Numbered from the stretch's first letter, positions 1 through 64,000 are shown. The stretch is DNA of 64,000 nucleotides from an uncultured Chloroflexia bacterium (GCA_963790955.1 CAWBQM010000002.1:74085-138084), one strand, 5' to 3'. Program-made: numbers and translations. Notes: generated from the sequence alone by a model not told the origin.

Positions 1-2207
1 CAGTCCGACATCAATCGGAACGCGCGGTTGGTGACGACCATCGCGTCCAGGCGATCGGCCGGCGATGCGACGGCGTCGCGATAGGCGCGATCCTGGAGCC
101 GGAACAGCTGCGGGCTGATGGCCGCCACGATCTTGACGTTGTACCCGGCGCGATCGATGTCCGGCAGCGCGCGCACGAGGTTCGCGGTCGACATCGTGCC
201 CTGGACGAAGATCGTGCCCGCGCGTGGCGCGTCGGGTCGGTAGTCGCGGATCAGGTAGGCGCCGCGGGCGGCCTCGAAGTGGGACGGGATGCCGAGCGCG
301 TCTCGATCCGGGATCTCGATCGGCGGCCGGGTCAGGTGCAGGGCCACGATCGGTGTCGGCCGGGCGAGTGCCGCGCCGAGCACGACCGGCACCTCGTTGT
401 ACTCCCACGGATGCAGGTCGATGACGGCGCCCTCGGGAAACAGCTGCGTCACGCCGGTCGCGAAGATCCCGAAGTGGGTACGCGAATCGTCAGCGGTCTC
501 GGGCCCCGAGTGGCCCGCGACCCAGATGACCTTGCCGAGCCCCAGCTCGCAGTCCTGAGCGAGCTGGCTGAACAGGCGCATCGGCCCGTACTTGAGGTAG
601 CTGAACGCGCCGTACGTCGAGCACGCCGCCCAGAAGCCGTTGAACGCCTGGCGCGGATCGTCGGCCAGGTTCACCGAGGCGAGCCCGACGCTGATCCCGG
701 CGTTGGTGAACTCGGTGATCTCCTGGGGCAGGACGCTGCCCCGCGGATTGGCGTCGCGCTCGAACCAGCCCCAGCCCGGCTCGCCCTCGAAGTCCTTGCC
801 GAAGCCGCTGATGTTGGTCGATTCGGCGAGATCGGCGGAGCTGACGATGAACAGCGGTCGGTCGTACTCGCGCTTGGCGAAGGCGTTGACCCAGGCGCCC
901 CACGTGCCGAGCGCCGCGCGGTTCGGCTTGCGCTCGCCGGGCTTGGCGTACACCGAGTCCGGGTAGGCCCGGTAGTCGGTCAGACGACGATCGTCGAAGA
1001 TGGCGGCCCCACGCCCGCCGAGATTGAAGGTCGGGATCGAATCGGGCACCTGCCGCGCCAGCTCCAGGAGTCGATCGGACAGGTAGCGCACGAGCCCCTC
1101 GTCTCGACGCAGCACGCCGACCGCGATGGCCAGGTTCTTCTCGGCCTCGCGAGCGAGGTCGGTGGGGTCCGTGGACGGCGCGCCGTCGACCCCGACGTAC
1201 TCGACGCCGTATTTCGCCATGAACTGCTTTCGGACGGCCCAGAACGGGGCCGTGCCGAGCGAATGCGGTGTGCCGTGGCTAGCCGCATCCTCCTTGCCGT
1301 AGCCTCGACCCTTACGCGTCTTTACCCAGGCCACGGTCGGAACCTTGTCCGGATTCACGCCTCGGGCGGCGTCCAGGACGACCCGGGTCACGGGCGCCCA
1401 GTCCATGCCCGTTTCGGTCCCGACGACCCGCCAGCCGTACGGCTCGAACCAGTCGCGCGGAGTGCCGTGCACGACCGTCGACGCGGCGCGCTCGTCGATG
1501 CCGAAGTCGTTCCAGTCGAGGAGGAAGACGAGATTCGAGAGCCCCAGGCCCCAGGCCGAGTTCTTCGTCTCGTGGGCGGCTCCGGGTGTCAGGCCGCCCT
1601 CGCCTTCGACGACGAAGACCTTGATCTCCTCGACGCCGGCAAGCTTGAGCGCGAGCGCCTCGCCCGCCGCGGGCGGCATGCCGTGCCCGGACGGGCCGGT
1701 GTTGAACTTGAGGAACAAGGTCTTGCCGGCCATCTCGCCGTGGCCCGGCAGGCCGCCGTGCCGGCGCAGCCTCAGCAGGTCGTGCCAGGTCAGTGCCCAG
1801 CGTCCGTCGTCCGGGAAGGCGAACGCGGGGTCGCCGTCGAGCTCGTGCCGGGCGCGAAGGGCCTCGTTGAGCACGGCCAGGGTCGCGTACACGAGCGGCA
1901 CCGTGTGACCGGCCGAGAGCACGAATTGGTCCGCGAACGGTCGCCACGGCCGTTGCAGGTCCCAGCGCATGGCGCCCGACAGGAGGGTAGACACGAGCAG
2001 GTGCACCTTCGAGCGCGAACCGCCCGGGTGCCCGCTCTGGCGGTAGTTGAGGGACAGATCGATCAGCTCGTCGATGACGTCCTTGACGATCTCCCACCGA
2101 TCGAACTCGGCTTCGGCATCGGCGTACAGGCGCTCGATCGAGACGAGGCCGTTGGCGGCGGCGAGCGTCGTCCTGAGGCCGACGCTGCCCGGGGCCGGGT
2201 CGTGCAT
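1..2207 (-). CDS. transketolase-family thiamine-diphosphate enzyme (3' end runs off the window start)
   Basis: Absent from the ORF track because it is open at the window edge. My reverse-strand translation from ATG 2207 (GTGGAG 7 nt upstream) reads MHDPAPGSVGL..NYRQSGHPGGSRSKVH..FNTGPSGHGMPPAAGEALA..VVEGEGGLTPGAAHETKN..WVKTRKGRGYGKEDAASHGTPH. These are TPP-binding motifs of transketolase-like proteins. The plus-strand ORF 279..2216 is its R/G-rich antisense shadow. Confidence 0.75.
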   Translation of the reverse strand, partial: MHDPAPGSVGLRTTLAAANGLVSIERLYADAEAEFDRWEIVKDVIDELIDLSLNYRQSGHPGGSRSKVHLLVSTLLSGAMRWDLQRPWRPFADQFVLSAGHTVPLVYATLAVLNEALRARHELDGDPAFAFPDDGRWALTWHDLLRLRRHGGLPGHGEMAGKTLFLKFNTGPSGHGMPPAAGEALALKLAGVEEIKVFVVEGEGGLTPGAAHETKNSAWGLGLSNLVFLLDWNDFGIDERAASTVVHGTPRDWFEPYGWRVVGTETGMDWAPVTRVVLDAARGVNPDKVPTVAWVKTRKGRGYGKEDAASHGTPHSLGTAPFWAVRKQFMAKYGVEYVGVDGAPSTDPTDLAREAEKNLAIAVGVLRRDEGLVRYLSDRLLELARQVPDSIPTFNLGGRGAAIFDDRRLTDYRAYPDSVYAKPGERKPNRAALGTWGAWVNAFAKREYDRPLFIVSSADLAESTNISGFGKDFEGEPGWGWFERDANPRGSVLPQEITEFTNAGISVGLASVNLADDPRQAFNGFWAACSTYGAFSYLKYGPMRLFSQLAQDCELGLGKVIWVAGHSGPETADDSRTHFGIFATGVTQLFPEGAVIDLHPWEYNEVPVVLGAALARPTPIVALHLTRPPIEIPDRDALGIPSHFEAARGAYLIRDYRPDAPRAGTIFVQGTMSTANLVRALPDIDRAGYNVKIVAAISPQLFRLQDRAYRDAVASPADRLDAMVVTNRAFRLMSD

Positions 2208-2221
2208 CTCCACTGAGCCGC

Positions 2222-3400
2222 TCATGCCCGCACCCCCGCCAGACGCTCGACCACCGGCGCCATCGCCTCGAGCGCCCGGGCCAGGTTCTCCCGACTCGTC
2301 GCGTAGCTGAGGCGGATGTGATTCGTGCCGACGCCGCCGAACGCGGTCCCGGCGAGGACGGACACGCCGGCCTCGTTGAGCAGAATGTCGGCCAGCTCGG
2401 CGCCCGTCTTGCCGGTCGCGGAGATGTCCGGGAAGACGTAGAACGCCCCGGACGGGCGCAGGCAGCGAATGCCCGGGATCGCGTTGAGACCGTCGACGAT
2501 GAGATCGCGGCGGGCGTGGAACTCCGCGACCATCGCGTCGACCGCGGTCTGCGGGCCGGTCAGCGCCTCCACGGCCCCGACCTGGGCGAAGGTCGGAGCG
2601 CAGCTGATCGAGTTGATGATGAGCCGACCGAAGGCGAACCCGAGCGATGCCGGCAGGATGGCGTAGCCCAGCCGCCAGCCGGTCATGGCGTACGTCTTCG
2701 AGAAACCGTCGAGCACGATCGTCCGCTCGGCCATGCCCGACAGGGACGCGATCGAGACGTGCTCGCCCTCGTACAGGATGCGGCCGTAGATCTCGTCCGC
2801 GAGCACCGTCAGGTCGTGCTCGCGGGCGACCGCGGCGATGGCTTCGAGGTCAGCGCGGGTCAGCACGCCGCCGGTGGGGTTGGCCGGGCTGTTGATGACG
2901 ATGAGCTTGGTGCGCGGCGTGACGAGCGCGGCGAGCTCGGCCGGGTCGAGGCGGAAGCCGTGCTCCTGGCGGATCGGGATCGGAACCGGCTTCGCGCCGA
3001 CGAAGCGCGTCACGGACTCGTAGATCGGATAGCCGGGATCGGGCACGATGACCTCGTCGCCCGGGTCGACGAGCGCGAGGATGGCGTAGTACATGACGCC
3101 CTTGCCGCCGACGGTCACGAAGACATGCTCGGGGTCGACGCGGAAGCCCTTGCGTGCCGTCGCGTCCGCGGCGATCGCGCGGCGCAGGTCGGGAATGCCT
3201 GGGAACGGCGCGTAATGGGTCGCGCCGGCATCGAGCGCGCGCTTCGCGGCCTCGCGGACGTTGGCCGGCGTGTCGAAGTCCGGCTCGCCGATCTCCAGGT
3301 GGACGACCGAGCGTCCGGTCGCTTCCAGGGCTCGGGCCCGAGCGGCGGCCTCGAATGCCGTCTCCGTGCCGATCTCGTCCATGCGTGCTGCGAGTTTCAT
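2222..3400 (-). CDS. class I/II pyridoxal-phosphate aminotransferase (aspartate/aromatic type)
   Basis: Inner ATG at 3400 (MKLAARMDEIGTE) is preceded by GGAGG. Motifs INSPANPTG and the PLP-lysine box SKTYAMTGWRLGY are present. The upstream part of ORF 2222..3613 is R/P-rich junk. Confidence 0.9.
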   Translation of the reverse strand: MKLAARMDEIGTETAFEAAARARALEATGRSVVHLEIGEPDFDTPANVREAAKRALDAGATHYAPFPGIPDLRRAIAADATARKGFRVDPEHVFVTVGGKGVMYYAILALVDPGDEVIVPDPGYPIYESVTRFVGAKPVPIPIRQEHGFRLDPAELAALVTPRTKLIVINSPANPTGGVLTRADLEAIAAVAREHDLTVLADEIYGRILYEGEHVSIASLSGMAERTIVLDGFSKTYAMTGWRLGYAILPASLGFAFGRLIINSISCAPTFAQVGAVEALTGPQTAVDAMVAEFHARRDLIVDGLNAIPGIRCLRPSGAFYVFPDISATGKTGAELADILLNEAGVSVLAGTAFGGVGTNHIRLSYATSRENLARALEAMAPVVERLAGVRA

Positions 3401-3570
3401 GTCGCCTCCGGGCTCGGCGCGTGGCATTGACAGGCATCGAGGCTGTCGGAGGGTCGCAACGCCGATCGCAGGGCGACGATGGCAAGCCGAACCCGGTACG
3501 TCAAGCGTATTGTCCTTATGCGACGATGAAGCACGTCTACCGAGTCGTGGACGAAGGAGGTCGAGGCAGG

Positions 3571-4503
3571 ATGCTGAGCGTGTGGCGACTCCAGCTCTTG
3601 CGGGAGGTGGCACGCCGGGGCACGATCGCGGCGGCGGCGACCGCCATGGATCTCAGCCCGTCGGCCGTGTCGCAGCAGCTCAACGTCCTGGAGCGCGAGG
3701 TGGGCCTGCCTCTTCTCGAGCGAGCCGGCCGGTCGGTGCGGCCGACCGACGCGGGCTGGCTGACGGTCGGGCACGCGGATCGGATCGCCGCCGCCCTCGC
3801 GACCGCGGAGGCCGAACTCGCGAGCATCCGCTCGGTGGTCATGGGCGATCTGCGTATCGCGGCCTTTCCGACCGCGGCGCGGGCGTTGATGCCCGAGGTC
3901 ATGGCCGCGCTGAGCCGCCGCTATCCGGCCCTGCGGCTGTCGCTGCGTGACTTCGAGGCGGCCGAGAGCCTCGCGGCGCTGCGACTCGGTGAGGTCGATG
4001 TCGCGATCGTGGACGAGTACGAGGATACCGACGTCCTGCGCGACCCGGCCACCGAGCGCCATCTCGTCCTGCGCGAACCGGTCTACCTCGCGCTCGGCCT
4101 GGACCATCGGCTGGCCGGCGCGCACGTCTCGCTGGCCGACCTCGCCGAGGAGTCCTGGATCATGGACGCCGAGCACAGCCACCTGTTCGAGACGATCCGG
4201 CGGGCCTGCCGGGCGGCGGGTTTCGAACCCAGGATCCGCTCCCACTGCAAGGACTTCGGCGTCATCGTCGCGCTCATCGAGGCGGGACTCGGCGTCGGCG
4301 TCCTGCCTGGCCTGGCGCTGCGCGATCGGGCGGTCCGTGCGCGCGTGGTGCCGCTGGAGCCGGCGCTGACGCGCAATGTCGTGGCCGTGATCAAGCCGGA
4401 CCAGCGGTTGCACCCGGCCGTGGCGATGACGCTCGCCGAGCTTGACCGATTCGGGAAGGGCGTCGCGGGCATGGCGCTGCGAGGACCCAACCTGGGCCCC
4501 TGA
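3571..4503 (+). CDS. LysR-family transcriptional regulator
   Basis: MLSVWRLQLLREVARRGTIAAAATAMDLSPSAVSQQLNVLEREVG is a LysR-type HTH, followed by a substrate-binding domain. GAAGGAGG lies 10 nt upstream. The gene is divergent from the aminotransferase. Confidence 0.9.
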   Translation: MLSVWRLQLLREVARRGTIAAAATAMDLSPSAVSQQLNVLEREVGLPLLERAGRSVRPTDAGWLTVGHADRIAAALATAEAELASIRSVVMGDLRIAAFPTAARALMPEVMAALSRRYPALRLSLRDFEAAESLAALRLGEVDVAIVDEYEDTDVLRDPATERHLVLREPVYLALGLDHRLAGAHVSLADLAEESWIMDAEHSHLFETIRRACRAAGFEPRIRSHCKDFGVIVALIEAGLGVGVLPGLALRDRAVRARVVPLEPALTRNVVAVIKPDQRLHPAVAMTLAELDRFGKGVAGMALRGPNLGP

Positions 4504-4573
4504 CGCGACGTCTAACGGGCACACGCGGACCAACGCGACAGGCATGAGATCCCGCGTCGAGGAAGGATCTGTG

Positions 4574-5143
4574 ATGGTTGGCTTGAGAGGCAAGCGGGTC
4601 TGGCGCCACCTTGGGCTCGTCGCGTCGCTCGTCGCGCTCGTGTTTCCCGCCGCGGCCCCGGCGCAGGCCTCGTCCGCGGCGCACGTTCGCATCGAGATCC
4701 ACGATTCGTTCGTCCACGACGACCTGAGTGCTGCCTGCGGGACCCTGGTGGTCGTCTCGGTCGACGCGAACCTGAACGCCACACTTCGGCTCCGCGACGG
4801 CCTGATCGTGAAGGAGATCGATCCTTCGGGCGGCGGTACGGTGACGACGAGCGCGCCGCTGACCGGAGCGTCCTTTTCGTATCCGTTCAACACCGTCATC
4901 ATCGACTACGGCACGGGAGCCGTGCTCGGCAGCTCATTCACCGTCACGTTCAACGGGGTGATCGGGAATGTGCCTGGCCACGTCGCGGCGGACGCCGGCC
5001 ATATCGTGCTCACGGGTGTCGTCGATGGCTTCGACGAGCTTGGCCTACCGATCCTCGATGTCACCGACTTCGTGTCGTTCAACGGCCGCCAGTCGGACCC
5101 TGACGCCGTCGTGGCCGCCATGTGTGAGGCGCTCGCCGGTTGA
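4574..5143 (+). CDS. hypothetical secreted protein
   Basis: Start MVGLRGKRVWRHLGLVASLVALVFPAAAPAQASS looks like a signal peptide and GGAAGGA lies upstream. I recognise no family. Confidence 0.55.
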   Translation: MVGLRGKRVWRHLGLVASLVALVFPAAAPAQASSAAHVRIEIHDSFVHDDLSAACGTLVVVSVDANLNATLRLRDGLIVKEIDPSGGGTVTTSAPLTGASFSYPFNTVIIDYGTGAVLGSSFTVTFNGVIGNVPGHVAADAGHIVLTGVVDGFDELGLPILDVTDFVSFNGRQSDPDAVVAAMCEALAG

Positions 5144-5187
5144 TCGCCAGTGCTAGGGTCGCCAGCTGACGTGCTCCTGCGCCCGCG

Positions 5188-5769
5188 ATGACGGACGCGA
5201 GAATCGTCGGGCTCTCGGATGGGGGAACCCGCACAGCGCTCGTTCGGCGCGCGCAGGCCGGCGACCCGGAGGCGTTCGATCAGCTCATCCGGCCGACCCT
5301 AAATCGGCATGTCCGCTTCGCGATGGCGTTGCTCCATGACGAGATGGACGCCCACGACGTGGTGCAGGAGGCCTACGTCCGAGCTTGGCGCAAGCTGTCG
5401 CGCCTTCATGAGGCCGCGAGCTTCGACAGCTGGATGAACCAGATCCTCGTGAACACGGCGCGCAGTCACTTGCGGACGCGCCGGAGGATCAAGATCCGTG
5501 AGATACGAGTCAGTGATGGCGGCCAGCTCTCGCCCACCCACGTCCACGATCGAACGCCGGACGACGCAGTCGCGGACCGCGACCTGATCCGGCGCGCATT
5601 CGACCGACTGGACGCCGACAAGCGCCTCATCCTCGCGGCGCACTACGTCGACGGCTTGTCGGTGGTCGCGATCGCCGAGCTGTTCGGCATCCCCGAGGGG
5701 ACCGCCAAGTGGCGCTTGCATGCCGCGCGTGCTGCCCTGGAGCGCGGGCTGGAGGCCGAGGAGCGATGA
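5188..5769 (+). CDS. ECF-type RNA polymerase sigma-70 family factor
   Basis: Region 2 (DVVQEAYVRAWRKL, FDSWMNQILVNTA) and region 4 (LSVVAIAELFGIPEGTAKWRLHAAR) are recognisable. Confidence 0.9.
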   Translation: MTDARIVGLSDGGTRTALVRRAQAGDPEAFDQLIRPTLNRHVRFAMALLHDEMDAHDVVQEAYVRAWRKLSRLHEAASFDSWMNQILVNTARSHLRTRRRIKIREIRVSDGGQLSPTHVHDRTPDDAVADRDLIRRAFDRLDADKRLILAAHYVDGLSVVAIAELFGIPEGTAKWRLHAARAALERGLEAEER

Positions 5770-7073
5770 GTCACCAGCATCGGCTGACCGACGACGAGAT
5801 TCGCGCGGCACTCAGGCCTGCGGCTTCGCCTGAACTGACGCAGCGCATTGCGGAGGACGTGGCCGCGACCATTCGGATGACGCCAACGTCGCGCGGTTGG
5901 CCCGTACAGATGGGCGCCTTGCCGAGCGGGATGACGCCGGCCCGGATTGCCTGGCTGCTTGTGCTGGTCGCGCTGCTGCTGGCGGTGGCGTTGGTCGTGG
6001 GCTCGACGTTCTGGCGGACGCGGCCGCTGTTGGCGGGAAACGGGTTCGTCGCCGTCGGATCGGACCGCAGCGGCATCTTCCTGATCGACTCGACGACTGG
6101 GGCCAGCCGACGCCTCGTCGCACCGTGGACGAACGATCCGTCCGGTCGGACCAGTCGGGTGGACCTGATGGCCCTGGCTCCCGACGGGTCGAAGCTCGCG
6201 TATGTCTCGGCGCCGGTGACGTCGTGGTCGATCGAGATCGTCTCCGTGCCGAGCGGCGCACGGTTGGGTCGCGTGACCGAGGAGGCCGGCGGGATCTTTC
6301 CCGAGTGGGGTGTCCAGTGGTCGCGCGACGGGACCCAACTCGTCGTGGCCGCGACGGCCGGCGGCGTGCCGTCCGTCGTTGGCGTCGATATTGCGTCCGG
6401 TCGTCGCTATGCGATCGCCAACCCTGTCTCGCGAGCGTACGATCCCGCCCTCTCGCCGATCGACGACCGGGTCGCGTTCGTCCGGTCCGGCGCGTCCTTC
6501 ACGAACGACTACCGACTGGTCGTGACCGACCTGCACGGTGGGAATGAAGTCCAGGTGACCGCGCTTCCTGAGGGAGCGACTGCGGCCGGTGCCCCAGACT
6601 GGTCGCCGGATGGCACGGAGCTGGTGTTCACGCTCGAGCGAAGGGACGGGAGCCACGCCCTGGGGCGGGTCGCGGCCGGCGGCGGCGACGTGGCACTGCT
6701 CACGCCCTGGCGCAAGGAGTGGGTCGAGGGGACGTGGTCGCCGGAGGGCGGGCGCGTCCTCGTGACGGTGAGCCCGCAGGGCGGCCGGACAGCCGACATC
6801 TACGAGAACGGCGACCAACGCGCCGAGATCGATCTGATGGCCGCGGACGGCTCGAACCGGCGCACCCTGTCCACCCGGGCGTGTGCCAATGCCACCTGGG
6901 CTCCCGACGGTCGAGCGGTCATCTTCGAGGCGTTGGGATGCGAGGGGGCCGACACGGATGAGATCCGTCTGATCGACCTCGACAGTGGCGAGGAGCGCGT
7001 ACTGTGGGCCACTGTCCCGAGCGTGAGCGGTCGGCTCAGCCTCGGCTGGCAGGCTCTGCCAAGGGCGCCGTAG
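5766..7073 (+). CDS. single-pass membrane protein with PD40/TolB-like beta-propeller (putative anti-sigma partner)
   Basis: ATGA overlap with the sigma factor stop. It has a short cytoplasmic N-terminus, a TM helix (IAWLLVLVALLLAVALVV), then repeated SPDG/APDG/SRDG blades. Confidence 0.8.
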   Translation: MSHQHRLTDDEIRAALRPAASPELTQRIAEDVAATIRMTPTSRGWPVQMGALPSGMTPARIAWLLVLVALLLAVALVVGSTFWRTRPLLAGNGFVAVGSDRSGIFLIDSTTGASRRLVAPWTNDPSGRTSRVDLMALAPDGSKLAYVSAPVTSWSIEIVSVPSGARLGRVTEEAGGIFPEWGVQWSRDGTQLVVAATAGGVPSVVGVDIASGRRYAIANPVSRAYDPALSPIDDRVAFVRSGASFTNDYRLVVTDLHGGNEVQVTALPEGATAAGAPDWSPDGTELVFTLERRDGSHALGRVAAGGGDVALLTPWRKEWVEGTWSPEGGRVLVTVSPQGGRTADIYENGDQRAEIDLMAADGSNRRTLSTRACANATWAPDGRAVIFEALGCEGADTDEIRLIDLDSGEERVLWATVPSVSGRLSLGWQALPRAP

Positions 7074-7194
7074 GGTCTGATCTCGTGCCCGACGTCCGGA
7101 GACCTGGTGGCGTTCGAGCGTGACGTCCGGGAGGCCCTCTCAGAAGCTCCTGGTCCGCTGAAGAGCCCGATCCGAACGTGATACGGTCGCGTCC

Positions 7195-7269
7195 GGGCCC
7201 GTAGCTCAGTGGTAGAGCAGGGGACTTTTAATCCTCGTGTCGTGGGTTCGACCCCCACCGGGCTCACCA
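7195..7269 (+). tRNA. tRNA-Lys (anticodon UUU), CCA encoded
   Basis: Hand-folded cloverleaf: acceptor GGGCCCG/CGGGCTC, D arm GCTC-AGTGGTA-GAGC, anticodon arm GGGGA-CTTTTAA-TCCTC, T arm GTGGG-TTCGACC-CCCAC, discriminator A, then CCA. Confidence 0.9.
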
Positions 7270-7312
7270 ATGCGCCGATTGTCCCGGCGATGGGCGGCGT
7301 CGCGCCTCGCGC

Positions 7313-7573
7313 TTGCCATGGGAGGACGGCATCGACGAGCTGCAAGAACGCATCGCCGCCGATCGCCTCTTGATCGACGCCGGCCAGCGTCCGATCTATC
7401 ACGCGGTCACGACCCACGACGGCTCGGCCGTGGACGTACGCATCCGAGAGCTGCCGATCGTGCACCTGTTCGTTCCCGACACGGCCGGGGTCCTCGTTGG
7501 TGCCCGCAGCCTGATCGCACGGACGCTCGGCGTCAGCCCCGCAAGCTTCGAGGTGACCCTCGAAGAGGGCTGA
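7313..7573 (+). CDS. hypothetical small protein
   Basis: 86-aa ORF with high third-position GC and balanced composition. TTG is the only start available in frame. No family recognised. Confidence 0.45.
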   Translation: MPWEDGIDELQERIAADRLLIDAGQRPIYHAVTTHDGSAVDVRIRELPIVHLFVPDTAGVLVGARSLIARTLGVSPASFEVTLEEG

Positions 7574-7644
7574 CGGGCGCCGACGAGCTCAGCGCCCCGT
7601 CGCCACGCCAGACAGCCGGGGGGCGATCGGGTCGCCGCTCGGCC

Positions 7645-9009
7645 TCAGATCGAGGCGCTATCCGAGGGCCGTGGCTCGAGGGGACGTGCCATCGGCGCCC
7701 CGGGCTGCACCGCGGCCGACGGTTCGGCCGCCCCGCGCAGCACGTGGTAGACCAGGATGGCGCCGATCGTGGCCGTGCCGATGCCGCCGATCGAGAAATC
7801 GCCGCCCGTCACCACGAAGTCGCCGGCACCCATCGTCAGCGCCACCGCGGCGGTGATGAGGTTGCGGCTGTGCGAGAAGTCGACGCCGTTCTCGACCCAG
7901 ATCCGGGCGCCCGTGGCGGCGATCAGGCCGAACAGCACGATCGCGAGCCCGCCGAGGACCGGCGACGGGATCGTCCCGATGAGCGCCCCGAACTTCGGGG
8001 AAAAGCCCATGGCGATCGCGACCACGGCCGCGACGACGAATACGAGTGTCGAGTAGATCTTCGTGACGGCCATGACGCCGATGTTCTCGGCGTACGTCGT
8101 GACACCGGTGCCGCCACCGCTACCGGCGACCATCGTCGCCAGGCCGTCGCCCAGGAATGCCCGTCCAAGGTACGGATCGAGGTTTCGCCCGGTCATCGCC
8201 GCGACCGCCTTGACGTGGCCCAGGTTCTCGGCCACGAGCACGATGGCGACCGGCGCGATGAGCCCGATCGAACGGGCGGTGAATGTCGGCGCCGTGAGGG
8301 TCGGCAGGCCGATCCACGCCGCGTCACCGAGCTTCGTGAAGTCGATCGGCGAGCCCCAGCCGAGCCCGTTGGCAAGGATCGCGTACACGGCGTAGCCGGC
8401 GACGCCGCCGAGCAGGATCGGCAGCCGCTTGCCTATTCCGGGGGCATAGACGGCGATGAGCGCCACCGCGACGACCGTGAGGATCCCGATCAGGACCGCG
8501 AATGAATCGGTGCCGATGTCGCTCACGGCGACGGGCGCCAGGTTCAACCCGATCGCGGCCACGACGGCGCCCGTGACGACCGGCGGCATGAGGCGCTGGA
8601 CCCAGTCGTAGCCGACGGCCATGACGACCAGACCGATCACGGCATACAGCGCTCCGGCGGCGACAATTCCGCCCAGGGCCACGGCGATGTTCGGGTTCGG
8701 GCCGCTGCCCGAGTAGCCGCTGGCGGCGATGACGACGGCGATGAACGCGAACGACGAGCCCAGGTAGCTCGGCACGCGACCGCCCACCACGACGAAGAAG
8801 ATGAGGGTGCCAATCCCGGAGAACAGGATGGCAGTGTTCGGATCGAAGCCCATGAGGATCGGCGCCAGGACGGTGGCCCCGAACATCGCGAAGATGTGCT
8901 GGACCCCGATCGCGATCGTCTGTCCCCAGGGCAGGCGCTCATCGGGAGCGATGATCCCGCCCGATTTCTCCGTCCAGTGGAATGAGCCGCTCGAGCCGCG
9001 CACGCGCAT
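7645..9009 (-). CDS. NCS2-family nucleobase (uracil/xanthine) permease
   Basis: Inner ATG 9009 is preceded by GGAGGAGGG. The protein is polytopic, with QHIFAMFGATVLAPIL and ENLGHVKAVAAMTG motifs typical of uracil-xanthine permeases. Confidence 0.9.
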   Translation of the reverse strand: MRVRGSSGSFHWTEKSGGIIAPDERLPWGQTIAIGVQHIFAMFGATVLAPILMGFDPNTAILFSGIGTLIFFVVVGGRVPSYLGSSFAFIAVVIAASGYSGSGPNPNIAVALGGIVAAGALYAVIGLVVMAVGYDWVQRLMPPVVTGAVVAAIGLNLAPVAVSDIGTDSFAVLIGILTVVAVALIAVYAPGIGKRLPILLGGVAGYAVYAILANGLGWGSPIDFTKLGDAAWIGLPTLTAPTFTARSIGLIAPVAIVLVAENLGHVKAVAAMTGRNLDPYLGRAFLGDGLATMVAGSGGGTGVTTYAENIGVMAVTKIYSTLVFVVAAVVAIAMGFSPKFGALIGTIPSPVLGGLAIVLFGLIAATGARIWVENGVDFSHSRNLITAAVALTMGAGDFVVTGGDFSIGGIGTATIGAILVYHVLRGAAEPSAAVQPGAPMARPLEPRPSDSASI

Positions 9010-9225
9010 CCGCCGATCCCTCCTCCATGCCGACCAGCCGATCGGGCGCCGCTCCGACGTCCCCGAGGCCGTGCCACCGCGCCAACAGTCGACACCGGCG
9101 CGGCCGGGACACAGGGCCCTCGGACCCGATCTCGGGGGCTGGAAGTCGCCTGGTACCGGCCGGCGCCGAAGAGCCCGCGGGGCGGCGCGCTTGACAGCTC
9201 GGAGGCGACCGGGGACCCTCGGCAC

Positions 9226-9720
9226 GTGACGAGTAGCGGCATCGAGATCGAGCGCAAGTACCTGCTCGACGGCCCGCCCGATGCCGAGTTCCTCGCGCGT
9301 CACCATGCCCGGAGCACTCGCATCGTGCAGCTCTACCTGCTGCCGACGGCCAATTCGCCGGTTCGGCGGCTGCGACGCCGCTCGGGCGCCGACGGCGAGG
9401 AGCGCACCTATACCGAGAAGGCTCCGCGTGGCGGGCTGGCGCGCGACGAGCGCGAGCGCGTGATCGATGAGCAGGCGTGGCAGCTGCTCGCGCGCGAGAC
9501 CGATCCGGCAGCCCGGCCCATCGTCAAGACGCGCCACGTCATCGACTGGGCGGGGCGGCAGGTCGAGATCGACGTGTTCGACGAGCCGCCGGGCCTGGTC
9601 GTCGCCGAGGTCGAGCTGCCGGACGAGAACAGCCCGGTCGAGCTGCCACCGGACCTGCGGGTGGTGCGCGAGGTCAGCGATGATCCCGCCTATCTGAACG
9701 TGAACCTCGCCCGGCGCTGA
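9226..9720 (+). CDS. CYTH-domain protein (CyaB/triphosphatase-like)
   Basis: The N-terminal IEIERKYLL matches the ExExK signature of CYTH domains. GTG start. Confidence 0.8.
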   Translation: MTSSGIEIERKYLLDGPPDAEFLARHHARSTRIVQLYLLPTANSPVRRLRRRSGADGEERTYTEKAPRGGLARDERERVIDEQAWQLLARETDPAARPIVKTRHVIDWAGRQVEIDVFDEPPGLVVAEVELPDENSPVELPPDLRVVREVSDDPAYLNVNLARR

Positions 9721-10316
9721 TGGAGCATCGCGACCACGTCGCGCTGCTCCGACCAGGCGTTCCCGAGCCCGCGCCCGGCGAGCGACCGTTGTGGGCGGAC
9801 ATGGGCGCCGGCGAGGGAGCCTTCACCCTTGCCCTGGCCGACCTGCTCGGGCCGGGGGCGACGATCATCGCGGTCGACCGCGACCCCGAGGTCCTGCGGA
9901 CCAATCAGCGCGCGGTACGGAGCCAATATCCGGGCGTCGACCTCCAGACCCTCGAGGCCGACCTGACGAGCCCGTTCGCGCTGCCACCCCTCGACGGCGT
10001 CGTGCTGGCCAACAGCCTCCACTTCGTGCCGCGCATGTTCCAGGTCGAGGCCGTGCGACGCGTCGTCCGGCTGCTCAAGCCCGGCGGCCGCCTGCTGCTC
10101 GTCGAGTACGACGCGGACCGCGGCAACCCGTGGGTGCCGCATCCCATGGCGTATCCGAGCTGGCAGGCCATGGCCGAGGAGGCGGGGCTCGTGGAGACGA
10201 CCCGGATCGGCCGCGTCCCGAGCCGTTTCCTCGAGGCGATCTACTCGGCCGTCAGCCGCCGCCCGGAGGAGCCAGACGAGTTGCCGGGCCCGCTCCCGAA
10301 CGGGCCGCCGGGCTGA
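9720..10316 (+). CDS. class I SAM-dependent methyltransferase
   Basis: Motif I DMGAGEGAFTLAL and post-I IIAVD are present, along with LKPGGRLLLVEY. The start overlaps the CYTH stop by 1 nt. Confidence 0.85.
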   Translation: MEHRDHVALLRPGVPEPAPGERPLWADMGAGEGAFTLALADLLGPGATIIAVDRDPEVLRTNQRAVRSQYPGVDLQTLEADLTSPFALPPLDGVVLANSLHFVPRMFQVEAVRRVVRLLKPGGRLLLVEYDADRGNPWVPHPMAYPSWQAMAEEAGLVETTRIGRVPSRFLEAIYSAVSRRPEEPDELPGPLPNGPPG

Positions 10317-11571
10317 GGGTCCGCCCGAGCTGGCGCCCCAGAGCGTCGACCAGGCGCTCGACGTCGGCCGGGCTCGTGTACGGAGCCACCGACACGCGGA
10401 CCGACCAGACCGCCGGTGGCGATCCGATCGGGCGCGCGCCGCGCACGGGCCAGTCGGTGATGGGCACCTCGATGCCGTCATGGTCGAACAGCGCGGCCTG
10501 CAGGGCCCGGGCGCGCCGCTCGTCGTCGCGCGCGATGGGCAGCGGCACGGCGGGCATCGCGCCCAGGAGCTCGTCGGGCACCGGTGGCGCGATCGCGAGC
10601 GCCTCGCACAGCCGGTCGCGAGCCTGCCTCGCCAGGTCCCGTTGCCGGCGCTGGAGCTCGGCGAGGCCGCCCGGTCGGAGCCGCTCGAGGAACCGTAGCG
10701 CGTCCGGGACGGTGAGCCACGGGCTCGGGTCGTCCGTGCCCGTCCAATCGAACTCGAGTCGGTAGCGGCTGCGATGCGATCGTGGATCGTTCGCGCCGTG
10801 GCTCGTGATCGCCGGTCGCAGGCCGATCCGTCGATCGCGTCTGGCCCACACGAAGGCCGCCCCCTTCGGCGCGCAGACCCACTTGTGCAGGTTGCCGACG
10901 TACCAGTCCGGGGCGAGGGCGTCGAGGCGCAGATCGAGCATGCCCGGCGCATGGGCGCCGTCGACAAGAACCGCCACGCCGCGTGCGCGGAGTGCATCGA
11001 CGAGCGCCGGCACGGGCAGGACGAGCCCGGTCGGGCTGGTGACGTGGCTGACCACGACCAGCCGTGTGCGCTCGCTGACGGCCGACACGACCGCCGCCAC
11101 CACGTCGTCCGGCGTGCCGGGGTCGGGGAAGGGAATGTGCACCAGCCGGACGCGCGCCGCCATCGTCACGGCCCGACGCTCGAGGGTGGCGAGGGTGGCG
11201 TTGTACTCGTGGTCGGTGGCCAGGATCTCGTCACCGGGCGCCAGGTCGATCGAGCCGAGGACCGCGTTGACGCCGCTCGTCGCGTTGCGCACGAAGGATA
11301 GGCCCTCGACGTCGGCCGACAGGAACGCCCCGAGCTCCGTCCGCGCCTCGTCGAGCAGCCCCTCGAGCTCTCGGTCGAGGAAGCGCACCGGTTCGCGCTC
11401 CATGCGCGCGCGCCATTCGGCCTGACGCTCGAGCACCGGGGTCGGGCAGGCGCCGAACGAGCCGTGGTTGAGGAACGTGACCGCGGGATCGAGCGCCCAC
11501 TGGCGGGCCACGTCCACGCCGCCGACCGGCTCCGATCCGTCGCGCGATTGAGGCCCGGACGCGTGATGCAT
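10252..11571 (-). CDS. class V PLP-dependent aminotransferase / epimerase-like enzyme
   Basis: Inner ATG 11571. Motifs FLNHGSFGACP, VSHVTSPTG and the PLP-lysine box GNLHKWVCAPKG are present. The convergent 3' ends overlap the methyltransferase by 65 nt. Confidence 0.85.
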   Translation of the reverse strand: MHHASGPQSRDGSEPVGGVDVARQWALDPAVTFLNHGSFGACPTPVLERQAEWRARMEREPVRFLDRELEGLLDEARTELGAFLSADVEGLSFVRNATSGVNAVLGSIDLAPGDEILATDHEYNATLATLERRAVTMAARVRLVHIPFPDPGTPDDVVAAVVSAVSERTRLVVVSHVTSPTGLVLPVPALVDALRARGVAVLVDGAHAPGMLDLRLDALAPDWYVGNLHKWVCAPKGAAFVWARRDRRIGLRPAITSHGANDPRSHRSRYRLEFDWTGTDDPSPWLTVPDALRFLERLRPGGLAELQRRQRDLARQARDRLCEALAIAPPVPDELLGAMPAVPLPIARDDERRARALQAALFDHDGIEVPITDWPVRGARPIGSPPAVWSVRVSVAPYTSPADVERLVDALGRQLGRTLSPAARSGAGPATRLAPPGGG

Positions 11572-11608
11572 GCGCCAACGATATCGGCGAGGACCGCTCG
11601 CGTTTGCC

Positions 11609-11860
11609 TCAGCGGCCGGACAGGCGCCTGATCCGAACGAGCACGAACGGCGCAAGGTACGCGATGACGACCGCGGGCAGGAGCACCCGCAACCCGACCC
11701 GCACCATCAGGGCCGCCATGCCGAGCCCGACGAGGATGCCGTAGTAGGCGACGATCGCCGACCTGGGCCCGTCGGCTGCGGCCAGACGCGCCGCCGGCCA
11801 GAGCGCCGCGAACGCGACGACCAGCCCGGCGGCGAGGAACGGCAGGAGCTCGGCGGCCAT
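11609..11860 (-). CDS. hypothetical small membrane protein
   Basis: Inner ATG 11860 gives an 83-aa protein with two predicted TM helices (MAAELLPFLAAGLVVAFAALW..). The upstream part of the tracked ORF is antisense to the tRNA. Confidence 0.45.
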   Translation of the reverse strand: MAAELLPFLAAGLVVAFAALWPAARLAAADGPRSAIVAYYGILVGLGMAALMVRVGLRVLLPAVVIAYLAPFVLVRIRRLSGR

Positions 11861-11915
11861 GTCGCGATCATAGGCCACCAACGGCGCGCATTCGGGCGGT
11901 GCGCTAGAATGGCGG

Positions 11916-11990
11916 TGCGGGGTGGAGCAGCGGCAGCTCGTCGGGCTCATAACCCGAAGGTCGGCGGTTCGAATCCGCCCCCCGCAACCA
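11916..11990 (+). tRNA. tRNA-Met (anticodon CAU), initiator-like
   Basis: Fold: TGCGGGG-TG-GAGC-AGCGGCA-GCTC-G-TCGGG-CTCATAA-CCCGA-AGGTC-GGCGG-TTCGAAT-CCGCC-CCCCGCA-A-CCA. The GGG:CCC anticodon stem and A11:U24 are initiator hallmarks. TAGAAT (11905..11910) sits just upstream. Confidence 0.85.
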
Positions 11991-12079
11991 ACGCGCCATC
12001 CTCCTCCGAACCCCGGGTCCCGACCGCCCGGGGTTCTTGCCATTTTTCGGGCTGCAGGGAGCGACTCGCGCGCCCGGGG

Positions 12080-12874
12080 TTACTCCCAGCGGAAGCGGAC
12101 GACGGCCGCGGCGACCGCCACGACGGCCCACACGGTGAGCACGGCGAGCGGACCGCCGGCATCGACGCCGGGCGTACCGGTTCCCGCACGGAGGGCCTCC
12201 GCCAGGGCGTCGGCGGGCAGCAGCCGGGCGAGATCCGCAAGGGCGGCAGGCAGGCGATCGACGGGCACGACGATACCGCCGACGAGCAGGAACGCGAGGA
12301 ACAGCGCGTTCGCGCCGGCCAGGACGGTCTCGGCGCGCAGGCTACCCGCCATCCACATGCCAAGGCCGGCGAAGGCCAGGCTGCCGAGCACGAGCGCCAG
12401 CGAGACGAGCCCGGCGTTGGCGCCCGGCCCGAGCTGCCAGCCAAGGACGACCATGGCCGTGCCGGCGAGGATGGCGAGCTGGAGCAGCTCGATGATGACG
12501 ACGGTGCCGATCTTGGCCGCGATGAGTCCCGCGCGCGGCAGGGGCGTGCCGCCGAGCCGCTTGAGCACGCCGTAGGAGCGCTCGTATGCCGTCGAGATGC
12601 CCAAGTTGACCAGGCTCGTCGAGATGACGGCCAGCGCCAGCACCCCCGGCAGCACGAAGTCGACCGGGCGGCCACCTGTGTCGCCGACCGGGAACGTCGC
12701 GAAGAACAACAGGACCACGACCGGAATGACGAGCGTCACGAGCAGGTTCTCGCCACGACGAGCCGTGAGGCGCAGCTCCATGCCCAGCTGGGCCACGGTC
12801 GCGTGCAGGAACGGAGCCGCGTTGCCCTCGCTGCGGCCCGGCCCGCCGACGTCATGCACGCCGACGTCAGTCAC
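12080..12874 (-). CDS. ABC-2 type exporter permease
   Basis: Six-TM hydrophobic protein (LLVTLVIPVVVLLFF.., ERSYGVLKRLGGTPLPRAG). Its GTG start at 12874 overlaps the ATPase TGA as GTGA. Confidence 0.8.
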   Translation of the reverse strand: MTDVGVHDVGGPGRSEGNAAPFLHATVAQLGMELRLTARRGENLLVTLVIPVVVLLFFATFPVGDTGGRPVDFVLPGVLALAVISTSLVNLGISTAYERSYGVLKRLGGTPLPRAGLIAAKIGTVVIIELLQLAILAGTAMVVLGWQLGPGANAGLVSLALVLGSLAFAGLGMWMAGSLRAETVLAGANALFLAFLLVGGIVVPVDRLPAALADLARLLPADALAEALRAGTGTPGVDAGGPLAVLTVWAVVAVAAAVVRFRWE

Positions 12875-13857
12875 GACGCCGGCTCCTGCGACAGGAGCTC
12901 GAGATACCGCTCCTCGAGCGAGCCGGCTCCGACCTGCAGCTCCGTGAGCAGGACGTCCGCGTCGCGGCACCAGCCCGCGATGGCGGCAACGAGGGCAGGC
13001 GAGGGCACGACGTTCTCGAGCCGGACAAATCCGTCGCCGGCGTCGAGCAGGCGTGCCCCGGCCTGGACCATGCTCACGATGGTCTGCAGCTCGGCCAGTC
13101 GCGTGGGCGCCGCGGGCGGTGTCAGCCGGAGCTGCATGCGGCGGGCGTCGCCCATGAGCTCCGCCGGCGTTCCCAGGCTGACCAGCCGACCACGATCAAC
13201 CAGGACGATGCGGTCCGCGAGGCGTTCCACGTCAGCCAGCTCGTGGGTCGCGAGCAGGACGGTCACTCCGTCGGAGCGAAGCCCGGCGACGAGCTCGCGG
13301 GTCTCGGCCTTGGCGGCCGGGTCCAGGCCGGCCGTGGGCTCGTCCAGCACGACCAGCTCCGGCCGGCCGACGAGCGCCAGCGCGAGGCTGAGCCGCTGCT
13401 TCTCGCCACCGGACAGGGTCCCAAAGCGTCGATCGGCGACGTGTCCCAGACCGACTCGCTCGAGCAGCGCGTCGGGATCCTCGGGCCGACGGTAGAAGCG
13501 CGCGAACAGGTGCAGGAGCTCCCGCGGTCGGGCCTGCGGATAGACGCCGCCACCGCCCTGGAGCATCAGACCCAGCCGGGCACGGACCGTGTCGCCGGAT
13601 GCGATCGGATCGAGCCCGAACACGCGGACTCGCCCATCGTCCGGGCGGCGGTAGCCCTCGATCGTCTCGATCGTGGTGGTCTTGCCGGCGCCGTTTGGAC
13701 CGAGCAGGGCCAGGATCTCGCCGCGCCGGACCTCGAACGACAGGCCTGCGACCACCGCCCGCCCGGCGTAGCGCTTGACCAGGCCGTCGACGATGATCGC
13801 CGGCGGCGAGGCGCCTGCGGGGCGGTCTGGCATGACCTGGCCCGAAGCCGTGCTCAC
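12871..13857 (-). CDS. ABC transporter ATP-binding protein
   Basis: Walker A GPNGAGKTT, signature LSGGEKQR and Walker B LVVLDEPTAGLD are present, plus a C-terminal extra domain. Confidence 0.9.
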   Translation of the reverse strand: MSTASGQVMPDRPAGASPPAIIVDGLVKRYAGRAVVAGLSFEVRRGEILALLGPNGAGKTTTIETIEGYRRPDDGRVRVFGLDPIASGDTVRARLGLMLQGGGGVYPQARPRELLHLFARFYRRPEDPDALLERVGLGHVADRRFGTLSGGEKQRLSLALALVGRPELVVLDEPTAGLDPAAKAETRELVAGLRSDGVTVLLATHELADVERLADRIVLVDRGRLVSLGTPAELMGDARRMQLRLTPPAAPTRLAELQTIVSMVQAGARLLDAGDGFVRLENVVPSPALVAAIAGWCRDADVLLTELQVGAGSLEERYLELLSQEPAS

Positions 13858-14279
13858 TGAAGGATCGCGCCCAGAAGGGTGTCGAGGTCCTCCGGGGTGA
13901 GCTCACCGTACTGGATCTTGCGCACAACGCCCGTACTGTCGATGAAGTAGGTCTGGGGTGGAAAGCCCACCTTGTACGTCGTCGCGAGCGCGCCGCCCGG
14001 GTCGCTGATCGTGGTCCAGTCAGCGCCAAATCGCTTGACGAAGGTCTGGGCGTTGCCGGCCGAATCCTGGAACAGGACGCCGACGACGGTCAGGCCCTGC
14101 GCGGCGTGGTCGCGCTCCGCCTGCTCGAACAGGGGGAACTCATCACGGCACGGACCGCACCAGGATGCCCAGAAGTTCAGGATCACGGGCTTGCCACGCA
14201 GCGTCGCCAGGTCGAAGTGGGAGCCGTCGAGGGCCGTGCCGCCGATGGCCGGGGCCGGCCTCCCGATGGTCGCGACCAA
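13854..14279 (-). CDS. TlpA/ResA-like thiol-disulfide oxidoreductase (thioredoxin fold)
   Basis: WASWCGPCRDEFP is a thioredoxin active site. The tracked TTG start at 14279 removes an in-frame TM anchor encoded at 14280..14366 (see findings). Confidence 0.85.
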   Translation of the reverse strand: MVATIGRPAPAIGGTALDGSHFDLATLRGKPVILNFWASWCGPCRDEFPLFEQAERDHAAQGLTVVGVLFQDSAGNAQTFVKRFGADWTTISDPGGALATTYKVGFPPQTYFIDSTGVVRKIQYGELTPEDLDTLLGAILQ

Positions 14280-14388
14280 TTCGCTCCCGCTGAGTTGTGT
14301 GGCGGTCAGCCCGACGGCGATGGCAATGGCGAGGAGCAGGATGAGACCGATGAGACGGGCAGACAGGCGATCGCGCGTGGCCGGACCC

Positions 14389-15507
14389 CTACTTGACGGT
14401 CAGCGTACCCGTCATGTTCGGATGAACCGAGCACACGAACGTGTACGTTCCCGGCGACAGGGCCGGCACGTCGTAGACGTGCGTCTTCACGCCGGGAAAG
14501 ATCTCACCCTTGAACGCATCCTGGCCCGACGGATCCTTGATGTCGACGTTGTGTGGCGTGCCCTGGTCCTCGTTGTCGAACGCGATGGTGAACGGTTTAC
14601 CAGCAGGGGCGGTCACGTCCTTGGTCTGGTACGCGATGTCCTTGGCCACGATGTGCACGTCGGCCGTGACCTGCGACGTGGCCGGCGTCGGCGCCGAGCC
14701 GCCCCCGGAGCCGCCCGTGCCGCCCGAAGGCGCCGGCGAACCACCGCCCGCGCCGGCGTTGCTCGTCGGCGGCAGCCAGCCGGCGTTGATCGTGACGGCG
14801 ACGGCGATGACCACGGTGATCAAGGCGAGCGTGCCGACCGGGTAGCGTGGGGCGGGCCCGCTGGCCAGGTGACCGGTGCGATCCGCCTCGACCGTCGCCT
14901 CGTACTCGTGCCGGGCGTCGCGCAGCCAGCCCAGGAGGACGATCACGAGGATCAAGAGCCCGGCCGCGAACAGCGCGCCGCCGAAGATGATTCCGAAGAA
15001 CAGGATGGCCGTCCCGAGCGCACCGAGGATCGGCCGGAACGATGGCCCGGGCATGTGCACGCCGGGTGGCGGCTCACCTTGCCCGGCCGGCACGAGTAGG
15101 CGCCCAAGCTCGGGTGCCTCGAGATGCTCGTAGTCGGTCATGAATTCGCGGCCCCAGTAGAGCAGCGTCAGGACGAGCGCGGTCAGCCCGAGCACGAGCG
15201 CGACGCCGCCCAGGATCACGCCCGCGAACAGGACGAACACGCCCAGCGCGCCGAAGATCGGGGCGAACGAACCCGTCGCCGCGTGCACGCCAGGTGGCGG
15301 GACCGGCTTCAGGCGGGCCCGGCCGCGCCGCGTCGGACCGGCCGTGGCGAAGCGCACGATGACGGTTGCGAAGAACAGGGCGACCAGCGCGGCGAGGCCG
15401 ATCGGGATGAGCCCGACGAGCGCGCCCCAATCGGGCGACACGAGCTTCGAGGAGAAGTCGAGGATCGCGTTCCAGAGATCCTGGAGCCGCTGCCAGATGA
15501 CGTCCAT
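14389..15507 (-). CDS. polytopic membrane protein: two oxidase-subunit-IV-like modules fused to a C-terminal type-1 copper (cupredoxin) domain
   Basis: There are two internal repeats, PPPGVHAATGSFAPIFGALG and PPPGVHMPGPSFRPILGALG, each followed by a TM hairpin. A Gly/Ser linker follows, then a domain with PHNV..FVCSVHPNMTGTLTVK (His, Cys-x2-His-x2-Met ligands as in amicyanin). Confidence 0.8.
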   Translation of the reverse strand: MDVIWQRLQDLWNAILDFSSKLVSPDWGALVGLIPIGLAALVALFFATVIVRFATAGPTRRGRARLKPVPPPGVHAATGSFAPIFGALGVFVLFAGVILGGVALVLGLTALVLTLLYWGREFMTDYEHLEAPELGRLLVPAGQGEPPPGVHMPGPSFRPILGALGTAILFFGIIFGGALFAAGLLILVIVLLGWLRDARHEYEATVEADRTGHLASGPAPRYPVGTLALITVVIAVAVTINAGWLPPTSNAGAGGGSPAPSGGTGGSGGGSAPTPATSQVTADVHIVAKDIAYQTKDVTAPAGKPFTIAFDNEDQGTPHNVDIKDPSGQDAFKGEIFPGVKTHVYDVPALSPGTYTFVCSVHPNMTGTLTVK

Positions 15508-15559
15508 GAGCCCTCAGCCGCGCTCCTGCCCGCGGGCGGGGCTGGCGCTGGGCAGAACG

Positions 15560-15769
15560 TCAATCACGCGACGAGCCGGCGATGAGGACGTAGAACATGA
15601 GGCCCATCGCGATGCCCAGCGCACCGAGCATGAACATGCCCGCGTAGTCCACGGGCGTGCGTGGATCCGTCTCGTGCTGGAGATACGGCACGATCCAGTA
15701 GATCGCCGCGAGCGCGATGAACACGATCCCGATGAACAGCACGTTGCGAGGGTGCCGGAGTGGATGCAT
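15560..15769 (-). CDS. small two-TM membrane protein, probable accessory cytochrome oxidase subunit
   Basis: Inner ATG 15769 lies 8 nt after the ctaE stop. The 69-aa protein (MHPLRHPRNVLFIGIVFIALAAIYWIV..) is assigned by position and size only. Confidence 0.55.
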   Translation of the reverse strand: MHPLRHPRNVLFIGIVFIALAAIYWIVPYLQHETDPRTPVDYAGMFMLGALGIAMGLMFYVLIAGSSRD

Positions 15770-15777
15770 CAGCTCGC

Positions 15778-16407
15778 CTACAGGAGGTAGAGCGTCGAGA
15801 ACAGCGCGATCCACACGACGTCGACGAAGTGCCAGTAGATCGACGTCGCCTCGACCGCGTCATGATGGCGCGCGCTGAACTGGCCCGCCATGGCCCGATA
15901 CATGACCACCGAGAGCATGACCACGCCACCGAGCACGTGCGCGCCGTGGAAGCCGGTCAGGGTGTAGTACGTGGTGCCGAACGGCCCGGCGTCGAGCGAC
16001 AGGCCCTTGTTGAACAGCAGCGTGTAGTCGGTCGCCTGCATGATCAGGAAGGTGACCCCGAGCAGGATCGTGACCGCGATGTTGCGCATGAACGCGGTCC
16101 GGTCGCCGCGCCGGATGGCCCACACCCCGAACTGGCAGGTGAACGAGCTCAGCACGAGCAGCACCGTCGCGGGTCCGACGAGCGGGAAGATCTCGAGCGT
16201 CTCGTGGAATTGCTGCGGCGGCCACTGGGGCGCCTGAGCACGGATGCTGAAGTACGCCGCGAACAGCCCGGCGAAGAACATCACCTCCGAGCAGATGAAC
16301 AGGATCATGCCCAGGATCGGGTTGCTGATCCCGCCCCGGCGATCGTGGGCAAGGCCGGCGACGGGCGTGTGCTCGGCCGTTGTCAGAGCGTGGGCGTCGG
16401 CGGTCAT
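15778..16407 (-). CDS. ctaE: cytochrome c oxidase subunit III
   Basis: Motifs FICSEVMFFAGLFAAYF, TGFHGAHVLGG and IYWHFVDVVW are present. Confidence 0.95.
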   Translation of the reverse strand: MTADAHALTTAEHTPVAGLAHDRRGGISNPILGMILFICSEVMFFAGLFAAYFSIRAQAPQWPPQQFHETLEIFPLVGPATVLLVLSSFTCQFGVWAIRRGDRTAFMRNIAVTILLGVTFLIMQATDYTLLFNKGLSLDAGPFGTTYYTLTGFHGAHVLGGVVMLSVVMYRAMAGQFSARHHDAVEATSIYWHFVDVVWIALFSTLYLL

Positions 16408-16442
16408 GGGCGCGATTCCTCGGTCGTCTCGTCGGCCATCGC

Positions 16443-18074
<1,632 letters not shown>

Positions 18075-18083
18075 CGGGGCTCC

Positions 18084-19262
18084 TTACTTCACCGTGAGCG
18101 TGCCGGTCATGTTCGGGTGCACCGAGCACACGAACGAGTACGTACCGGCGGGCAGGGCGGGCACGCTGTAGTCCTGGGCGGCAACGCCCGAGAAGATCGC
18201 GCCCTTGAATACCTCCTCACCTGATGGCGAGTCCTTGTGGATCGAGACGTTGTGGGGGACGCCGGCGTCCTGGTTGTCGAAATGGATCGTGAACGGCTGG
18301 TTCGCCGGCGCCTCGAGGTTGTTCTCCTGGTAGGCGATGTTCTTGGCCGTGATGTCGAGCGTGCCGGCGGACTGGCCGCTCGCGGCCGGTCCTGACGCTG
18401 CCGGGCCGCTGGCCGCCGGGCCGGAGGCGGCGGGACCGCTCGCACCGGGCGACTGAGACGGCGGCACCGAGGCGATCTGCTGCTTGAGCCAGGCCTGATA
18501 GTCGTCCGGCGTCATGGCCTTGACCGTGAACTGCATGATCCAGTGCCCGGTGCCGCACAGCTCGGCGCATTGGCCGCGGAACGTCTGCCCGGCGTACTGC
18601 TGGTCGATCCTGAAGTCGAAGTTGTTGTCCTTGCCCGGCACGACGTCGCGCTTGAACAGGAACTGAGGGACGTAGAAGGCGTGAATGACGTCCGGGCTGT
18701 AGAGGGTCAGGTGGACCGTTTCCCCGGCGGGCACGACGAGCTCCGGCGTGAGCTGCTGGTACGTCACCTGCTGGCCGGACTGGTCGAGGTACTCGAACGT
18801 CCACTGGAAGCGTGACGCGACCGCGCGGATGCGGACATCAGGCGCGCTTGTCACGGCGTCCACGCTGTTGAGTGTCTGCCACGACACGATGAACAGGAAC
18901 GCGACGATCGCGGTCGGGACGATCGTCCACACGACCTCGAGCAGGTTGTTGCCGTGGACCTGCGGCGGCAGTGCCTCGTCGGTGGGCTTGCGCCGATAGC
19001 GCAGGATCGCGAACACGATCAAGCCCTCGACGACGAGGAACACGATCACCGCCAGCGCGAACACGATGTCGTACAGGTTGCGGGTCTCCGTGCCCTGATC
19101 GGTCACCGCGGCCGGCGGAAAGAACGAACCCCACACGTTGCGCAGCTGCCCGACGACGTCGCCGCGGATAGCCAGCACCGCGAGGACCAGGATCAGCGCC
19201 ACCGCTGTCGCTCCGAAGAGCACGACGGCGGGCGAAGGGCCGGACCTGCGGGGCATCGTCAT
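18084..19262 (-). CDS. ctaC: cytochrome c oxidase subunit II (CuA) fused to a C-terminal cupredoxin domain
   Basis: Inner ATG 19262 (MTMPRRSG). Two TM helices, then CuA site HAFYVP..CAELCGTGHWIM, then a (PAASG)4 linker, then PHNV..FVCSVHPNMTGTLTVK. The last block is nearly identical to the C-terminus of 14389..15507. Confidence 0.93.
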   Translation of the reverse strand: MTMPRRSGPSPAVVLFGATAVALILVLAVLAIRGDVVGQLRNVWGSFFPPAAVTDQGTETRNLYDIVFALAVIVFLVVEGLIVFAILRYRRKPTDEALPPQVHGNNLLEVVWTIVPTAIVAFLFIVSWQTLNSVDAVTSAPDVRIRAVASRFQWTFEYLDQSGQQVTYQQLTPELVVPAGETVHLTLYSPDVIHAFYVPQFLFKRDVVPGKDNNFDFRIDQQYAGQTFRGQCAELCGTGHWIMQFTVKAMTPDDYQAWLKQQIASVPPSQSPGASGPAASGPAASGPAASGPAASGQSAGTLDITAKNIAYQENNLEAPANQPFTIHFDNQDAGVPHNVSIHKDSPSGEEVFKGAIFSGVAAQDYSVPALPAGTYSFVCSVHPNMTGTLTVK

Positions 19263-19410
19263 CGGCGTCCTCGAGGATGCAAGGCGGGAACGGGAGCTGC
19301 GCTCGGGCGAGCCGTGGGACGAGGCGTCACCGAACGAGCCCGACCAGCACCAGTCGGGCGCTGCCATGATACCCGAGCGGCTCGCGTGCGCACGCGGGCA
19401 TACGAGCATG

Positions 19411-19452
19411 TGTCCCACGTGCCGCGTCTGTTGTCTCACGTGCCGCGTCTGT
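19411..19452. repeat. 2 x 21-bp tandem direct repeat in the ctaC / ctaG-like divergent intergenic region (candidate operator)
   Basis: TGTCCCACGTGCCGCGTCTGT is followed immediately by TGTCTCACGTGCCGCGTCTGT, with 1 mismatch. Each copy contains a CACGTG palindrome. Confidence 0.5.
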
Positions 19453-19726
19453 TCGTGTGCCGGCGCTTCCCACGGGCGCGCGACCGCCGATGCGCCTCCG
19501 CCCCATCCCGCCGACCGAACCACAACGGCCGGGCCCACTCGGGCGTTCCGCGCGACAATCGGCGACGATGAGCTCTGGTCCAGCCGATTCTCGATCGCGA
19601 TTCGGTCCTGACCCTGGTCGTGGAACGCCGCCGGCCCGCGCGGGCCATCGCCTGCAGGTTCGGGCCGGCCATCGCGCGCCGCCGCAAATCGTTGCCCGCG
19701 CCGCCGCTGTCGTTGGCGGCCTGCCC

Positions 19727-20800
19727 GTGCTGGGGCTGCTGCTCGCGCCCGTCGCGCTCGGCCATGTGCAAGCGGTCGTACCGCCTGCCCCGAGCGCGCT
19801 CGACTTCATCCTCGACTGGTCATTCGATCCGACCATTCAGCTGCCGCTCATCATGCTCACGGCGGCCTATCTGTGGGCCGTTCGACGGGTCGATCGGGTC
19901 CATCCCGGCAATCCCGTGCCGCGCGCACACATCGCCTGCTTCCTGGCCGGCATGGCCGCGATCGAGATCGCGCTGCAGTCGGGCATCGAACGCTACGACG
20001 ACGTGCTCTTCCTCGACCACATGATCCAGCACGCGACGCTGACCATGGTCGCCGCGCCCCTGCTCGCGCTCGGCGCGCCGATCACGCTCCTGTTGCGAGT
20101 CACGCGACCCGAGTTCCGGCACGGCGTCGTGCTGCCGATCCTGCACAGCCGGATCGTCCGCGCCATCTCCTTCCCGATCGTGTCGTGGCTCGTCTTCGCC
20201 GGGGTCATGTGGGGCGTCCACTTCTCGCCGTTGTTCGACTTGGCCCTCGAGAACGATCTCGTCCACGACTTCGAGCACGTCCTGTTCCTTGGCTCGGGGC
20301 TGCTGTTCTGGTGGCAGGTCGTCGGCCTCGACCCGTCGCCGTGGCGCATGCCGTATCCGGTCCGGGCCCTGTATGCGGGCCTCCAGATGCCTCAGAACAC
20401 GTTCCTGTCGCTGGCCATCTTCTCCGCCGACGCGCCGCTCTACCCGCACTATGCGACGCTCGCGCGGACGTGGGGCCCGTCGCCCCTGGCTGATCAGCAG
20501 ATGGCCGGCGCGTTCATGTGGGTGGCCGGCGACATGATGTTCGTCATGGCCGTCCTGTTCCTGATCCGGGCCTGGATGGCCGACGAGGAACGCCGGGCGC
20601 CGGCGAACGATGCTCGCGTCGAGGCCCAGGAAGCGGCGCTTCGCGCGCGCGAGGCGGAGCTGGCGGCGCGGCGCGGGCTCGGGCGTGCGTCCACCCCGCC
20701 CGTATCGCCGGTTGTGCCCGAGGCCGCGCTCGCGGCATCCCCGCCGGCCCATGCTGAGGGCCTGGCCGAGCCTCACTCGGGCAGCGGCGTCTCGAGATAG
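19727..20800 (+). CDS. CtaG/Caa3-type cytochrome oxidase assembly membrane protein
   Basis: Polytopic protein with FLDHMIQHATLTMVAAPLLALGAP, HDFEHVLFLGSGLLFWW and ADQQMAGAFMWVAGD. The start is uncertain: GTG 19727 is chosen, ATG 19568 is possible. The upstream part of the tracked ORF is R/P-rich. Confidence 0.75.
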   Translation: MLGLLLAPVALGHVQAVVPPAPSALDFILDWSFDPTIQLPLIMLTAAYLWAVRRVDRVHPGNPVPRAHIACFLAGMAAIEIALQSGIERYDDVLFLDHMIQHATLTMVAAPLLALGAPITLLLRVTRPEFRHGVVLPILHSRIVRAISFPIVSWLVFAGVMWGVHFSPLFDLALENDLVHDFEHVLFLGSGLLFWWQVVGLDPSPWRMPYPVRALYAGLQMPQNTFLSLAIFSADAPLYPHYATLARTWGPSPLADQQMAGAFMWVAGDMMFVMAVLFLIRAWMADEERRAPANDARVEAQEAALRAREAELAARRGLGRASTPPVSPVVPEAALAASPPAHAEGLAEPHSGSGVSR

Positions 20801-21834
20801 GCGCGGTAGGCCGCCGGGTCGACATTCCCACCGGAGACGACTGCCACGACGCCGGTCTGCCCGTCGCCGAGGCCCGCATCGGACCGGTGCCAGCGCATCG
20901 CGGCGATCGACAGGGCGCCGGACGGTTCCACGACCAGCCGAGCCTCCTCCGCGGCGAGTCGCACGGCCGCGGCAATCTGAGCCTCCGAGACGGTCACGAT
21001 CGTGTCGAGGAACGCCCGGAGATGGGCGAACGTTCGACGCCCGAGGGCCTGCGTTCGCGTCCCGTCGGCGATCGTGCGGCTCACGCGGTCGGCCGACCAT
21101 TCGACGATGCGACCCTCGGCAAGCGACTGCCGCGCGTCGGCGGCCAGCTCCGGCTCGACGCCGATCACGCGGACGCCGGGGCGGAGCGCCTTCACTGCGG
21201 TGGCCACGCCCGAGGCAAGGCCACCGCCGCCGACGGGCACGAGTACGGCCGACAGGTCCGGCAGGTCCTCGAGGATCTCGAGCCCGATCGTGCCCTGCCC
21301 GGCGATGATCCGGTCGTCGTCGAATGGCGGGATCACCGCCAGGCCGCGCTCCGCCGCGATCGCCTCGGCTCGGAGACGACGCTCTTCGGACGCGGGGCCG
21401 ACGGTCACGATCTCGGCTCCGTCGGCCGCGACACGCTCGCGCTTGATCACGGGCGCATCGGACGGCATGACGACGACGCACGGCGCACCGAGCAAGCGCG
21501 CTGCCCGGGCGACACCCTGGGCGTGGTTGCCCGACGAGTAGGTGATGACGCCGCGGGCCCGCTCCGCGCTCGCGAGCGAGGCCACGGCGACGAACGCGCC
21601 TCGGAGCTTGAAGGCCCCGATCGGCTGCAGCGATTCGGGCTTGAGCCATTCACCTCGCTCGGGCCGGCCGATGCCGACGAGCGGTGTCCGGACGGCCACG
21701 CTTCGCAGGGTTTCCGCGGCGCGCCGTATGGCGTCCAGGTCGACCAGGCCCGGGTTGTGGTGGTTCGGCACACGCGGCGAGCTGCCACCTTCTCGTCTCT
21801 GGAGCGTGGGGTCGTCGCGCGTGTCGGACGTCAC
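20773..21834 (-). CDS. PLP-dependent threonine/serine dehydratase
   Basis: PLP-lysine motif GAFKLRGA, SSGNHAQGVA and glycine loop PVGGGGLASG are present. The GTG 21834 start overlaps the upstream gene's TGA as GTGA. Confidence 0.85.
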   Translation of the reverse strand: MTSDTRDDPTLQRREGGSSPRVPNHHNPGLVDLDAIRRAAETLRSVAVRTPLVGIGRPERGEWLKPESLQPIGAFKLRGAFVAVASLASAERARGVITYSSGNHAQGVARAARLLGAPCVVVMPSDAPVIKRERVAADGAEIVTVGPASEERRLRAEAIAAERGLAVIPPFDDDRIIAGQGTIGLEILEDLPDLSAVLVPVGGGGLASGVATAVKALRPGVRVIGVEPELAADARQSLAEGRIVEWSADRVSRTIADGTRTQALGRRTFAHLRAFLDTIVTVSEAQIAAAVRLAAEEARLVVEPSGALSIAAMRWHRSDAGLGDGQTGVVAVVSGGNVDPAAYRAYLETPLPE

Positions 21835-22163
21835 GGTCGGCCCGTGCGCTGGCATTCGATGCACAGGGCGGCCCACGGCAGGGCCTCCAGTCGTTCCGGG
21901 GCGATGTCACGTCCGCAGCTCGTGCAGCGGCCATAGGCGCCCGCGTCGAGCCGCACCAGAGCCGCGTCGATGGCCACGAGCTCCTTGCTCGATCGGTCGC
22001 GCAGGGCCAGCTCGCGCTGCTGCTCGAACACCTCGGCCGCGGCGGATGCCTGCGAGCCGTACGTCATCTGGCCGGGCGATTCGATCGGCTCACCCAGCTC
22101 GCTCGTCAGGCGCGCGCGCTCGTCGAGCAGCCGCCGGCGTGCCTCGCCCTCGTCCATCGCCAT
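21831..22163 (-). CDS. DksA/TraR-family C4 zinc-finger protein
   Basis: Inner ATG 22163. Coiled-coil N-terminus, then CTSCGRDI..x..CIECQ. Confidence 0.8.
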   Translation of the reverse strand: MAMDEGEARRRLLDERARLTSELGEPIESPGQMTYGSQASAAAEVFEQQRELALRDRSSKELVAIDAALVRLDAGAYGRCTSCGRDIAPERLEALPWAALCIECQRTGRP

Positions 22164-22390
22164 CTGTTGATCGTACGCTGCGGGCGTCCGAGGTCGACGG
22201 CGAAGCGCCGCATCGATGGCGGCGCATCGGGCCACGACCCACGCGACCCGGGTGCGTCTGGCGGCCCCTCGTGCCCTGCTCCATGGCCGCCAGGCGAACC
22301 TGCCGGCCGTTGCGTGGCGGGACCGTGGCGGAGCTCGCCCTACCGGTGGGGCGGCGGGCTATCCTGGATCGCACGAACGGAGGCCTTGGC

Positions 22391-22561
22391 ATGGAGATGG
22401 CAACCGATCCCGTGTGCGGGATGGAGGTCGACACGACGACCTCGCAGCTCAGCTACGAGTACGAGGGCACGACGTACTGGTTCTGCGGCAAGGGCTGCAT
22501 GCTGGACTTCAAGGAAGATCCAGAGAAGTACCTCGATCCCGCCTACGAACCGTCGATGTAG
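22391..22561 (+). CDS. YHS-domain (TRASH-like) small metal-binding protein
   Basis: MEMATDPVCGMEVD..YWFCGKGCMLDFKEDPEKY, with GGAGG 8 nt upstream. Confidence 0.8.
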   Translation: MEMATDPVCGMEVDTTTSQLSYEYEGTTYWFCGKGCMLDFKEDPEKYLDPAYEPSM

Positions 22562-22686
22562 GCGGCGGTTCGGCCCGATAAGCCGCAGTGAAGCGCTCTC
22601 GCGGACACTCCGAGCGGACGGCAGTCTGAACCGGGCACTCCTCGTCGGGGTCGGCCGTCGCGCTTGCCGGCATGGCCGGCGGAGGA

Positions 22687-22803
22687 ATGTCCATGCGCGC
22701 ACGATCAATCGTCCTGCTGATGGGCTTGGCGCTGAGCCTTCTCGCGATCGGGACCGAGGTCGCGATCGCGCTCGAGCCCCTGGGAAAGCGTTGGATGGCC
22801 TAG
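22687..22803 (+). CDS. candidate 38-aa hydrophobic micro-protein
   Basis: Not in the ORF track (under 60 aa). GGAGGA lies directly upstream. MSMRARSIVLLMGLALSLLAIGTEVAIALEPLGKRWMA resembles the second micro-ORF at 31299..31397. Confidence 0.3.
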   Translation: MSMRARSIVLLMGLALSLLAIGTEVAIALEPLGKRWMA

Positions 22804-22813
22804 TCGAACCGCG

Positions 22814-23194
22814 TCACGTCCTTCCACCTCCGCCGGCGTCGGAGCTGAGGCGCTGGGCGAGGTAACGGGCACGGTCGAGAGCACGATCACGAACAGCGCA
22901 ACGACGTTCACGATCGAACGTTGGTTCGGCAGCCGCAGGTGATCGAGGATCCAAACCGGGATCGTCTCCTGTGTGCCCGCCGTGAAGGTCGTGACGATGA
23001 TCCCGTCGAAGGACAGGGCGAAGGCAAGGAGGCCCGCTCAGGATCGCGGTCCGCAGGATCGGGATCGCATCGGGTTCCTCGAGGCGGATCTTCTCGGGCC
23101 GGATCGTGAACGTGCCCGGCCTGCCGACGATGCTCCGCGCGGTCTCGCCGCGGAGCCGGTTCGAGGTGCCGACGAAACCCGCCACGAAGGCGCT
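22814..23194 (-). pseudogene. remnant of an ABC importer operon: PotA-like ATPase C-terminal fragment fused to a permease C-terminal fragment
   Basis: ERPASAFVAGFVGTSNRLRGE..FTIRPEKIRLEE is the ATPase tail. My translation of 22861..23037 in another frame gives AGLLAFALSFDGIIVTTFTAGTQETIPVWILDHLRLPNQRSIVNVVALFVIVLSTVP. The tail YLAQRLSS is in a third frame. No N-terminal parts are present. Confidence 0.6.
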
Positions 23195-23402
23195 GGCCGG
23201 CCGCTCGCTCGTTGCAGGATGCGGCCCGGGACCGCGCGGGGGCAGGGACGCCGTGTCCCGAGGCGGCGTCCCGATGCGGCCCGCGATGGTACGCTCAGCG
23301 GGAGGCGGCGGGGCGATTCCCGGCCGGGCCGGCGCCGGTCGACACGGCGCACAAACCGAGGGTCCCGTCCGCGAGCGCCGAGCCGCGAGGAGTGTTGACG
23401 CC

Positions 23403-23690
23403 ATGACATACGTGATCGCCGAGCCCTGTGTCGACGTCCTGGATCAGTCGTGCGTGGCGGTCTGTCCGGTCGACTGCATCCACTTCGAGGAAGGCGTCGA
23501 CCGCATGCTCTACATCGACCCCGACGAGTGCATCGATTGCGGCGCGTGCGAGCCGGAGTGCCCGGTCAACGCGATCTTCCCCGAGGAATCCCTGCCAGCC
23601 GAGTGGTCCGGCTACGCGCAACCCAACGTGACGTGGTTCACGGACAAGGCCGCGGCACGCGCCCAGGTCGATCAGCTCAAGCCGGTCTAG
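23403..23690 (+). CDS. 7Fe-type ferredoxin ([3Fe-4S][4Fe-4S])
   Basis: MTYVIAEPCVDVLDQSCVAVCPVDCI..CIDCGACEPECPVNAI. Confidence 0.9.
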   Translation: MTYVIAEPCVDVLDQSCVAVCPVDCIHFEEGVDRMLYIDPDECIDCGACEPECPVNAIFPEESLPAEWSGYAQPNVTWFTDKAAARAQVDQLKPV

Positions 23691-23784
23691 ATCGCCGGCC
23701 TCGACTCGACGCGGCCGGCGCGATCGCCGGCCCGGGCACTCGTCAGGGTCGTCCGGCGCGCGTCGACGCCCCAGCCCTGCGACG

Positions 23785-24714
23785 ATGCGGATCGTGTCCC
23801 TGCTCCCAAGCGCGACGGAGATCGTCTTCGCGCTGGGTCTCGGTGACCAGCTCGTCGGGGTGACGCACGAATGCGACTGGCCGCCGGAGGCTCGTGACAA
23901 GGCTGTCGTGACCCGCGCCGCCAACGAGCTCGGTGGCGGGAGCTCCCGCTCGATCCACGACCTCGTCAGCGCCGCCGTGCACGGTGGTTCGTCGCTGTAC
24001 GCCCTCGACGAGGAGCTCCTGCGCGACCTCCGGCCCGACCTGATCATCACCCAGGAGCTGTGCGCCGTGTGCGCTGTCAGCTACCGGATGGTGAGCGAGG
24101 CTGTCCGGCGCATCGAGGCTGGCACGAGCGTCGTCTCCCTGGAGCCGACGAGCATCGAGGGCATCTTCAACACGATCGCAACGGTCGGCGCGATGACCGA
24201 CGCCGAGAACCGCGCCGTTCGGCTCGTCGGCCGCCTGCGGGCCAGGCTGGCGGGCCTCGAGCGGAACGTCGGCCGGCGCCGGCAGGCCGGTCGCGCCGGT
24301 CCGCGTGTCGTCGCGGTCGAATGGCTCGACCCGCCCTTCGCCGTCGGCCATTGGGTACCCGAGCAGATCCGGCGGGCCGGAGGCTGGGACCTGCTCGGTC
24401 GCGAGGGGGAGCGCTCGGTCGAGACGAGCTGGATCGCGATTTGGGACGTCGAGCCGGAGATGCTTGTCCTCATGCCGTGCGGCTACCACGTGGCCGAGGC
24501 CGCGGCCGAGTGGCAGCGGACCCCCAGGCCGCCGTTCTATCGGCGTCTCGAGGCCGTCCGCAACGGCCAGGTGTTCGTGGTCGACGGTTCGGCGTATTTC
24601 TCACGACCCGGACCGCGCGTCGTCGACGGGATCGCGATGCTGTGCGAGATCTTCGACCCGGACGCGTTCGTCGACACCGCCCCGGTCGGCTCGTGGATGC
24701 CGGTCGGCGCATAG
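23785..24714 (+). CDS. BtuF/TroA-like (Peripla_BP_2) binding protein without a signal peptide
   Basis: MRIVSLLPSATEIVFALGLGDQLVGVTHECDWP..DLIITQELCAVC is typical of cobalamin/siderophore-binding-fold proteins. There is no N-terminal signal. Confidence 0.75.
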   Translation: MRIVSLLPSATEIVFALGLGDQLVGVTHECDWPPEARDKAVVTRAANELGGGSSRSIHDLVSAAVHGGSSLYALDEELLRDLRPDLIITQELCAVCAVSYRMVSEAVRRIEAGTSVVSLEPTSIEGIFNTIATVGAMTDAENRAVRLVGRLRARLAGLERNVGRRRQAGRAGPRVVAVEWLDPPFAVGHWVPEQIRRAGGWDLLGREGERSVETSWIAIWDVEPEMLVLMPCGYHVAEAAAEWQRTPRPPFYRRLEAVRNGQVFVVDGSAYFSRPGPRVVDGIAMLCEIFDPDAFVDTAPVGSWMPVGA

Positions 24715-24719
24715 ATCCG

Positions 24720-25703
24720 ATGCCGTTCCGGAACACGTTCGAATGCCTGTGGTGCGGTGCCGCGTGGCAGACCCGTGCGGATGACGACCTGGAGGGCTGG
24801 GCGCAGCTCTGCGCCACGTGCCTCGGCAAGGCCGGCGAGAACAGCTTCACGCGCTTCCGGCTGAAGGCAGCGCTCGCCGAGCGTGCCGCCGCCTCCGACC
24901 GATCGACTCCACCGGGGCCGGCGACCGCACACGGCGGCTCTGCACGCGCCACGATCGGCGCCGCCCATGCCACCGAAGGCGCGGGCCAGGTCGGCGGAGC
25001 CGGTGCCGGAGGCGGCCGACCGCTCGACGCGCAACTGGTCGCCTACTACGAGGCACGCGCGGCCGAGTACGACGACTGGTACCTGCGCCGGGGTCGCTAC
25101 GACCGGGGCACGATCGACAACATGGCCTGGTCGGCGGAGCTCGACGGCGCGACGACGTGGCTCGACCGGCTGCCCTGGCGCGGCACGATCGTCGAGCTGG
25201 CGGCGGGCACGGGCTGGTGGTCGCCACTGCTCGTGGCTCGCGGCGATGTGTGGCTGTACGACGCGGCCGAAGCGCCGCTCGATCGGGCTCGCCAGCGGCT
25301 TGTCGCGCACCGCTTGCGGGCGCACCTGCACATCCGTGATGCATGGGCGGAGCCGGACGAACGAGCGGCACCGGCCGATGGCCTGTTCACGGGCTTCTGG
25401 CTGAGCCATGTCGATCGCGACCGGCTCCCGGGCTTCCTCGGGCTCGTCCACCGGTGGCTTAAGCCGGGTGGGCTGTATGCGTTCGTCGACTCGCGGCCCG
25501 ACCCGGCCTCGGGTGCGATCGACCACTCCGTGCCGTCGGGCGACCGATCGGTCCGCCGCCTCGCGGATGGCCGGACATACACCATCCCGAAGGTGTACTA
25601 CGAGCCGACCGAGCTAGCCGAGGCGCTCTCCGATGCCGGATTCTCGGAGCCACGGGTGTCCACGACCGGCCGGTTCTTCCTGCTCGGATCGGCTCGAGCA
25701 TGA
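24720..25703 (+). CDS. SAM-dependent methyltransferase with N-terminal CxxC..CxxC zinc ribbon
   Basis: FECLWCGAAW..LCATCLG, then IVELAAGTGWW and LKPGGLYAFVD. Confidence 0.75.
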   Translation: MPFRNTFECLWCGAAWQTRADDDLEGWAQLCATCLGKAGENSFTRFRLKAALAERAAASDRSTPPGPATAHGGSARATIGAAHATEGAGQVGGAGAGGGRPLDAQLVAYYEARAAEYDDWYLRRGRYDRGTIDNMAWSAELDGATTWLDRLPWRGTIVELAAGTGWWSPLLVARGDVWLYDAAEAPLDRARQRLVAHRLRAHLHIRDAWAEPDERAAPADGLFTGFWLSHVDRDRLPGFLGLVHRWLKPGGLYAFVDSRPDPASGAIDHSVPSGDRSVRRLADGRTYTIPKVYYEPTELAEALSDAGFSEPRVSTTGRFFLLGSARA

Positions 25704-26419
25704 GCCGGAGCGAGGGCCGAAACCCACAGCCCGTGCGCGTGTACGCTGAGATCGGCGCGAAACGAGCCTTCGTCGGGGCGCTCGACTGGCCGGGTTGGTG
25801 CCGGCGCGGGCGCGACGAGGCGGCGGCGGTCGAGGCCCTGCTGACGTACGCGCCCCGTTATCGGGCCGTCCTGGCCGGATCGCCGGCGCTCCTCGACGCC
25901 TTTCCGGACCTTGACACGCTCGATGTCGCTGGGGTCGACGTGGCCGATCGGGTCAAGGGCGACGCCTCGACCGACTTCGGTGTGGCCTCGCGTCCGGCAC
26001 CCGGCGACGAGCGGCCGCTGACGACCGCCGAGCTGGCTCGCCAGATCGAGATCCTGGATGCGTGCTGGAGCGCTCTCGACCGGGTGGTCGAGTCGGCTCG
26101 CGACCTGCCCCTGGCAACCGGCCCGCGTGGCGGCGGCCGCAGCCTCGACGCGATCCGATCGCATGTCATCGAGGCCGAGTCGGCGTATCTGCGTCGCGTC
26201 GACGGCGAGGTGCCGCCGGGCGCGGCCGGGGGCGATCTGCACAGCCGGGACGCGACCCGCGCGGCGGCTCGCGCGGCGTTGCGTGCTGCGGCGCCGATCG
26301 GTTCGCTGCCACCCGGCCCGCGTGGCGGCGCCCGATGGTCGGCCAGGTACTCCGTGCGACGGGTCGCCTGGCACACGCTCGACCATGCCTGGGAGATCGA
26401 GGATCGCGCGGCGGGGTAG
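25700..26419 (+). CDS. hypothetical protein (DinB-like helical bundle possible)
   Basis: ATGA overlap with the preceding gene. Composition is balanced. His-containing boxes IRSHVIEAESAYL and VAWHTLDHAWEI are present. Confidence 0.55.
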   Translation: MSRSEGRNPQPVRVYAEIGAKRAFVGALDWPGWCRRGRDEAAAVEALLTYAPRYRAVLAGSPALLDAFPDLDTLDVAGVDVADRVKGDASTDFGVASRPAPGDERPLTTAELARQIEILDACWSALDRVVESARDLPLATGPRGGGRSLDAIRSHVIEAESAYLRRVDGEVPPGAAGGDLHSRDATRAAARAALRAAAPIGSLPPGPRGGARWSARYSVRRVAWHTLDHAWEIEDRAAG

Positions 26420-26492
26420 GGCGCCCGTGGCCGGATTTTCGACACCGGAATTGGACGTTCCTGACATCCGCGACGGGTATACTCCGCCGGCA

Positions 26493-27479
26493 ATGTCGCC
26501 CCTTGACCAGCGCACGATCGCGACGGTCGGTTCCGGGGTCATGGCCGAGGCCATGATCGCGGGCCTTCTGCGGGGCGCTCTCGTCGAGCCTCGACAGATC
26601 GTCGCCAGCCATCCCCGGCCCGACCGTCGCGAGGAGCTCGCCGCGCGGCACCGGATCCGAACCGTGGCCAGCAACCAGGAGGCCGTCGCCGACGCGGACG
26701 TGATCCTGCTCGCGGTCAAGCCCCAGATGCTCGCCCGCGTCGCGCGCGAGATCGGGCCCGGGTTGCGTCGCGGCCAGCTCGTCATCTCGATCATCGCCGG
26801 AGCCACGAGCACGGCCCTGCGCGGCCTGCTCGGGCACGATCAGATCGTGCGCAGCATGCCCAACACGCCGGCCCAGTTGGGGCGCGGCATGACCGTCTGG
26901 TACGCGACCCCGGAGACCACACCCGAGCAGCGCGAGCAGGCGGCCGCCATCCTGCGTGCGCTCGGTGCCGAGATCGAGGTCGACGACGAGCGCTTCGTCG
27001 CCATGGCCACGGCCGTGTCGGGGACCGGCCCGACCTACGTGTTCCTGGTCATGGAGGCGCTCATCGACGCGGCCGTCCATCTCGGCTTTCCGCGCCACGT
27101 CGCGCACGACCTCGTCGTCGAGACGCTCGAGGGCAGCACCCACTTCGCCAAGCAGTCGGGGGACCATCCGGCCGTGCTCCGCAACATGGTGACGTCGCCC
27201 GGTGGGACGAGCGCGGCCGCCCTTCACGAGCTCGAGTCGGGCCGGCTCCGGACCGTGTTGTCGGAAGCGGTCTGGGCCGCATTCCGACGCACGGTGGAGC
27301 TGGGCGAGCAGCTCGAGGCCAACATCGAACCCATCGACCGAAGCGGCGACGGCAGTGGCCCGGCCGTGCCCGGCACCCAGGACCGCGACGGCAGCGTCGG
27401 CGGCACCGCGACCGGCGCGAGCAAAACGCGCCGCCGAGCCGACGCCGGGCCTGGCCCGACGCGCCGCCGACGCGCGTGA
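26493..27479 (+). CDS. proC: pyrroline-5-carboxylate reductase with a long basic C-terminal tail
   Basis: IATVGSGVMAEAMIAGL is the Rossmann motif. LLAVKPQ, RSMPNTPAQLGRGMT and VTSPGGTSAAAL are also present. Confidence 0.9.
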   Translation: MSPLDQRTIATVGSGVMAEAMIAGLLRGALVEPRQIVASHPRPDRREELAARHRIRTVASNQEAVADADVILLAVKPQMLARVAREIGPGLRRGQLVISIIAGATSTALRGLLGHDQIVRSMPNTPAQLGRGMTVWYATPETTPEQREQAAAILRALGAEIEVDDERFVAMATAVSGTGPTYVFLVMEALIDAAVHLGFPRHVAHDLVVETLEGSTHFAKQSGDHPAVLRNMVTSPGGTSAAALHELESGRLRTVLSEAVWAAFRRTVELGEQLEANIEPIDRSGDGSGPAVPGTQDRDGSVGGTATGASKTRRRADAGPGPTRRRRA

Positions 27480-29422
27480 CCGATCGGCGTCCGACTGTTC
27501 CGCAACGGATTCTCGGCGACATACCCACGATCGAGCAGATCGTGGCCGTCGACTCGCCGCGCGAGTTTCGGCTCGAGCCGCGCGGGCGCCTTGTCGCATA
27601 CACGATCGATACGGCGGGCGCCCGCCAGCTCATGACGCTGCCCCTGCGGGGCGGCTATCCGAGCCAGCTGACCGCGTCCGAGAAGCCCGTCTCCGATCCG
27701 CAGTGGTCGCCCGATTCGCGCCGGCTCGCGTTCGTCCGGGACAACGCGATCTGGGTCATCGAGGTCGACGGCAGTCGGTCCGTCCTGGTGACCGAACACC
27801 CGGCCGGCACGTCCATGCCGCGCTGGGCGCCAGACGGCCGGTCGCTGGCATTCGTGTCCCGCCGCAGGGGCTGGTCGCAAGTGTGGCTCGTCGATGCCCC
27901 GGTGCCGCGTCGCGGCCGGCCCGCGGCCAGGCCGCGCCAGCCCGAGGCGCGGACCCTGACCCTGCCCGGGGTCGACGTCGACGACTACGCGTGGTCACCC
28001 GACGGAGCCTGTCTGGCGATCGCATCCCAGCGCAGCGGAGACTTGACCACCGCCCAGATCCACGTGCTCGACGTCGCGACCGGCGTGGAGCGCCTCGTCG
28101 CCGGCGAACACGAGTGGGCGACCGGTCCGCGCTGGTGCCCCGATGGCGCATTGCTCTTCCTGACCGATGCCGACGGCTGGTTCCAGGTCGCCCGCCTCGA
28201 TCCGGGCCTCACCGAGCGCGCGATCGTCACCCGCGGCAAACGCGAGCATGGCGAGCCGAGCGGTTCGTTCGGTTTCGCGCCGCTTCCCTCACCGGACGGC
28301 TCGCTCGTCGTCCACGCCGAGGTGCACGATGGGCTGGTCGACCCCGTGATCACGTCTGTGGCAACGCGACGTCCGACACGAGCCGCCCGCGAGCTGGGCA
28401 GCCGCTCCATCGCGCCGTGGCCGGGGGTCTGGCGGGCCGTCGACTGGCTGCCCGACGGATCGGGCGTGCTGGCCATCGGCGAGAGCGAGCGTCGGCCTCA
28501 GGATCTGTGGCTCCTGCCGGTGCCCGTCCCGGCCGGCGACGACGCTCGTGCGCGACGCCTCACCGCATCGCTGCCGGCGGTGCTCAACCCGGCCTTCGAG
28601 GGTCGCGCATTCGTGGACGCAGAACGGATCGTCGTGCCGGCCCGCGACGGGCTGCGCATCGAGGGCAGCCTTCGTCGCCCGCCCGCGGCGATCGGACGGC
28701 GCGGCGGTCGGCGGGTGCCCGCCGTCGTCTACCCCCACGGCGGCCCGACCTGGCAGGCCTACCGCATGTGGATGCCGTTCAAGCAAGTTCTGGTTCGTGA
28801 GGGCTTCGCCGTCCTCGATGTGGATTTTCGGGGGTCGACGGGCTACGGCCGGGTGTTCCGGCAGGCCAATCACGGTGAGTGGGGCCACGCCGACGTGCAC
28901 GACGTGATCGACGCCGGGCAGTGGCTGCGCGAGCAGCCGTGGTGCGACGGACGGATCGCGATCTGGGGCGGCTCATACGGCGGCTACATGGTGCTCAGCG
29001 CACTCGTCGAGGAACCGTCACTGTGGCGGGCCGGCGTGGACCTGTACGGCGACTCGGAGATCGCCGAGAGCTATCGCCATGGAGACCGTGTCGGGCGTAT
29101 CGACCTCCAGCGCCAGATGGGCAGCCCCGACGACTCGGGGTCGGCCGAGGCCTACCGACGCGGTTCGCCCGTGTACCGCGCCGAGCGGATCGAGGCGCCG
29201 GTGCTGATCCTGCACGGCCGCAAGGACAAGCGGGTCGTGCCGCTCATGAGCGAGCGCATGATCGAAGCACTCGAGATCGAGGGCAAGCACCACGAGATCG
29301 TGTGGTACGACGACGAGGGCCACGGCTGGGAGAAGCGCGAGACGCGCCGCGATGCCTTCACCCGAACGCTCGCGTTCCTCAAGCGCCACGTCCTCGACGG
29401 CGAGCCCGACATCCGAGACTAG
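27476..29422 (+). CDS. S9-family serine peptidase (prolyl oligopeptidase / acylaminoacyl peptidase type) with N-terminal beta-propeller
   Basis: GTGA overlap with proC. SPDS/APDG/SPDG blades are followed by the catalytic Ser box WGGSYGGYM, Asp in HGRKDKRV and His in DDEGHGW. Confidence 0.9.
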   Translation: MTDRRPTVPQRILGDIPTIEQIVAVDSPREFRLEPRGRLVAYTIDTAGARQLMTLPLRGGYPSQLTASEKPVSDPQWSPDSRRLAFVRDNAIWVIEVDGSRSVLVTEHPAGTSMPRWAPDGRSLAFVSRRRGWSQVWLVDAPVPRRGRPAARPRQPEARTLTLPGVDVDDYAWSPDGACLAIASQRSGDLTTAQIHVLDVATGVERLVAGEHEWATGPRWCPDGALLFLTDADGWFQVARLDPGLTERAIVTRGKREHGEPSGSFGFAPLPSPDGSLVVHAEVHDGLVDPVITSVATRRPTRAARELGSRSIAPWPGVWRAVDWLPDGSGVLAIGESERRPQDLWLLPVPVPAGDDARARRLTASLPAVLNPAFEGRAFVDAERIVVPARDGLRIEGSLRRPPAAIGRRGGRRVPAVVYPHGGPTWQAYRMWMPFKQVLVREGFAVLDVDFRGSTGYGRVFRQANHGEWGHADVHDVIDAGQWLREQPWCDGRIAIWGGSYGGYMVLSALVEEPSLWRAGVDLYGDSEIAESYRHGDRVGRIDLQRQMGSPDDSGSAEAYRRGSPVYRAERIEAPVLILHGRKDKRVVPLMSERMIEALEIEGKHHEIVWYDDEGHGWEKRETRRDAFTRTLAFLKRHVLDGEPDIRD

Positions 29423-30003
29423 CTCGAAGACGGTCCACGCTCCTGCTCCTTGCCCGCCGCTGTGAGTCCCGCCGACGCCGACTCCAGGACCTGCTCCCGG
29501 TGGGCGGCCGGCACCAGCGTCTCGACCAGGCTCGTGATCAGGCGGGTCTGACGGAGCAGCTCCTGATCCTGCACGTCGAGGTGGCGCATCGTCGCCTCGA
29601 GGTCGTGGAAGATCTTGCCGACCGTCTCGAACTCGCTCGTCGCGCGGGCCTCGGAGTGCCGGCCCTGGAGGTTCTGGCCGACCATGAGGAGGGGCATGAG
29701 CAGCAACTGCACGATGTTGCCCAGGAACAGCAGGAACGCGAACGGGTACGGGTCGAACGCCGCCCGGCCGAGCGCGACCTGGACGAACATCCAACCCACC
29801 ATGAACATGGCCAAGACGTAGACCGCGTACATCGTTCCCACCGCACCGGTCACCGCGAGGGCAATGCGGTCCTGGCGGTTGAGGCCCTGCTGGACCTCGC
29901 GATAGGCGTTCCGGTGGTGGCTGGCCTGCGGCCGGAAGTCGCCCAGGTCACGGCGGGCGTGCGAGGGATGACGAGCGGCCGAGCCGGACGCGGCAGCGTT
30001 CAC
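29419..30003 (-). CDS. DUF1003-family membrane protein
   Basis: GTG 30003 has AAGGAG 7 nt upstream. FDPYPFAFLLFLGNIVQLLLMPLLMVGQNLQGRHSE matches my memory of the DUF1003 core. Confidence 0.75.
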   Translation of the reverse strand: MNAAASGSAARHPSHARRDLGDFRPQASHHRNAYREVQQGLNRQDRIALAVTGAVGTMYAVYVLAMFMVGWMFVQVALGRAAFDPYPFAFLLFLGNIVQLLLMPLLMVGQNLQGRHSEARATSEFETVGKIFHDLEATMRHLDVQDQELLRQTRLITSLVETLVPAAHREQVLESASAGLTAAGKEQERGPSSS

Positions 30004-30235
30004 GATGGACTCCTTGGGTATGGCACCGGGACAGGCTGCGGTGCGCGGCCGCGGGCTGGCCGCGAGGATGCTAGCCCGCCAGGGCCACCTCCGTCGGTCC
30101 GGGCGCAACCGATCGGACGACGAGCACCGGCCCTTCACGGTTGAGTACCATCGATGCCATGCCCCGGAGTCCAATCCAGGCTGCTCGCGCCCGCTGCCGT
30201 CCGTCCGTCGTGGCCACCCAGGTCGGCGGCCGGTC

Positions 30236-31207
30236 GTGAGGCTCCGCGGGGCGCTCGCCGCCCTGCCGGAGCGCGCGCTCCGGGCGACCCTCCTGGCACT
30301 GTCGCACCGCCGGACCGTGGGACGGATCGCGACGCGCCTGCCGATCACACGCCCGATGGTCGCGCAATTCGTGGCGGGTGAGACCCTCGACGAGGCGCTC
30401 GTCGCCCTGCAGCGGTTGGCCGCCAATGGACTGGCCACCAGCGTCGACGTGCTCGGGGAATCCGTGCGCTCCGCCGATACCGCGCGCGCGGCCGGGGAGC
30501 GCTACCTGGCCACGATCGACGCGCTTGCCGCGCGCGGTCTGACCAGCACGATCTCGCTCAAGCTCAGCCAGATGGGCCTCGACATCGATCCGGAGATCTG
30601 CCGGACTACGGTCGAGCGCGTGTTCGATCGGGCGGCCGAGCGGGGCACCTTCGTGCGGATCGACATGGAGGAGCACACGAAGACGGACGCCACCCTCGAT
30701 CTCTGGCGCTCGCTGCGTGCCCACAACGCGCACAGTGGCGTGGTCATCCAGGCCGCCCTGCGGCGGAGTCCGGCCGACGTCGAGCGGCTGATCGAGGAAC
30801 GCGCCCCGATCCGCCTGTGCAAGGGCGCCTACCGTGAGCCCGCCGGTGTCGCATTCCAGGCCAAGGCCGAGGTGGATCGCGCCTACGTCACGCTCATGGA
30901 GCGGCTCCTGCGGGCGGGCGAGCAGCCCGCGATCGCGACGCACGACGAGCGGATCATCCGGCGCGCGCTCGAGGTCGCGCGGGCCGAGGGCGTCGCGCCG
31001 GAGCGTTTCGAGTTCCAGATGCTGTACGGCGTCCGCCGCGATCTCCAGGAGCAGCTCGTCCGGGACGGCTGGCGGGTACGGGTCTACGTGCCCTACGGAC
31101 GCGAGTGGTATCCGTATTTCATGCGTCGCCTGGCGGAGCGTCCCGCCAACGTCGCGTTCGTCGTCGGGAACGTGCTGCGGGAGCGTCGGGGCCCGTCAGG
31201 CACCTGA
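30236..31207 (+). CDS. monofunctional proline dehydrogenase
   Basis: VDVLGES, ISLKLSQMG, VRIDMEEH, RLCKGAY, IATHDE, FEFQMLYGVR and YVPYGREWYPYFMRRLAERP are present. The start is uncertain (GTG 30236 chosen). Confidence 0.85.
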   Translation: MRLRGALAALPERALRATLLALSHRRTVGRIATRLPITRPMVAQFVAGETLDEALVALQRLAANGLATSVDVLGESVRSADTARAAGERYLATIDALAARGLTSTISLKLSQMGLDIDPEICRTTVERVFDRAAERGTFVRIDMEEHTKTDATLDLWRSLRAHNAHSGVVIQAALRRSPADVERLIEERAPIRLCKGAYREPAGVAFQAKAEVDRAYVTLMERLLRAGEQPAIATHDERIIRRALEVARAEGVAPERFEFQMLYGVRRDLQEQLVRDGWRVRVYVPYGREWYPYFMRRLAERPANVAFVVGNVLRERRGPSGT

Positions 31208-31226
31208 CAGTCGAGCCCGGAAATCA

Positions 31227-31257
31227 ACGAGCCGTCGGGGCACTTCCGACGGCTCGT
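31227..31257. terminator. perfect 11-bp stem hairpin between convergent genes
   Basis: ACGAGCCGTCG-gggcacttc-CGACGGCTCGT begins 20 nt after the proline dehydrogenase stop. There is no clear U-tract. Confidence 0.45.
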
Positions 31258-31298
31258 ATCGACTTCTCGTGTGGCGGCGAAATGCCGCCGATCGAGTG

Positions 31299-31397
31299 CT
31301 AGAACCAGCGCTTGCCGGCCTCGAGAACGAGAGCCGAGCTGCCAAGTGCGGCCAGGGCGATTGCGACACGCCATGCCCGTAGCTTCAAGACGGTCAT
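31299..31397 (-). CDS. candidate 32-aa hydrophobic micro-protein
   Basis: Not in the ORF track. GAGGT lies 7 nt upstream of ATG 31397. MTVLKLRAWRVAIALAALGSSALVLEAGKRWF shares the ..ALG..A..LE..GKRW C-terminal pattern with 22687..22803. Confidence 0.35.
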   Translation of the reverse strand: MTVLKLRAWRVAIALAALGSSALVLEAGKRWF

Positions 31398-31624
31398 TGC
31401 CATTACCTCAACGTTCCCCCCGTGGGCACTGCACGGGCCGTTGAGCCCTACGACCGAGACGCTACCGGTACGGACCGCCGGACGGAATGGCCCCTTCGTA
31501 CTACTGGGGTCCCGGCCGTTGGTCGGAGTTGCGCGGGATCAACACACGGCGCGTCGCCATCACACACCTCCCGCGGGCTCGTTTGACGGCCGCCCGGAGG
31601 CGTCGATGACGCCCAATGGCTGGG

Positions 31625-32158
31625 CTACGGGTGCCTCGCCCGACGATGCATCCCGGCCGCCACGACGACCGCGATCCCGACCGCGATCAGCACATCGCCG
31701 ATCGAGAAGACGTTGGCCAACGGGAGCCAGCTCGGGAGCGCGAAGATGTCGGTCAGGGGCCGCAGCGCCGGGTCGCCGAGCAGAACGCTGTTGGTGGCAC
31801 CATCCGGCAGCGTGTCGCCCACCGCAGCGAGTGCGCTCGGGTCGGCGGGCATTCGGCCGCCGTTGGCCAGGATCGCGAGCAGGTTCGACCCGGCACCGGC
31901 GGCCACGAGGGCCATGCCTGGGATTCGGCTGTTGGCGACGACGGCGACCAGGACGGCACCGGTCGACGCCACGTAGAGTGCCGGCGCGATGGGGTCGGGC
32001 AGGCCGGCCGCCGGCGGCGAGAAGAGCAGGATCTGGAGCACCAGCCCGGCGGCCACGAGCCAACCCCAACGGAACGGCATGTCGGCCAGAGCATCGAGCC
32101 GGCCTCGCGTCAGTGCTCCAAGCAGGATCCCACCGAGCAAGGCGTACAGGATGAACAT
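31625..32158 (-). CDS. DUF5317-like polytopic membrane protein
   Basis: MFILYALLGGILLGALTRGRL.., NLLAILANGGRMP, and a C-terminal SIGDVLIAVGIAVVV. Confidence 0.7.
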   Translation of the reverse strand: MFILYALLGGILLGALTRGRLDALADMPFRWGWLVAAGLVLQILLFSPPAAGLPDPIAPALYVASTGAVLVAVVANSRIPGMALVAAGAGSNLLAILANGGRMPADPSALAAVGDTLPDGATNSVLLGDPALRPLTDIFALPSWLPLANVFSIGDVLIAVGIAVVVAAGMHRRARHP

Positions 32159-32170
32159 GGCCGGACCCGC

Positions 32171-32695
32171 TCAGCCGGGCAGGATCGTCCGGAGCTGATC
32201 GAGGTGCTCCTCGAAGTGGTCCAGCACGAACCGCTCGACCAGCTCCCTCGCCCGCAGCTCGCCCAGGCTCGGGTGCAGTCCGCGCCGGTCGAGATCCGAC
32301 GGCTCGAGCGTCTCGAGACGCCGCGCGAGGCGCCGCGTGTCGGCGTCGATCCGATCCAGCAGCTCCTCGACCGGCAGTGTTCGATCGCGGTCCACGATGG
32401 CAACCCTGACCGCATCCGTCGCGACTCGGCCGAACGGCGTCGGCTCGCGGTCTCGTCGCGCTCCGTCAAGCAGCCGCGCAAGCTCGCCGTGCCAGTACGG
32501 GACCATCTCCGCGAGATGGGCGAGGATCTCGGGTGGACCCCAGAGGGTCTCGTCGGAATGATCGACGCGCTCCGCGAGCGGCCACGGCGAACCTGCCAAG
32601 ATTGCCGAGCGCAGCCGCTCGAGGCTGTCGACCGCGGACGTCAGCCGCTCCGTGCGCTCGTTCGGATCAAAGCCGGGGCCGCCGTCCGGGATCAT
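32171..32695 (-). CDS. DinB-family protein
   Basis: A four-helix-bundle His pattern is present: ILAHLAEMVPYWH .. FVLDHFEEHLDQL. Confidence 0.7.
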   Translation of the reverse strand: MIPDGGPGFDPNERTERLTSAVDSLERLRSAILAGSPWPLAERVDHSDETLWGPPEILAHLAEMVPYWHGELARLLDGARRDREPTPFGRVATDAVRVAIVDRDRTLPVEELLDRIDADTRRLARRLETLEPSDLDRRGLHPSLGELRARELVERFVLDHFEEHLDQLRTILPG

Positions 32696-32912
32696 CGACG
32701 GAGTCGACCGTGCACGCTGCGAGTTTCACATAGTCGACAGGCATCGAGCGTCCGCGTTGCTTGACGCCCGCATCGGGAGCGACGGACACTGACGCCACTT
32801 CGCGCGGCCTTGGCCGCGTCCTTCCGGGTGCCGGACGGATCCCGACGTCGGCGCCGTCGCCCTCGTACCGACCCGGCCTGCGCCCCGAGCCTCGCAGCGG
32901 AGGTCTCCAGGC

Positions 32913-34106
<1,194 letters not shown>

Positions 34107-34178
34107 CGCCGGGGCAAAGCCTGGCCTGCTAGGCCGGCCGCGCGGCCGGCGCGGTGGGGAGCGTTTCGCGGCGGTCGT

Positions 34179-34703
34179 GTGACCAGCAGCATCGCAGCCG
34201 AGGCCCACCGCATGTACCTCTGGTTCGTGTTCGCCCACCTCGTCGGTCTGGTCCTGTTCCTGGTGCCGCACGGCGTCTCGATGTACGCGGTCTTCCGGGT
34301 TCGGGAGCTTCGCGACCGGGCCGGAATTGCGGCGCTGCTCGAGCTGTCCGCCCAGGGCAGCCAGTCGTCGTATCTGGGCCTGATCGTGCTCGTCATCGGC
34401 GGACTGGCCGCCGCCTACACCAACAGCCAGCTCACGGCCGGCTGGATCGTCGCCTCGTACGTCGTCCTCACCGTCGTCCTGGGCGCCATGTACGGCATCG
34501 CCGCCCCGTACTACTACGGGCTCCGGGCGGCGATCGGCATCGCTCCGGTGCGCAGTCGCGGCACACAGGCCGAGGCAGCCGTGCCGATCGATGACGCGGA
34601 GCTGTTTCAGCGCCTCGACACTCGCCGTCCCGAGGCGCTCATGGCCGTCGGCGGGCTGGGCCTGCTCGCGCTCGTGTGGCTGATGGTGCTCAAGCCGTTC
34701 TGA
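34179..34703 (+). CDS. hypothetical polytopic membrane protein
   Basis: GTG start and four predicted TM helices. No family recognised. Confidence 0.55.
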   Translation: MTSSIAAEAHRMYLWFVFAHLVGLVLFLVPHGVSMYAVFRVRELRDRAGIAALLELSAQGSQSSYLGLIVLVIGGLAAAYTNSQLTAGWIVASYVVLTVVLGAMYGIAAPYYYGLRAAIGIAPVRSRGTQAEAAVPIDDAELFQRLDTRRPEALMAVGGLGLLALVWLMVLKPF

Positions 34704-34726
34704 GGCCGGCGGATGGCCCCGGCTAC

Positions 34727-37155
34727 CTATCCGCTCACGAGTCGCAGGGTCGTCCGCGACCGCTCGCGCGCGCGGCGTCCTGTGCCTGCCGGCGCCGTCA
34801 TGGGAAATGGCGTGGGCACGGACAGCAAGTTCTCCATCGCGTCGTGGCCCACGGGTCGCGAATACAGGTACCCCTGGCCGTAGCCGCAGCCCAGCGCCCG
34901 CAGCACGTCGGCCTGGGCCGGCTCCTCGATGCCTTCCGCGATGACCTCCAGCCCGAGCGCGCCGGCGAGGCTGATGATCGCGCTCGCGAGCACCGAGCGA
35001 CCATCGTCGCGCTCGAGACCGGCCACGAACGAGCGGTCGATCTTGAGGATGTCGACTGCGAACCGATGGAGGTAGCTGAGCGACGAATAGCCCGTCCCGA
35101 AGTCGTCGATCGCGACGCGCACGCCGATGGCTCGCAGATCGGCAAGCCGGCCCACGGCCTGGTCGGCGTGCCGCATCAGGACGCTCTCGGTCAGCTCGAG
35201 CACGAGATGGGCGGGATCGAGCTGGTGCTCCGTGAGCACGGCGAGCACGCCGTCCACGAAGCCCGGCTCCTGGAGCTCGCGCGCGGACACGTTGACGGAC
35301 ACGTCGAGCTCGGGCAGGTCGAGCCGGACCTGCCAGGCGCGCACCTGGCGGCAGGCCTCGCGCAGGACCCAGCGGCCGATGGGCACGATGGCGCCGGTCT
35401 GCTCCGCGATCGCGATGAAGTCGGCCGGGCCAAGGCACGGCCCGTTCGCAGGTTGCCAGCGGACGAGCGCCTCCAGGCCGTTGATTTCAGTCAGCCCGAG
35501 GTCGACGATGGGCTGGAATTCGAGGCGCAGTTCGCCGCGCTCGGCCGCCCCGGCCAGCTGCCCGCCGCGCTCGGCCCGTGCGGCCCACTGAGCCCGCATT
35601 TCCTGGCCGTAAACCGCATACAGCCCGCGCCCGCGCGCCTTCGCCGCGTACATCGCCAGGTCGGCGTTGCGGAGCAGATCCTCGACGCGCTCACCGGCCG
35701 TGCCGGAGACCGCGATCCCGATGCTGGCGGACACTGAGCTCGCGCCTCCACCACGAAGCATCGGCCGCTCGAGGGCACGCCGCAGCCGCTCCGCGACCGC
35801 AACCGCGCCGGCCTCGCTCTCGAGATCCTCGAGGAGGATGGCAAACTCGTCGCCGCCCAGCCGCGCGGCGGTGTCGCCCGGCCGGAGCGTGGCCATGACG
35901 CGCCCTGCCGCCTCGACGAGGATCTCGTCGCCGCCGGCGTGCCCAAGTCGGTCGTTGAGCAGCTTGAAGTCGTCGAGGTCCACGAACAGGATCCCGACGA
36001 GCCGGTCGCTGCGGCCCAGGATCCGGTTCAGTGCGTGTTCGAGGCGCTCGCGGAAGAGGACCCGATTGGCCAGGCCGGTCAGGGCGTCGTGGAAGGCCTG
36101 ATGACGGATCGCGTCGTACAGCCGAGCGTTCTCGAGCACCATCGCCGCCTCGTCGGCGAGCATCGAGGCGAGGCCGATGGTGTCGTGGTCGAAGGCTCGT
36201 TCTCGACGCGACAGGCACTCGACGGTCCCGATCGTGCGGCCCGCGGCCACGAGCGGCACGACGGCCATGCTGGCGTAGCCAGCGGCCCGCAGGAAGGCGG
36301 CCGCGGCCGCGTCGCCCATCGGATCGGACACGTCCACCAGATATGGCAACTGATCGCGAACGGCTCGATCGCTGGCCGGATACTCGTCGAGGGAGTAGGT
36401 CGGGTCGGCATCCGTCCGGCGCTCGGCCGGGTAGTAGCCGTGCGTGAACAAGCGTCGCCCGGACAGGTCCAGGTAGTTCACGCCGCACTCGTCGGCGCCC
36501 ACCGCCAGCGCGATGTGCCGGGCGATCCGGTCGCCGACCAGGTTCGGGTCGAGGGTTCGCGACAGGTCGCGGGACATCTCGACGGCGCTCGCGAGACGGC
36601 CGGCCGAGCCTTTCATGCGGGCGCTGACGTTCCACAGGAAGGCGAGCAGGACGCCGTATGCGATCGGCAGACCCACGAGCGACAGGAGGGCCGCCGCGCT
36701 CGCGTGCTGGAGGCTGCCGACCGCGAGCTGGGCAAGCACGATCGCGCCGCTGCCCGAGGCGACGGCCCCGGCCATGAGCACGATCATCGGCCGCCCGGAC
36801 CGGATCGGTACCGCCAGCACGACCGGGATGAGGGCGGTCACCGCGAGCGCCGGCGCCACCTCCGGCTGGATCGCCGAGAGGATCGGCACGATGCCCAGCA
36901 CGACGACGGTGACGCGCGAGATGACGGTCTCGGGCTCGAAGCCGCCACGTCGTCGGGATTGGCGAGCACGACCCCGCCGGCCGCCAGGACGACGCAGCCG
37001 TGCAGGATCGTCGACCCCAGCCCGAGCACGGCTCCGAGGCCGACCTCGAGCAGCCCGAACGCGATCGTGGCGAAGCAGCCCAGTGTCAGGATCTGGTTGA
37101 GCCAACGTCGATCCTGAACCGAGAGCGGGGCGCGAGCGGGTTGGAGTTCGGGCAT
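34727..37155 (-). CDS. membrane sensor GAF-GGDEF-EAL protein (c-di-GMP turnover), apparent frameshift in the N-terminal TM region
   Basis: GAF region (VGADECGVNYLD..), RLGGDEFAIL (GGDEF), GLEALVRWQ, DDFGTGYSSLSYL and QGYLYSRP (EAL) are present. The N-terminal TM segment MPELQPARAPLSVQDRRWLNQILTLGCFATIAFGLLEV.. is in a different frame and joins near 36941..36950. Confidence 0.85.
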
Positions 37156-37249
37156 CGTTCCGGAGCGTCCCATCGGCGCCCGAGGGCGTCATCCTCCAAT
37201 CGTGCGATTTCGGCATGGGACCACCGGTCAGTCGGCTAGATTCGACGCC

Positions 37250-38305
37250 GTGAAGATCGCCCACGTCCGAGAGCTGCGTGGCCCCGTCGGTGCCCCGTGG
37301 CGACTCGCCGCGGCGCTCGCGTCAGGCGACGCCCCCGCCCGCTGGCTGGACATCGAGGTGGGCCGGCGTCGCGTCGCACGTCAGGATCCGCAACTGGCCC
37401 ACAACGACGCCCTGTTCCGCCGGCCGCTGACCACGCTCGACGAGCTGTTGGGCACGGGCGGCGGTCCCCAGCGCGCGCGCATCGAGGCCTTGCACGCAAT
37501 CGTCGAGCCGTTCGCGGCGGCGGCGATCGAGATCGACGAGGACGACGACGCGGTCCTCGACGCGGCCGACCTCGCGTTCGGGCCACCGATCCTCGACCCG
37601 CCGACCTTCCGGGACTTCTACGCGTTCGAAGCGCACGTCGGCTCGATGTGGGCACGACGCGGCGCCACGGTCCCGGAGGCCTGGTACCGGTTGCCCGTGT
37701 TCTATTTCTCGAACACCTCCGAGCTGCGCGGCCAGGACGAGCCGGTGTGGGCGCCACGAGGCTGCGCGGAGCTCGACTACGAGCTCGAGGTGTGCGCCAT
37801 CGTCGATACCTCGGGCCGTGACCTGCCGGCCGACCGGGCCGAAGAGGCGATCGGCGGCTACATGGTCCTCAACGACTGGTCGGCACGTGACCTGCAGCGC
37901 GACGAGACGACGGTTCGCCTCGGACCGGCGAAGGGCAAGGACTTCGCGGCCACGATCGGTCCCTGGATCGTGACCCCCGACGAGCTGGCCGATGCTCGGA
38001 CCGTGGGTGCCACCGGGCCCGACCTGGCGATGACCGCCGAGGTCGGCGGGGTGGAGACATCGCGAGGGACGTGGGCCTCGGCCCACTTCTCGTTCGGCGA
38101 GATGCTGGCCCGGGCCTCCGCCGACGTACGCCTACGGGTCGGCGATCTAGTCGGCAGCGGCACGGTCGGCGGCGGCTCGCTGCTCGAGCGGCGGGAGGAG
38201 ACGATCGGCCGCTACCTCGAGCCGGGGGACGTCGTCAGCTTGCACGTGGACCGCCTGGGAACGCTGCGCACTCCGATCGTCGCGCATCCCGCGCCGCGCG
38301 GATGA
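37250..38305 (+). CDS. fumarylacetoacetate hydrolase (FAH) family protein
   Basis: FRDFYAFEAHV, DYELEVCAIV, MVLNDWSARDLQ, GPAKGKDFA and GDLVGSGTVGGGS are present. GTG 37250 is chosen as the start. Confidence 0.85.
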   Translation: MKIAHVRELRGPVGAPWRLAAALASGDAPARWLDIEVGRRRVARQDPQLAHNDALFRRPLTTLDELLGTGGGPQRARIEALHAIVEPFAAAAIEIDEDDDAVLDAADLAFGPPILDPPTFRDFYAFEAHVGSMWARRGATVPEAWYRLPVFYFSNTSELRGQDEPVWAPRGCAELDYELEVCAIVDTSGRDLPADRAEEAIGGYMVLNDWSARDLQRDETTVRLGPAKGKDFAATIGPWIVTPDELADARTVGATGPDLAMTAEVGGVETSRGTWASAHFSFGEMLARASADVRLRVGDLVGSGTVGGGSLLERREETIGRYLEPGDVVSLHVDRLGTLRTPIVAHPAPRG

Positions 38306-39399
38306 ACGCGCCCATTCCCAGCCTGCCGGCCGACCTCGACACGCCCCGCGTCGTCCTGGACCTGGACGTGGTCGAACGCAACGTGGAACGCCTGCAGCAC
38401 GCCCTCGACGAGCGCGGCGTGCGGCTGCGGCCTCACGTCAAGACCCATAAGATCGTGGCCCTGGCCCGGTTGCAGCTCGACGCGGGCGCCGGGGGCGTTA
38501 CCGTGGGGACGCTGGGCGAGGCCGAGACCATGGCCGACGGGGGCATCGGGGACGTGTTCGTCGCCTACCCGGTCTGGGCGGGCGGCCCGAAGGCCATCCG
38601 CCTGCGCGCGCTCCACGAGCGGATCCGGCTCTCGGTCGGCGTCGAATCGGCGATCGCGGCGGCGGCCCTCGGGGCAGCCGTTGCCGGTTCGGCCGAGCCG
38701 CTGCAGGTCCTCGTCGAGATCGACTCGGGAGGACGGCGGACGGGCGTTCGACCGGAGGCTGCGGCCGACGTGGCCCGCGCCGCCCAAGACGCCGGTCTGT
38801 CGGTCCGGGGGGTGTTCACGCACGGCGGGCAGGCCTATGGAGCGTCGGCCGCGGCCGAGGGCGCGGCCATGGACGAGATCGCTGCATTGACCGCCGCCGC
38901 GGAGGGTCTCGAGGAGGCAGGCATCACGGTCGAGCTTGTGAGTGCCGGCTCGACGCCCACGCGTGTTCTGGCCGCCAGCGGGCGGGTGAACGAGATCCGG
39001 GCCGGGACGTACGTCCTGGGCGATCGTCAGCAGCTCGAGCTCGGAGCGGCGCGAGGTGACGAGCTCGCGGCGTGGGTCGCCACGACGGTCGTGAGCGTGA
39101 GCCCGCCCGATCGGTTCGTCCTCGACGCCGGCGCGAAGACCCTGACCAAAGATCGCGCGCCGTTCCTGCAGGGCTTCGGGCTGCTCCCGAGCCACCCCGG
39201 GGCCGTCATCGAGCGGGTCTACGACTACCACGCGGTGGTCATGGAGCAAGGCCACATGCTGCCATCCGTGGGCGACGTGCTGGCTGTCTTGCCCAATCAC
39301 ATCTGCCCTGTCGTGAACCTGGTCGACGAGGTGCTCCTCGTGCGTGCCGGCACAGCGGTTGGGCGCTGGACGGTCGACGCACGAGGTCGAAATGGTTGA
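38302..39399 (+). CDS. alanine-racemase-fold PLP enzyme (D-threonine aldolase / D-serine dehydratase-like)
   Basis: ATGA overlap with the FAH gene. LRPHVKTHKIVALARLQ carries the PLP lysine. VFVAYP and NHICPVVNL are at the C-terminal end. Confidence 0.8.
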   Translation: MNAPIPSLPADLDTPRVVLDLDVVERNVERLQHALDERGVRLRPHVKTHKIVALARLQLDAGAGGVTVGTLGEAETMADGGIGDVFVAYPVWAGGPKAIRLRALHERIRLSVGVESAIAAAALGAAVAGSAEPLQVLVEIDSGGRRTGVRPEAAADVARAAQDAGLSVRGVFTHGGQAYGASAAAEGAAMDEIAALTAAAEGLEEAGITVELVSAGSTPTRVLAASGRVNEIRAGTYVLGDRQQLELGAARGDELAAWVATTVVSVSPPDRFVLDAGAKTLTKDRAPFLQGFGLLPSHPGAVIERVYDYHAVVMEQGHMLPSVGDVLAVLPNHICPVVNLVDEVLLVRAGTAVGRWTVDARGRNG

Positions 39400-39895
39400 C
39401 GCGATCGAGATCCGCGCAATGGCCCCGACCGACTGGCCCGCGGCGGCGTCGATCTACGGCGAGGGCATCGCGACGGGCGATGCCACGTTCGAGACGGAGA
39501 TCCCGGACTGGGCGCACTTCGACGCCGGCCACCTGACCGGCGACAGGCTGGTCGCCGTGCGTGGCGACGAGGTGCTGGCCTGGTTCGCGCTGTCGCCGTG
39601 GTCGAGCCGCCGGGTGTACCGGGGTGTGGCCTGGGAGAGCGTGTACGTCGCCGAGCGCGCGCGCGGTCAGGGTCTGGGACGGCAGGTGCTCCTGTCGGGC
39701 GCGCTGGCATCCGAGGCGCTCGGGGTCTGGACGTTGCTGGCCGGCGTGATGGCCGAGAATGCGGCCAGTCTGACGGTCCATGCGGCGGCCGGGTTCCGTC
39801 GCATCGGCGTCCAGGAACGCGTCGGGCAGGACGCGACCGGCCGCTGGCGCGATGTCGTCCTGCTCGAGCGCCGCAGCCCCGTCGTCGGCAGGTGA
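39392..39895 (+). CDS. GNAT N-acetyltransferase (phosphinothricin-acetyltransferase-like)
   Basis: IYGEGIATGDATFETEIPDW, VYVAERARGQGLGRQVL and ENAASLTVHAAAGFRRIG are present. Confidence 0.8.
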   Translation: MVDAIEIRAMAPTDWPAAASIYGEGIATGDATFETEIPDWAHFDAGHLTGDRLVAVRGDEVLAWFALSPWSSRRVYRGVAWESVYVAERARGQGLGRQVLLSGALASEALGVWTLLAGVMAENAASLTVHAAAGFRRIGVQERVGQDATGRWRDVVLLERRSPVVGR

Positions 39896-39990
39896 GGCGG
39901 CGCCGGCGGCACGTCACCACCCAGCCCGTGGCCGGCCATCCGCGGCCGACCGCGGGCGTGCTAGACTGCGGGCTGGAGGACTTGCTGCCG

Positions 39991-41216
39991 ATGTTCTACG
40001 TCAGCCGCGGGAACGTTCCGCACAAACGCCACACTCAGCACCGCTCGCCGAGCGGCGAGCTCTACGCCGAGGAGCTCTTCGGCATGGAGGGCTTCACCGG
40101 CCGCTCGTCGCTGCTCTACCACCTGGTACCGCCGACGCGCACGCACAAGGTCGAGCCGCTGCGCGAGATCAAGCCGCAGCTGGCTGACGACGGTTACCAC
40201 CACCATCGCCTGATCAAGACCGGCAGCGTCAACGCCGGCGGCAACGTGGTCGACGGCCGCATCCCACTTTTCTTCAACAACGACGTCGCTGATGGGCGTG
40301 GCCCAGCCCAACGAGAACCTGCCCGAGAACGTCTTCTACCGCAACGGCGAAGCCGACGAGCTGCTCTTCGTGCACCACGGCGAGGGGACGTTCGAAAGCG
40401 TATTCGGGCGCATGGACTACGGGCCGGGTGACTACATCGTCATCCCCATCGGCACCACCTGGCGCCTGGCGCAGAAGCCCGGGTCCGCCCATCGCTCCTG
40501 TACCTCGAATCGCCGACCGAGATCGTGCCGCCGCACCGCTACCGCAACGAGTGGGGCCAGCTGCTCGAGCACGCGCCCTTCTCGCAGCGCGACATCCGCG
40601 TACCGGACGAGACAGCGCCGCGCGCGGAAGCCGGCGATTTCGTGATCTGGGTCGAGTGCGCGGCCGCATCACCGCCTATCACTACCGCCATCATCCGCTC
40701 GACGTCGTCGGCTGGGACGGCTACCTGTACCCGTTCATCTTCAACATCGGCGACTTCGAGCCGATCACGGGCGCGTCCACCAGCCGCCGCCGGTGCACCA
40801 GACCTTTGCGGGGCGGAACTACGTCGTGTGCTCGTTCGTGCCGCGCAAGTTCGACTACCACCCGCTGGCGATCCCGGCGCCATACAACCATTCCAACATC
40901 AACAGCGACGAGGTCATCTATTACGTCGCCGGCAACTTCATGAGCCGGCGCGGCGTGGACATCTCGTCATTCACCGTTCATCCCGCCGGGATTCCGCATG
41001 GCCCGCACCCGGGCACGGTCGAAGCAGCATCGGCAAGGAGGGCACCGAGGAGCTGGCGGTCATGGTCGACACGTTCCACCCGCTCAGCCTGACGCCGCGA
41101 GGCGGCCGAGCTCGAGGATCCCTCGTACCCCTATTCGTGGTTGCCAGCCGGAGGGCGACGCCGCAGCCGAGGCGCGCCAGCTGGCCGAACGGGGCCCGGA
41201 GGCGTTCCCTGACTGA
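39991..41216 (+). pseudogene. hmgA: homogentisate 1,2-dioxygenase, interrupted by at least 7 frame changes
   Basis: GGAGGA lies 10 nt before ATG 39991. Consecutive good segments alternate frames: MFYVSRGNVPHKRHTQ..YHHHRLIKTG..RIPLFFNNDV / GVAQPNENLPENVFYRNGEADELLFVHHGEGTFESVFGRMDYGPGDYIVIPIGTTWRL / LYLESPTEIVPPHRYRNEWGQLLEHAPFSQRDIRVP / RITAYHYRHHPLDVVGWDGYLYPFIFNIGDFEPITG / HQTFAGRNYVVCSFVPRKFDYHPLAIPAPYNHSNINSDEVIYYVAGNF..HPAGIPHGPHPG / SIGKEGTEELAVMVDTFHPL / AAELEDPSYPYSWL / tail. Confidence 0.85.
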
Positions 41217-41283
41217 CCGGCTGCCGGCAGCGGGCCCCCCGGCGGCGCGGCCCGTACAAGCCGCCCGGGACGCCAGGCGCGAT

Positions 41284-41667
41284 GTGCCGGCGGTCCTGCG
41301 CTGGCTGCCTGTGCTGGCCTGGATGGCAGTGATCTTCGGTCTGTCGTCGATCCCGAACCTGCGCTTCGCGCCCGAGGATCTGCTCGACACGCTCATCCGC
41401 AAGACGGGCCACGCCGGCGTGTTCGGCATCCTGGCGCTGCTGCTGTTGTTCGCTCTCGGGCGACGCGATGGGGCGGCCCGGTTGGCGGTGCTCGGCAGCG
41501 CGCTCTACGCCATCAGCGATGAGTTCCACCAGGGCTTCGTGGCTGGGCGGCACCCATCGCAGATGGACACGGCGATCGACGCGATCGGAGCGACCTTGGC
41601 CCTGGTCGCGTATGGCGCCGCCCGGCGCTGGTGGCTTGGCCGCCGGAGCCGATCGGGATCGCGCTGA
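41284..41667 (+). CDS. VanZ-family membrane protein
   Basis: WMAVIFGLSSIP..KTGHAGVFGILALLL..AISDEFHQGFVAGRHPSQMD. The start is uncertain (GTG 41284). Confidence 0.7.
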   Translation: MPAVLRWLPVLAWMAVIFGLSSIPNLRFAPEDLLDTLIRKTGHAGVFGILALLLLFALGRRDGAARLAVLGSALYAISDEFHQGFVAGRHPSQMDTAIDAIGATLALVAYGAARRWWLGRRSRSGSR

Positions 41668-41702
41668 ACGTCATGGCACCGAGGGACGTGGCGGCCAGCG
41701 AC

Positions 41703-43037
41703 TCAGGGCCCCCATGGACTCCAGCTATACCAGTTGTAGGCGAGATCACCGGCACCGTCACCTTCGGCCACCGTGACCGCGTCGGTACCATCGCCGCTCG
41801 CGTGCATGATCGCGAGCGCGTCCGCGCCGCCGACGACCAGGCCGTCGCCGTCAGGCGACCACTGGGCGCAGCACATGCCGCCGGTTGCCTGCAGCGCCCG
41901 GAGGCCGGTGCCATCGGGATGCACGAGCAGCAGTCGATGCGACGAGCCATTGGGCAGGTCGATTCGGTCGAACAGAATCGAGGCCCCGTCTGGTGAGAAG
42001 CGCGCGCTCGTGATCCAGCCCCCATCCACGATCGACTGGAGCGGGCCGCCGGCCCTCGGTGTCACGTAGACCTGTGCCGAGCCGGCGGGGTTTCGGGCCG
42101 CGAAGGCGATCGTCGATCCGTCCGCTGACCAGGACGCGGGCGAGCCGAAGTCGAGCGTGACGACGGAGCCCTCCGGATTGAGACGACGCAGACCGCCGCC
42201 ATCGACCCCGACGACATACAGGTCGCCCTCGTCCGGGGAGCCGTCGGGAACGTTCACGCGGTCGAACAAGAGCTGCGAGCCATCCGGCGAGAATGCCAGC
42301 GGCACGTCGCCGCCGCCGTCCGCATTCGTGGTCAGGCGCGCCAGGCCGCCACCGTCGCTCGAGCGCCCGACATAGATCCCATTTCGGGTCGGGTCCGCGT
42401 CATCCGCGAGCTGGAACGCCAGGTGGCTCCCGTCGGGTGACCAGGCGCGCGCGTCGGCATCGGTGATCCCCGTGTCCATGGTGAACGCTCGGTAGCCGCT
42501 GCCGTCGATGCCCATCACGGCGGTCGTGAACCGCCCGGGTCCGGCCGGTACGGACAGGGCCACCAGCCTGCCATCTGGCGAGAGCACCGCGCAGCAGGCG
42601 CCGTCGGGGCCCAGCGGGTGCTCGTCGGTGCCGTCCGCGGCAACGGCATACGCGCGATCGTCGCCGTTCGCGTTCCGCACGTTGAAGACGAGCGTTCCGG
42701 TGAGGGCCGGTAGGGATGGTGCAGCCGGGCTCGGGCTCGGCGTCGGCACGATCGAAGGCGATGGCGAGCCGCCGATGCCCGTGCCTGGCACCGTGCGCAA
42801 CGCACCGACGCCAAGGGCCCCGATGATGACGAGCCCGACAGCGCCGGCCGCCAGTGCAAGCCGTGTGTTCGAAAGCATCCGTCTGATCCTCCACGAGGCG
42901 CGCCAGGCGCCCCGACGTGGGCTGCGTTGAATGTCGAGGAGGGCGGCGTCGAGCACTCGTTCGGGCAGGACGTCCGTGCCCGTGGCCAGCCAACGGTCAA
43001 GGACGCGCCCGATGTCGATGTCGTCGTCGTGCTTCAT
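41703..43037 (-). CDS. single-pass membrane protein with PD40/TolB-like beta-propeller (putative anti-sigma partner)
   Basis: ATGA overlap with the sigma factor stop. N-terminus MKHDDDIDIGRVLDRWL.., TM helix LALAAGAVGLVIIGALGVG, Pro/Ser linker, then repeated SPDG blades. Confidence 0.8.
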   Translation of the reverse strand: MKHDDDIDIGRVLDRWLATGTDVLPERVLDAALLDIQRSPRRGAWRASWRIRRMLSNTRLALAAGAVGLVIIGALGVGALRTVPGTGIGGSPSPSIVPTPSPSPAAPSLPALTGTLVFNVRNANGDDRAYAVAADGTDEHPLGPDGACCAVLSPDGRLVALSVPAGPGRFTTAVMGIDGSGYRAFTMDTGITDADARAWSPDGSHLAFQLADDADPTRNGIYVGRSSDGGGLARLTTNADGGGDVPLAFSPDGSQLLFDRVNVPDGSPDEGDLYVVGVDGGGLRRLNPEGSVVTLDFGSPASWSADGSTIAFAARNPAGSAQVYVTPRAGGPLQSIVDGGWITSARFSPDGASILFDRIDLPNGSSHRLLLVHPDGTGLRALQATGGMCCAQWSPDGDGLVVGGADALAIMHASGDGTDAVTVAEGDGAGDLAYNWYSWSPWGP

Positions 43038-43591
43038 GCCAGCCGTCCTCCGGCCACCGCGACACGCTCGTCCGCTTCGAGGGCGGCACGCATTGCGCGA
43101 TGGGCATAGTGGAGTCGCGAGCGGACCGTTCCGGCGGGGATCCCGAGCGTATCGGCGATCTCCGCCGGTTCGAGTCCGATGTAGTGATGCAGAGCGAGCA
43201 CCGCCCGCTGCTCGGTGGGTAGCCGGCGGAAGGCTCGATCGAGCCGGTCGCGGTCGATCACGGCCAGCGCCGGATCGATCACCTGCGGAGCGGGCGCATC
43301 GATGCCCGCTTCCGCCTGGACCAGCGCCAGTCGTCGCCGGGTCCGGGCAGCCTCGTAGCAGCAGCGGACGAGGATTTGGGTCAACCAGGCCTCGAACCGG
43401 TCCGGATCGCGAAGCCGCGGCAGCTCGCGCCAGGCGATGACCAGCGCTTGCTGCACGGCGTCCTCGGCCAGATCGAAGTCGCGGAGGATTCGTCGAGCAA
43501 GGCCGAACTGCCGGTCTCCGTACGCGCGAACGATGAGGACGAACGCGTCCGTATCGCCCTGCTGCGCCCGCCGTACGAGATCGCCGTTCAA
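43034..43591 (-). CDS. ECF-type RNA polymerase sigma-70 family factor
   Basis: TTG start with GGAGGG 8 nt upstream. Region 2 is AEDAVQQALVIAWRELPRL..FEAWLTQILVRCC. Region 4 is EPAEIADTLGIPAGTVRSRLHYAHR. Confidence 0.9.
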   Translation of the reverse strand: MNGDLVRRAQQGDTDAFVLIVRAYGDRQFGLARRILRDFDLAEDAVQQALVIAWRELPRLRDPDRFEAWLTQILVRCCYEAARTRRRLALVQAEAGIDAPAPQVIDPALAVIDRDRLDRAFRRLPTEQRAVLALHHYIGLEPAEIADTLGIPAGTVRSRLHYAHRAMRAALEADERVAVAGGRLA

Positions 43592-43695
43592 CCGCCATCC
43601 CTCCAGGCGCGTCGTCGTCGACGCGTCTATCAGTTCAGAGGGATGATCATCAGCGAGCGTTCAATCGGGGCGTGCGTCTCCGCGCCCGGCCCACG

Positions 43696-44331
43696 TCACG
43701 GGACCCTTGGCATCTCCGCCTCGACACCGGAGCCGGATCCTCCGAGCCGCTCGATCGTCGCCAGCCAGGCCTCCGCACCCACGTCATGCCAGCGCGTCGC
43801 GAACCGCTCGGGCTCGATCGAGCGGACGTCCCAGCCGTGGGCGAAGGCGGCACGGATCTCGGCCTGCGTGACCCGGCGCGGGCCGCCGTCCCACGGCTCG
43901 CGTTCGCTGAAGCACAGCAGGCTCAGGCGGGCACCGGGCGCGATGACCCGGCGCAGGCTTGCCACGTAGCGCGGACGGAGCTCGTCGCTGAACGTGTGGA
44001 ACAGGCCGCAGTCGAGGACGCTCTCGAACGATCGCTCGAGAGCGCTCAGGTCGAGCGCATCCGCCGCCCGGAAGTCGACGACGAGTCCGCGAGCGGCGGC
44101 CTTGGCCCGGGCTCGCTCGATCGCAGTCGGGGCGAGGTCAACCCCGGTCGCGTCGACCCCGAGTGAGGCCGCGAGCAGCGTGTTCTCGCCGGTGCCACAG
44201 CCGGCGTCGAGGAACCTCGATCGGAACGCGCCGGCCTCCGCGAGCCGCACCACGGCCGGTTGTGGGCGGCCGATGTCCCACGGCGGCCGGCCGTCAACGT
44301 ACACGGCGTTCCAGCGCTCGGCGGCGGTCAC
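43696..44331 (-). CDS. SAM-dependent methyltransferase (TPMT/TehB-like)
   Basis: WDIGRPQPAVV, FLDAGCGTGENTLLAA and VLDCGLFH are present. Confidence 0.8.
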   Translation of the reverse strand: MTAAERWNAVYVDGRPPWDIGRPQPAVVRLAEAGAFRSRFLDAGCGTGENTLLAASLGVDATGVDLAPTAIERARAKAAARGLVVDFRAADALDLSALERSFESVLDCGLFHTFSDELRPRYVASLRRVIAPGARLSLLCFSEREPWDGGPRRVTQAEIRAAFAHGWDVRSIEPERFATRWHDVGAEAWLATIERLGGSGSGVEAEMPRVP

Positions 44332-44550
44332 CCTGGGATGGTGTCACACCCGGCGTTAGCAGGGTTTCGGCCTGCGGACCTCGTCCCCGCCGGCCGGGAA
44401 TGCGGACACGGTCGCGGGCCTGCCGGACCCGTTGCAGCCTCGCCCATCTCCGCGGTGGCGCATGATCTCGCCGGACCCTGCCCGCCCCGGACACTCGCCC
44501 GCGCGAAGCCGCATGGCGCCTGTCGTGTTCGCCAGCAGCCGAGGAGAACG

Positions 44551-45348
44551 ATGACCGATCGTCCACCCACCGCCGCCCTGCCCGTCGATACGGGCATCGC
44601 ACGACGCGTCCGCGACGGGGCGGTCGTGTTCGGCGCGTTCATCCAGCTCGATTCGCCGCTCGCCGCCGAGCTCGCCGGTCGGGCCGGGCTGGACTGGCTG
44701 CTGGTCGACCTCGAGCACGGGACCGCGACCGACGCCAGCGTCGCCGCCCATCTGATGGCCGTCGAGGGATCCGGCGCCGCCGCGCTCGTGCGTGTCGAGG
44801 AGGGGACGCGTCTCAGGATCGGGCGTGTGCTCGACCTGGGCGCCGAGGGCGTCATGATCCCGAGACTCGACGACGTCGAGCGCATCCGCGAGCTCGCCGC
44901 CTGGCTGCGCTACCCGCCGGCCGGCGGGCGGGGTCTGGCCCTGCTGACCCGCGGCGCGGGTCTCGGCGAGGTCGGCCACGCGGATGTCCCGCGGCTCAAC
45001 AGGCGCGTGCTCGGGATCGTGCAGATCGAAAGCGCCCGCGCCGTGGCGGCCGCCCGCGAGATCGCCTCGATCGACAACATCGACGTGCTGTTCGTGGGGC
45101 CGACCGACCTGTCGCATGCGCTCGGGGTGCCCGGCCGCTTCGAGGACGTCACGTTCGTCGAGGCCCTGCGGACCGTCGTCGAAGCGTGCCGCGCGACGGG
45201 TCGTGCTGCCGGCATCCTGGTCCGGACCGGTGCCGACGCAGCACGCTATCTGGACATGGGTTTCCGCTTCGTCGGTGTCGGCTCGGACGCGGGCTTCATC
45301 GTCGACGGCGCCCGGGCAGCGCTCGCCGCCGCGACGGGGGCGGGCTGA
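44551..45348 (+). CDS. HpcH/HpaI-family aldolase
   Basis: GAGGAG lies 5 nt upstream. LDWLLVDLEHG, VRV, GAEGVMIPR, GIVQIESARAV and DVLFVGPTDLS are present. Confidence 0.8.
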   Translation: MTDRPPTAALPVDTGIARRVRDGAVVFGAFIQLDSPLAAELAGRAGLDWLLVDLEHGTATDASVAAHLMAVEGSGAAALVRVEEGTRLRIGRVLDLGAEGVMIPRLDDVERIRELAAWLRYPPAGGRGLALLTRGAGLGEVGHADVPRLNRRVLGIVQIESARAVAAAREIASIDNIDVLFVGPTDLSHALGVPGRFEDVTFVEALRTVVEACRATGRAAGILVRTGADAARYLDMGFRFVGVGSDAGFIVDGARAALAAATGAG

Positions 45349-45394
45349 GCGAGGCACCCGGACGGGGGCGAGAGGGCCCAGCCCTCCCTCCGCG

Positions 45395-46372
45395 TCACTC
45401 GTCGGCGATGCGCAGCGGTGGGCGCGCGACGCGCAGCGCACCGTCCGGCGCGGTTTGCGATAGCAGGACGCCGGCGATGATGAGCACGCCGCCGAGCAGC
45501 TGGACGGGGCCCAGGCGCTCGCCGAGGAGGGCGGCCGCGAGACTGATCGTCCAGATCGGCTCGACGGTGCTCACGAGCGACGCCTGTGCCGCGCCGACCC
45601 GCCGCGTTCCGGCATAGAACGTCTGGATTGCGAGGAACGAGGTCACGACCCCGACTCCGACGATGCCGGGCCAGGCATCGAGCGCTATGGCCGCGGGCGC
45701 GAACGGGTGGGCCGTCGTCAGGCTGATGACGAGATACCCGCCGAATGTGCCGCTGATCATGAGCGCGGACGCGGCGGCCGGCCCGACGCCGGTGGAGTGG
45801 TCGCCCACACGATCGTCGCGCTCCCCAGAGTAGCGCGCCGAGAGCACGATCCAGACCGCGTAGATGAACGGCGACGCGATTGCGAGCACGAGCCCGCTGA
45901 TCGGCGGCCGTGTGGCGGGATCGATGCCACCCACCGCGAGGATGACGCCGAGGAGCGCGAGCCCCAGCGCAGCCCATGCGCGGCGACCCTCGAGCGCCCG
46001 GCCGATACGCAGGGACAGCACGGCCACGAGTGCCGGGTACACGTACACGATCAACGCGGCCAGGGATGCGGGAACGGTCTGGATCGCGGCGAAGTAGGTC
46101 GCGCTGTTGCCGAGATACATGAGCCCGAGCAGGATCGCGGCGGCCACCTCGCGACGCCGAAGACCCACCAGTTCGACGCGGCGCGATCCGGCGCTGAGCA
46201 GCCACAGCCAGGCCAGAACGGCCCCGATGCCGAATTGCCACGTCAGCAGCGTCAGGAAGTCGACGCCGGCCGCGTACACCGGCTTGGCGAACAGCGCACC
46301 CGAGCCGAACGAGCACGCGGAGACGACCACGAGCAGCAGCCCGACCAGATGCCGCCGCTCCTTCGCCTCCAC
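45395..46372 (-). CDS. EamA/DMT-family transporter
   Basis: Ten TM helices in two EamA halves (LLVVVSACSFGSGALFAK.., YAGTRRVGAAQASLVSTVEPIWT). GTG 46372 is chosen as the start. Confidence 0.8.
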   Translation of the reverse strand: MEAKERRHLVGLLLVVVSACSFGSGALFAKPVYAAGVDFLTLLTWQFGIGAVLAWLWLLSAGSRRVELVGLRRREVAAAILLGLMYLGNSATYFAAIQTVPASLAALIVYVYPALVAVLSLRIGRALEGRRAWAALGLALLGVILAVGGIDPATRPPISGLVLAIASPFIYAVWIVLSARYSGERDDRVGDHSTGVGPAAASALMISGTFGGYLVISLTTAHPFAPAAIALDAWPGIVGVGVVTSFLAIQTFYAGTRRVGAAQASLVSTVEPIWTISLAAALLGERLGPVQLLGGVLIIAGVLLSQTAPDGALRVARPPLRIADE

Positions 46373-46508
46373 GGCGTCGAGGCTAGCAAAGCACGTTGGA
46401 CGGCTCGCGCTCGTGGCGCCGCCCGCTCGTGGCCCGGGCGGCCGCGGTGAGCCGGACCATCTCTCGCCTGTCGATCCCGGGGCTCGGCGCCGACCGACTG
46501 TTGGGTAC

Positions 46509-47072
46509 ATGCTCGATGCGGCGCCTTCGAACGGGATGCGCCGTACACTTTCGAACGTGACCGAAACCTCGGAGCGAGCTGCGACCGAAGAGGCCGTCGC
46601 CGCTCGGATCCCATCGCTCCTCGACGAGCCGCTGCGCACCTTGAACCGCGGGACCCCGCTGACCGTGCCGCCCGGTACCAGCCTGGCCGAGTGCCTGCGG
46701 GCGATCCAGCGCTCGGGCGTCGGCGATTCGGTCGTCGTGGCCGATCGCGACGGGCGTTTGCACGGCGTGCTCACCGAACGCGACATCTTCGGGCGCCTCG
46801 TCGGCGTTGAAACCGATCTGAGCCAACCGGTCGAAGCCCTGATGAACAGCGAGCCCCACACCCTGCGGCTCGATCAGGCCGTGCGGGACGCGATGCGGCT
46901 CATGCAGAACGGGAGCTTCCGGAACGTTCCGCTCGTCGACGACGACGGTGTGGTGGTCGGCATCGTGCGTCAGCAAGACCTGCTCCGGGCGCTCGCCGAG
47001 TCGTTTCCGGAGGAGCTGTTGAACCTCCCGCCACGGCCGCACCAGCGTATGGAGGAATCGGAAGGGGCGTGA
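46509..47072 (+). CDS. CBS-pair domain protein
   Basis: Two CBS motifs are present (VVVADRDGRLHGVLTERDIF; VPLVDDDGVVVGIVRQQDLL). Its stop overlaps the korA GTG as GTGA. Confidence 0.8.
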   Translation: MLDAAPSNGMRRTLSNVTETSERAATEEAVAARIPSLLDEPLRTLNRGTPLTVPPGTSLAECLRAIQRSGVGDSVVVADRDGRLHGVLTERDIFGRLVGVETDLSQPVEALMNSEPHTLRLDQAVRDAMRLMQNGSFRNVPLVDDDGVVVGIVRQQDLLRALAESFPEELLNLPPRPHQRMEESEGA

Positions 47073-49057
47073 CCGACACCAAGGATCCCGAGCTCAACGT
47101 CCGCGACCTGGAACGCGTCACCATCCGGTTCGCCGGCGATTCCGGCGACGGCATGCAGCTCACCGGCACCCAGTTCACCCGGACCGCGGCCGTCTTCGGC
47201 AACGATGTCAGCACGCTGCCCGACTATCCGGCTGAGATCCGGGCACCGGCCGGCAGCCTGCCGGGCGTGTCGGGCTTTCAGATCAGCTTCAGCTCGGCCG
47301 ATATCCACACCCCCGGTGACGAGCCGGACGTGCTCGTGGCGATGAACCCGGCCGCGCTCAAGACGAATGTGGCCGATCTTCCCGCGGGCGGGGCGCTGAT
47401 CGTGAACGGCGACGCGTTCACGTCCCAGAACCTGCAGAAGGCGGCCTACGAGAGCAACCCGCTGACCGACGGTTCGCTCAAGCAGTACTCCGTCTTCGAG
47501 ATTCCGATCTCGACCCTCAATGCGCGTGCGCTCGAGGGTCTGGACATGACCTCCAAGCAGGTCGACCTCACGAAGAACTTCTTCGCGCTCGGGATCATGT
47601 TCTGGCTATACGAGCGGGACATGACGCCGACGCTGACGTGGATCGACTCGAAGTTCGGGGCCCGGCCCGTGATCGCAGAGGCCAACCGGCGCTCGCTCAA
47701 GGCCGGCTACGCGTTCGGCGAGACGACCGAGCTGTTCCACACGAGCTACCGCGTTGCGCCGGCCAAGCTGCCGTCGGGCACATATCGGAACATCACCGGC
47801 AACGAGGCCACGGCGCTGGGCTTCCTGGCCGCCTCGCAGCTCGCCCATCGCGAGCTCGTGTACTGCAGCTACCCGATCACGCCCGCGTCTGACATCCTCC
47901 ACCAGCTGTCGGGCTACAAGAGCTTCGGGGTCAAGACGTTCCAGGCCGAGGACGAGATCGCGGCGATGGGCGCGGCGATCGGCGCGAGCTACGGCGGAGC
48001 CCTCGGCCTCACCGGCACCTCCGGACCGGGCATGGCGCTCAAGAGCGAGGCCATGAATCTCGCGGTGATGGTCGAGCTGCCGGTCGTCATCGTCGACGTC
48101 CAGCGGGCCGGCCCATCGACCGGCATGCCGACCAAGACCGAGCAGTCGGACCTGCTCCAGGCGATGTTCGGGCGCAATGGCGATTCGCCGATCCCGATCG
48201 TCGCGCCCGCGACCCCGGCGGAGTGCTTCGATTACGCGATCGAGGCCTGGCGCATCGCGCTCACGTACATGACGCCCGTCGTGTACCTCTCGGACGCGTT
48301 CCTGGCCACCGGCGCCGAGCCGTGGCGCATCCCGGACGTTGCCGATCTGCCGGGCATCGGGATCGAGAATGCCACGGATCCGTCGACGTTCCGCCCCTAC
48401 GAGCGCGACCCCCGCACCCTGGCACGGCCGTGGGCGGTGCCTGGCACGCCCGGGCTCGAGCACCGCATCGGTGGTCTCGAGAAGGCGGATGTCACGGGCA
48501 ACGTGAGCTACGACCCGGACAATCACCACCGGATGCAGCTCCTGCGCGCAGAGAAGGTCGCGCGCATCGCGGACGACATCCCCGACCTGCAGGTGTTCGG
48601 TCCGGACGAGGGCGACCTGCTCATCCTGGGCTGGGGCTCGACGTACGGCTCGATCCGCTCGGCGGTCGAGCGGCTCCAGGCGGACGGCCACAGCGTCGCG
48701 CACGCTCACCTGCGTCACGTCAACCCGCTACCCCGCAACACCGAGCAGGTGCTTCGCTCGTACCGCCGCGTGCTGCTGCCGGAGATCAACCTCGGGCAGC
48801 TCGCGCTCCTGCTCCGAGCCCGCTATCTGCTCGACATCGAGAGCTACAACCTCGTTCGCGGCAAGCCGTTCAAGATCAGCGACATCGTCGCCCAGGCCGA
48901 GCGAATCCTCGACGCTCGGACGAAAGGTTCGCAGACTGAACATCGTGGGACCAACGGTTCGCAGGTCCAGCATCCTCGGACCAACGGCTCGCAGGAGCAG
49001 CGCCTTGGTCCTCGGAGCAAGCGTGCCGAGTCGGAAATTGAAGGTGGCGAGAAATGA
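47069..49057 (+). CDS. korA: 2-oxoglutarate/2-oxoacid:ferredoxin oxidoreductase alpha (fused gamma-alpha) subunit
   Basis: RFAGDSGDGMQLTG, YPITPASDI, GPGMALKSE and QRAGPSTGMPTKTEQSDL are present. The C-terminal tail is low-complexity (TNGSQ repeats). Confidence 0.95.
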   Translation: MTDTKDPELNVRDLERVTIRFAGDSGDGMQLTGTQFTRTAAVFGNDVSTLPDYPAEIRAPAGSLPGVSGFQISFSSADIHTPGDEPDVLVAMNPAALKTNVADLPAGGALIVNGDAFTSQNLQKAAYESNPLTDGSLKQYSVFEIPISTLNARALEGLDMTSKQVDLTKNFFALGIMFWLYERDMTPTLTWIDSKFGARPVIAEANRRSLKAGYAFGETTELFHTSYRVAPAKLPSGTYRNITGNEATALGFLAASQLAHRELVYCSYPITPASDILHQLSGYKSFGVKTFQAEDEIAAMGAAIGASYGGALGLTGTSGPGMALKSEAMNLAVMVELPVVIVDVQRAGPSTGMPTKTEQSDLLQAMFGRNGDSPIPIVAPATPAECFDYAIEAWRIALTYMTPVVYLSDAFLATGAEPWRIPDVADLPGIGIENATDPSTFRPYERDPRTLARPWAVPGTPGLEHRIGGLEKADVTGNVSYDPDNHHRMQLLRAEKVARIADDIPDLQVFGPDEGDLLILGWGSTYGSIRSAVERLQADGHSVAHAHLRHVNPLPRNTEQVLRSYRRVLLPEINLGQLALLLRARYLLDIESYNLVRGKPFKISDIVAQAERILDARTKGSQTEHRGTNGSQVQHPRTNGSQEQRLGPRSKRAESEIEGGEK

Positions 49058-50088
49058 GTGAGCAGATGACCCAGACGCCGCCGATCAAGCTCACCCGCAA
49101 GGACTTCGTGTCCGATCAAGAGGTGCGCTGGTGCCCGGGCTGCGGCGACTACTCGATCCTCGCCCAGACCCAGAAGATCATGCCCGACTTCGGGGTCCCG
49201 AAGGAGAAGATCGTGTTCATCAGTGGGATCGGCTGCTCGGGCCGCTTCCCGTATTACATGAACACGTACGGCTTCCACTCCATCCACGGCCGAGCGCCGA
49301 CGCTGGCGACCGGGCTCAAGGCGGCCCGGCCGGACCTCATGCTGTGGGTCGTCACCGGCGACGGTGACGCGCTCTCGATCGGCGGCAACCACGTGCTCCA
49401 CGCCATGCGCCGCAACGTCGATCTGCGCCTGATCATGTTCAACAACCGGATCTATGGCCTGACCAAGGGCCAGGCGAGTCCCACCTCCGAGCTCGGCAAG
49501 CGCACGAAGTCGAGCCCCGCCGGCACGATCGATCAGCCCATCCAGCCATTGACCGTGGCTCTCGCCGCCGAGGCGACCTTCGTGGCTCGCTCGGTCGACA
49601 CGCACACGGAGCACATGCAGTCCACCATCGAGCTGGCCGGCCGCCATCACGGCTCGGCGTTCGTCGAGGTCCTCCAGAACTGCAACATCTTCAACGACGG
49701 CGCGTGGCGCGACTTCACCGACCGCGAGGTTCGCGAAGACCGCATGCTCGTGCTCGTGCACGGCAAGGCCATGATCTTCGGCAAGGACCGCGACAAGGGC
49801 ATCCGCCTGCGGGGGCTGACACCCGAGGTAGTCACCATCGGCGAGGACGGCGTGACGGAGTCGGACCTGCTCGTCCACGACGCGCATGCCGAGCAGCCCT
49901 ACCTGGCGCTGATGCTGTCGCGCATGTGGTGGCCGGAGTTCCCGGTCCCCGTCGGCGTGTTCCGGGACGTCGAACGACCGACCCACGACGCGCTGCTGAC
50001 CGGCCAGATCGACGATGCGATCGCGCGAAGCGGCCCGGGCGATCTGACCGGGGCCCTTCGAAGCGGCGAAACGTGGGTGGTCGACTGA
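49054..50088 (+). CDS. korB: 2-oxoacid:ferredoxin oxidoreductase beta (TPP-binding) subunit
   Basis: ATGA overlap with korA. WCPGCGDYSIL, GIGCSGRFPYY, GDGDALSIGGNH and NNRIYGLTKGQ are present. Confidence 0.95.
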   Translation: MSEQMTQTPPIKLTRKDFVSDQEVRWCPGCGDYSILAQTQKIMPDFGVPKEKIVFISGIGCSGRFPYYMNTYGFHSIHGRAPTLATGLKAARPDLMLWVVTGDGDALSIGGNHVLHAMRRNVDLRLIMFNNRIYGLTKGQASPTSELGKRTKSSPAGTIDQPIQPLTVALAAEATFVARSVDTHTEHMQSTIELAGRHHGSAFVEVLQNCNIFNDGAWRDFTDREVREDRMLVLVHGKAMIFGKDRDKGIRLRGLTPEVVTIGEDGVTESDLLVHDAHAEQPYLALMLSRMWWPEFPVPVGVFRDVERPTHDALLTGQIDDAIARSGPGDLTGALRSGETWVVD

Positions 50089-50108
50089 CCAACGGAGGAG
50101 GATCGTCC

Positions 50109-50612
50109 ATGCGCTGCCCGTCGTGCGGTCATGGGAACCTCGAGGGCGAGGATACGTGCGAGAACTGCGGCGCCTCGTTGTGGCCCGTCGACACGCCCAT
50201 CCCGGGCACGTCGTTCCATGACGCGCTGCTCGGCGAGCATCTCGACCGCCTCGGCGTCGAGCCACCCATGCTGGTCGATGCGGCATCGCCGGTCGCGGAC
50301 ACCCTCGAGTTGATGCGCGCGAACGGCACGGACTGCGTGCTGGCCATGTACGAGGGCGGCCTGCTCGGGATCTTCACCGAGCGCGACGCGGTCGTGAAGG
50401 TCGCCGGTTTCCGACAGGACGCCTTCGCGGTCCGCGACGTCATGACCCGCGACCCGGTCGTGCTGCGACCCGACGACACCCTGGCCGTGGCGATCCACAA
50501 GATGGCCGTCGGGGGCTTCCGGCATATTCCCGTGCTTGACGCCGCGGGTCAGCCATTGGGCGTGCTGACGGCGAAGGACGTGTTCCGGCACGTTCTCGCG
50601 ACCGCCGGCTAG
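50109..50612 (+). CDS. zinc-ribbon plus CBS-pair domain protein
   Basis: GGAGGAGGA lies upstream. MRCPSCGHGN..CENCG is followed by two CBS motifs (GLLGIFTERDAV; IPVLDAAGQPLGVLTAKDVF). Confidence 0.8.
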   Translation: MRCPSCGHGNLEGEDTCENCGASLWPVDTPIPGTSFHDALLGEHLDRLGVEPPMLVDAASPVADTLELMRANGTDCVLAMYEGGLLGIFTERDAVVKVAGFRQDAFAVRDVMTRDPVVLRPDDTLAVAIHKMAVGGFRHIPVLDAAGQPLGVLTAKDVFRHVLATAG

Positions 50613-50626
50613 GCGACCCGCCGGAC

Positions 50627-51019
50627 GTGGCGGCGCGCGTTCTCGTCCTGGCCGACGACCTCATCTGGCAAACGCGCCTCGTGGCGGCGGTGCGGGCTGC
50701 CGGGGCCGTGGCCGAGCCGGCGGCCGGCCTGCCCGCGCTCCAGCGCTCCCTGGCCTCCGTGGACGCCGTCCTGATCGACCTGACCGCACGCGCGTACGAG
50801 CCGCTCGACGCGGTGCGCGCGGTCGCCTCGGCGCGACCGGGGCTGCCGCTCCTCGCGGTCGGACCGCACGACGATCACGAACGTCGACGGCAGGCGCTCG
50901 AGGCCGGTGCGTCCCGCGCACTGGCCTACCGCAAGCTGCACGAGGACGGTCCGTCGACGATCCGTCGCTGGCTCGAACGGACATCTGAGGGATCCGCCGG
51001 AGCCGAACCAACGGCATGA
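50627..51019 (+). CDS. stand-alone receiver (CheY-like) domain protein, possibly atypical
   Basis: VLVLADD .. VLIDL .. LLAVGPH .. AYRK follows the receiver-fold pattern. GTG start. Confidence 0.5.
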   Translation: MAARVLVLADDLIWQTRLVAAVRAAGAVAEPAAGLPALQRSLASVDAVLIDLTARAYEPLDAVRAVASARPGLPLLAVGPHDDHERRRQALEAGASRALAYRKLHEDGPSTIRRWLERTSEGSAGAEPTA

Positions 51020-52185
51020 CCGAATCGACCACTTCGGACGCGCGCGAAGCGGCCATCCCGGAGTCCCGCTATGCCGAGCGCCTGGCGCGGGCCCGTCAGG
51101 TCGTCCAAGAGGCGGGCCTTTCGGCGCTGCTGGTCGGCGTCGGGCCGGATCTGCGCTACCTCACCGGCTACACAGCGCTGCTGACCGAGCGGCTGACCCT
51201 GCTGGTCGTGCCCGCCGATGGTGCGTGCCGGCTCGTCGTGCCCCGCCTCGAGGCCGACCCGGCCGGCCGAGCGCCGGCGGCCCGCTCCGGCCTCGTCGAG
51301 ATCGCCCCCTGGCGCGAGACCGACGACCCGTATGCGCTCGTCGCCTCGCTCGTGGACAGCACACCGGGGGGTGTCGGCGTGTCGGACACGCTGTGGGCGA
51401 TGCACGTGCTGGCGATCCAGGGCCACCTGCCCGATCGACCTGTTCGCCTCGGCTCGTCGGTGACCCGCCGGCTGCGCATGATCAAGGACGCCAAGGAGAT
51501 CGAGTTGCTGCGCCGTGCCGCCGAAGCGGCCGACCGGGTCGTCGCCCACATCGCCGGCGGGCGGCTCGTCGGACGCTCCGAGGCCGACATTGCCCGCGAG
51601 GTCCGCGAGCGCCTCGTGGCCGAGGGCCATGACAGCGCCGAGTTCGCGATCGTCGCCTCGGGCCCCAACTCGGCCTCGCCCCACCACGACGCATCCGGTC
51701 GAGTCGTCGGCCCCGGCGATCCCATCGTTCTCGACATCGGCGGACCACTGGCCGGCTACGGGTCCGACATCACCAGGATGGTGTGGGTGACCGGGGGCAA
51801 TCCGCGTCACGAGCCTGATCTCGACTTCGTGCGCATATTCGAGGTCGTGCGTGAGGCGCAGCGCATCGCGACCGATGCCGTTCGGCCCGGGATCCGGGCC
51901 GCCGCCCTGGACCGGATGGCGCGGGACGTGATCGAGGCGGCGGGCTACGGCGAGGCCTTTCTGCACCGGCTCGGACACGGCATCGGGCTCGAGGGCCACG
52001 AGCATCCGTATCTGGTGGCCGGCGACGACACGGCGCTCGAGCGCGGCATGGCCTTCTCGATCGAGCCAGGCATCTACCTCGAGGGGCGCTTCGGCGTCCG
52101 CTTGGAGGACATCGTCGTGTGCGGGACCGACGGACCGATCGTCCTCAACCGCGCCGACCACGACCTGTACGTGGTCGACGGCTGA
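51016..52185 (+). CDS. M24-family Xaa-Pro peptidase / aminopeptidase P
   Basis: ATGA overlap. Metal ligands lie in VLDIGG..GYGSDITR, HRLGHGIGLEGHE, FSIEPG and VRLED. Confidence 0.9.
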   Translation: MTESTTSDAREAAIPESRYAERLARARQVVQEAGLSALLVGVGPDLRYLTGYTALLTERLTLLVVPADGACRLVVPRLEADPAGRAPAARSGLVEIAPWRETDDPYALVASLVDSTPGGVGVSDTLWAMHVLAIQGHLPDRPVRLGSSVTRRLRMIKDAKEIELLRRAAEAADRVVAHIAGGRLVGRSEADIAREVRERLVAEGHDSAEFAIVASGPNSASPHHDASGRVVGPGDPIVLDIGGPLAGYGSDITRMVWVTGGNPRHEPDLDFVRIFEVVREAQRIATDAVRPGIRAAALDRMARDVIEAAGYGEAFLHRLGHGIGLEGHEHPYLVAGDDTALERGMAFSIEPGIYLEGRFGVRLEDIVVCGTDGPIVLNRADHDLYVVDG

Positions 52186-52226
52186 CCGGCCGGGCCCGGC
52201 GCCAAGCGCGGTCGCCGGCCTGCGTT

Positions 52227-52940
52227 ATGATTCCTGAACATCCCGGCGATGCCGACGCCGGGCGCCCGAGAACCGTCCATGCATACCAGCTTCTCGCGAC
52301 ACACCCGCGTCGCGGACCAGATCAGCGGGGCCTCGTTGCGTCGTTCCCGCCGCCCGTTGCCGGGCTGATGGGCCGCCGCTCGCATCGTCACGGCCACCAC
52401 GGACATCGACTGGGCCGGAGCGAGTTGCCGCGCCCCGGACCGGCTCGGGAGGTGCTCGGGAACGCCGCCGGGTCCGCCCTGGTCGAGCAGGTCGTCGAGA
52501 TCCATCAGGCTGCCGTGGCCGAGGCACACGACCCCATGCCGACGCCATGGTCCGAGCCGGCCACGATCGAACGCGCAGCGGCGCACGGGACGACCGAGTC
52601 ACGACCGGGCTCGGATGCGTCCATTCCGACCCGGCCGGCTGCCGATCGCTCGGAGCGGGCAGGGGCATGCACGGCCCCACAGCTTCGGCGCTTCATCAAG
52701 AGCCGACCCTACGTGCCGATGCACGAGCTTCGGCGCAGGTTCGGGATCGACGGGCAGGACGACGACGTCACCCAGATCGACATCGACGGCCGGCGCCTCT
52801 ATGTCGGGTTGCCGCAACCCGAGGGATCGCTGCTCGGCGAGTTGCTGCGCTCGGGGGACGTGGGCTACGAGCTCTCGCACGATCCGACGAGTCCGATCGT
52901 CGTGGGCGTCTTCGCGATGCGACCCGTGCCGCGAACCTGA
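52227..52940 (+). CDS. hypothetical protein with His-rich segment (SHRHGHHGH) and a conserved-looking C-terminal domain
   Basis: High third-position GC in this frame. The C-terminal 90 aa (PQLRRFIKSRPYVPMHELRRRFGIDG..VGYELSHDPTSPIVVGVF) looks globular. The start is very uncertain (ATG 52227, 52369 or 52537). Confidence 0.4.
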   Translation: MIPEHPGDADAGRPRTVHAYQLLATHPRRGPDQRGLVASFPPPVAGLMGRRSHRHGHHGHRLGRSELPRPGPAREVLGNAAGSALVEQVVEIHQAAVAEAHDPMPTPWSEPATIERAAAHGTTESRPGSDASIPTRPAADRSERAGACTAPQLRRFIKSRPYVPMHELRRRFGIDGQDDDVTQIDIDGRRLYVGLPQPEGSLLGELLRSGDVGYELSHDPTSPIVVGVFAMRPVPRT

Positions 52941-52999
52941 GCGCAGTGCGGGCTGGCGGGAGGCTGGTCATCGGCAACGGCTCTCGCGAAGCGCGGGCG

Positions 53000-53015
53000 T
53001 GTCCTGTAGCTGACA
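53000..53015. promoter_or_regulatory. TGTC-N8-GACA palindrome (CRP/FNR-type geometry) upstream of repeat gene A
   Basis: TGTCCTGTAGCTGACA is centred about 117 nt before ATG 53125. A near-identical site, TGTCGGGCAGCTGACA, sits about 116 nt before the ATG of repeat gene B. Confidence 0.45.
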
Positions 53016-53079
53016 GGCGCGACGTCCCGCCCGCCACTGGACGCCGCCGTGACCGGGCCTGATCATGAGCCAACGTCCA

Positions 53080-53096
53080 TGTGAGGCGGGATCACA
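53080..53096. promoter_or_regulatory. TGTGA-N7-TCACA inverted repeat upstream of repeat gene A
   Basis: TGTGAGGCGGGATCACA lies 29-45 nt before ATG 53125. The half-sites are CRP-like but the spacer is one nt longer than the canonical N6. Confidence 0.35.
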
Positions 53097-53124
53097 GACA
53101 AGAGAGAGAATGGAGTAGGGCGAG

Positions 53125-53550
53125 ATGCCGAACCAACCGCGTGAGAGCGTCGCGACGCCGCGCGACGAGAGCGACGTCGAGGGCCACGGCCACGGCACGC
53201 CGCGAGCCACCGAGAGCGACGACGTCGAGGGCCACGGCCACGGCACGCCGCGAGCCACCGAGAGCGACGACGTCGAGGGCCACGGCCACGGCACGCCGCG
53301 AGCCACTGAGAGCGACGACGTCGAGGGCCACGGCCACGGCACGCCGCGAGCCACCGAGAGCGACGACGTCGAGGGCCACGGCCACGGCACGCCGCGAGCC
53401 ACCGAGAGCGACGACGTCGAGGGCCACTCGATGCTGCCGATCGACCCGTCGATGGCTCGGCACCTCGCCAACGCCCGCGAATCCGAGATCCGCCAGCACC
53501 TGAAGCGGCACGAGTTCGAAGCGGACGCGCGCCGGCCGCACAAGCGCTGA
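53125..53550 (+). CDS. acidic His-rich tandem-repeat protein A: 5.3 copies of DVEGHGHGTPRATESD
   Basis: 141 aa with GGAG 9 nt upstream. MPNQPRESV.. is followed by the repeats, then a unique basic tail MLPIDPSMARHLANARESEIRQHLKRHEFEADARRPHKR. There is no signal peptide or TM helix. Confidence 0.75.
   Translation: MPNQPRESVATPRDESDVEGHGHGTPRATESDDVEGHGHGTPRATESDDVEGHGHGTPRATESDDVEGHGHGTPRATESDDVEGHGHGTPRATESDDVEGHSMLPIDPSMARHLANARESEIRQHLKRHEFEADARRPHKR
53173..53427 (+). repeat. 48-nt in-frame tandem repeat array (5.3 copies)
   Basis: The unit is GACGTCGAGGGCCACGGCCACGGCACGCCGCGAGCCACCGAGAGCGAC. The copies are identical except for one synonymous ACC to ACT change in copy 3. Confidence 0.95.
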
Positions 53551-53595
53551 CGACACCTTCGGCCCGTCATCGGCGGGTCGAAAACCGGAGGCTTG

Positions 53596-54303
53596 ATGCC
53601 CGAAGCCGCTGACACGGACTTCGTCATCGACGTGCTTCGCCGCTCGGCGCTCTTCGGACGCGCCGAAGCGGCGAATCTGGTTGCCTGCGCCACGCAGATG
53701 CGTCGCCGGCGCTACCGGCGCAACGAGACCATCTTCCATCAGGGCGACCCGGGCGAGTCCCTGTACATCGTGGCCGAAGGTCGCGTGAAGATCGTGCTGC
53801 CGTCTCCGGAAGGTGAGGAGGCCGCGATCATCGCGACACTCGATCGCGGCGACTTCTTCGGCGAGCTCGCGCTCCTCGACGGAGCGCCGCATTCGGCCTC
53901 GGCCGTGGCCCTCGAGCCCACCGAGACGCTGGTGCTGCATCGCGATCCGTTCGAGCAGCTGGTCGAGGCCGATCCCGCACTCCGGCGAGCCCTGCTAGCC
54001 GGTCTTGCGGCCGAGCTGCGCCGGCTGACAGGCCACGTCGAGGAGCTCCATTTCCTGGACCTGCCCGGGCGGCTCGCGCGACGGCTCGTGCGAATCGCGG
54101 CCGAGACGGCACCCAAATCGCATACCGAGGTCCACCTCGACTGGCCGTATACCCAGTCGGAGCTGGCCGGCATGATCGGCGGCGCGCGCCAGTCGGTGAA
54201 CCGGCTGCTCGCCGATCTCGCCGCGCGCGATCTCATTCGCTACGAGCGCGACGTGCTCGTCATCCCCGACGTCGCGGCGCTGGAGCGCGCTGCGGAGCGG
54301 TGA
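53596..54303 (+). CDS. Crp/Fnr-family transcriptional regulator (cNMP-binding domain plus HTH)
   Basis: GGAGG lies upstream. IFHQGDPGESLYIVAEGRVKI, GDFFGELALLDG..RSASAVA, and the HTH TQSELAGMIGGARQSVNRLLADL are present. Confidence 0.9.
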   Translation: MPEAADTDFVIDVLRRSALFGRAEAANLVACATQMRRRRYRRNETIFHQGDPGESLYIVAEGRVKIVLPSPEGEEAAIIATLDRGDFFGELALLDGAPHSASAVALEPTETLVLHRDPFEQLVEADPALRRALLAGLAAELRRLTGHVEELHFLDLPGRLARRLVRIAAETAPKSHTEVHLDWPYTQSELAGMIGGARQSVNRLLADLAARDLIRYERDVLVIPDVAALERAAER

Positions 54304-55259
54304 CAGAACCGAGCGGCCGGTCGAGGCGTTCATCGCGATCGCCGCGCCGGGGGTCCGCGCGCGGCCGGCGCGACCTCGATCGCGAAGCGGACCTTTCCGA
54401 ATCGGCGCGGCAGGTGCTTGCCCGGATCGCGCTCCGGGCCGAAGCCGCTCGGCGCCTGGAGCTCGGCGCCGGTGAGGCGGTTCTGCGCTCGATCGTCGAC
54501 GCGACCGTCCGCCTGTTCGAGGCCGAGGCCGCGTCACTCGCTCTGTTCGATCCCGCGCTCAACAGACTCGTCTTCCGCGTCGCGGCCGGGGAGCAAGGTT
54601 CTGGCGTCGTCGGGCTCTCGATCGCGCCGGATCAGGGCCTCGTCGGCTACGTGTACAGCACCGGCCAGGCGCTTGCGCTGTCCGACGTCCGCAACGACGC
54701 CCGCTTCGGGCGCGCCTTCGCCGAGCAGACGCAGTACGTGCCCCGCTCGATCGTGGCGGTGCCGCTGGTCGACGAGCAGGGTGTGCTGGGCGTCCTCGAG
54801 GTCCTGGACAAGCGCTCGTCGGAGGCATTCAGCCTGCGCGACATCGAGCTCGCCTCCGTATTCGCAGGACAGGCTGCCGTCGCCATCCGCGCCAGTCGCG
54901 TCGAACGTGACACGACGCAGATCCTGCGCTCGGCCTTGGGCACGCTGTCGGCCGACGCGTCCGCCGAGACAGGTGCCACGGACGCGGAGGGGGCACAAAC
55001 CGATGGGGCGACGGCTGCCGCCCTGGACGAGCTGGTCGGCGACGCGATGCGCGCCCTCGGCACCGACGACGCGACGGGTCTGTGGCGGCTCGTGGAGGCG
55101 ATCGCGCGCGCCCGCCGAGCCGAGCCCGAGCAGCTGGACCTCGTCGCCGACCTCCTCGCTGTCCTGGCCGATCATGCCGAGCGGCGTCGGACGGGACGAA
55201 CCGACCGCGCGCGCCGCTACGCCGGCCGTACGCGCGGCACGTCCTCCGCCACGGACTGA
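54300..55259 (+). CDS. GAF-domain protein
   Basis: GTGA overlap with the crp-like stop. Core: AASLALFDPALNRLVFRVAAGEQG..GLVGYVYSTGQALALSDV..DARF..SIVAVPLVDEQGVLGVLEVLDK. Confidence 0.8.
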   Translation: MTEPSGRSRRSSRSPRRGSARGRRDLDREADLSESARQVLARIALRAEAARRLELGAGEAVLRSIVDATVRLFEAEAASLALFDPALNRLVFRVAAGEQGSGVVGLSIAPDQGLVGYVYSTGQALALSDVRNDARFGRAFAEQTQYVPRSIVAVPLVDEQGVLGVLEVLDKRSSEAFSLRDIELASVFAGQAAVAIRASRVERDTTQILRSALGTLSADASAETGATDAEGAQTDGATAAALDELVGDAMRALGTDDATGLWRLVEAIARARRAEPEQLDLVADLLAVLADHAERRRTGRTDRARRYAGRTRGTSSATD

Positions 55260-55264
55260 TCGCC

Positions 55265-56122
55265 GTGTCCGAGCTCGACCTGCCCGCCTGGAGCGAACCG
55301 TTCGTCGGGGAGCGACGCGCCGCCCTGGCACGTCGGCTACCGCTCGGTCGCATGGATCGCGAGCTCGCATGGGGCGGCGCGGACGGTTCGGGCGTCACGG
55401 TCGCGATCATCGATTCCGGGGTTGAGCGCGAGCACCCGGCCGTGGGCGGGATGCTCCGCCGAAGCATGCTCGTCGAGCTGGACGAGGAGGGCGAGGCGCG
55501 GGTGTCGGAGGATTCGGAAGCGCGTGACGTCGTCGGTCACGGGACCGCCTGCGCGGGCATCATCCACAGCCTCGCACCCGGCGCCGAGATCCTGTCGGTA
55601 CGGGTCCTCGGCCCTGACAACCGAGGCAAGGGCGCGGTATTCGCGGCGGGCCTCGAGTGGGCGATCGACGCCGGGGCAGGCGTCGTCAACCTGAGCCTGT
55701 CGTCGAAGAGCGACGCGATGTTCGGGATCTTCCATGAGCTGGCCGATGCCGCTTACTTCGCCAACGTCCTGCTCGTGTCGGCGGCCAACAACGTCCCCGG
55801 ACCCAGCTATCCATCGCTGTTCGCGGCCGTGGTGTCGGTCGCCGCGCACGATCTGCCGGATCCCGAGGCGTTCTTCTACAACCCGGCGCCGCCGGTCGAG
55901 TTCGGAGCTCGCGGCGTCGACGTCGAGGTGGCCTGGCGGAACGGTGCGCGCATGATCGCGACCGGCAACAGCTTTGCGGCGCCACACATCGCGGGCCTGG
56001 CGACGCGGATCCGCTCGAAACACCCCTCACTCACGCCGTTCGAGCTCAAGACCATCCTGGCGGCGACCGCGAGCCCGGTCGCCGAGGCGCCCGGCGAGCC
56101 GGCCGCGGTCGCCCGCGGTTGA
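55265..56122 (+). CDS. S8-family (subtilisin-like) serine peptidase, no signal peptide
   Basis: Catalytic triad boxes are VAIIDSGV (Asp), GHGTACAGII (His) and GNSFAAPHIAG (Ser). The start is GTG 55265, 5 nt after the GAF stop, or ATG 55352. Confidence 0.9.
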   Translation: MSELDLPAWSEPFVGERRAALARRLPLGRMDRELAWGGADGSGVTVAIIDSGVEREHPAVGGMLRRSMLVELDEEGEARVSEDSEARDVVGHGTACAGIIHSLAPGAEILSVRVLGPDNRGKGAVFAAGLEWAIDAGAGVVNLSLSSKSDAMFGIFHELADAAYFANVLLVSAANNVPGPSYPSLFAAVVSVAAHDLPDPEAFFYNPAPPVEFGARGVDVEVAWRNGARMIATGNSFAAPHIAGLATRIRSKHPSLTPFELKTILAATASPVAEAPGEPAAVARG

Positions 56123-56206
56123 GGAGCCCGGTCGGCCCCGCCGTGTGATGCCCGGGCCGGGCCGGCCGCGGGGAGGGTTGTGCCCGCGCACGGCGCCCGA
56201 CCGCGC

Positions 56207-56647
56207 ATGACGACGCGCGGGGCCGGGCCGTCGCTCGACGATCTGGCCAGGCGAGCGGCAGCCCTTCCGCACGCGGTCGGCCGACCGATCGTCGGCATCA
56301 CTGGACCGCCAGGTGCGGGCAAGACCAGCCTGGCGCGAGCCCTCGTGGCCGCGCTCGCGGCACATCATGTCGCCGCCGTCGCGATCCCGATGGACGGCTT
56401 CCACCTGTCCAATGCCGAGCTCGATCGGCGGGGATTGCGGCACGTCAAGGGCGCTCCCGACACGTTCGACGCCGCCATCGACCGGCACGTGCGCCATGGT
56501 CGCAGCCGCGCCGCCGCGACGGCGTGGGTCCTGCGCAGCGACGAGACGAACGCGTTGCTCATCGCACGGACCCGTGATCGGGCCCAACTGGTGATCCCGG
56601 ACCTGCCGTCCGGATTGGGATGGGATGAGGCCGCGACGGGCCCATGA
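56207..56647 (+). CDS. P-loop nucleoside/nucleotide-kinase-family protein with an apparent in-frame internal deletion (possibly non-functional)
   Basis: GITGPPGAGKTS (Walker A), PMDGFHLSN and KGAPDTFDAA run directly into RHVRHGRS..AWVLRSDETNALLIARTRDRAQLVI. This family is normally about 200 aa and has a substrate-binding and Walker B-like segment between these blocks. Confidence 0.6.
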   Translation: MTTRGAGPSLDDLARRAAALPHAVGRPIVGITGPPGAGKTSLARALVAALAAHHVAAVAIPMDGFHLSNAELDRRGLRHVKGAPDTFDAAIDRHVRHGRSRAAATAWVLRSDETNALLIARTRDRAQLVIPDLPSGLGWDEAATGP

Positions 56648-56652
56648 ACGCG

Positions 56653-56692
56653 CGATCGCCCGCGTCCCGGGCTATCCGGGGGCGGGCGATCG
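56653..56692. terminator. 11-bp perfect-stem hairpin between the convergent kinase-like gene and repeat gene B
   Basis: CGATCGCCCGC-(18 nt loop with inner CCCGG/CCGGG)-GCGGGCGATCG. No U-tract. Confidence 0.45.
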
Positions 56693-56744
56693 AGCTGCTC
56701 GGCCGGCGGATGCGGGCGACCGGCCGATGGAGGAGGCGAGTGTT

Positions 56745-57143
56745 CTATTCGCCCCGGCTCAGCGGACTCCGGGGCTGCATCCCGTGGCCTTCGACGTCGT
56801 CGTCACTCTCCACGGCGCGTGGCGTGCCGTGGCCGTGACCCTCGACGTCGTCGCTCTCCACCGCGCGTGGCGTGCCGTGGCCGTGACCCTCGACGTCGTC
56901 GCTCTCCACGGCGCGTGGCGTGCCGTGGCCGTGACCCTCGACGTCGTCGCTCTCCACCGCGCGTGGCGTGCCGTGGCCGTGACCCTCGACGTCGTCGCTC
57001 TCCACCGCGCGTGGCGTGCCGTGGCCGTGACCCTCGACGTCGTCGCTCTCCACCGCGCGTGGCGTGCCGTGGCCGTGACCCTCGACGTCGTCGTCGTTCT
57101 GCGTGGCCCGCATCATGACACCCTCACGGGGATTGTTCGGCAT
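56745..57143 (-). CDS. acidic His-rich tandem-repeat protein B: 6.5 copies of DVEGHGHGTPRAVESD
   Basis: Inner ATG 57143 has GGAGGA 8 nt upstream. The N-terminus MPNNPREGV.. parallels protein A. It has a short unique tail, GMQPRSPLSRGE. The upstream part of tracked ORF 56745..57596 is junk. Confidence 0.75.
   Translation of the reverse strand: MPNNPREGVMMRATQNDDDVEGHGHGTPRAVESDDVEGHGHGTPRAVESDDVEGHGHGTPRAVESDDVEGHGHGTPRAVESDDVEGHGHGTPRAVESDDVEGHGHGTPRAVESDDDVEGHGMQPRSPLSRGE
56784..57094 (-). repeat. 48-nt in-frame tandem repeat array (6.5 copies), inverted relative to array A
   Basis: The unit, read on the minus strand, is GACGTCGAGGGTCACGGCCACGGCACGCCACGCGCGGTGGAGAGCGAC. The only internal variation is synonymous GCG/GCC. 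Confidence 0.95.
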
Positions 57144-57251
57144 GAGACCGTCCTCCTGGAAGAGGCCGCCGGACATTCGTTTCCGCCGCACCTGTTGGGG
57201 AACGGTACCTGGATCGGCTTCCGCCCGGAAGCCCCCCCGGCACAGCTCGGC

Positions 57252-57267
57252 TGTCAGCTGCCCGACA
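57252..57267. promoter_or_regulatory. TGTC-N8-GACA palindrome upstream of repeat gene B
   Basis: The minus strand reads TGTCGGGCAGCTGACA, centred about 116 nt before ATG 57143. It shares 12 of 16 positions, including AGCTGACA, with site 53000..53015. Confidence 0.45.
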
Positions 57268-57294
57268 CCAGGCGTATCGGCGAACCGTTCCAGG

Positions 57295-59172
57295 TCAGGC
57301 CGACGCTCGCTCGATTGCGAGGTCGCTGGCCAGGCCCGATCGTCGCAGGTCGAGCAGGCGACCGCGGACGTCGGGCGACTCGCCGACCAGCTCCAGGAAG
57401 TCGGCGCCATCCAGGGCAAGGAGTCGGGCCGGTTCGAGCGCGACGACGGTGGCGTTGCGCGGTGCCGAGCGGAGCAGCCCGAGCTCGCCCACGATCTCGC
57501 CCGGCCCGATCTCGTCCACGCAAATCTTGCCGGCGGCGGCCTCTCGCTCGACCGCAAGGCGCCCGGACTCGACGACGTAGCACAGGTCGGGCGCATCGCC
57601 TTCCCGGATCACCACTTGGCCTTGCGCGAGCGCGACGATGGTCATGCGCCGGGCGGCCGACTCCAGCGCTGCGATATTGACGCCGGCGAACACCCCGAGC
57701 GCTCGGAGCAGGGCCATGCGGGCCCCAACTTCGGGCGGAAGGCGGTCGAGGCGACCGACCAGCACAGTCGTCATGACACCGACCGCCACGAGCGCGAGCG
57801 CGGCGACACCGAGCACGAGCGGCACACCGACCACTCCGGCCGCGATGGGCACGATCAGAGAGCCCGCGGCGAATGCGAGCGTCGAGAACGTTGCGAGCGA
57901 GCCCAGGGTGCGGCCGCGGATCTCGTCGGGTACAGCGCGTTGGATGAGGGTCGTGCCGAGAACCTCGACCACCAGGCTACCGACCGAGGCCACGGCGAGC
58001 GCGAGGAACGCGATGGGCAAGCTCCGCGCACCGACCGATGCGGCCAGCCCGGCGAGCCCGATCGCGAGCACGAGCGAGCCCGCCAGCAGCGGGGGAGCCG
58101 AGCGCGCCCGCAGCACGAGGACGCCCGCGATCAGCGCCCCGATGAGCCCGCCGACGCCGATCGCGGCGTTGAGCACGCCCGTGGCCTCGTCGCCGGTGCC
58201 GAGCGATTCGCTCGCGAGGACGACGGTCAGGACGCCCAGGCCGCCGAAGACCGCACTCGTGGTGCTGTCGAGCGCAGCGAGGGCGACGATCGGGCCGAGT
58301 TGCCGTGGCCTGGCGCTGGCCGCGTTACGGGGCCCTTCCGCCGTCTCCGGCGACTCGGACGCGCCCGCCTCGACGCCCGGCGTGGTGCCGATCGGCGCGA
58401 GCGTGCCGAGTGTCGCCGAGGCGCCCGGTGTACCGATCTCGCCACCCGGCTCCGTGGCCAACGCGAGCATGCCCGCCCCGCCGGCGACCGATGCCCCGGT
58501 TCCCGCCGAGGGGGCGCTCGCCGCGGCAACACTCGACTTCGGGCCCGGGCCCGGGCCCGGGCCGGGAGCGGCAGCGGTCGACGCGCGCGACGGCATGCTC
58601 CACAGCACGACAATGACGAGCGTGAACGATGCCGCATTGAGGGCGAAGGCGAGCGTCAGCCCGCTCGTGGCGATGAGTAGGCCGGCGACCGCGGGGCCCA
58701 CGATGTAGGCCAGATTGTCGAGGGTCGCCCAGGCCGAGTTGGCCGGGCCCAGCTCATGCTCGTCTCGAGCGAGCGTGGGTAGGTAGGCGCCGATCGTCGG
58801 CCCGAAGAAGGTCGAGAAGCAGGTGGCCAGGATCGCGAGCGCGACGATCGCGACGAGCGGTCCGTCGACCGCGACCAGCCAGGCCAACACGAGCATGATC
58901 ACCGCCCGCGCGACGTCGGTGGTGAGCAGCACGAAGCGGCGCTCGAAGCGGTCCGCGGCGATGCCGGCCGGTACCGAGAGGATGACGTACGGCAGGACTC
59001 GGGCCGCGCCCACGATGCCGAGCAGGACAGGGTCGCCGCTCTCGCGGGCGACGACGACGAGCAGGGCGACCAGGTACAGCCAGTCGCCGATCGAGGACAC
59101 GAACTCGCCCACGAGCAGGCGCGTCAGCGGTCCGTTGCCGAGCAGACGCCGGTACGCTGCGAGCGTGCTCAC
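57295..59172 (-). CDS. MFS transporter fused to a C-terminal cyclic-nucleotide-binding domain
   Basis: About 12 TM helices surround a long Ala/Gly/Pro central loop (APGPGPGPGP). The C-terminal domain is VIREGDAPDLCYVVESGRLAV..GEIVGELGLLRSAPRNATVVA. The GTG start overlaps the ogt stop as GTGA. Confidence 0.9.
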   Translation of the reverse strand: MSTLAAYRRLLGNGPLTRLLVGEFVSSIGDWLYLVALLVVVARESGDPVLLGIVGAARVLPYVILSVPAGIAADRFERRFVLLTTDVARAVIMLVLAWLVAVDGPLVAIVALAILATCFSTFFGPTIGAYLPTLARDEHELGPANSAWATLDNLAYIVGPAVAGLLIATSGLTLAFALNAASFTLVIVVLWSMPSRASTAAAPGPGPGPGPKSSVAAASAPSAGTGASVAGGAGMLALATEPGGEIGTPGASATLGTLAPIGTTPGVEAGASESPETAEGPRNAASARPRQLGPIVALAALDSTTSAVFGGLGVLTVVLASESLGTGDEATGVLNAAIGVGGLIGALIAGVLVLRARSAPPLLAGSLVLAIGLAGLAASVGARSLPIAFLALAVASVGSLVVEVLGTTLIQRAVPDEIRGRTLGSLATFSTLAFAAGSLIVPIAAGVVGVPLVLGVAALALVAVGVMTTVLVGRLDRLPPEVGARMALLRALGVFAGVNIAALESAARRMTIVALAQGQVVIREGDAPDLCYVVESGRLAVEREAAAGKICVDEIGPGEIVGELGLLRSAPRNATVVALEPARLLALDGADFLELVGESPDVRGRLLDLRRSGLASDLAIERASA

Positions 59173-59768
59173 GCGCTCGCGTCCAGGCCCGGGTCCCCGA
59201 GCAGGTCGCGTGCCGGGAGCGTAACGCCTTCGAGCGTCAGCAACGCCCGCTTGAGCTTCAGCTGCTCCTCGCGCGATCCATACCAGCCACCGCCATAGCC
59301 ACCGATCGTCCCGTCACCGGCGATGACGCGATGGCACGGAATGAGCAGGCCGATCGGATTGCGCCCGACCGCGCCGCCCGCAGCTCGCGCGGCGCCCGGA
59401 GCCCCAATGCGGCGGGCCAGTCGACCGTAGCTCGTGACGGCGCCGAACGGGATCGAGCGCACGCCGTCGAAGACGCGACGATCCCAGGCCGAGCATTGTG
59501 GCGGATCGAGGGCCAGGTCGAAGTCCCTGCGATGGCCGGCGAAGTACTCGCCGAGCTGCCGGGCGGCCCGCTGAAACATGATCCCAGCCGCGGACATTGG
59601 CCGCCCGTCGTCGTCCTGGCTCGGGCGCTCGCCGTCGACGGTTCCAAGCTCGCGACGCAGCGTCTCGAGCGTGGTGCGGAACTGGAGCGCGACGACCCCG
59701 ACCGAGCTCACCGCCAGGTGGACCGGGCCGAACGGCGAGGGCACGACGTCGACGACGAGCGGACGCAC
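59169..59768 (-). CDS. ogt: methylated-DNA--protein-cysteine methyltransferase
   Basis: IPFGAVTSYGRLA..GAVGRNPIGLLIPCHRVI carries the PCHR active site. The start is uncertain (GTG 59768). Confidence 0.85.
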   Translation of the reverse strand: MRPLVVDVVPSPFGPVHLAVSSVGVVALQFRTTLETLRRELGTVDGERPSQDDDGRPMSAAGIMFQRAARQLGEYFAGHRRDFDLALDPPQCSAWDRRVFDGVRSIPFGAVTSYGRLARRIGAPGAARAAGGAVGRNPIGLLIPCHRVIAGDGTIGGYGGGWYGSREEQLKLKRALLTLEGVTLPARDLLGDPGLDASA

Positions 59769-59855
59769 CCGGGCAGTGTAGGGCTCGCCACGGGCGACCG
59801 ACACACCGATGCCCCTAGCCGGACGTATCCTCGGCACACCGCAGCAGGAGCGCCC

Positions 59856-60356
59856 GTGCCCAGCCAAGCCCCGTCCCGGGTCGACGTCCCGTCCGACCCG
59901 CGCGACCTCGCCGGGGAGTTCCGTCACCGGCGCGAGGTGGAGGTCCGGCTGCGCGACACCAACGCCCTCGGCCACGTGAACAACGTCGTGTACCTGACCT
60001 ATTGCGAGCTCGCCCGGACGAGCTACTGGCGGGACGTGCTCGGGCCGGACTGGGTGCCGGGCCGGCATCCGGAACGCGGCCTCATCCTGGCCGAGAGCCG
60101 CATCGTCCACCGTTCCCCGACGTTCTTCGGCGAGAGCGTCGTCGTCGAGACGCGCACGGTCGCGATCGGGCGCTCGAGCTTCAGCCAGGAACACCGCCTG
60201 ACGGCCGGCGAGAGTGATCTCGGTCGATCCCGGTTGCTCGCAGTCGCCAGCGCCGTCCTCGTCGGCTACGACTACACGGCCAGTCGGCCTATCCCGCTGG
60301 AGCAGGATGTCGTGGCGCGCCTGGAGGCATTCGAGGGTCGGCGGCTGAGGCCGTGA
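59856..60356 (+). CDS. hotdog-fold (4HBT/YbgC-like) acyl-CoA thioesterase
   Basis: GCAGGAG lies upstream of GTG 59856. RLRDTNALGHVNNVVYLTYCELARTSYW is present. Confidence 0.75.
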   Translation: MPSQAPSRVDVPSDPRDLAGEFRHRREVEVRLRDTNALGHVNNVVYLTYCELARTSYWRDVLGPDWVPGRHPERGLILAESRIVHRSPTFFGESVVVETRTVAIGRSSFSQEHRLTAGESDLGRSRLLAVASAVLVGYDYTASRPIPLEQDVVARLEAFEGRRLRP

Positions 60357-60389
60357 GCCAGACTGCGACGAGTCGGTGGCGTCGTCCCA

Positions 60390-61662
60390 TCAGTCGACGA
60401 CGCGCCGGAAGATCGTGACGGCGTTCTGCCCGCCGAAGCCGAAGCCGTTGACCATGACCGTGTCGACCTTGGCCGAGCGCGCGACGCGCGGCACGTAGTC
60501 GAGGTCGCACTCCGGCAGGTCGGGATTCTCGAGATTCGCGGTGGGGCTGATCACGCCGTCCCGGATGCCGCCGATCGCCGCCAGGGCGCTCGCGATGCCG
60601 GCCGCGCCGATCAGGTGGCCGAGCATCGACTTCGGCGAGCTCACGGCGACGCGGCCGGCATGCTCGCCGAAGGTTTGCTTGATGGCCCGCGTCTCGGTCG
60701 TGTCATTGAGCGAGGTCGACGTGCCGTGGGCCACGATCCAGTCGACCTCGTCCGGTGCCACGCCGGAGTTGCGCAAGGCCATCGTCATCGCCCGAGCCGC
60801 CCCACGCCCGGTCGGCTCGGGCGCGCTGATGTGATATGCGTCGGCCGTGAGCCCGCCACCGAGCACCTCGGCGAGTGGCGTCGCACCGCGATCGCGGGCG
60901 TGGGCGAGCGAATTCCACGACGACCACGCCACCGCCCTCGCCCAGCACGAACCCGTCCCGGTCTCGATCGAACGGCCGCGACGCGCGCCCGGGATCGTCG
61001 TTGCGTCGGCTCAGAGCGCCCATGTTGCCCAGCGCAGCGACAGCCATGGGCAGGACCGGTGCCTCGGACCCGCCGGCGAGCACCACGTCGCATTCGCCCG
61101 TCGCGATCAGGCGCAGGGCGTCCTGGAACGCGATGACCGAGGTCGCGCACGCAGCGACCTGGGTCATCGCGGGGCCCGTGAGCCCGTATGCCATGGACAG
61201 CATGCACGCGCCCATCGAGCCCGACAGCGCCGGGATGGCGAATGCCGACACGAAACGCGGGCCCTTCTGGTCGTGGGTATGGGTCCCGTCGATGATCTCC
61301 TCGATGCCGCCGCCGCCCGTGTTGACGACGACCCCGACGCGATCGCGCTCGTCCTGGCTCATCGCCTCGAAGTCGATCCCCGAGTCGGTGACGGCCTCGC
61401 GGCCGGCCGCCATCGCGAAGTGGATGAAGCGGCTCATGCGGCGCGCCATCTTGGGGTCCATGGCGACGGTCGGGTCGAAGCCGACGACCTCGGCCGCGAT
61501 CTGGACCTCGAAGCCGGCCGGATCGAAGCTCTGGATGCGACGCGTGCCGGTCACGCCTGCCACCAGGTTGCGCCAGTACGTCGGGAAGTCGTTGCCGATC
61601 GGCATGACGGCCCCCAGGCCGGTCACGACGGCGCGACGCGCGGGATCAGGACTGGGGGGCAC
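60390..61662 (-). pseudogene. second beta-ketoacyl-ACP synthase II paralogue, split by a single-nt frameshift
   Basis: The N-terminal ORF (VVTGLGAV.., active-site AACATS, ..GFVLGEGGGVVVVE) and the C-terminal ORF (LAHARDRGA..ADAYHISAPEP..AHGTSTSLND..GHLIGAAG..GFGFGGQN) overlap. The frames switch at the GAATTC near 60910..60915. Confidence 0.8.
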
Positions 61663-61747
61663 GAAACACCTCGGATGACGCGATGGGCTGCCCGAATTCT
61701 AGCGACACGACCGCGCCACCGAAGGTGGCCTGGCCAGACTTGACCCG

Positions 61748-62116
61748 ATGGCCGACTGCCTGCAACTCGAGCGTCGGGAGAGGGACTCGCGGCCCGAGCC
61801 GGACGAACCGTCGAACAGGCCATCCGTCCCTGTCGTGGCGGCCCCCGGCGGACCCATCCTGACGGTGGCCAAGATCGGGACCCAGGGGTCGGAATGGAGC
61901 GTTGAGATGCATCTGCCGTCGCTGCGGCGCCAACCGCGTGAGGCGGTCGTGTCCGCGGGCCGCGTGTGGTGCCCCCGCCGGGGCGACATCGACGTCGAAC
62001 GCTGCGGTGGCTGCCCCGCGTATCGCGGCAGCCGGCCGGAAGGCGCGCACGAGATCATTCGCTGCGATCTGCACTGGACTGCGGATCCTTGGGTCGCCGC
62101 GCTCTTCGCAGGCTGA
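61748..62116 (+). CDS. hypothetical Cys-containing small protein on the opposite strand between the two KAS genes
   Basis: This frame has clearly elevated third-position GC. The same-phase minus-strand ORFs translate to S/R-rich junk. An alternative start, ATG 61907, has GGAG 7 nt upstream (MHLPSLRR..WCPRRGDIDVERCGGCPAY..IIRCDLHW). Confidence 0.4.
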   Translation: MADCLQLERRERDSRPEPDEPSNRPSVPVVAAPGGPILTVAKIGTQGSEWSVEMHLPSLRRQPREAVVSAGRVWCPRRGDIDVERCGGCPAYRGSRPEGAHEIIRCDLHWTADPWVAALFAG

Positions 62117-62197
62117 CTCGCCGCCGGGCAGGCGGCGCCCACTCACCGTCGATGCCGACTCGGGCGGTGGTTGGTCGCCGGCCGCGATGCCGCCAGA

Positions 62198-63472
62198 TCA
62201 GTCGCCGTCGTAGCGCTTGAAGATGACGGCGCCGTTGTGGCCGCCGAGGCCGATGTTGTTCGACAGCCCGTAGCGGATCGAGAGCGGCGTGGCCTCGGTC
62301 ACCACCCACACGTCGCAGTCGGGGTCGAAGTCACGGTAGTTGATGGTCGGCGGCACGCACTGCTCGACGATCGACATGACCGTGGCGAAGGCCTCGAACG
62401 AGCCGGCTGCGCCCATCATGTGGCCCGTCATCGACTTCGTGCCGCAGATGGCGAGGGAGCGTCGGGCCGCCGCCGAACGCTCGCCGAAGACAGTCCAGAT
62501 CGCCTCGGCCTCGCGCTTGTCGCCAAGGGGCGTCGAGGTCCCGTGCGGGTTGATCAGGTCAACCTCGTCGGCAGGCACCCCGCGCCGCTCGAGGGCCATC
62601 TTCATCGCCCGCGCGGAGCCGCTGCCGCCCTCGATGGGCTGGATCATGTCCCAGCCGTCGGCCGCCGAGCCGTAGCCGACAACCTCCGCATAGATCCGGG
62701 CGCCGCGCGCCTTCGCCAGCTCGAGGTCCTCGAGGAACAGGCATCCGGCACCCTCGCCCAGCACGAAGCCGTCGCGGGTGGCGTCGAACGGCCGCGAGAC
62801 GCTGGTGATCGGCTCGTTCGGCCGCGGATTACCGAGCCCGCGCATGTTTCCGAAGCCGGCATGACCGACCTCGAGCAACGGCATCTCGGTCGAGCCGCTG
62901 ATGACCGCGATGCAGTCGCCACGCCGGATGGCTTCGGCGCCCTCGGCGACGTTGTGCGTGCCCGTGGCGCACGCGGATACGATGCAGATGTTGTGGCCGA
63001 TCGCGCCGGTCTCGATGGCGATCATGCCCGACGGCGAATCCACGAGCGCGTTGGCGATGAACGTCGGGGCAACGCGGCCCGGGCCCTTCTCCGTGAGCAC
63101 GCTGTAGTTGTCGATCATGAGCGACTGCCCGCCGGCGCCCGAGCCGAACACGACACCGACCTCGGTCCGGTTGGCGTCGGTGATCTCGAACCCGGAGTCC
63201 GCGAGCGCCTGTTTCGCGGCGGCCACGCCATAGTGCAGCGATGCCTCGCTGCGACGCGCGGCCTTGGCGTCCATCCAGTCGGTCGCGACGAAGTCCTTGA
63301 CCTCGCCGGCGGCCTTCTGGTCGTAGCGGCTGACGTCGAACTTGGTGATCTCGCCGATGCCCGAGACGCCGCGCATGAGGTTGTTCCACGCGGTGTCTTT
63401 GTCGTTGCCGACGGGACTGACCACGCCGAGACCGGTGACGACGACTCGGCGGTTGTAATCGGGTGCGCGCAC
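62198..63472 (-). CDS. fabF: beta-ketoacyl-ACP synthase II
   Basis: GTG 63472 has GGAGGA upstream. VVTGLGVVSPVG, active-site SACATG, HGTSTPLGD and GHMMGAAG are present. Confidence 0.93.
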   Translation of the reverse strand: MRAPDYNRRVVVTGLGVVSPVGNDKDTAWNNLMRGVSGIGEITKFDVSRYDQKAAGEVKDFVATDWMDAKAARRSEASLHYGVAAAKQALADSGFEITDANRTEVGVVFGSGAGGQSLMIDNYSVLTEKGPGRVAPTFIANALVDSPSGMIAIETGAIGHNICIVSACATGTHNVAEGAEAIRRGDCIAVISGSTEMPLLEVGHAGFGNMRGLGNPRPNEPITSVSRPFDATRDGFVLGEGAGCLFLEDLELAKARGARIYAEVVGYGSAADGWDMIQPIEGGSGSARAMKMALERRGVPADEVDLINPHGTSTPLGDKREAEAIWTVFGERSAAARRSLAICGTKSMTGHMMGAAGSFEAFATVMSIVEQCVPPTINYRDFDPDCDVWVVTEATPLSIRYGLSNNIGLGGHNGAVIFKRYDGD

Positions 63473-63495
63473 TGCGGTGCTGTCCTCCGGGTTGC

Positions 63496-64000
63496 TCAGG
63501 CGGGCGCGGCCGCCGCGAATGGCACGGCGAGACGGTCGGGCGCCGCGGGATCCTCGGTCGGGAACGTCTCGACCGCGGGTGCGATGCGTTTGATGAGCCC
63601 GGTCAGGACCCGGCCCGGTCCGACCTCGATGAAGGTGGCGACGCCGGCCGAGACCATCGCCTCGACGGCGGCGACCCAGTCGACGCCGGTCGTGAGATGG
63701 CCGACCAGCTCGGCTCGCACTTGTTCCGCGGTCGCGATCGGGCGGGCGTCGGCGTTGGCCAACAGCGGCGGCGACGGATCGCGGACGTCGACCGCGGCCA
63801 ACCGCTCTCGCATCGCCGCGGCCGCGTCGCCCATGAACGGTGAGTGCGCGGCGACGGACACCGGCAGCTCGATCGCCCGCTTGGCGCCGAGTTCGCGTGC
63901 GGCGACGCATGCCGCCTCGACTGCCGGTCGTTCGCCCGAGAGCACGATCTGGCCGGGTGAGTTGCGGTTGGCCAGCGTGAGGATGCCGGCCCGGGAGCCG
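63496..64000 (-). CDS. fabD: malonyl-CoA:ACP transacylase (5' end beyond the window)
   Basis: The C-terminal half reads LPVSVAAHSPFM..VDWVAAVEAMV..FIEVGPGRVLTGLIKR. The reading frame stays open to the window end. Confidence 0.88.
   Translation of the reverse strand, partial: GSRAGILTLANRNSPGQIVLSGERPAVEAACVAARELGAKRAIELPVSVAAHSPFMGDAAAAMRERLAAVDVRDPSPPLLANADARPIATAEQVRAELVGHLTTGVDWVAAVEAMVSAGVATFIEVGPGRVLTGLIKRIAPAVETFPTEDPAAPDRLAVPFAAAAPA

Follow-up and report, generated by a model that had tools for sequence, protein, structure and literature searches.

DDVEGH-repeat proteins in a conserved, proposed regulatory-proteolytic cassette of Limnocylindria-type Chloroflexota

Introduction

In the window, which here means the whole 64-kb stretch of DNA that was analysed, two small genes with tandem repeats (A and B) flank a conserved gene set, one on each side. 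This set encodes a Crp-like regulator, a GAF protein, an S8 subtilase and an MFS transporter with a cNMP-binding domain (MFS-cNMP). The arrangement raises the question of whether the repeat genes are genuine, whether they belong with their neighbours, and what such an assembly might do.

Features of the locus

52999..53015, plus strand: operator of A, GTGTCCTGTAGCTGACA, with the core TGTC-N8-GACA, 126 nt before the A start codon
53125..53550, plus strand: gene A, 141 aa, A-type DDVEGH-repeat protein with six motifs (ORF and translation)
53172..53427, plus strand: 48-nt tandem repeat array in A, 5.3 copies, 99% matches (Tandem Repeats Finder)
53596..54303, plus strand: Crp/Fnr-family regulator with cNMP_binding and HTH_Crp_2 (Pfam), its ATG 45 nt after A
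54300..55259, plus strand: GAF-domain protein (Pfam GAF) with a C-terminal helical extension, overlapping the Crp gene by GTGA
55265..56122, plus strand: S8A subtilase, 285 aa, 5 nt after the GAF gene (Pfam, NCBIfam)
56180..56647, plus strand: truncated P-loop nucleoside/nucleotide kinase, covering PRK09270 model positions 5-90 of 217
56745..57143, minus strand: gene B, 132 aa from the MPNNPRE start, B-type DDVEGH-repeat protein with seven motifs (ORF)
56798..57093, minus strand: 48-nt tandem repeat array in B, 6.2 copies, 98% matches (Tandem Repeats Finder)
57252..57268, minus strand: operator of B, GTGTCGGGCAGCTGACA, in the gap between the MFS gene and B, 125 nt ahead of the start codon of B
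57295..59172, minus strand: MFS transporter with a C-terminal cNMP-binding domain, MFS_1/MFS_3, DHA3/EntS-like (Pfam, NCBIfam)
59169..60194, minus strand: ogt, O6-alkylguanine-DNA alkyltransferase with the PCHR site present (Pfam, NCBIfam)

The ORFs confirm the coordinates, sizes and strands that the original prediction gave for A and B, and together with Pfam and NCBIfam they also confirm its neighbouring genes and their spacing. Its 5.3 repeat copies hold for A, but the 6.5 copies claimed for B become 6.2. Gene B, ogt and the MFS gene are all on one strand, with B following the MFS stop after 151 nt. A GGAG-type ribosome-binding site is found 8-10 nt 5' of both A and B. When the entire window is translated in six frames, the pattern [DE][VTAI]EGH is found 13 times, always within A or B. 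Neither protein has a hydrophobic segment (best 19-residue Kyte-Doolittle window below 0), the GRAVY values are -1.44 for A and -1.26 for B, and both are predicted to be disordered by a charge versus hydropathy plot. The repeat-gene observation is real and well beyond chance, and A and B are coding and hydrophilic.

The DDVEGH family

The homologue and Pfam searches that had been suggested for A and B recovered a family without a characterised member. All 110 homologues of A are termed 'hypothetical' and none is annotated. The family comprises about 385 sequence clusters among 1.84 billion representative proteins and has no match in Pfam, NCBIfam, the PDB or the literature. Its signature is D-D-V-E-G-H-[GSN]-hydrophobic, with each of the eight positions 82-99% conserved given the others, and this conservation reaches P1' and P2' of the putative scissile bond. 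Copies number 1-9 per protein and change rapidly. They are separated by lineage-specific spacers of 8-30 hydrophilic residues, which are unrelated between genomes. The family contains 10.6% Gly and 0% Cys, and is almost without aromatics.

Two paralogue types can be distinguished. The A-type lies upstream of crp and ends in a conserved, helical, basic tail (SMLPID..AR.LA.ARE.EIR..L.RH..E.DARRPHKR in the alignment). The B-type lies downstream of the MFS gene and ends in RSPSSRGE, as part of a short conserved C-terminus, ..RSP(S/L)SRGE. B-type orthologues with the same ending occur in loci L003, L005 and L009 and in many metagenome loci.

When the A and B repeat units of one genome are compared, 15 differences are synonymous and one is non-synonymous (9:0 in L015, P ~6e-6; 4:1 in the window; 2:0 in L013). 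This excess indicates that selection acts on the protein, and the repeat units, including the spacer, are under purifying selection between the A and B of one genome. Units conserved within a genome, with spacers unrelated between genomes, are what one would expect if the unit were important in its released form. The 'regularly spaced His pair' of the original prediction is present in this genome, but it is particular to it; family-wide, a single His per motif is kept, which weakens a metal-buffer reading. Both genes are genuine members of a previously undescribed family of intrinsically disordered proteins.

Cassette membership

The proposed neighbourhood survey covered 12 genome loci found via A and 80 metagenome loci found via S8, and homologues co-occur with S8, GAF and Crp, and in part with MFS-cNMP. 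All 12 genome loci contain Crp-GAF-S8. In the S8-anchored metagenome loci, GAF is directly upstream of S8 in 46/46 and Crp is adjacent in 31/31. Among the evaluable S8-anchored loci an A-type gene is present in 16/19 and a B-type gene after S8 in 35/57, with gene B missing in about 40%, while the MFS gene is adjacent in 13/24 and missing in about half. At least one DDVEGH gene occurs in each of the 14 fully evaluable S8-anchored loci. The host bacteria are Chloroflexota of soil and sediment.

Rearranged cassettes with different flanks keep their membership (L011, L013-L015, L018), as do distant family members. The rearrangements include inversion, reordering and wholly different flanks in L011, L015 and L018, with the cassette members retained. 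In L018 the MFS gene is in one operon with DDVEGH-GAF-S8, and in L011 it shares a strand with Crp-DDVEGH-GAF-S8. L016 and L017 have DDVEGH-repeat genes that carry the same operator but adjoin no S8 or GAF gene, and thus a protease-independent function is possible. The flanking genes POR, CBS, M24 peptidase and KAS show partial synteny as well. No gene for a metal transporter or metalloregulator accompanies the cassette consistently, and no peptide modifying enzyme, receptor or uptake system is encoded near it. HMA and cupredoxin genes are near the cassette in L013 only.

The end of ogt overlaps the MFS start by 4 nt. The linkage of ogt is frequent and not constant; it lies beside the MFS gene in L005, L008, L009, L012-L015 and many metagenome loci. 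The transporter falls in a group with the exporters Tap, Tet(V), Mef and EntS, and the canonical Arg of its cNMP-binding domain is kept in 38/38 orthologous domains. The P-loop kinase had been taken as the last member of the operon. It has no homologue in the 12 genome and 80 metagenome loci by tblastn and is absent from the gene calls of L013-L015 and L018. With no counterpart in 92 loci, it is a lineage-specific local insertion outside the cassette.

The DDVEGH genes are locked to the Crp regulator, the GAF protein and the prodomain-less subtilase, and often to MFS-cNMP. The tie first proposed from one window is borne out by conservation, by rearranged yet intact cassettes and by a shared operator. 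Together they would make up a regulatory-proteolytic cassette that is conserved and self-contained in Limnocylindria-type Chloroflexota.

Operator and regulator

Genes A and B share a Cmr/CooA-type palindrome at equal distance to their start codons. Within the 64 kb, GTGTC-N7-TGACA is matched exactly just twice, once 5' of A and once 5' of B. Over all loci, 39/64 exact TGTC-N8-GACA sites lie in the 3% of the sequence directly 5' of DDVEGH genes, an enrichment of about 20-fold (expected 1.9 sites, P ~6e-43). A -10-like element follows the operator after 19-21 nt. The Cmr/CooA consensus is TGTCA-N6-(C/T)GACA with the discriminator bases 4C and 13G (PMC4705688, PMC5758884). The cassette palindrome equals this consensus, including 4C and 13G.

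The closest solved relative of the regulator is M. tuberculosis CRP (E = 3e-35). Its recognition helix reads R-Q-S-V-N-R in this genome, and Gln occupies the position of Glu181, the base-reading Glu of CRP, in 61/61 Crp orthologues. The phosphate-binding Arg is replaced by His here, and the orthologues have His in 32/56 and Arg in 24/56. This replacement makes the ligand uncertain; the suggested cyclic-nucleotide control is thus plausible, but not secure for the regulator.

GAF protein and subtilase

The GAF domain is closest to cAMP/cGMP-binding GAF domains. Since its homologues measure 260-300 aa, the protein may truly start downstream of 54300. Its AF2 model has a core pLDDT of about 90, with low-confidence tail helices and a C-terminal region that is not confidently placed. 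PDE6 structures are among its fold matches.

The S8 subtilase has neither a signal peptide nor an I9 prodomain and is cytoplasmic. The catalytic triad D50/H92/S236 and N175/N176 are intact, the N-terminal LPAWSEPF is invariant in the alignments, and overall conservation is 71-85%. The enzyme matches subtilisin BPN' by sequence and fold (PDB), and is no nearer to intracellular subtilisins (ISPs) than to secreted subtilisins by either measure. Its AF2 model has a pTM of 0.85, in which the N-terminal extension is not confidently placed. The BPN' cleft residues S101, Q103, P129 and Y104 correspond to R120, K122, K148 and G123, four residues that vary little or not at all. There is also a resemblance between the motif DVEGHG and DVVGHG, the catalytic-His loop of the enzyme itself.

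Proposed mechanism and alternatives

The preferred reading is tentative, quite possible though short of probable. It holds that the Crp-like regulator induces A and B, which would be substrates of a GAF-partnered cytoplasmic subtilase, with cleavage at the motif (V-E-G-H as P4-P1) and possible export by the MFS transporter. The Crp-like protein encoded in the cassette (helix R-Q-x-V-N-R) would bind the palindrome and activate A with crp-gaf-S8, and also B, from a class-II-like operator geometry. The GAF protein, translationally coupled to the protease, would make proteolysis dependent on a small ligand, probably a cyclic nucleotide. The subtilase would then cut A and B at every motif, V-E-G-H occupying P4-P1 and the acidic P5/P6 facing the invariant basic cleft residues R120, K122 and K148. 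Here such cleavage would free about 11 16-mers, GHGTPRA[T/V]ESDDVEGH, plus two tails, and the DHA3-type MFS-cNMP transporter, where present, may export them. The hydrophobic residue at the fourth position counted back from the motif His and the Gly at the second fit general subtilisin subsite preferences. His at P1 is no classical subtilisin preference and counts against the proposed cleavage. Other points against this reading are the DDVEGH genes that adjoin no S8 or GAF gene, the loci from which the MFS gene or B is missing, the regulator's His in place of Arg, the poorly placed parts of the AF2 models, and the finding of no nearby gene for modification, reception or uptake of a peptide. A cut after TPR, as first suggested, is unlikely because TPR sits within the lineage-specific spacer, while the conserved part is D-D-V-E-G-H-[GSN]-hydrophobic. 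The cassette may thus make peptides from a repeat precursor, and these could serve as signals or metal ligands or be mere degradation products.

A rather unlikely, though still serious, alternative casts A and B as disordered protectants or metal buffers present in large amounts, with the acidic-His motif as a ligand for Zn, Ni, Cu, Fe or Ca. Induction by the Crp-like regulator would occur in starvation or desiccation, and the subtilase-GAF pair would clear A and B when conditions change, in parallel with the removal of SASPs by the protease GPR at spore germination, or would hit other targets. By composition the proteins qualify as hydrophilins: they are predicted to be disordered, contain 10.6% Gly and 0% Cys, and have a GRAVY of about -1.3 to -1.4. 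Bacteria are also known to build general stress proteins from tandem motifs, GsiB and the KGG-repeat proteins being examples. The soil and sediment hosts and the same-operator genes lacking an adjacent S8 or GAF gene agree with this, and one His with 3-4 carboxylates per motif is a plausible metal site; here every unit has two His. However, a protectant needs neither an eight-residue motif at 82-99% per position nor lineage-specific spacers held identical between two paralogues by purifying selection. The single conserved His per motif across the family and the want of a consistently linked metal transporter or metalloregulator speak against metal handling. The coupling to GAF (46/46) and Crp (31/31), and a DDVEGH gene inside a GAF-S8-MFS operon, are left unexplained.

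It is less probable again that A and B are multivalent pseudo-substrate regulators, in which each motif would dock into one subtilase (or onto GAF) and inhibit or scaffold it, setting the threshold of an intracellular protease with other targets. Repeated short linear motifs on a disordered chain, conservation on both sides of the putative scissile bond, and the likeness of DVEGHG to the catalytic-His loop are consistent with such docking. A protease without an I9 prodomain needs some other restraint, and the operon looks stoichiometric, with A ahead of crp-gaf-S8. Nevertheless, a fast-changing copy number of 1-9 is odd for a tuned inhibitor, selection on the spacers is left without an explanation given that S8 hardly varies among the lineages concerned, and the MFS transporter has no part.

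A RiPP locus, cyanobactin or other multi-core, from which modified cores would be excised by S8, is very improbable. The formal likeness lies in repeated units whose flanks are conserved and whose inserts vary, together with the presence of S8 and MFS genes. Yet no YcaO, radical SAM, LanM, ATP-grasp, prenyltransferase or similar enzyme is found in any cassette version, the protease scores 23.9 bits against a cutoff of 421 with the PatA/PatG model and 101 against 165 with QhpE, and the precursors have no leader peptide, no Cys and nearly no aromatics, with long, highly charged units.

Shared synteny of related genomes without a functional unit, A and B being fast-evolving low-complexity ORFs, is strongly disfavoured and has a very slight chance: one phylum supplies all loci and the POR, CBS, M24 peptidase and KAS flanks are partly syntenic, but membership survives inversion, reordering and other flanks in L011, L015 and L018, operator enrichment is specific to DDVEGH genes (P ~6e-43), differences are 15:1 synonymous, and the C-terminal tails are conserved.

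Comparison with known systems

Cyanobactin, mycosin, QhpE and canonical ISP systems were each considered for the cassette and rejected. It matches no described system, in agreement with the original prediction that no characterised system has such a composition.

Cyanobactins: The PatE precursor and PatA/PatG proteases share with the cassette a multi-core layout in which variable inserts lie between conserved recognition sequences, and a clustered gene for an S8 protease. The analogy drawn earlier does not extend to membership, given the PatA/PatG score below cutoff and the lack of a heterocyclase and leader peptide. The cassette, unlike cyanobactin clusters, has no YcaO heterocyclase, macrocyclase domain or DUF, and no Cys-, Ser- or Thr-rich cores; its spacers are 8-30 hydrophilic residues.

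Kexin-type precursors: Kexin-type S8 convertases cut poly-peptide precursors, as in yeast alpha-factor with Kex2 and pro-TRH with prohormone convertases, and the comparison is one of analogy only. By that analogy, the cassette would share tandem short units, a conserved cleavage signal, a dedicated subtilase and lineage-variable copy number. In contrast, kexin systems use the secretory pathway, dibasic sites and P-domain enzymes, whereas the cassette is cytoplasmic with an acidic DDVEGH site, which a minimal S8A subtilisin, partnered by GAF, would cleave.

Intracellular subtilisins: ISPs of Bacillus and Planococcus likewise have an S8A domain without a signal peptide or classical prodomain (PMC6220982). 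A short conserved N-terminal extension is also common to both, with about 18 residues beyond mature BPN'. The ISP N-terminal motif is [LVI]-[IFLV]-P-[YFH] (PMC6220982), which the cassette extension LPAWSEPF does not fit. ISPs are general stationary-phase proteases, whereas the cassette S8 is encoded with GAF, a Crp-type regulator and dedicated repeat proteins.

Cmr and CooA: The regulator resembles Cmr (Rv1675c) and CooA in the 16-bp TGTCN-N6-NGACA site with C4 and G13, the cNMP_binding and HTH_Crp_2 domains, and the use of a residue other than Glu where the recognition helix discriminates between bases (PMC4705688, PMC5758884). It differs from Cmr in being closest overall to M. tuberculosis CRP (Rv3676) and in having Gln where Cmr has Pro at the discriminating position. 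The Arg/His polymorphism in the phosphate-binding cassette and a local regulon of two repeat-protein genes also set it apart from Cmr and CooA.

Calpastatin and PDE6 gamma: In calpastatin with calpain, and in PDE6 gamma with the PDE6 GAF domains, a disordered protein controls an intracellular hydrolase. The cassette may be likened to these in its repeated or extended linear motifs and, for PDE6, its GAF domain. The systems are eukaryotic and not homologous, and inhibition is here a rival hypothesis only.

Hydrophilins: Bacterial hydrophilins, GsiB and the KGG-repeat YciG family are tandem-motif stress proteins. Like these, the DDVEGH proteins are small, Gly-rich, hydrophilic and disordered, with tandem repeats and a global stress-type regulator. 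They have no sequence or Pfam relation to hydrophilins and carry an acidic-His motif instead of KGG. In contrast to hydrophilin genes, the DDVEGH genes stand in fixed physical linkage with those for a protease, a GAF protein and a transporter.

Repeat-protein genes A and B

Both DDVEGH-repeat genes, A and B, are borne out as open reading frames of the predicted position and length, and each contains an array of 48-nt units detected with Tandem Repeats Finder:

53125-53550, + strand: gene A, ORF of 141 aa
53172-53427: 48-nt array in A, 5.3 copies, 99% matches
56745-57143, - strand: gene B, ORF of 132 aa
56798-57093: 48-nt array in B, 6.2 copies, 98% matches

The copy number originally predicted for A (5.3) stands, and that for B (6.5) is corrected to 6.2. 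GGAG-type ribosome-binding sites precede both genes. The pattern [DE][VTAI]EGH turns up 13 times when the window (64 kb) is translated in six frames, each time inside A or B. The GRAVY values are -1.44 (A) and -1.26 (B), and the charge-hydropathy plot puts both proteins on the disordered side. Neither has a hydrophobic segment, which agrees with the earlier claim that signal peptides and transmembrane helices are absent.

The units inside one gene are only 0-1 nt apart, which points to recent expansion or homogenisation. Units of A and B from the same genome encode a near-identical peptide and differ at synonymous sites. The ratio of synonymous to non-synonymous differences is 4:1 for a 16-codon unit in the window, 9:0 in the homologous locus L015 (43 codons, P about 6e-6), and 2:0 in L013. 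The mean sharing of 4-mers among spacers is 0.01 between genomes, as against 0.17 within genomes. This indicates that the whole unit, including the spacer, is held constant in each lineage, even as it varies from one lineage to another. Such constancy argues against neutral low-complexity sequence and for a function of the repeat unit itself.

The DDVEGH protein family

With A as the query, 110 proteins of 77-241 aa are found, all unnamed and without Pfam domains; their sources are metagenomes or MAGs of Chloroflexota, Limnocylindrales, and 'Dormibacteraeota'. When 1.84 billion cluster representatives are searched with a profile, 385 family members appear at E <= 1e-3, all of them short. Each protein carries 1-9 copies of the motif, whose positions, each given the others, are conserved at D 82%, D 96%, V 90%, E 96%, G 98.5%, and H 99%, with T or A where V is replaced. 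The motif is preceded by [RK][RK]-A-[AT] and followed first by a small (G/S/N), then by a hydrophobic residue. Motif-to-motif spacers differ in sequence and length, with modes at 15-17, 25-28, and 35-37 residues. The proteins contain no cysteine and nearly no aromatic residues. The family has two types of paralogue: A-type proteins have a conserved tail of ~45 residues directly after the last motif, ..MLPID..AR.LA.ARE.(D/E)I(R/Q)R.L.RH..E.EARRPHKR, and B-type proteins end 8-15 residues past it, often with (L)RSPSSRGE.

The homologue search proposed with the original prediction has yielded a family, and no characterised family matches it. A, B, and other members have no Pfam match even at E = 10, and nothing meaningful is found for them in NCBIfam, PADLOC, or PDB sequence searches. 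A full-text literature search on the motif and the cassette gave nothing relevant.

Cassette membership and linkage

The domain calls first made for the neighbours (Crp, GAF, S8, P-loop kinase, MFS-cNMP, and ogt) agree with Pfam and NCBIfam, and the spacings are also correct, namely the 45-nt gap, the GTGA overlap, the 5-nt gap, and the 4-nt overlap of ogt with the MFS gene. The genome scan was seeded with A2, the closer alignment of the A tail; the broad alignment A1 has no conserved stretch. With this anchor, 12 loci are found among the species-representative genomes, all 12 of them in Chloroflexota MAGs. Genes for Crp (62-75% identity), GAF (54-68%), and S8 (63-80%) adjoin the A homologue in 12/12, the MFS-cNMP gene is present in 7/12 and ogt in 5/12, and the loci of more distant family members show the same gene company. 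Cassette membership outlasts gene rearrangement: in L015, A and crp are divergently oriented and different genes flank the cassette, L011 has the order MFS-Crp-DDVEGH-GAF-S8, and in L018 a tail-less member of 80 aa leads a tight DDVEGH-GAF-S8-MFS operon with unrelated flanks.

The reverse test is anchored on S8 in metagenome contigs. Relatives are encoded at 409 of 600 pattern matches, and 80 loci were retained. Only loci with enough flanking sequence are counted.

Cassette genes in evaluable S8-anchored loci
GAF gene immediately before S8: 46/46
Crp gene preceding GAF: 31/31
A-type gene: 16/19
B-type gene downstream of S8: 35/57
MFS-cNMP gene: 13/24
At least one DDVEGH gene: 14/14

The 3 loci without an A-type gene have a B-type gene instead. 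The neighbourhood survey thus bears out the linkage of A and B homologues with Crp-GAF-S8, often together with MFS-cNMP. The domains of the cassette genes are cNMP/HTH, GAF, S8, MFS, and ogt only. Two conclusions are secure: the cassette is a conserved gene set built around a new family of disordered proteins, and A and B are closely tied to the genes for a Crp-like regulator, a GAF protein, and a cytoplasmic subtilase.

The P-loop kinase, originally placed last in the operon, has to be removed from it, as no homologue occurs in any of 92 loci (0/92, tblastn). Its ORF (56180-56647) covers positions 5-90 of a 217-position PRK09270-type nucleoside/nucleotide kinase model, and seems to be what remains of a truncated gene that was inserted, in this genome alone, between S8 and B.

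Several further features lie beside the cassette. The C-terminal ~90 aa (52600-52940) of the ORF at 52119-52940 form a small conserved protein without a Pfam match (..APQLRRFIKSRPYVPMHELRRRF..DVGYELSHDP..). In at least five other loci its homologue immediately precedes A, and in L027, which has no A-type gene, it immediately precedes crp. The ogt-MFS-cNMP linkage is persistent (window 59169-60194, with the 4-nt overlap; L014 12273-14540; L015 3093-3809), and ogt stays beside the cassette even where the MFS gene is missing (L045, L046, L089, L097). In L014, ogt and MFS are called as a single 755-aa ORF. This is set aside as Rosetta-stone evidence, being a probable assembly artefact on a contig whose crp is also truncated, and so is P0458 (MFS-cNMP plus B-type, 539 aa), a frameshift-like and probably misassembled product. 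The beta-ketoacyl synthase at 60390-61662 (- strand) appears to be split in two, with ORFs at 60703-61662 and 60390-60932 that overlap but differ in frame, which is possibly a frameshift or sequencing error; in related loci it is intact at about 420 aa (L014).

Operator and Crp-like regulator

The canonical CRP box TGTGA-N6-TCACA, with <=1 mismatch, occurs in 0/30 A-type and 0/33 B-type upstream regions, and a canonical CRP regulon is therefore rejected. The palindrome GTGTC-N7-TGACA is matched perfectly at exactly two places of the window (64 kb):

52999-53015, + strand: operator of A, 126 nt before the A ATG
57252-57268, - strand: operator of B, 125 nt before the B ATG

In 686 kb, made up of the window plus 96 of the 98 loci (all but L016 and L017), 39 of the 64 exact TGTC-N8-GACA sites fall within 300 nt upstream of a DDVEGH gene, in regions that represent 3% of the sequence and have 1.9 expected sites (P about 6e-43). 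The two remaining loci carry orphan DDVEGH genes, which encode tail-less, many-repeat proteins rich in the motif and have no S8, GAF, or Crp neighbours. Here the palindrome lies 75-90 nt upstream of the starts:

L016, 1422-1437: palindrome before the DDVEGH gene at 1512-2057
L017, 7912-7927: palindrome before the DDVEGH gene at 8001-8492

Since the orphan genes keep the operator, its pairing with the repeat proteins is wider than the cassette.

The consensus of Cmr from M. tuberculosis, TGTCA-N6-(C/T)GACA, is nearly identical to that of CooA (PMC4705688), and 4C and 13G set Cmr-type sites apart from CRP sites (PMC5758884). The cassette operator equals the Cmr consensus, a 16-bp palindrome TGTCN-N6-NGACA with 4C/13G (PMC4705688, PMC5758884), and the assignment of A and B as operator-bearing targets of a Cmr/CooA-type site is secure. 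The cassette regulator comprises cNMP_binding and HTH_Crp_2 domains (Pfam E-values 1e-28 and 3e-15), and its best solved relative is M. tuberculosis CRP (E = 3e-35). In 61/61 orthologues the recognition helix has the sequence R-Q-[ST]-V-N-[RK], with Gln at the position of the base-reading Glu of CRP. We infer that this Crp-like protein binds the operator. An alignment of the promoters at their operators shows a -10-like element of the form TAnnnn or CTGGnC, 19-21 nt downstream of the operator. Class II CRP-dependent promoters have the same operator-to--10 geometry, which suggests activation.

The phosphate-binding Arg of the regulator is replaced by His in the window (GAPHSASAVA, Crp 53596-54303), and the orthologues are divided between His (32/56) and Arg (24/56). 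This suggests a ligand change or a polymorphism inside one orthologous group. The cNMP domain of the transporter has kept its phosphate-binding Arg in 38/38 sequences.

A perfect TGTGA-N7-TCACA palindrome, TGTGAGGCGGGATCACA, is present at 53081-53097, downstream of the operator and ahead of the ribosome-binding site of A; compared with a CRP box it has one extra base in the spacer, and it is found in no other locus. Another element, (G)CAAGATGAC(C) or GATCATGAG, recurs about 55-66 nt before the ATG of A-type genes, for example at window positions 53059-53072 and in L010, L036, L038, and L068; it falls within the presumed 5' UTR and has no Rfam match. Rfam over 52000-60500 gave no RNA family, and a scan of 52800-57400 gave no consensus sigma-70 promoter and no intrinsic terminator.

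Subtilase, GAF protein, and transporter

The S8 protein has only the Peptidase_S8 domain by Pfam, no hydrophobic N-terminus, an intact catalytic triad (D50, H92, S236) and oxyanion Asn, and an invariant N-terminal LPAWSEPF. The alignment with mature subtilisin BPN' begins at residue 38; the protein is thus extended by about 18 residues, and an I9 prodomain is absent. The BPN' cleft residues S101, Q103, P129, and Y104 correspond to R120, K122, K148, and G123, which are invariant or nearly so, and the basic rim formed by R120, K122, and K148 would suit an acidic substrate. V-E-G-H would also fit the general subtilisin pattern of a hydrophobic P4 and a small P2. The AF2 model has a good core (pTM 0.85) and a low-confidence N-terminal extension (residues 1-10 at pLDDT 35), and it matches generic subtilisins only in Foldseek. 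The search covered 8,000 candidates and gives at least 7,994 relatives at E <= 1e-20. Conservation is unusually high, the best 120 of these being 71-85% identical and 270-322 aa long; these 120 and the 409 confirmed metagenome relatives are all close relatives. The loop of the catalytic His (residues 88-94, 55526-55546) reads DVVGHGT, so that DVVGHG shares 5/6 residues with DVEGHG of the repeat; coincidence, mimicry, or an evolutionary origin might each account for the likeness.

The best sequence and fold matches of the GAF protein include the cAMP/cGMP-binding GAF domains of Lcd1 (5W10, cAMP-bound), PDE2A, PDE10A, and CyaB2, and its NKFDE-type motif is, by eye, only partly kept as DK-x5-F-x3-DI. 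Its AF2 model has a confident core and a conserved helical C-terminal region of low confidence, and Foldseek finds generic GAF domains only. The MFS gene (MFS_1 4e-34, MFS_3 2.5e-23) has a C-terminal cNMP-binding domain. Its best NCBIfam matches are TIGR00900, EntS, Tap, Tet(V), and Mef(A), all below the equivalog cutoffs. The transporter groups with known exporters, among them EntS, Tap, Tet(V), and Mef, and is itself a putative exporter.

Possible mechanism

In the most economical mechanism, which is proposed tentatively, the Crp-like regulator would activate A and B, the GAF-partnered subtilase would cleave both at every motif, and the products may be exported where the MFS pump is present. 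The products here would be eleven 16-mers GHGTPRA(T/V)ESDDVEGH (1663.72 and 1661.74 Da), a 40-residue basic helix, and a 12-mer. A bacterial 'pro-hormone' system is an unlikely elaboration. Here the ligand-sensing GAF partner would hold the cytoplasmic subtilase in check, and the subtilase would cut the poly-precursors at the invariant DDVEGH, giving many copies of a lineage-specific peptide of 10-30 residues ending in ...DDVEGH. The cyclic-nucleotide-gated MFS pump would export it as a strain-specific signal or metal-binding peptide, and cassette-encoded small-ligand sensors would gate transcription, processing, and export each.

It is somewhat doubtful that A and B are instead stress or metal-binding hydrophilins that the protease turns over. 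Hydrophilins are defined by composition, with Gly above 6% and high hydrophilicity, and the DDVEGH proteins have 10.6% Gly and a GRAVY of about -1.3 to -1.4; the orphan genes also favour this reading, whereas the strict motif and the selection on the spacers speak against it. That A and B are calpastatin-like multivalent regulators of the protease is decidedly unlikely. A true RiPP pathway is highly improbable, as the cassette has no modifying enzyme, and mere synteny is hardly credible, being contradicted by the rearranged cassettes and by the operator statistics.

The cassette is hosted by a large, uncultured lineage that is globally abundant in soil and sediment, and its central proteins form a family without annotation, structure, or literature. 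If the preferred processing model is true, unmodified, ribosomally made multi-copy peptides would be produced in bacteria by a cytoplasmic subtilase. This would represent a new route to peptide signals or metallophores, and a new example of second-messenger control of proteolysis and transport. The natural substrate motif of a minimal intracellular subtilisin would then be useful for protease engineering. Even if A and B are stress or metal-binding hydrophilins, the regulator-operator pair, the protease-GAF coupling, which is strict, and the selection on lineage-specific spacers, which is unusual, remain testable entry points.

Comparison with known systems

The suggested likeness to cyanobactin PatE with PatA/PatG holds for the multi-core layout and fails elsewhere. 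Cyanobactin precursors have several cores with conserved flanks and variable inserts, and the 8-residue motif with lineage-specific spacers found here resembles this formally only. S8 scores 23.9 bits against the curated PatA/PatG protease cutoff of 421 (TIGR03895), no YcaO heterocyclase or other modifying enzyme is among the cassette genes, and A and B open directly with a repeat-like unit, without an N-terminal leader.

The cassette S8A domain without signal peptide or I9 prodomain is similar to intracellular subtilisins (ISPs). In ISPs the pro-peptide motif [LVI]-[IFLV]-P-[YFH] (LIPY/F) blocks the active site, and the N-terminal LPAWSEPF of the cassette enzyme does not fit this pattern (PMC6220982). 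The type VII secretion mycosin is rejected (TIGR03921, 121 bits against a cutoff of 278.75; no hydrophobic segment), and so is QhpE (NF049966, 101 bits against 165), as qhpC and the radical-SAM qhpD are not among the neighbours. PADLOC gives generic domain matches only for anti-phage defence (cNMP to Pycsar effectors, and a generic subtilase), and no match for A, B, or the GAF protein. No Pfam family matches the DDVEGH proteins at E = 10, the known repeat families KGG and LEA included.

The original statement that no characterised system is recognised therefore holds for cyanobactins, mycosins, QhpE, canonical ISPs, the CRP regulon, and defence systems. Together with the silence of the searched literature, this leads to the rating of the cassette as an undescribed system. 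Its only positive assignments are at the level of domain families and of the Cmr/CooA-type operator. The central family and the gene combination are new, with a putative function that is read from sequence and gene context.
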